From Candidatus Iainarchaeum sp. (GTDB lineage Archaea > Iainarchaeota > Iainarchaeia > Iainarchaeales > JAFCCJ01): DNA of 12,065 bases. Below, piece by piece: positions 1 to 12,065 of this stretch. Every line of letters begins with the position of its first letter. The stretch's first letter is position 1. The notes beneath the pieces were generated by a model that was given only the letters and a program-made list of their open reading frames with translations, did no database searches and was not told the DNA's origin. Where the stretch lies: contig JBDRHK010000021.1 in assembly GCA_043816965.1 (NCBI GenBank), positions 1 through 12,065 on the forward strand. The letters run 5' to 3'. The translations under genes were made by a program, and so were the position numbers.

Positions 1-92
1 GCACGCAGTCTGGCTTCCAAAGCAGAAATGCGTTGCTTCAACTCCTCATTTTCCCTGATGAGTTTAAGCTCAAGTTCAGTGTGTTGGGACAC
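1..92 (-). CDS. N-terminus of a probable IS66-family transposase (partial, runs off the window)
   Basis: GTG at 92 gives MSQHTELELKLIRENEELKQRISALEARLR, open to the window edge. This heptad coiled-coil (ENEELKQRISALEARL) is typical of IS66 transposase N-termini. No catalytic residues are in view. Confidence 0.55.
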   Translation of the reverse strand, partial: MSQHTELELKLIRENEELKQRISALEARLR

Positions 93-140
93 AACAGTAA
101 GACGAAGAACTACTATTTCTCATTTTCGGTTAGCAGATAC
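1..140 (-). mobile_element. Probable left end of an IS66-family (ISBst12-like) insertion sequence; the rest lies beyond the window start
   Basis: The minus strand from 140 reads GTATCTGCTAACC, resembling (from recall) the GTAnCTGyTyA termini of ISBst12-group IS66 elements. 48 nt inside it, an ORF with a transposase-type coiled-coil N-terminus begins. The other end is not visible. Confidence 0.55.
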
Positions 141-176
141 GCGAGACAGAAAATATGCCGATTTTCGTGAACTTTG

Positions 177-207
177 TTTTTAAAATAAAAAATGAAGTCA
201 TTATCAT
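177..207 (+). promoter_or_regulatory. TATA box plus putative ArsR operator
   Basis: TTTTTAAA at 177-184, followed by the inverted repeat ATGA-N8-TCAT (192-207) between the TATA box and the SD/start of the ArsR gene. It resembles the ATGA...TCAT core of SmtB/ArsR boxes. Confidence 0.45.
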
Positions 208-218
208 GTGTGGTTAAT

Positions 219-524
219 ATGATGGGCGAAGCTTACCGTTTGTTTTTCAAGTCCTTTTCTAACAGGACAAGGTTTGAGATTATCCAGCTGCTGAGGAAGG
301 ATCCGAGAAATGTGACTGAAATCTGCAAGGCTACTGGTTTTGAGCAGAGCAGGATTTCCCACAATCTGAAATGTTTGGAGGATTGCGGGTTTGTTTCACC
401 CAAAAAAGACGGGAAAAAGAGGATTTATTCTCTGGATGGCAAGTATATAGCCCCGATTCTCGATGACATAGACAAGTACATTGAACGCTATGGAAAGGGG
501 CTCAAAAGCTGCGGGCGCCTGTGA
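219..524 (+). CDS. ArsR/SmtB-family metalloregulator, CmtR-like (alpha4 Cys pair plus C-terminal Cys)
   Basis: ArsR wHTH signature FKSFSNRTRFEIIQLL...NVTEICKATGFEQSRISHNLKCLEDCGFV...DGKKRIYSL. Start placed at ATG 219 (GTGGTT at 210-215) rather than at 192. Confidence 0.92.
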   Translation: MMGEAYRLFFKSFSNRTRFEIIQLLRKDPRNVTEICKATGFEQSRISHNLKCLEDCGFVSPKKDGKKRIYSLDGKYIAPILDDIDKYIERYGKGLKSCGRL

Positions 525-565
525 TGTGGAAGGGATAAAAAAGCTTCTAAACACTAGTGGTTAGA

Positions 566-1486
566 ATGGGCGAAGAAATGTATGATACGGTTATAATTGG
601 CGGCGGTGTTTCGGGCCTTGGTGCCGCAATTTATGCAGGCAGGCTTAATATGAAAACTGCCGTTGTTGCCGAGCAAATGGGCGGAACAATCATCCTGACA
701 AATGACGTTTCAAATTACCCGGGGTTTAAGCAGATTGATGGCCTGGGTTTGGCCAATAAGATTAAGGAGCATGCAAAGGATTATGGCGCGGAAATAATTG
801 ACAAGAAAGTAACTAAGATTGAGAAGTGTGGGGATGGGTGCTTTAAGGTTTTTACAAAGGATGATTTCCTGCACACCAAAACCGTTATTTTTGCCACAGG
901 AACTGAGTGGAAAAAGATGAATGTTCCTGGAGAAAAGGAATTCAGCGGAAATGGGGTGCATTATTGTGGTTTATGTGATGGCGCCCTTTACAAGGGCAAG
1001 GTTTTGGGAATTGTTGGCGGAGGGGATTCGGCCGCAAAGGAGGCATTGCTTCTTGCCGAGTATGGAAAGAAAGTTTATTTAATTTTCAGAAAAGATAAAA
1101 TCAGGGCAGAACCCATAAATCTCAAAAGAGTAACTGAAAATGAGAAGATTGAGCTTATCCCAAAAACAAATGTGGTTGAGATAAAGGGGGATAAGTCAGT
1201 TAATGGCGTTGTTCTTGACAAACCCTATAACGGGTCCAAGGAATTCAAACTGGGTGCAGTGTTTATTGATATCGGGCATATTCCCCTTTCGGATTTGGCC
1301 AAAGAAATCGGTGTGGAAATTAATGAAAAGGGCGAAGTTAAAATTGACAGGGAATCAAGGACTAATGTTGAGGGCTTTTTTGCCGCAGGGGATGTTGCAG
1401 ATAATGTCTTCAAGCAGGCAATAACCGGTGTTGCTGAGGGAGTAGTTGCGGCGCACTCGGTTTATGAATATGTAAAGGAAAAATGA
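566..1486 (+). CDS. trxB: Thioredoxin-disulfide reductase (FAD/NAD(P)H pyridine nucleotide-disulfide oxidoreductase)
   Basis: FAD motif IIGGGVSG, VIFATG, redox motif HYCGLCDG, NAD(P)H motif VGGGDSA and RTNVEGFFAAGDV...KQAITGVAEG. ATG 566 is preceded by GTGGTT; the ORF track starts at GTG 557. Confidence 0.95.
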   Translation: MGEEMYDTVIIGGGVSGLGAAIYAGRLNMKTAVVAEQMGGTIILTNDVSNYPGFKQIDGLGLANKIKEHAKDYGAEIIDKKVTKIEKCGDGCFKVFTKDDFLHTKTVIFATGTEWKKMNVPGEKEFSGNGVHYCGLCDGALYKGKVLGIVGGGDSAAKEALLLAEYGKKVYLIFRKDKIRAEPINLKRVTENEKIELIPKTNVVEIKGDKSVNGVVLDKPYNGSKEFKLGAVFIDIGHIPLSDLAKEIGVEINEKGEVKIDRESRTNVEGFFAAGDVADNVFKQAITGVAEGVVAAHSVYEYVKEK

Positions 1487-1501
1487 ATTAGGGTGGTTGA
1501 G

Positions 1502-1603
1502 ATGAAGGATGAAAATTTCGGAAAACGTGAGCAGGAAAGGAAGATGCGATTTGGGCAGTTCAAAAGCGGAAAAAAACAAAATAAAGGCGAAAAATCAAGG
1601 TAG
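1502..1603 (+). CDS. Putative 33-aa basic small protein (not in the ORF track)
   Basis: MKDENFGKREQERKMRFGQFKSGKKQNKGEKSR*. It has the same GTGGTT-N3-ATG start context as the two upstream genes and fills the gap up to the convergent hel308 stop. Confidence 0.5.
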   Translation: MKDENFGKREQERKMRFGQFKSGKKQNKGEKSR

Positions 1604-1608
1604 TTTTT

Positions 1609-3774
1609 TCAGCTATCAAAAATCGTCTTCTGTTTTTGATTTTGGATTCCCCTGATTTCAACAAGCTGCGCAGGCGTGAATTTCTCACCCAACTGTTCCT
1701 TTACCTTAACCGCTATTGCCGGGGAAATTACTTTTGCCAAATCCTGGACCCTTGTTTTTTTGAGGTCTGCAATCCCCTTAATTCCGGCATTCCATAATCT
1801 CCTTGCCCTCACCCGCCCTATGTTTCTTACTTCAGTGAGGTACACTAACTCCTCTCTTATCCCATATTTCAGCCTTTTTCTTAATTTATTCAGTTCTGGA
1901 AGGTGTTTTTCCATTTTCTGCAGCCTGCTCAGCTCGAACGCACAGTAAACCAGCCAGTCGGCAATCCGTAATTTTGTGTGAAGAATTCCGGGGCGAACAT
2001 TGTATTCTTTAGAAAGGTTTTCTTCTGTCACTTCCCCTAGCCAGTCCTGGAAAAGAAGGGCTGTGTTGAATTTTTTAAGAAGGTCAGGGTCTGAAAACAT
2101 TTCAACATCAACATTTATGGGCAATTTTCCCTTATCTTCCTGAATCTGCTCCCAAAGCTCTGGCTCCTTTTTTTTAGGGACAGTAACAAGCGGGTGCAAT
2201 TCATAGGTGTTTACAAAGGAGAAAAGATAGAAGAGTGTGTTTGTTTTCCCACGGTTCAGGGCGACAATAAGGTCATAGGCACTTTTGGGGTCGAGGTAGA
2301 GTTCACTGACCCTTTTCCCCAAAACTGTCGCGCTAATTCTTTTCTCATCACTTTCAACAAATTTCATTTCTTCCAATTCCTGAATCAGGCCCATAATTTT
2401 CGCAAATAATTCATCAAGCTGCCTGTACTGCACGGCGTAAAATGTTTTCGAGAAGAATTCCTCCATTGAGGCAAGGTCATAAACAAAATTCGAGGCAATT
2501 GCCGCAAGGAGGTGTGTTCTAAGGATTGGTTCTATCCCTAATTTAGAATTCACTTCCTCAATTTCACCGTCGATGTAGGTTTCGAAAAGGTCATCAACCT
2601 CCATTTCATTCTTTGCGATGAGGATTGCTTCGCCGGAGGAATCGTATTTCGGCCGGCCGGCGCGTCCAGCACATTGCTTATACTCTGAAATATTTATGCG
2701 CTGGTTGCCTAGGGAAGTGTATCTATACAAGCTTGGAATTATCACTCTGAATGCTGGTAAGTTGATTCCAGCAGCCAAGGTAGTCGTGCTAGAAAGAACT
2801 TTCAGATAATTCTCCCTGAAAAGTTCCTCTACGATTTCCCTCTGCTTCTGCAAAAGGCCAGCATTATGGAAGCCCACCCCTTTCTCAACCAATTTGGCAA
2901 GCGACCTGCACTGCTCTGTCGGGGATTCAAGGGCATTAAGTATTTTCAGTGCCGAGGTTGTGAGATGCCTTTTCTCATTTGCGTTTAGTTTTTTTTCAAT
3001 TATTGGCGCCAGTTGCTTTGCTATTCCCTCGCTTCGCCTTCTTGTGTTTGCGAAAATCAGTGCCTGTTTTTCCTTTTTTAGGGTGTCTCCAACCAAGGAT
3101 GCTATCGCGTCCCTTTGCGGCTCAATGCCCTCCTTCCTCTCCCTGAAATCAATCTCATCATCGAAATAAACACCTTCACTGAGTTTTACAGGCCTGTAGT
3201 CGGATTCCACAAGTTCCGCATCCAGCCACTTTGCCAGTTCCTTTGCATTTGGGATTGTTGCGCTCAGGGCAAGAACCTGCATCTTCGGGTTCATTATCCT
3301 CAATTTCGTAATCAGCATTTCAAGGGTAGGGCCTCTCCCTGAATCAATCTCGTGGATCTCATCAACAACCAATAAACCAATCTGCTGCAGCCAGTCTGCA
3401 CCATGCCTTGTGAGGGAGTCTAATTTTTCGTAAGTGGTATAAATGATATCATAGGTGGAAAGGTATTTTGAACTGGAATCCAAATCACCAGTACTTTGGC
3501 AAGCCCTTATGTTCAAATACTGCGAATATTTCTTTTTGAAATCGCTGAAATGCTCACTTGCGAGTGCTCTCAAAGGGCAGGTGTAAACCACTTTCCTTTT
3601 TCTTTCAATTATCGAATTCAGGGCTGCGAGTTCAGCTACAACTGTTTTTCCGCTTGCAGTTGGCGCACCCACCACTAAATTCTTATTCTTCCAATCCCTA
3701 TCCAAAACCTTTTTCTGCATAGGGTTGAATCCCGGAAAGGAATTTGCTTCAAGCACCTTATTCTCTAAATCCAT
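1609..3774 (-). CDS. hel308: Ski2-like SF2 DNA helicase Hel308/Hjm
   Basis: Walker A APTASGKT, PLRALASE, TTYEKLD, DEIH, SAT, FHNAGL, TLAAGINLPA, QCAGRAGRP, winged-helix ATVLGKRVSELYLDP and C-terminal HhH IGRVRARRL; 721 aa. Confidence 0.96.
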   Translation of the reverse strand: MDLENKVLEANSFPGFNPMQKKVLDRDWKNKNLVVGAPTASGKTVVAELAALNSIIERKRKVVYTCPLRALASEHFSDFKKKYSQYLNIRACQSTGDLDSSSKYLSTYDIIYTTYEKLDSLTRHGADWLQQIGLLVVDEIHEIDSGRGPTLEMLITKLRIMNPKMQVLALSATIPNAKELAKWLDAELVESDYRPVKLSEGVYFDDEIDFRERKEGIEPQRDAIASLVGDTLKKEKQALIFANTRRRSEGIAKQLAPIIEKKLNANEKRHLTTSALKILNALESPTEQCRSLAKLVEKGVGFHNAGLLQKQREIVEELFRENYLKVLSSTTTLAAGINLPAFRVIIPSLYRYTSLGNQRINISEYKQCAGRAGRPKYDSSGEAILIAKNEMEVDDLFETYIDGEIEEVNSKLGIEPILRTHLLAAIASNFVYDLASMEEFFSKTFYAVQYRQLDELFAKIMGLIQELEEMKFVESDEKRISATVLGKRVSELYLDPKSAYDLIVALNRGKTNTLFYLFSFVNTYELHPLVTVPKKKEPELWEQIQEDKGKLPINVDVEMFSDPDLLKKFNTALLFQDWLGEVTEENLSKEYNVRPGILHTKLRIADWLVYCAFELSRLQKMEKHLPELNKLRKRLKYGIREELVYLTEVRNIGRVRARRLWNAGIKGIADLKKTRVQDLAKVISPAIAVKVKEQLGEKFTPAQLVEIRGIQNQKQKTIFDS

Positions 3775-3792
3775 AAATAGAAAATTAAGAGA

Positions 3793-3975
3793 TTATTTTT
3801 CTGAATGAAATCTTAGCCTTTTCCTGATAAAGCAAAGGGCATTTTCCCAAAGAATTATCTGTTGGGCCTTATGTCTCGCGGTCCCTATTATTACCTTGGG
3901 CTTGCTTATCTTCCTCGCTTCGGCAACAATTTTGTCCCCCTTAATTGCGTCCCCTTCCTCGTAATAAATCTTCAT
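3793..3975 (-). CDS. Small hypothetical protein, possibly a decayed DUF2283-like toxin-antitoxin partner
   Basis: Translationally coupled to the RHH gene by an ATGA overlap (3972-3975). The N-terminus MKIYYEEGD resembles DUF2283 starts (MKIxYDxEgD), but the remainder does not. Confidence 0.35.
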   Translation of the reverse strand: MKIYYEEGDAIKGDKIVAEARKISKPKVIIGTARHKAQQIILWENALCFIRKRLRFHSEK

Positions 3976-4310
3976 TCAATCACATCTAGCCTTTTCTCCT
4001 TAATCAATTCACCTGTTATTTTGAACGCGGTTTCCAGGTCAATCCCCAAATCATTTGCGGCCTCATCAGTATACGCCTCATTATATTTTTCAAAATAACT
4101 GAGGATTTCCTTTTTTGCAGTCTTGTAATCAATATCCCTGAGTTTGATTATTTCTATGCCATCCATCTTTTCCCTTATTGCATCCCTGATGAAATCTGAA
4201 ACGTTCAGGTACATTCCTGCATCCACTAAATTCTGGACCTTTTCATATTCCATATGGGTTAATTTTGTGCCCACTGTTTTTGACTCCTTTTTAGTGTTTC
4301 CTTTAGCCAT
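3972..4310 (-). CDS. Ribbon-helix-helix (CopG/Arc/MetJ) regulator fused to a C-terminal winged-helix domain
   Basis: RHH pattern TVGTKLT...YEKVQNLVDAGMYLNVSDFIRDAIREK, then the HTH-like segment KKEILSYF...AYTDEAANDLGIDLETAFKITGELIKEKRL. Confidence 0.85.
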   Translation of the reverse strand: MAKGNTKKESKTVGTKLTHMEYEKVQNLVDAGMYLNVSDFIRDAIREKMDGIEIIKLRDIDYKTAKKEILSYFEKYNEAYTDEAANDLGIDLETAFKITGELIKEKRLDVIE

Positions 4311-4313
4311 ATC

Positions 4314-4340
4314 ATAGTTATATATTGTTAACTATATAAA
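4314..4340 (-). promoter_or_regulatory. TATA box and inverted-repeat operator of the RHH gene (likely leaderless transcript)
   Basis: Minus-strand TTTATATA at 4340-4333 ends about 23 nt before ATG 4310. A perfect 7-8-7 inverted repeat ATAGTTA-N8-TAACTAT spans 4314-4335. Confidence 0.6.
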
Positions 4341-4342
4341 AC

Positions 4343-4597
4343 TTATGCTGTTTCTGAAATTGTTGCCATTTTCGCCTCTGGCTCTTTCAGAACCAAATAT
4401 TCATAGCTTTTCTGCAGTGCGATGATTGCCTTCGGGATATCGTTGGTTTTAAGGGAATTTGTGGATTTCCACTCATCCTTGTCCTTATAGCGCCTGTCGA
4501 AGGAAACTGAATGGAAACTTCTTCCCTCCTTTCCCTCGTTTTCCCATATCGCAACCTGTATTCCGCCTGCGGAAAATTTCTTTACCGGAGAACTCAT
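4343..4597 (-). CDS. Small putative single-stranded nucleic-acid-binding protein (PC4/SpoVG-like beta-sheet plus helix fold)
   Basis: PVKKFSAGGIQVAIWEN...SFHSVSFDRRYKDKDEWKST...NDIPKAIIALQKSYEYL: four aromatic/basic strands followed by a helix. A strong SD (GGGGGTGA, 4610-4603) supports ATG 4597 over GTG 4606. The ssDNA-binding function is inferred. Confidence 0.7.
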   Translation of the reverse strand: MSSPVKKFSAGGIQVAIWENEGKEGRSFHSVSFDRRYKDKDEWKSTNSLKTNDIPKAIIALQKSYEYLVLKEPEAKMATISETA

Positions 4598-4642
4598 AAT
4601 TTTCACCCCCTAAATTTCACTGAAATAATTGGATTTATTTTA

Positions 4643-4658
4643 TTTATATAGGCTTTCG
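4643..4658 (-). promoter_or_regulatory. BRE-TATA promoter of the PC4-like gene
   Basis: The minus strand reads CGAAAGCC-TATATAAA (4658-4643), the canonical archaeal BRE+TATA arrangement, predicting a start site near 4620 upstream of the SD. Confidence 0.65.
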
Positions 4659-4810
4659 GGGGTGGGTTTCCGGTGCGGAACGGCTATCTCCGTTCACACG
4701 ACCATCCCTGCTTCGCAGGGACATTGCTCACCCCCTTGGGCTCGCTACATGGCTCTATCAGGACATATGACGGCCTATACTGCGCATAAGCCTTGCTCAC
4801 TTCGTTCGCA
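4647..4810 (-). other. GC-rich, multi-hairpin non-coding element (probable structured ssDNA, alternatively an ncRNA)
   Basis: Complementary arms are TATAGGC 4647-4653/GCCTATA 4773-4779, GGGGGTG 4658-4664/CACCCCC 4729-4735, GAACGG 4678-4683/CCGTTC 4690-4695 and TCCCTGC 4705-4711/GCAGGGA 4715-4721. Two minus-strand GCGA...GAGC hairpins lie at 4726-4745 and 4795-4809. Confidence 0.7.
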
Positions 4811-4823
4811 TAAAAATAGACTT

Positions 4824-5483
4824 TTACTTTCGGCCAGCCCATTTCATTATTACCTGCAGGGTGTTTATTTGCGCATCCAAGTTGTCTATTTTCTTGTCAA
4901 TCATTTCGATCTCATTTGAGGAGCGCTCCATGCGAAATGCCTGCAGTTCGTTTGCGTATTTGGCGACCCTCTTGTCTTTTTTATAAACAATGGAATTCTG
5001 CACAGTTTCCGTTAAATTTTTCCTGTATTCAATGTCATTGACAAACATTTTCACCATCGGCTTCCATCGCGGATCGGCGACCAAATGTGCGGGCAGGTTC
5101 ACCGCCTTGGCGTCCTCCCTGTAATCGAAATCTGTCGCATATTTCACCATATGTTTCCAGTAGAGCGGCTCGGCCATTTTTTTCACATTGTTCACAAGAT
5201 GGTAGTTTTCGGCCGCGGAATGCGTTCTCGCCCAGTTCTTTTTTTGGAAAGCAAATTTGTCCCGCAGCTCCTGCAAATCCTTTATCTGGTCCTTCAATCT
5301 CCTTGGAGGCGGATAAATCAATTTCGGCCAGTCCCCATTGCTCCTCCCTACAGAGATTACCCCCCCATTTTTGAAGTAGGTTTTCAGGGCGGCAATTCTA
5401 TCCTCTCCCCCATTCGCCATAAATGGCTGTTCAGAGAACTGTTCGGAGAATTTCGCAAAACTCGATATAATATGGCTGGCCAT
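4824..5483 (-). CDS. Hypothetical helical/coiled-coil protein
   Basis: Long ORF with helical heptads at both ends. Start placed at ATG 5483 because the minus-strand BRE/TATA GAAAAAGTTTAATAA (5520-5506) lies about 23 nt upstream; the ORF track starts at 5522. Confidence 0.8.
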   Translation of the reverse strand: MASHIISSFAKFSEQFSEQPFMANGGEDRIAALKTYFKNGGVISVGRSNGDWPKLIYPPPRRLKDQIKDLQELRDKFAFQKKNWARTHSAAENYHLVNNVKKMAEPLYWKHMVKYATDFDYREDAKAVNLPAHLVADPRWKPMVKMFVNDIEYRKNLTETVQNSIVYKKDKRVAKYANELQAFRMERSSNEIEMIDKKIDNLDAQINTLQVIMKWAGRK

Positions 5484-5538
5484 TAGAAGAATAAGCCTCC
5501 TATGGTTATTAAACTTTTTCATTGGTTAAAGTTAGTTT

Positions 5539-6180
5539 ATGTCACGCAGGAAAGGTAGAAATGCACTTGGCAAGATGAGACCTAAAGAGCTATTTAATCG
5601 AAGACAAGGCATTATATTTATTAATAATGCGATTAGTGCAATAAAAGAGCAAACAAGCAAAATCACTGCAGAAATAATTGCGTTGGAGAAAAAAAATCAA
5701 GATACTGAAAGAGGGATTAAAGAATGGCAAAAGGGCAATCTACCTCTGGCTGAGAAACAAGCAGCAAATTTGATAATTGGGAATTTCTTAAAACTTCAGG
5801 TGATCGCACTTAAAGGAAAAAGAATCACAAAAATTAGAGAAATTCTTAAATCTAGAAAGGTACCTGAGGAGTATGTTTTGGAAATAATTCGGGAATCGTT
5901 ATATTTGGATAAGGATTTAATTGTTCAATACTCGCGCTCTAAAAGATCTTCTAACTGGTTATTAGAAGCTTCAGAAGATCAATACAAGTCGGTGGATTTT
6001 TCAAATGCTGCTGATAAAAAGCTAAATGAAGTAATGGGTGACCTTTCTAAACCCGAAAAAGATCGATTCATAGCATATTTAAGTAAATTCGGTGTTGAAG
6101 TAAAAGAGATGAAGAATAAAACGGGGGAGGATGTATGGCAGATTCGAACACATCAATTATTTTCGAAGCAGGGCAGCTGA
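5539..6180 (+). CDS. Hypothetical AT-rich helical protein with an Arg/Lys-rich N-terminus
   Basis: 213-aa ORF starting MSRRKGRNALGKMRPK; no recognisable motif; overlaps the HD gene by 46 nt. Confidence 0.7.
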   Translation: MSRRKGRNALGKMRPKELFNRRQGIIFINNAISAIKEQTSKITAEIIALEKKNQDTERGIKEWQKGNLPLAEKQAANLIIGNFLKLQVIALKGKRITKIREILKSRKVPEEYVLEIIRESLYLDKDLIVQYSRSKRSSNWLLEASEDQYKSVDFSNAADKKLNEVMGDLSKPEKDRFIAYLSKFGVEVKEMKNKTGEDVWQIRTHQLFSKQGS

Positions 6181-6698
6181 AAAGAATTAGGAGAAGTGGC
6201 TGGCTGCTTGCGGGAATTGAGAATCCGGAAACTGTTGCCGAGCATTCCTACAGAGCTGCGCTTATTGGTTTTCTTCTTGCGGAGAAGATGGGGCTGGATT
6301 CAGGGAAAGTTATGAAAATGCTGCTGTTCCATGATTTGCCTGAGGCAAGGATAGGGGACCATAATAAGCTGCAGGCAAGGTATGTTGATTTGGGCGATGC
6401 TGAAATGAAAGCTGCTGAAGAGCAGGCGAAATTGATGGGTGAATTTGGCGCAGGATATTTGGAACTGCTAAAGGAGTTTAATGAAGGGCAAAGTTCGGAG
6501 GCGGTTCTTGCGCAGGATGTTGATAAGCTGGAGTGCGCAATTCAGGCAAAGGAGTATTTGGATATTGGTTACTCGCGTTGTGAGGACTGGCTGAACAATA
6601 TTGGGAAGGGGCTGAAAACCAAGGAGTGTAAGGAAATTTTCGCGGAATTGCGAAAGGGGAATAGTTACACTTGGTGGAATGGGCTGAAGAAATTGTGA
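6135..6698 (+). CDS. HD-domain phosphohydrolase, YfbR/HDDC2-like 5'-deoxynucleotidase family
   Basis: LKRIRRSGW...ETVAEHSYR...LLFHDLPEARIGD...SSEAVLAQDVDKLE; SD GGGGAGG upstream of the ATG. Confidence 0.92.
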   Translation: MADSNTSIIFEAGQLKRIRRSGWLLAGIENPETVAEHSYRAALIGFLLAEKMGLDSGKVMKMLLFHDLPEARIGDHNKLQARYVDLGDAEMKAAEEQAKLMGEFGAGYLELLKEFNEGQSSEAVLAQDVDKLECAIQAKEYLDIGYSRCEDWLNNIGKGLKTKECKEIFAELRKGNSYTWWNGLKKL

Positions 6699-6720
6699 TT
6701 CCGCATTAATTATTTTTACC

Positions 6721-8046
6721 TTAATTTGTTATTAAAATCCATTTCTTAAATCTTCCTTCCTTGCCAACGCATTCTATAATGTTTTTCGACCGCATATATT
6801 CAAGGTCGGAAACAACTGTTTTAAATTTCCTCCTTGTTTCAGACACTATATCTTTTGAAGTAAATGCTGTTCTACATTTCCCAATATCCGAAATAGTTGT
6901 AATAAAATTCGGTATTCTTTGATTTCTGCCGCAAGAACTGTTTTTGTATTTTCCAAGCAATTCTTTTAATTTATGGCCCTTAACCGAAGTATATCTTATT
7001 AGATTATATATGGATTCCATATTATTTTTCCCATGAACGATTAGATTCCACGAAGAACAGAGATCAAGATTTCTTTTTAGATAGATTTTTTCCAGGTTTA
7101 ATCTGGAATTTACTCCGATATTTTCCAATAAATGCTGGACAGAAATCAAAATCAGGGGAGGGTCTTCTCTAATTTTTTTAACTATGCCGGGATTTTCTTT
7201 TTGTGAAATTTGGTAAATGAAAGTAGTATTGCAGACCGGCAGAATCTTCATGTTTTCAATTTTGAGGTTAGAATCATCAAATTTATGACGATTATTCTGA
7301 GATATTCTGATGACTCTTCTATAAACGTTTCCTTCAGTGTCAATTAACGCCGCCAAAAAATTACCTAGAAAAGAAATATTTGTTTCCTCAAAAACCCATT
7401 TAGGCAAAGGATTGTTTGAATCTATCTGTTTAGTTGAAATTTCAAATCCGGCTAACTTAATTATCTGTGAAGCGATTTTTCCAACCGATATCTCTTTCAT
7501 ATTGTCTCTCTTATCGCGCACTTTACAAGTAAAACCAAACGAATTAAATTTGGTTTCTGCAAGATTGAGTAAAGTGTTATTTGTGTTCGTAAAACAGAAA
7601 GAGCCTAAATAAGAATCGAAAGAAAGGCCCAATATGTAAGCAAATAATGGGTCCCTTAAATCGAGCGGAAACTTTGCTTTTAAAACGCTGTGGTTGCCTT
7701 TTCCACTTTTAATCAATATGGCTTCTTTTTCTATTAAATCAAAATTAAAATCTAGGGAGTAGTGCTTTATGTACCATTTAACAGTTCTTAGTGTTTTTAC
7801 CGAAAGAGTTTGGGACTTTCCTTTTAAATAGTCATTTATGACATATAGGTTTCGCTTATTTTTTCTATGAAGATGATCTAGCCCATATTTCTCCGAAAGA
7901 TGGCAATAAATGTATTCTAACAATAGTTTTCCATTTTTCGAAAATCTGACTAAAAAATGTTCGGGAAAATCAGTTGGTTTGATTATGTACTTCCCTCTCT
8001 TTTGAGACCAAGCACGATATAGTCTTTTTAAATGTTCTTTATCCAT
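6721..8046 (-). CDS. Free-standing LAGLIDADG (intein/DOD-type) endonuclease-like protein with a C-terminal winged helix
   Basis: Second motif FLAALIDTEG preceded by LPKWVF; degenerate first motif FPLDL..PLFAYILGLSFD; block-H-like VQHLLENIGVNSR; C-terminal FTSKDIVSETRRKFKTVVSDLEYMRSKNIIECVG. Confidence 0.8.
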   Translation of the reverse strand: MDKEHLKRLYRAWSQKRGKYIIKPTDFPEHFLVRFSKNGKLLLEYIYCHLSEKYGLDHLHRKNKRNLYVINDYLKGKSQTLSVKTLRTVKWYIKHYSLDFNFDLIEKEAILIKSGKGNHSVLKAKFPLDLRDPLFAYILGLSFDSYLGSFCFTNTNNTLLNLAETKFNSFGFTCKVRDKRDNMKEISVGKIASQIIKLAGFEISTKQIDSNNPLPKWVFEETNISFLGNFLAALIDTEGNVYRRVIRISQNNRHKFDDSNLKIENMKILPVCNTTFIYQISQKENPGIVKKIREDPPLILISVQHLLENIGVNSRLNLEKIYLKRNLDLCSSWNLIVHGKNNMESIYNLIRYTSVKGHKLKELLGKYKNSSCGRNQRIPNFITTISDIGKCRTAFTSKDIVSETRRKFKTVVSDLEYMRSKNIIECVGKEGRFKKWILITN

Positions 8047-8139
8047 ATGTTTTGTGGATTTAATTCATTTAAAAATGAAGCTCCAAGAGTAGATTTCCGG
8101 TGCGAAATTATTTGAATTATAAATTCAGGAGGCGATAAA

Positions 8140-8475
8140 TTGTTACCTGGAATGGGAAATATGAACCCTAAACAACTTAAATCTGCAATGAGGCAATTCG
8201 GCATAAAAACCGAGGAAATTGATGCCAAAAGGGTTGTTTTTGAGTTAGATGGGAAGAATCTGGTTATTGACAATCCTGAGGTTACTGCAATGATAATTCA
8301 GGGGAAGAAAACCTATACTGTTATGGGGGATGCGAAAGAAGAAGCTGGCAGCGTTCCTGAAGAAGATGTGAAGATGGTTGCAGAGCAGGCAGGAGTTAGC
8401 GAGAAAGAGGCTAAGGAAGCGCTTGAGGCTGCCGGCGGGGATATTGCTGAAGCAATTACAAAACTTAAGGGATGA
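8140..8475 (+). CDS. nac: Archaeal nascent polypeptide-associated complex protein (NAC domain plus UBA-like domain)
   Basis: MNPKQLKSAMRQFGIKTEEIDAKRVV...IDNPEV...QGKKTYTVMG and EEDVKMVAEQAGVSEKEAKEALEAAGGDIAEAI; SD GGAGG at 8128-8132 with a TTG start. Confidence 0.96.
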   Translation: MLPGMGNMNPKQLKSAMRQFGIKTEEIDAKRVVFELDGKNLVIDNPEVTAMIIQGKKTYTVMGDAKEEAGSVPEEDVKMVAEQAGVSEKEAKEALEAAGGDIAEAITKLKG

Positions 8476-8580
8476 CTTCCACATAGTTCTTATCTGCCTT
8501 AAACCGCTAAAAAGGCACATTTATTAACAAGAATAAATATATTACTTAACAATTAATTCCACAATGCGGGGTGAAATTTG

Positions 8581-10821
8581 ATGGTTAAGGGAGTATTTTC
8601 GGTTTTTCTTTTTTCGATTTTTCTGGTTTTATTAATTGCGGGGAATGCATCAGCCCTGGGCTGCGAAAGGCAGATTACTTATGACCCTGCAGCAGGGGAT
8701 GGATGGAATACGGACCCTGCAATTTATGGCGATGATCCGGTAATTGCTTGGGTCGATTATTATGAAGGTTCTGATGCTGGCGATAATATTAACATCATGG
8801 CCTGTGATTCAGCACTAAACGGCAGCACCGGAGGGTGCCTTAATGGGGATGCTAAGACAGTTATAGCTGCAGATATGGGAATAGTTGGAAACGGATGTTA
8901 TTTTGATCCAGTTATTTATGAGGACAGGATAGTTTGGTTGGACTCCAGAGACGGGTGTTGGAATATGGGGATTTATATGCATGAGGCAGGGGTTGACGGA
9001 ATAATTGGTACTGCTGATGATGTTGCAAACAAGATAACTGATGATCATATCATAATTCGTAATCCCGACATCTATGAGAACAGGATAGTTTGGTGGACTG
9101 TCCAAGTGGATATTGAAATCCACATGTATGATTTTGGCCCTAATGGGGAATTTGACGGTGGCGGGGATGATGTTCAGTCAATTCTCGTGTCTAGCCCATT
9201 TGCAAATTATAGATATCCTCATATTTGGGGGGATAAGGTTGCCTATTTATCCGGGGGCATGGGGTGGGATGCTACCGTATATGTTTATGAAATTTCTTCT
9301 GGCACTACAACACAAGTAACATCAGGCGCTGAAAGGGCAAACTTTTTTGAATTAGATATTTATGAAGACATTATTGTGTGGGAGGATCAGGATAGTGGGC
9401 AGATATATATGTGTGATTGGAGCTTGAATGGTGATCCAGGCGGCGGAGGATGTTTTGAGATGGATGCAAAAACACCAATAAGTGCCGCTGGCAATCCGGC
9501 AAACTCGCCGAGAATACATGGCAATACAGTGACCTGGGAAGAGAATGATGGCGGATTCTACCGTCTCTTTAGCTGTGATTTGAGCATAGCGGCAGGCAGC
9601 CCAAGAGCATGCGATCCAGGGTTTGCGGAGCCATTGGCACCAGTTACAGGGGGAGGGAACGCGGAAATTTATGAAGATACAGTTGTTTTTTCGAGCTATC
9701 CGGAGATATTCATGACAGACCTCTCAATGCCGGAGTGCATTCCTAACTGCAGCATTGCAATTAATCCCAGCACTGTTGCCAGCGGGACTTCCACAACTGT
9801 TGAGAATATTTCATATTATGATTACTATGGCTCGGTTCCTGAGATGTCGATTGATTGCGATGATGGCGACGGCAGCGATGACCCTGCTGCAATTGCCTGC
9901 ACAGGAAGGCCTGTTGGAACATGCCCTAACCAAAGCTGCGGGCCCTATACTGCAGACGGGAGAGTGGTTGCGACAATAACCAATGGAGTAGATAGTTGTG
10001 ACCCTTGGAAAGATGTTGATGTTCCTGGTTCCGTTGCCTATGATGTGGAGGTAATTGTTGATATGGCCAAACAGGGAGGGGGGGCCACAAGCAATTTTAC
10101 CACAGACAATACTATGGATCTTGAAGTTACAGTAAAAAACAATGCTGCCGCGCTTGGCGGTGTTGATGAAGACATGGCCTATCTGCAGGCCTGTCCTGTT
10201 GGCGATGTTGTCCTGTATGCGGAAGTTGTCGACAGCGGCGCAGCCTTTGTGGAAACTATATTTAATGATGCCTGCCTCGGGGATGTTTCAGGGGGGACTG
10301 CGGTAATCGAGAATGCAATAATCGGCCTCTCAGGCTATGCTGCGGGAGATTATGCCCTGAATATTGATGTTACAACCCCTGATGGGGGAATTGTTTCTGA
10401 ATCTGTGCCCTTTTCAGTTAGCCAGGGGACGGGCATAAGAATCAGCATCTTTGAGATGAACGGCAAGGAAAATAGCGTTAATATCAATGCAACAGAAGAA
10501 AACGTCACTGTGAACATCAGGGTGGTTTCTTCCCGCATGGCAAGCAGTGTTGTCCTCAGCAGCAATCTGCCAACATTTGATGGCTTGATACTAAGCAGCT
10601 TAGATGGGTTGACATTTACAGGGAGTGTGGTTGTTGACAAAGGGACTGCAAATGGCCTTTACTCTGTATCGGCAACAGCAGATGATCTCACCACCCAGGT
10701 TTCTAAGGGGATTGCATTAACAATTGGCAGCAGGAGATCTGTTGCTGTTCCGGAGATTTCACTGGCTTTGGTGGTTTTAACAATCATCGGGGCTGTTTTT
10801 ATAATCCAGAAATTCAGCTGA
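8581..10821 (+). CDS. Secreted cell-surface protein: signal peptide, 7-bladed beta-propeller, Ig-like beta domains, C-terminal PEF-CTERM-like anchor
   Basis: Signal peptide ending ASA; seven P-x-I-[YWH]-x-[DN]-x-[IV]-V-W repeats of the methanogen beta-propeller type; acidic and Cys-rich; ends VPEISLALVVLTIIGAVFIIQKFS. SD GGGGTGA at 8568-8574 favours ATG 8581. Confidence 0.88.
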   Translation: MVKGVFSVFLFSIFLVLLIAGNASALGCERQITYDPAAGDGWNTDPAIYGDDPVIAWVDYYEGSDAGDNINIMACDSALNGSTGGCLNGDAKTVIAADMGIVGNGCYFDPVIYEDRIVWLDSRDGCWNMGIYMHEAGVDGIIGTADDVANKITDDHIIIRNPDIYENRIVWWTVQVDIEIHMYDFGPNGEFDGGGDDVQSILVSSPFANYRYPHIWGDKVAYLSGGMGWDATVYVYEISSGTTTQVTSGAERANFFELDIYEDIIVWEDQDSGQIYMCDWSLNGDPGGGGCFEMDAKTPISAAGNPANSPRIHGNTVTWEENDGGFYRLFSCDLSIAAGSPRACDPGFAEPLAPVTGGGNAEIYEDTVVFSSYPEIFMTDLSMPECIPNCSIAINPSTVASGTSTTVENISYYDYYGSVPEMSIDCDDGDGSDDPAAIACTGRPVGTCPNQSCGPYTADGRVVATITNGVDSCDPWKDVDVPGSVAYDVEVIVDMAKQGGGATSNFTTDNTMDLEVTVKNNAAALGGVDEDMAYLQACPVGDVVLYAEVVDSGAAFVETIFNDACLGDVSGGTAVIENAIIGLSGYAAGDYALNIDVTTPDGGIVSESVPFSVSQGTGIRISIFEMNGKENSVNINATEENVTVNIRVVSSRMASSVVLSSNLPTFDGLILSSLDGLTFTGSVVVDKGTANGLYSVSATADDLTTQVSKGIALTIGSRRSVAVPEISLALVVLTIIGAVFIIQKFS

Positions 10822-10823
10822 TT

Positions 10824-12065
10824 TTATTTTTCGGCCGCGATTACATAGAGGGCCTTATCTCTTGACCCAACTACAGTTATTTCCAGCTCAATTTTATCCC
10901 CTGCCGCATGCGAGAGGGAAATATCTGCATCGAAAAATCCCTCCTCAAGAATGTAGGTTTTATTTGTGTCAAGGTCTGTAAAACTCTCCCCTGCAAATTC
11001 ACCAATTGCATTAATCTTAACTCCTGTAACCCCTGCTGTTTCAAGGAACTGCTTAAGGTCAGGCGCAACCAGTTCCATATCCCTCCCTGAGAGTTCAGAA
11101 CTTCCTGAGATTGAGCCTGTTGGTTCAATCAATTCCTTAACCCCAAAGTTGATAAATTCCAACTGGGCGAGCAAATCGGATTTTATCTTACTGTAATCGG
11201 CATCTTCACCATAACTGAAATTCACGAAGAACTTATTCGTGTCCAGGGAATAGTAAGGGTCGTTTAGTTCCGGCAGTTCCTCAATCGCCATTTCCAAATC
11301 AGGCTGCAATTGCTGGTAGTCGCCATCAAGCATTACCGTAAAAAATGCCGCAGCAGGAGTTATGGAAGCTTCAGAGGAGCTAATTCCGTCCAACTGGGTT
11401 ATTGAATTCTCCAGCGTGTTTTTGTCCAGTTCCAAATCATAAGGGGTTTTCCCGGAAAATTTTAACGTTTCCTTAACAGAGGAAAGTTCATATTCCCCGC
11501 TGAACGAAATCTGGGTTGGAGCTGCAGTCAGGTTTTGTTCCTCATATGAAATAATGCTGTAAATCTGTTCCCCTGCAAAATCAGACTCGATTGTAAGTGT
11601 TAGTTCATCCCCCTGCAATGTTTCCCTTGAGAAATAGGCCTGCACAAGCGGATTATCAAACCTGTATATCTTTGTCATTTCAAGATCAGGGTTTGTTAAA
11701 GTGATTTCCTGCGGAACATTAACCAAACCTACCCCAAAACCGTCAATCTCAGCAAGGGCAGGGACATTTTCCCCAATCCTTTCTATCGCATCATTAATGG
11801 TCAGCTCCTTGTCAAAACTTATGTTGGCAACATATACAAGCTTGCTGGAAAGCGTGGTTCCAGATTCCTGCCTGAAATAGGAGTTAACCTTGTCAATTCC
11901 CTCAACACTGAAAACCGCCCTGTCAATTTCATCAATTATTATCTCATTTGTTGAGGCAGTCATAAGCATTTGCGGGAATATCTGGACCACATTGCCGTCG
12001 ATTCCTGAAGCGACAAAGTGTAATTTTGTCGGGTTGTTTATTGTTAGGTCATTAGGCACTTGCGG
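10824..12065 (-). CDS. Acidic hypothetical protein, 5'-truncated by the window (probably extracytoplasmic)
   Basis: The frame is open to the window edge (CCG CAA precede the GTG at 12059). More than 411 aa, Asp/Glu-rich, alpha/beta pattern, no recognisable motif. Confidence 0.8.
   Translation of the reverse strand, partial: PQVPNDLTINNPTKLHFVASGIDGNVVQIFPQMLMTASTNEIIIDEIDRAVFSVEGIDKVNSYFRQESGTTLSSKLVYVANISFDKELTINDAIERIGENVPALAEIDGFGVGLVNVPQEITLTNPDLEMTKIYRFDNPLVQAYFSRETLQGDELTLTIESDFAGEQIYSIISYEEQNLTAAPTQISFSGEYELSSVKETLKFSGKTPYDLELDKNTLENSITQLDGISSSEASITPAAAFFTVMLDGDYQQLQPDLEMAIEELPELNDPYYSLDTNKFFVNFSYGEDADYSKIKSDLLAQLEFINFGVKELIEPTGSISGSSELSGRDMELVAPDLKQFLETAGVTGVKINAIGEFAGESFTDLDTNKTYILEEGFFDADISLSHAAGDKIELEITVVGSRDKALYVIAAEK

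Follow-up and report, generated by a model that had tools for sequence, protein, structure and literature searches.

Between the stop codon of a gene coding for a 232-aa protein and a gene coding for an 84-aa protein conserved in DPANN archaea, a 12,065-nucleotide stretch of a Candidatus Iainarchaeum sp. contig (hereafter the window, meaning the whole stretch that was analyzed) contains a short segment which is predicted to fold into a series of hairpins. The question raised by this locus is whether such a fold serves the gene that follows it or whether it belongs to something not specific to that gene. A first-pass annotation made from the sequence favored the former: positions 4647..4810 were described as one element acting when single-stranded and forming a module with the 84-aa protein, which was regarded as PC4-like. 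The analysis reported here points to the latter, the element being very probably a member of a dispersed, mosaic family of hairpin repeats which is not gene-specific.

On the minus strand, the interval 4598-4830 folds with a predicted energy of -72.6 kcal/mol (z = -4.31), none of 200 shuffled sequences being as good, versus a z of -2.00 on the plus strand, for which 4 of 200 shuffles were as good. All the hairpins listed in the first-pass annotation were found at the coordinates it had given, along with its 8-bp direct repeat (GTGAGCAA, which occurs twice on the minus strand, at 4800-4793 and 4731-4724). While this part of the range is folded as proposed, it does not constitute a single element: the segment 4811-4677 of the minus strand consists of two head-to-tail copies of a ~70-nt unit comprising three hairpins, termed A, B and C (Table 1), and the second B hairpin and the decayed C hairpin had been overlooked. 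Since a promoter module occupies 4677-4641, the 3' part of the annotated range (4677-4647) is promoter and lies outside the fold. Comparison of copies gave no support to the two long-range stems which had also been proposed; a single long-range pairing is present in the minimum-energy fold, between the promoter motif and the Shine-Dalgarno sequence, and it falls outside the annotated range. Oligo-T tracts are known to terminate transcription in archaea, and the run of five T residues located before unit 1 is a possible terminator; T runs do not regularly precede the other unit arrays.

Table 1. Features of the hairpin locus and its borders (positions in the window)
Feature	Position	Strand	Sequence or remark
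T5 run	4812..4816	-	located after the stop codon of the preceding gene (232 aa, 4824-5522) and before unit 1
Unit 1 (A-B-C)	4746..4811	-	more decayed copy; covariance model R1 51.5 bits, E 2e-11
Unit 1, hairpin A	4809-4795	-	GCGAACGAAGTGAGC = GC-GA-AC-GAA-GT-GA-GC
Unit 1, hairpin B	4792-4772	-	GGCTTATGC-GCA-GTATAGGCC
Unit 1, hairpin C region	4771-4746	-	decayed; GATAG loop, mismatched stem
Unit 2 (A-B-C)	4677..4747	-	canonical copy; covariance model R1 78.3 bits, E 7.5e-19
Unit 2, hairpin A	4745-4726	-	GCGAGCCCAAGGGGGTGAGC; tandem G.A plus one G.U pair
Unit 2, hairpin B	4722-4704	-	TCCCTGCGAAGCAGGGA at 4721-4705; C-GAA-G triloop
Unit 2, B-C linker	4703-4696	-	GGTCGTGT
Unit 2, hairpin C		-	GAACGG 4695-4690, loop AGATAG 4689-4684, CCGTTC 4683-4678
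Conserved promoter-upstream motif	4654..4677	-	CGCACCGGAAACCCACCCCCGAAA; abuts unit 2, outside the repeat unit
BRE-like element and TATA box of the 84-aa gene (from sequence)	4641..4658	-	CGAAAGCC (BRE-like), TATATAAATA (TATA)
Gene of the 84-aa conserved DPANN protein	4343..4597	-	Shine-Dalgarno GGGGGTGA at 4610-4603

The BRE-like element and the TATA box which follow unit 2 probably act as the promoter of the 84-aa gene, and this arrangement is widespread. An extended promoter (CGCACCGGAAAC..CGAAA plus a TATA box) precedes many genes in the genome, and the module (CGCACCGGAAACCYACYCCCGAAA, then a TATA box) is located ~23 nt 5' of the ATG of many, mostly leaderless, genes. Its core, the 10-mer GCAYCGGAAR, has 42 matches in the genome versus ~7 that base composition would predict. 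No unit precedes the majority (about 33) of the copies of the promoter motif. A role of the unit as a riboswitch or leader of the 84-aa gene was rejected, because the BRE and TATA elements lie between the unit and the gene and because the same promoter serves leaderless genes elsewhere.

The unit is repeated in the genome of origin of the window (G000; 1.34 Mb in 109 contigs, 86% complete) and in that of a congener (G001; 89% complete). A DNA search with the region returned 19 matches in each of them, and 25 of the 26 rows obtained after three rounds of nhmmer had E<0.01. A covariance model with three helices (R1), built on the 16 units of alignment A1 (see below), had 29 matches at E<=0.1 in the genome of the window, which provides the genomic copy number that the first-pass annotation had suggested counting. 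This number includes one sequence counted twice at overlapping contig ends (C40 and C89) and a weak match inside an ORF (C76, E 0.059), which was excluded from later counts. The same model had 30 matches in the congener. All strong matches in the window's genome are intergenic; tandem arrays occur at C21, C5, C63 and C89, with four head-to-tail arrangements and one head-to-head in this genome, and one head-to-head in the congener. Among 61 genomes (that of the window and 60 relatives), 10 were positive at E<=0.01, the eight positive relatives other than the congener having 1-7 weak copies each, while in an even sample of the phylum 13 of 151 genomes were positive at E<=1e-4. The distribution of the unit is patchy, and high copy number is confined to one genus. 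The unit is thus lineage-specific, non-coding and multi-copy, and always intergenic or in a tRNA intron. The window gave no Rfam match at gathering score; in E-value mode, the best match in 4400-5000 reached 19.4 bits versus a cut-off of 60, and on ten unit-bearing loci only a true tRNA was called. A match to a known ncRNA or MITE family had been considered in the first-pass annotation as speaking against its own proposal; no Rfam family matches, but the element is very probably part of a dispersed repeat family. A tRNA-like origin of the unit was also rejected, as the tRNA model RF00005 does not call units.

The three hairpins differ in what is conserved. Hairpin A has the form GCGA-stem-loop-stem-GAGC with tandem G.A pairs; hairpin B is a 9-bp stem of nearly any sequence, closed mostly by a GAA, GCA, GGA or AAA triloop; and hairpin C reads GUCGUGU-stem-AGAUAG-stem, with a GAUAG-type loop. 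From an alignment of 16 standard units (A1), leaving out units with large insertions or a missing hairpin, RNAalifold predicts the B and C helices, 13 of 15 pairs showing compensatory changes. In a larger alignment of 33 units from both congeners (A3), which was fitted to the model and hence leans towards structure, 95.3% of 639 stem cells contain standard pairs, versus 68.9% in shuffles (0 of 500 reaching the observed value) and 22-42% when the partners are slid; at 17 of 21 pairs, both positions have changed. Despite the fitting of this alignment, the pairing signal is argued to be real because of the slid controls and the independent MAFFT/RNAalifold result. The tandem G.A pairs and GNA-type loops which the first-pass annotation had pointed out are conserved, the GA/GA arrangement being present in 26 of 33 units. 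Its choice of the folding strand also holds. In addition to the difference in folding z, G.U cells outnumber A.C cells in the 33 units (31 versus 12) and B loops are purine-rich on the unit strand, a pyrimidine complement such as UUC occurring in 0 of 33; this G.U excess and these loops support that the folded strand is the sense strand of the unit, namely the minus strand of the window. Loops of the GNRA (GAAA, GCGA) and UACG types are also present among copies of several families, and such loops, together with the G.U pairs, would fit RNA as well as single-stranded DNA. A K-turn includes a 3-nt bulge; a K-turn or L7Ae site was rejected for hairpin A, whose G.A pairs lie in a symmetric 2x2 loop without such a bulge. 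More distant copies follow the same overall design, with GCGAG-stem-GAAA-stem-CGAGC and CCAURC-GNA-GYAUGG in this order, while their third hairpin differs in sequence.

To describe the position of the units relative to genes, the matches of the window's genome were grouped into 23 arrays, with neighborhoods based on naive ORFs (longest non-overlapping, >=70 aa) and on tRNA genes called with RF00005, of which 28 were found. The C end of the array lies at the 3' end of a tRNA gene, in antisense and with a gap of 0-3 nt, in seven arrays (C4, C22a, C25, C26, C66 twice and C81), and at the 5' end of a tRNA gene, in sense and with a gap of 0, in three (C19, C70 and C90). At C31 and C89/C40, a sequence resembling an antisense tRNA 3' half could be seen by eye after the array, although RF00005 did not call it. 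In 10 arrays, plus C38 which is ambiguous, the C end points towards a co-oriented protein ORF, and 7 of the 23 arrays, all of this kind, abut the promoter module. None of the 23 arrays has its C end facing the 3' end of a protein gene. On the other side, 13 arrays are preceded by a co-oriented ORF, 8 by a divergent one and 2 by a tRNA. In the congener, one unit is located in antisense inside a 112-nt tRNA intron (L020 1391-1574), and several distant copies in other families also adjoin tRNA genes. On the strand of the unit, the sequence after hairpin C would be acceptor-stem-like whether the tRNA gene is in sense or in antisense, given that a tRNA 3' end, once reverse-complemented, resembles the 5' end. 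For tRNA-Ser, conserved BRE/TATA elements are found ~21 nt before the start of the unit in both congeners. The idea that such structured tRNA leaders reflect an absent RNase P RNA was dropped: RF00373 missed this RNA in the window's genome but found it in the congener and in 12 of 12 high-quality relatives, so that the miss is put down to an incomplete assembly and, RNase P RNA being present, unit-bearing tRNA leaders could be removed in the ordinary way.

Comparison of the two congeners provides a view of how the repeat changes. Nine loci can be aligned, and units are present in both genomes at eight of them. A clean 60-nt presence/absence distinguishes the congener (L007 1490-1551) from the window's genome (C31:3254/3255), the unit adjoining the upstream flank precisely on one side and the promoter module on the other, with no target-site duplication beyond a trivial GC and no terminal inverted repeat at this indel. 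Unit number also varies: the locus in the window has two units versus one in the congener, the latter with a long C variant, C5 has two versus one, and C22 has one versus two (head to head). At other loci, single hairpins are replaced between near-identical flanks (A and B at C50, A at C9, C at C26 and C22), and the replacing variants are also present at other loci of the same genome. When the hairpins of the 33 units were clustered at up to 2 edits, 15 types of A, 28 of B and 16 of C were obtained. Among the 528 pairs of units, 43 share only the A type and 44 only the C type, while none shares all three, which indicates a mosaic of exchangeable modules in a fixed order rather than recent whole-unit copies. 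As judged from these alignments, whole units have been gained or lost precisely between congeners, and the three hairpins assort almost freely, as exchangeable modules. No pair of near-identical whole units exists among the 33, which argues against recent copy-and-paste of whole units, unlike in REPINs.

These properties are best accommodated by an archaeal mosaic repeat of the REP/BIME kind, a reading which, with turnover at the DNA level included, is on balance likely, though by no means assured. The repeat would persist and be reshuffled as DNA, through exchange of modules or gene conversion and the occasional insertion or deletion of a unit, in a process reading one strand in a folded, single-stranded form. 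It would settle at permissive boundaries, namely either end of tRNA genes and the 5' border of promoters, and the 84-aa gene would be a bystander, the unit not being its dedicated cis element. Where the unit is part of a transcript (pre-tRNA leader, trailer or intron), it would travel with the RNA in the form of hairpins and be eliminated during regular processing. Against this reading, no enzyme able to move the unit was found: no Y1 transposase (PF01797) was matched and no TnpB was found in either the window's genome (86% complete) or the congener (89% complete). In two relatives (G026 and G049), the covariance model found no unit at six IS200/IS605 loci, the best score being 9.1 bits for partial hairpins only. 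A rather unlikely variant postulates hairpin modules which, without a transposase, are selected by structure and copied or inserted on one strand directly 5' of a folded element. The target would be the cloverleaf of a tRNA gene (on either strand), a tRNA intron or the conserved promoter module, and the mechanism a hitherto undescribed one, either a host enzyme processing single-stranded DNA or RNA, or an RNA-mediated route via tRNA processing. This variant would account for the finding that the tRNA acceptor end is always met by one and the same end of the unit, whichever the direction of the tRNA.

The retention of position at 8 of 9 loci, together with a fold retained although the sequence changes fast, could equally mean selection for a cellular function, and alternatives of this type have to be weighed against a REP/BIME-like repeat. 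The units may be functional RNA modules carried in read-through, leader or trailer RNA, whose stable hairpin stacks would set the ends of transcripts or protect them, in the way bacterial REPs stabilize upstream mRNA, or guide pre-tRNA processing. We regard this as possible but doubtful. The strongly conserved fold with its compensatory changes and G.U pairs, the GNRA and UACG loops typical of RNA, the use of the unit as immediate 5' leader of three tRNAs (with the promoter of tRNA-Ser placed ahead of it), the 13 of 23 arrays following a co-oriented ORF and the conserved positions all speak in its favor. However, the orientation is inconstant, as 7-9 tRNA trailers and one intron carry the unit in antisense and 3 leaders carry it in sense, and the upstream ORF is divergent at 8 of 23 arrays. 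At protein genes, the TATA box is located between the unit and the gene, which leaves the unit outside the mRNA of that gene, and no conserved promoter precedes the arrays. The patchy distribution, the lineage-specific copy number and the clean presence/absence between congeners also fit poorly with such a function. A DNA-level element bound by a protein or acting as an insulator upstream of promoters and at tRNA borders, for example a roadblock or a supercoiling buffer between closely packed transcription units, seems improbable. It would explain the constant orientation of the C end towards a promoter or the end of a tRNA gene, the fusion of seven arrays to the conserved promoter motif, and the ~100% identity of hairpin C and the promoter between the congeners at C50 and C22, versus ~85% for coding DNA. 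Nevertheless, tandem G.A mismatches, asymmetric loops and G.U pairs are indicative of a folded single strand and not of a duplex site, most copies of the promoter motif do without a unit, and no candidate binding protein was identified.

Least credible of all, and in our view very improbable, is the proposal that the locus holds a dedicated single-stranded DNA element (for priming, nicking, recombination or loading) forming a module with a PC4-like, single-stranded-DNA-binding protein. C-GNA-G loops and tandem G.A pairs are known to be stable in DNA, and the unit is found upstream of the 84-aa gene in both congeners. As for the label given to the protein, the model of the 84-aa protein (four strands and a helix, pLDDT 83.1) is compatible with PC4 or Pur-alpha, and such proteins are among the top Foldseek rows (Borrelia Pur-alpha, E 0.25; a PC4 homologue, E 0.39), although all of these, with E 0.25-1.2, are not significant. 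In the VIA comparison, Pur-alpha reached a Z of 4.1, below the best Z of an unrelated, YbaB-like protein (5.1). None of the 133 homologues in DPANN archaea has a Pfam domain, the protein itself has no Pfam match even at an E of 10, and PDB sequences gave no significant match. The comparison of regions upstream of homologues, which the first-pass annotation had put forward as a check, was done for 29 loci with the covariance model unfiltered and found no conserved structure: the unit is upstream of the gene in one, that of the congener, and at the locus of G049 a weak match is located downstream of the gene and on the other strand. Conversely, the 22 other arrays of the window's genome are located beside unrelated genes or tRNAs. 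The two distributions also differ: of 121 genomes of the order, 68 code for the protein, as against 13 unit-bearing genomes among the 151 sampled across the phylum. By the standard of the annotation itself, the module fails, because no conserved structure lies upstream of the homologues and because the element is part of a repeat family. For genome annotation, such folded intergenic elements should not be taken as riboswitch-like or origin-like elements of the neighboring gene.

Small hairpin repeats, including REP, BIME and REPIN sequences, have been well studied in bacteria and hardly described in archaea. The literature covered on DPANN and archaeal palindromic repeats, on REP/RAYT systems and on Iainarchae tRNA contained no description of the unit. 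As described for REP and BIME sequences, the archaeal unit is short, GC-rich, extragenic and multi-copy, with imperfect hairpins and a lineage-specific copy number; variant modules form clusters, and stems vary with compensatory changes (PMC3733652). As for the transposase-less, CGTC-tagged REPs (PMC3733652), no dedicated transposase gene was found for it. In contrast, a REP is a single palindrome, while the archaeal unit is an ordered A-B-C triplet of different hairpins; head-to-head dimers are reported to predominate among REPs (PMC3733652), whereas the archaeal arrays are mostly head-to-tail with few head-to-head. With regard to the unpaired GTAG or CGTC tag which is conserved at one end of REPs (PMC3733652), GTAGCGAG starts some units and (C/G)GTC occurs in many B-C linkers, neither being constant among the 33 units, as seen without a formal count. 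The conserved tandem G.A pairs, the tight association with tRNA ends and the lack of near-identical whole copies further set the archaeal unit apart from REP/BIME.

With the REPIN-RAYT system, the unit shares the character of non-autonomous hairpin repeats which adopt their fold as single strands and are maintained within one lineage (PMC3116915, PMC2817692). REPINs are described as needing a RAYT and occurring as near-identical copies (PMC3116915, PMC2817692), whereas neither RAYT nor Y1 was found in the two congeners, no master sequence is surrounded by a near-identical cloud, and the units do not form inverted doublets. The transposed tRNA introns found in Thermoproteales (Fujishima et al. 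2010) are described in a review as spreading at the DNA level through a mechanism that is not known (PMC4090602). They likewise place a similar short sequence at several tRNA genes of different identity within one archaeal lineage (PMC4090602), but most copies of the unit lie outside tRNA genes, at their borders or at promoters, and the intron copy is antisense. According to a MITE census, DPANN genomes have among the highest MITE densities in archaea (PMC11602168). MITEs or PATEs resemble the unit as small, gene-less intergenic repeats of small archaeal genomes. Unlike in MITEs, the ends of the unit (hairpins A and C) are unrelated to each other, and the clean indel has neither terminal inverted repeats nor a target-site duplication. 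PATEs derive from the ends of IS200/IS605 elements; no such IS was found in the two congeners, and the unit has no similarity to the IS loci of relatives.

A minimal DPANN genome with almost no spacer DNA thus keeps ~30 ordered three-hairpin units, whose fold is strictly preserved while their sequence is reshuffled. If these units are mobile without a transposase, or if their hairpins shape transcript ends, this would bear on how archaeal tRNA genes acquire leaders, trailers and introns and on how repeats are tolerated in reduced genomes.

Some minor observations may be added. Among public sequencing runs, no RNA run was found to contain the region. Contigs obtained from four DNA runs were short and of low depth and broke in the repeat; they contained no joints or indels and are uninformative on strain polymorphism. 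An IUPAC pattern of hairpin C matched five loci on viral contigs, all of which scored <=9 bits with the covariance model and had none of the hairpins; these were discarded as chance matches. Finally, hairpin C contains GTTGA/TCAAC, which we take to be a partial resemblance to the R'/R'' consensus of integron attC sites.

The tRNA-Ser(UGA) gene has a 5' leader of about 105 nt that contains a three-hairpin unit in both the genome of the window (G000) and that of its congener (G001). At this locus, a fully conserved promoter, GAAAGC-TTTTAAAT, is located about 21 nt upstream of the unit start, so that the unit in the leader is probably transcribed. Units are also found within or beside other tRNA genes. 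In the congener, the intron interrupting one tRNA consists mostly of an antisense three-hairpin unit (L020 1450-1537, plus strand), while between two convergent tRNA genes of G000, the C end of each unit, that is its 3' end, adjoins the 3' end of one tRNA.

The units themselves vary in hairpins B and C. In seven units, the loop of hairpin B contains an additional nested hairpin (about GUGCCC-AACA-GGGUGC); this insert is recurrent, appearing in both species and at different loci. Hairpin C also exists as a long variant containing the inserted segment CCGGCCCUUAGG-N-CCUCCGCGAGGGAUAG, and the congener's unit at the locus orthologous to that of the window is of this type.

Coordinates of unit variants, associated tRNA genes, promoter modules and the 84-aa protein gene (G000, genome of the window; G001, congener; C, contig; L, locus)
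Feature	Location	Strand	Remark
tRNA-Ser(UGA) locus	G000 C70:1190-1681; G001 L030		
Units with hairpin B insert	G000 C5:8118-8033, C63:4728-4815, C89:6977-7046; G001 L014, L020, L028, L030		
Units with long hairpin C	G000 C38:30696-30584, C28:11197-11112, C22:18803-18856; G001 L002 1426-1512		
Intron-bearing tRNA gene	L020 1391-1574 (G001:C55)	-	112-nt intron, anticodon loop
Convergent tRNA pair	G000 C66:1681-2069		both with introns; two head-to-head units between
Promoter module	window 4677-4641	-	
Promoter module, second copy	window 8103-8050	-	upstream of 441-aa LAGLIDADG-like gene (6721-8046)
84-aa protein gene	window 4343-4597	-	conserved DPANN family

A search of the whole G000 genome for RNase P RNA (RF00373) gave no match, but the congener has this RNA, as do 12 of 12 high-quality relatives. 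In G000 the gene is most likely located in an unassembled portion of the genome.

Many genes are preceded, about 55 nt upstream of the start codon, by an extended promoter module in which (C)GCAYCGGAAAC-CYACYCCCGAAA comes before a TATA box. In addition to the two copies in the window, about 40 further sites occur in G000, where the 10-mer core has 42 matches versus about 7 expected. The module may represent either the mark of a regulon or the binding site of a general factor. A few of its variants are palindromic (CCGGAAA-N5-TTCCGG).

The protein encoded downstream of the window's units, which the first-pass annotation had called PC4-like, belongs to a family without a Pfam model and is present in 68 of the 121 genomes of the order. 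The structure predicted for this protein (four strands and one helix, pLDDT 83) makes it a possible candidate for a PC4/Pur-alpha-like fold. Across 34 sequences, W18, N20, Y37, W43, D53 and P55 are invariant.
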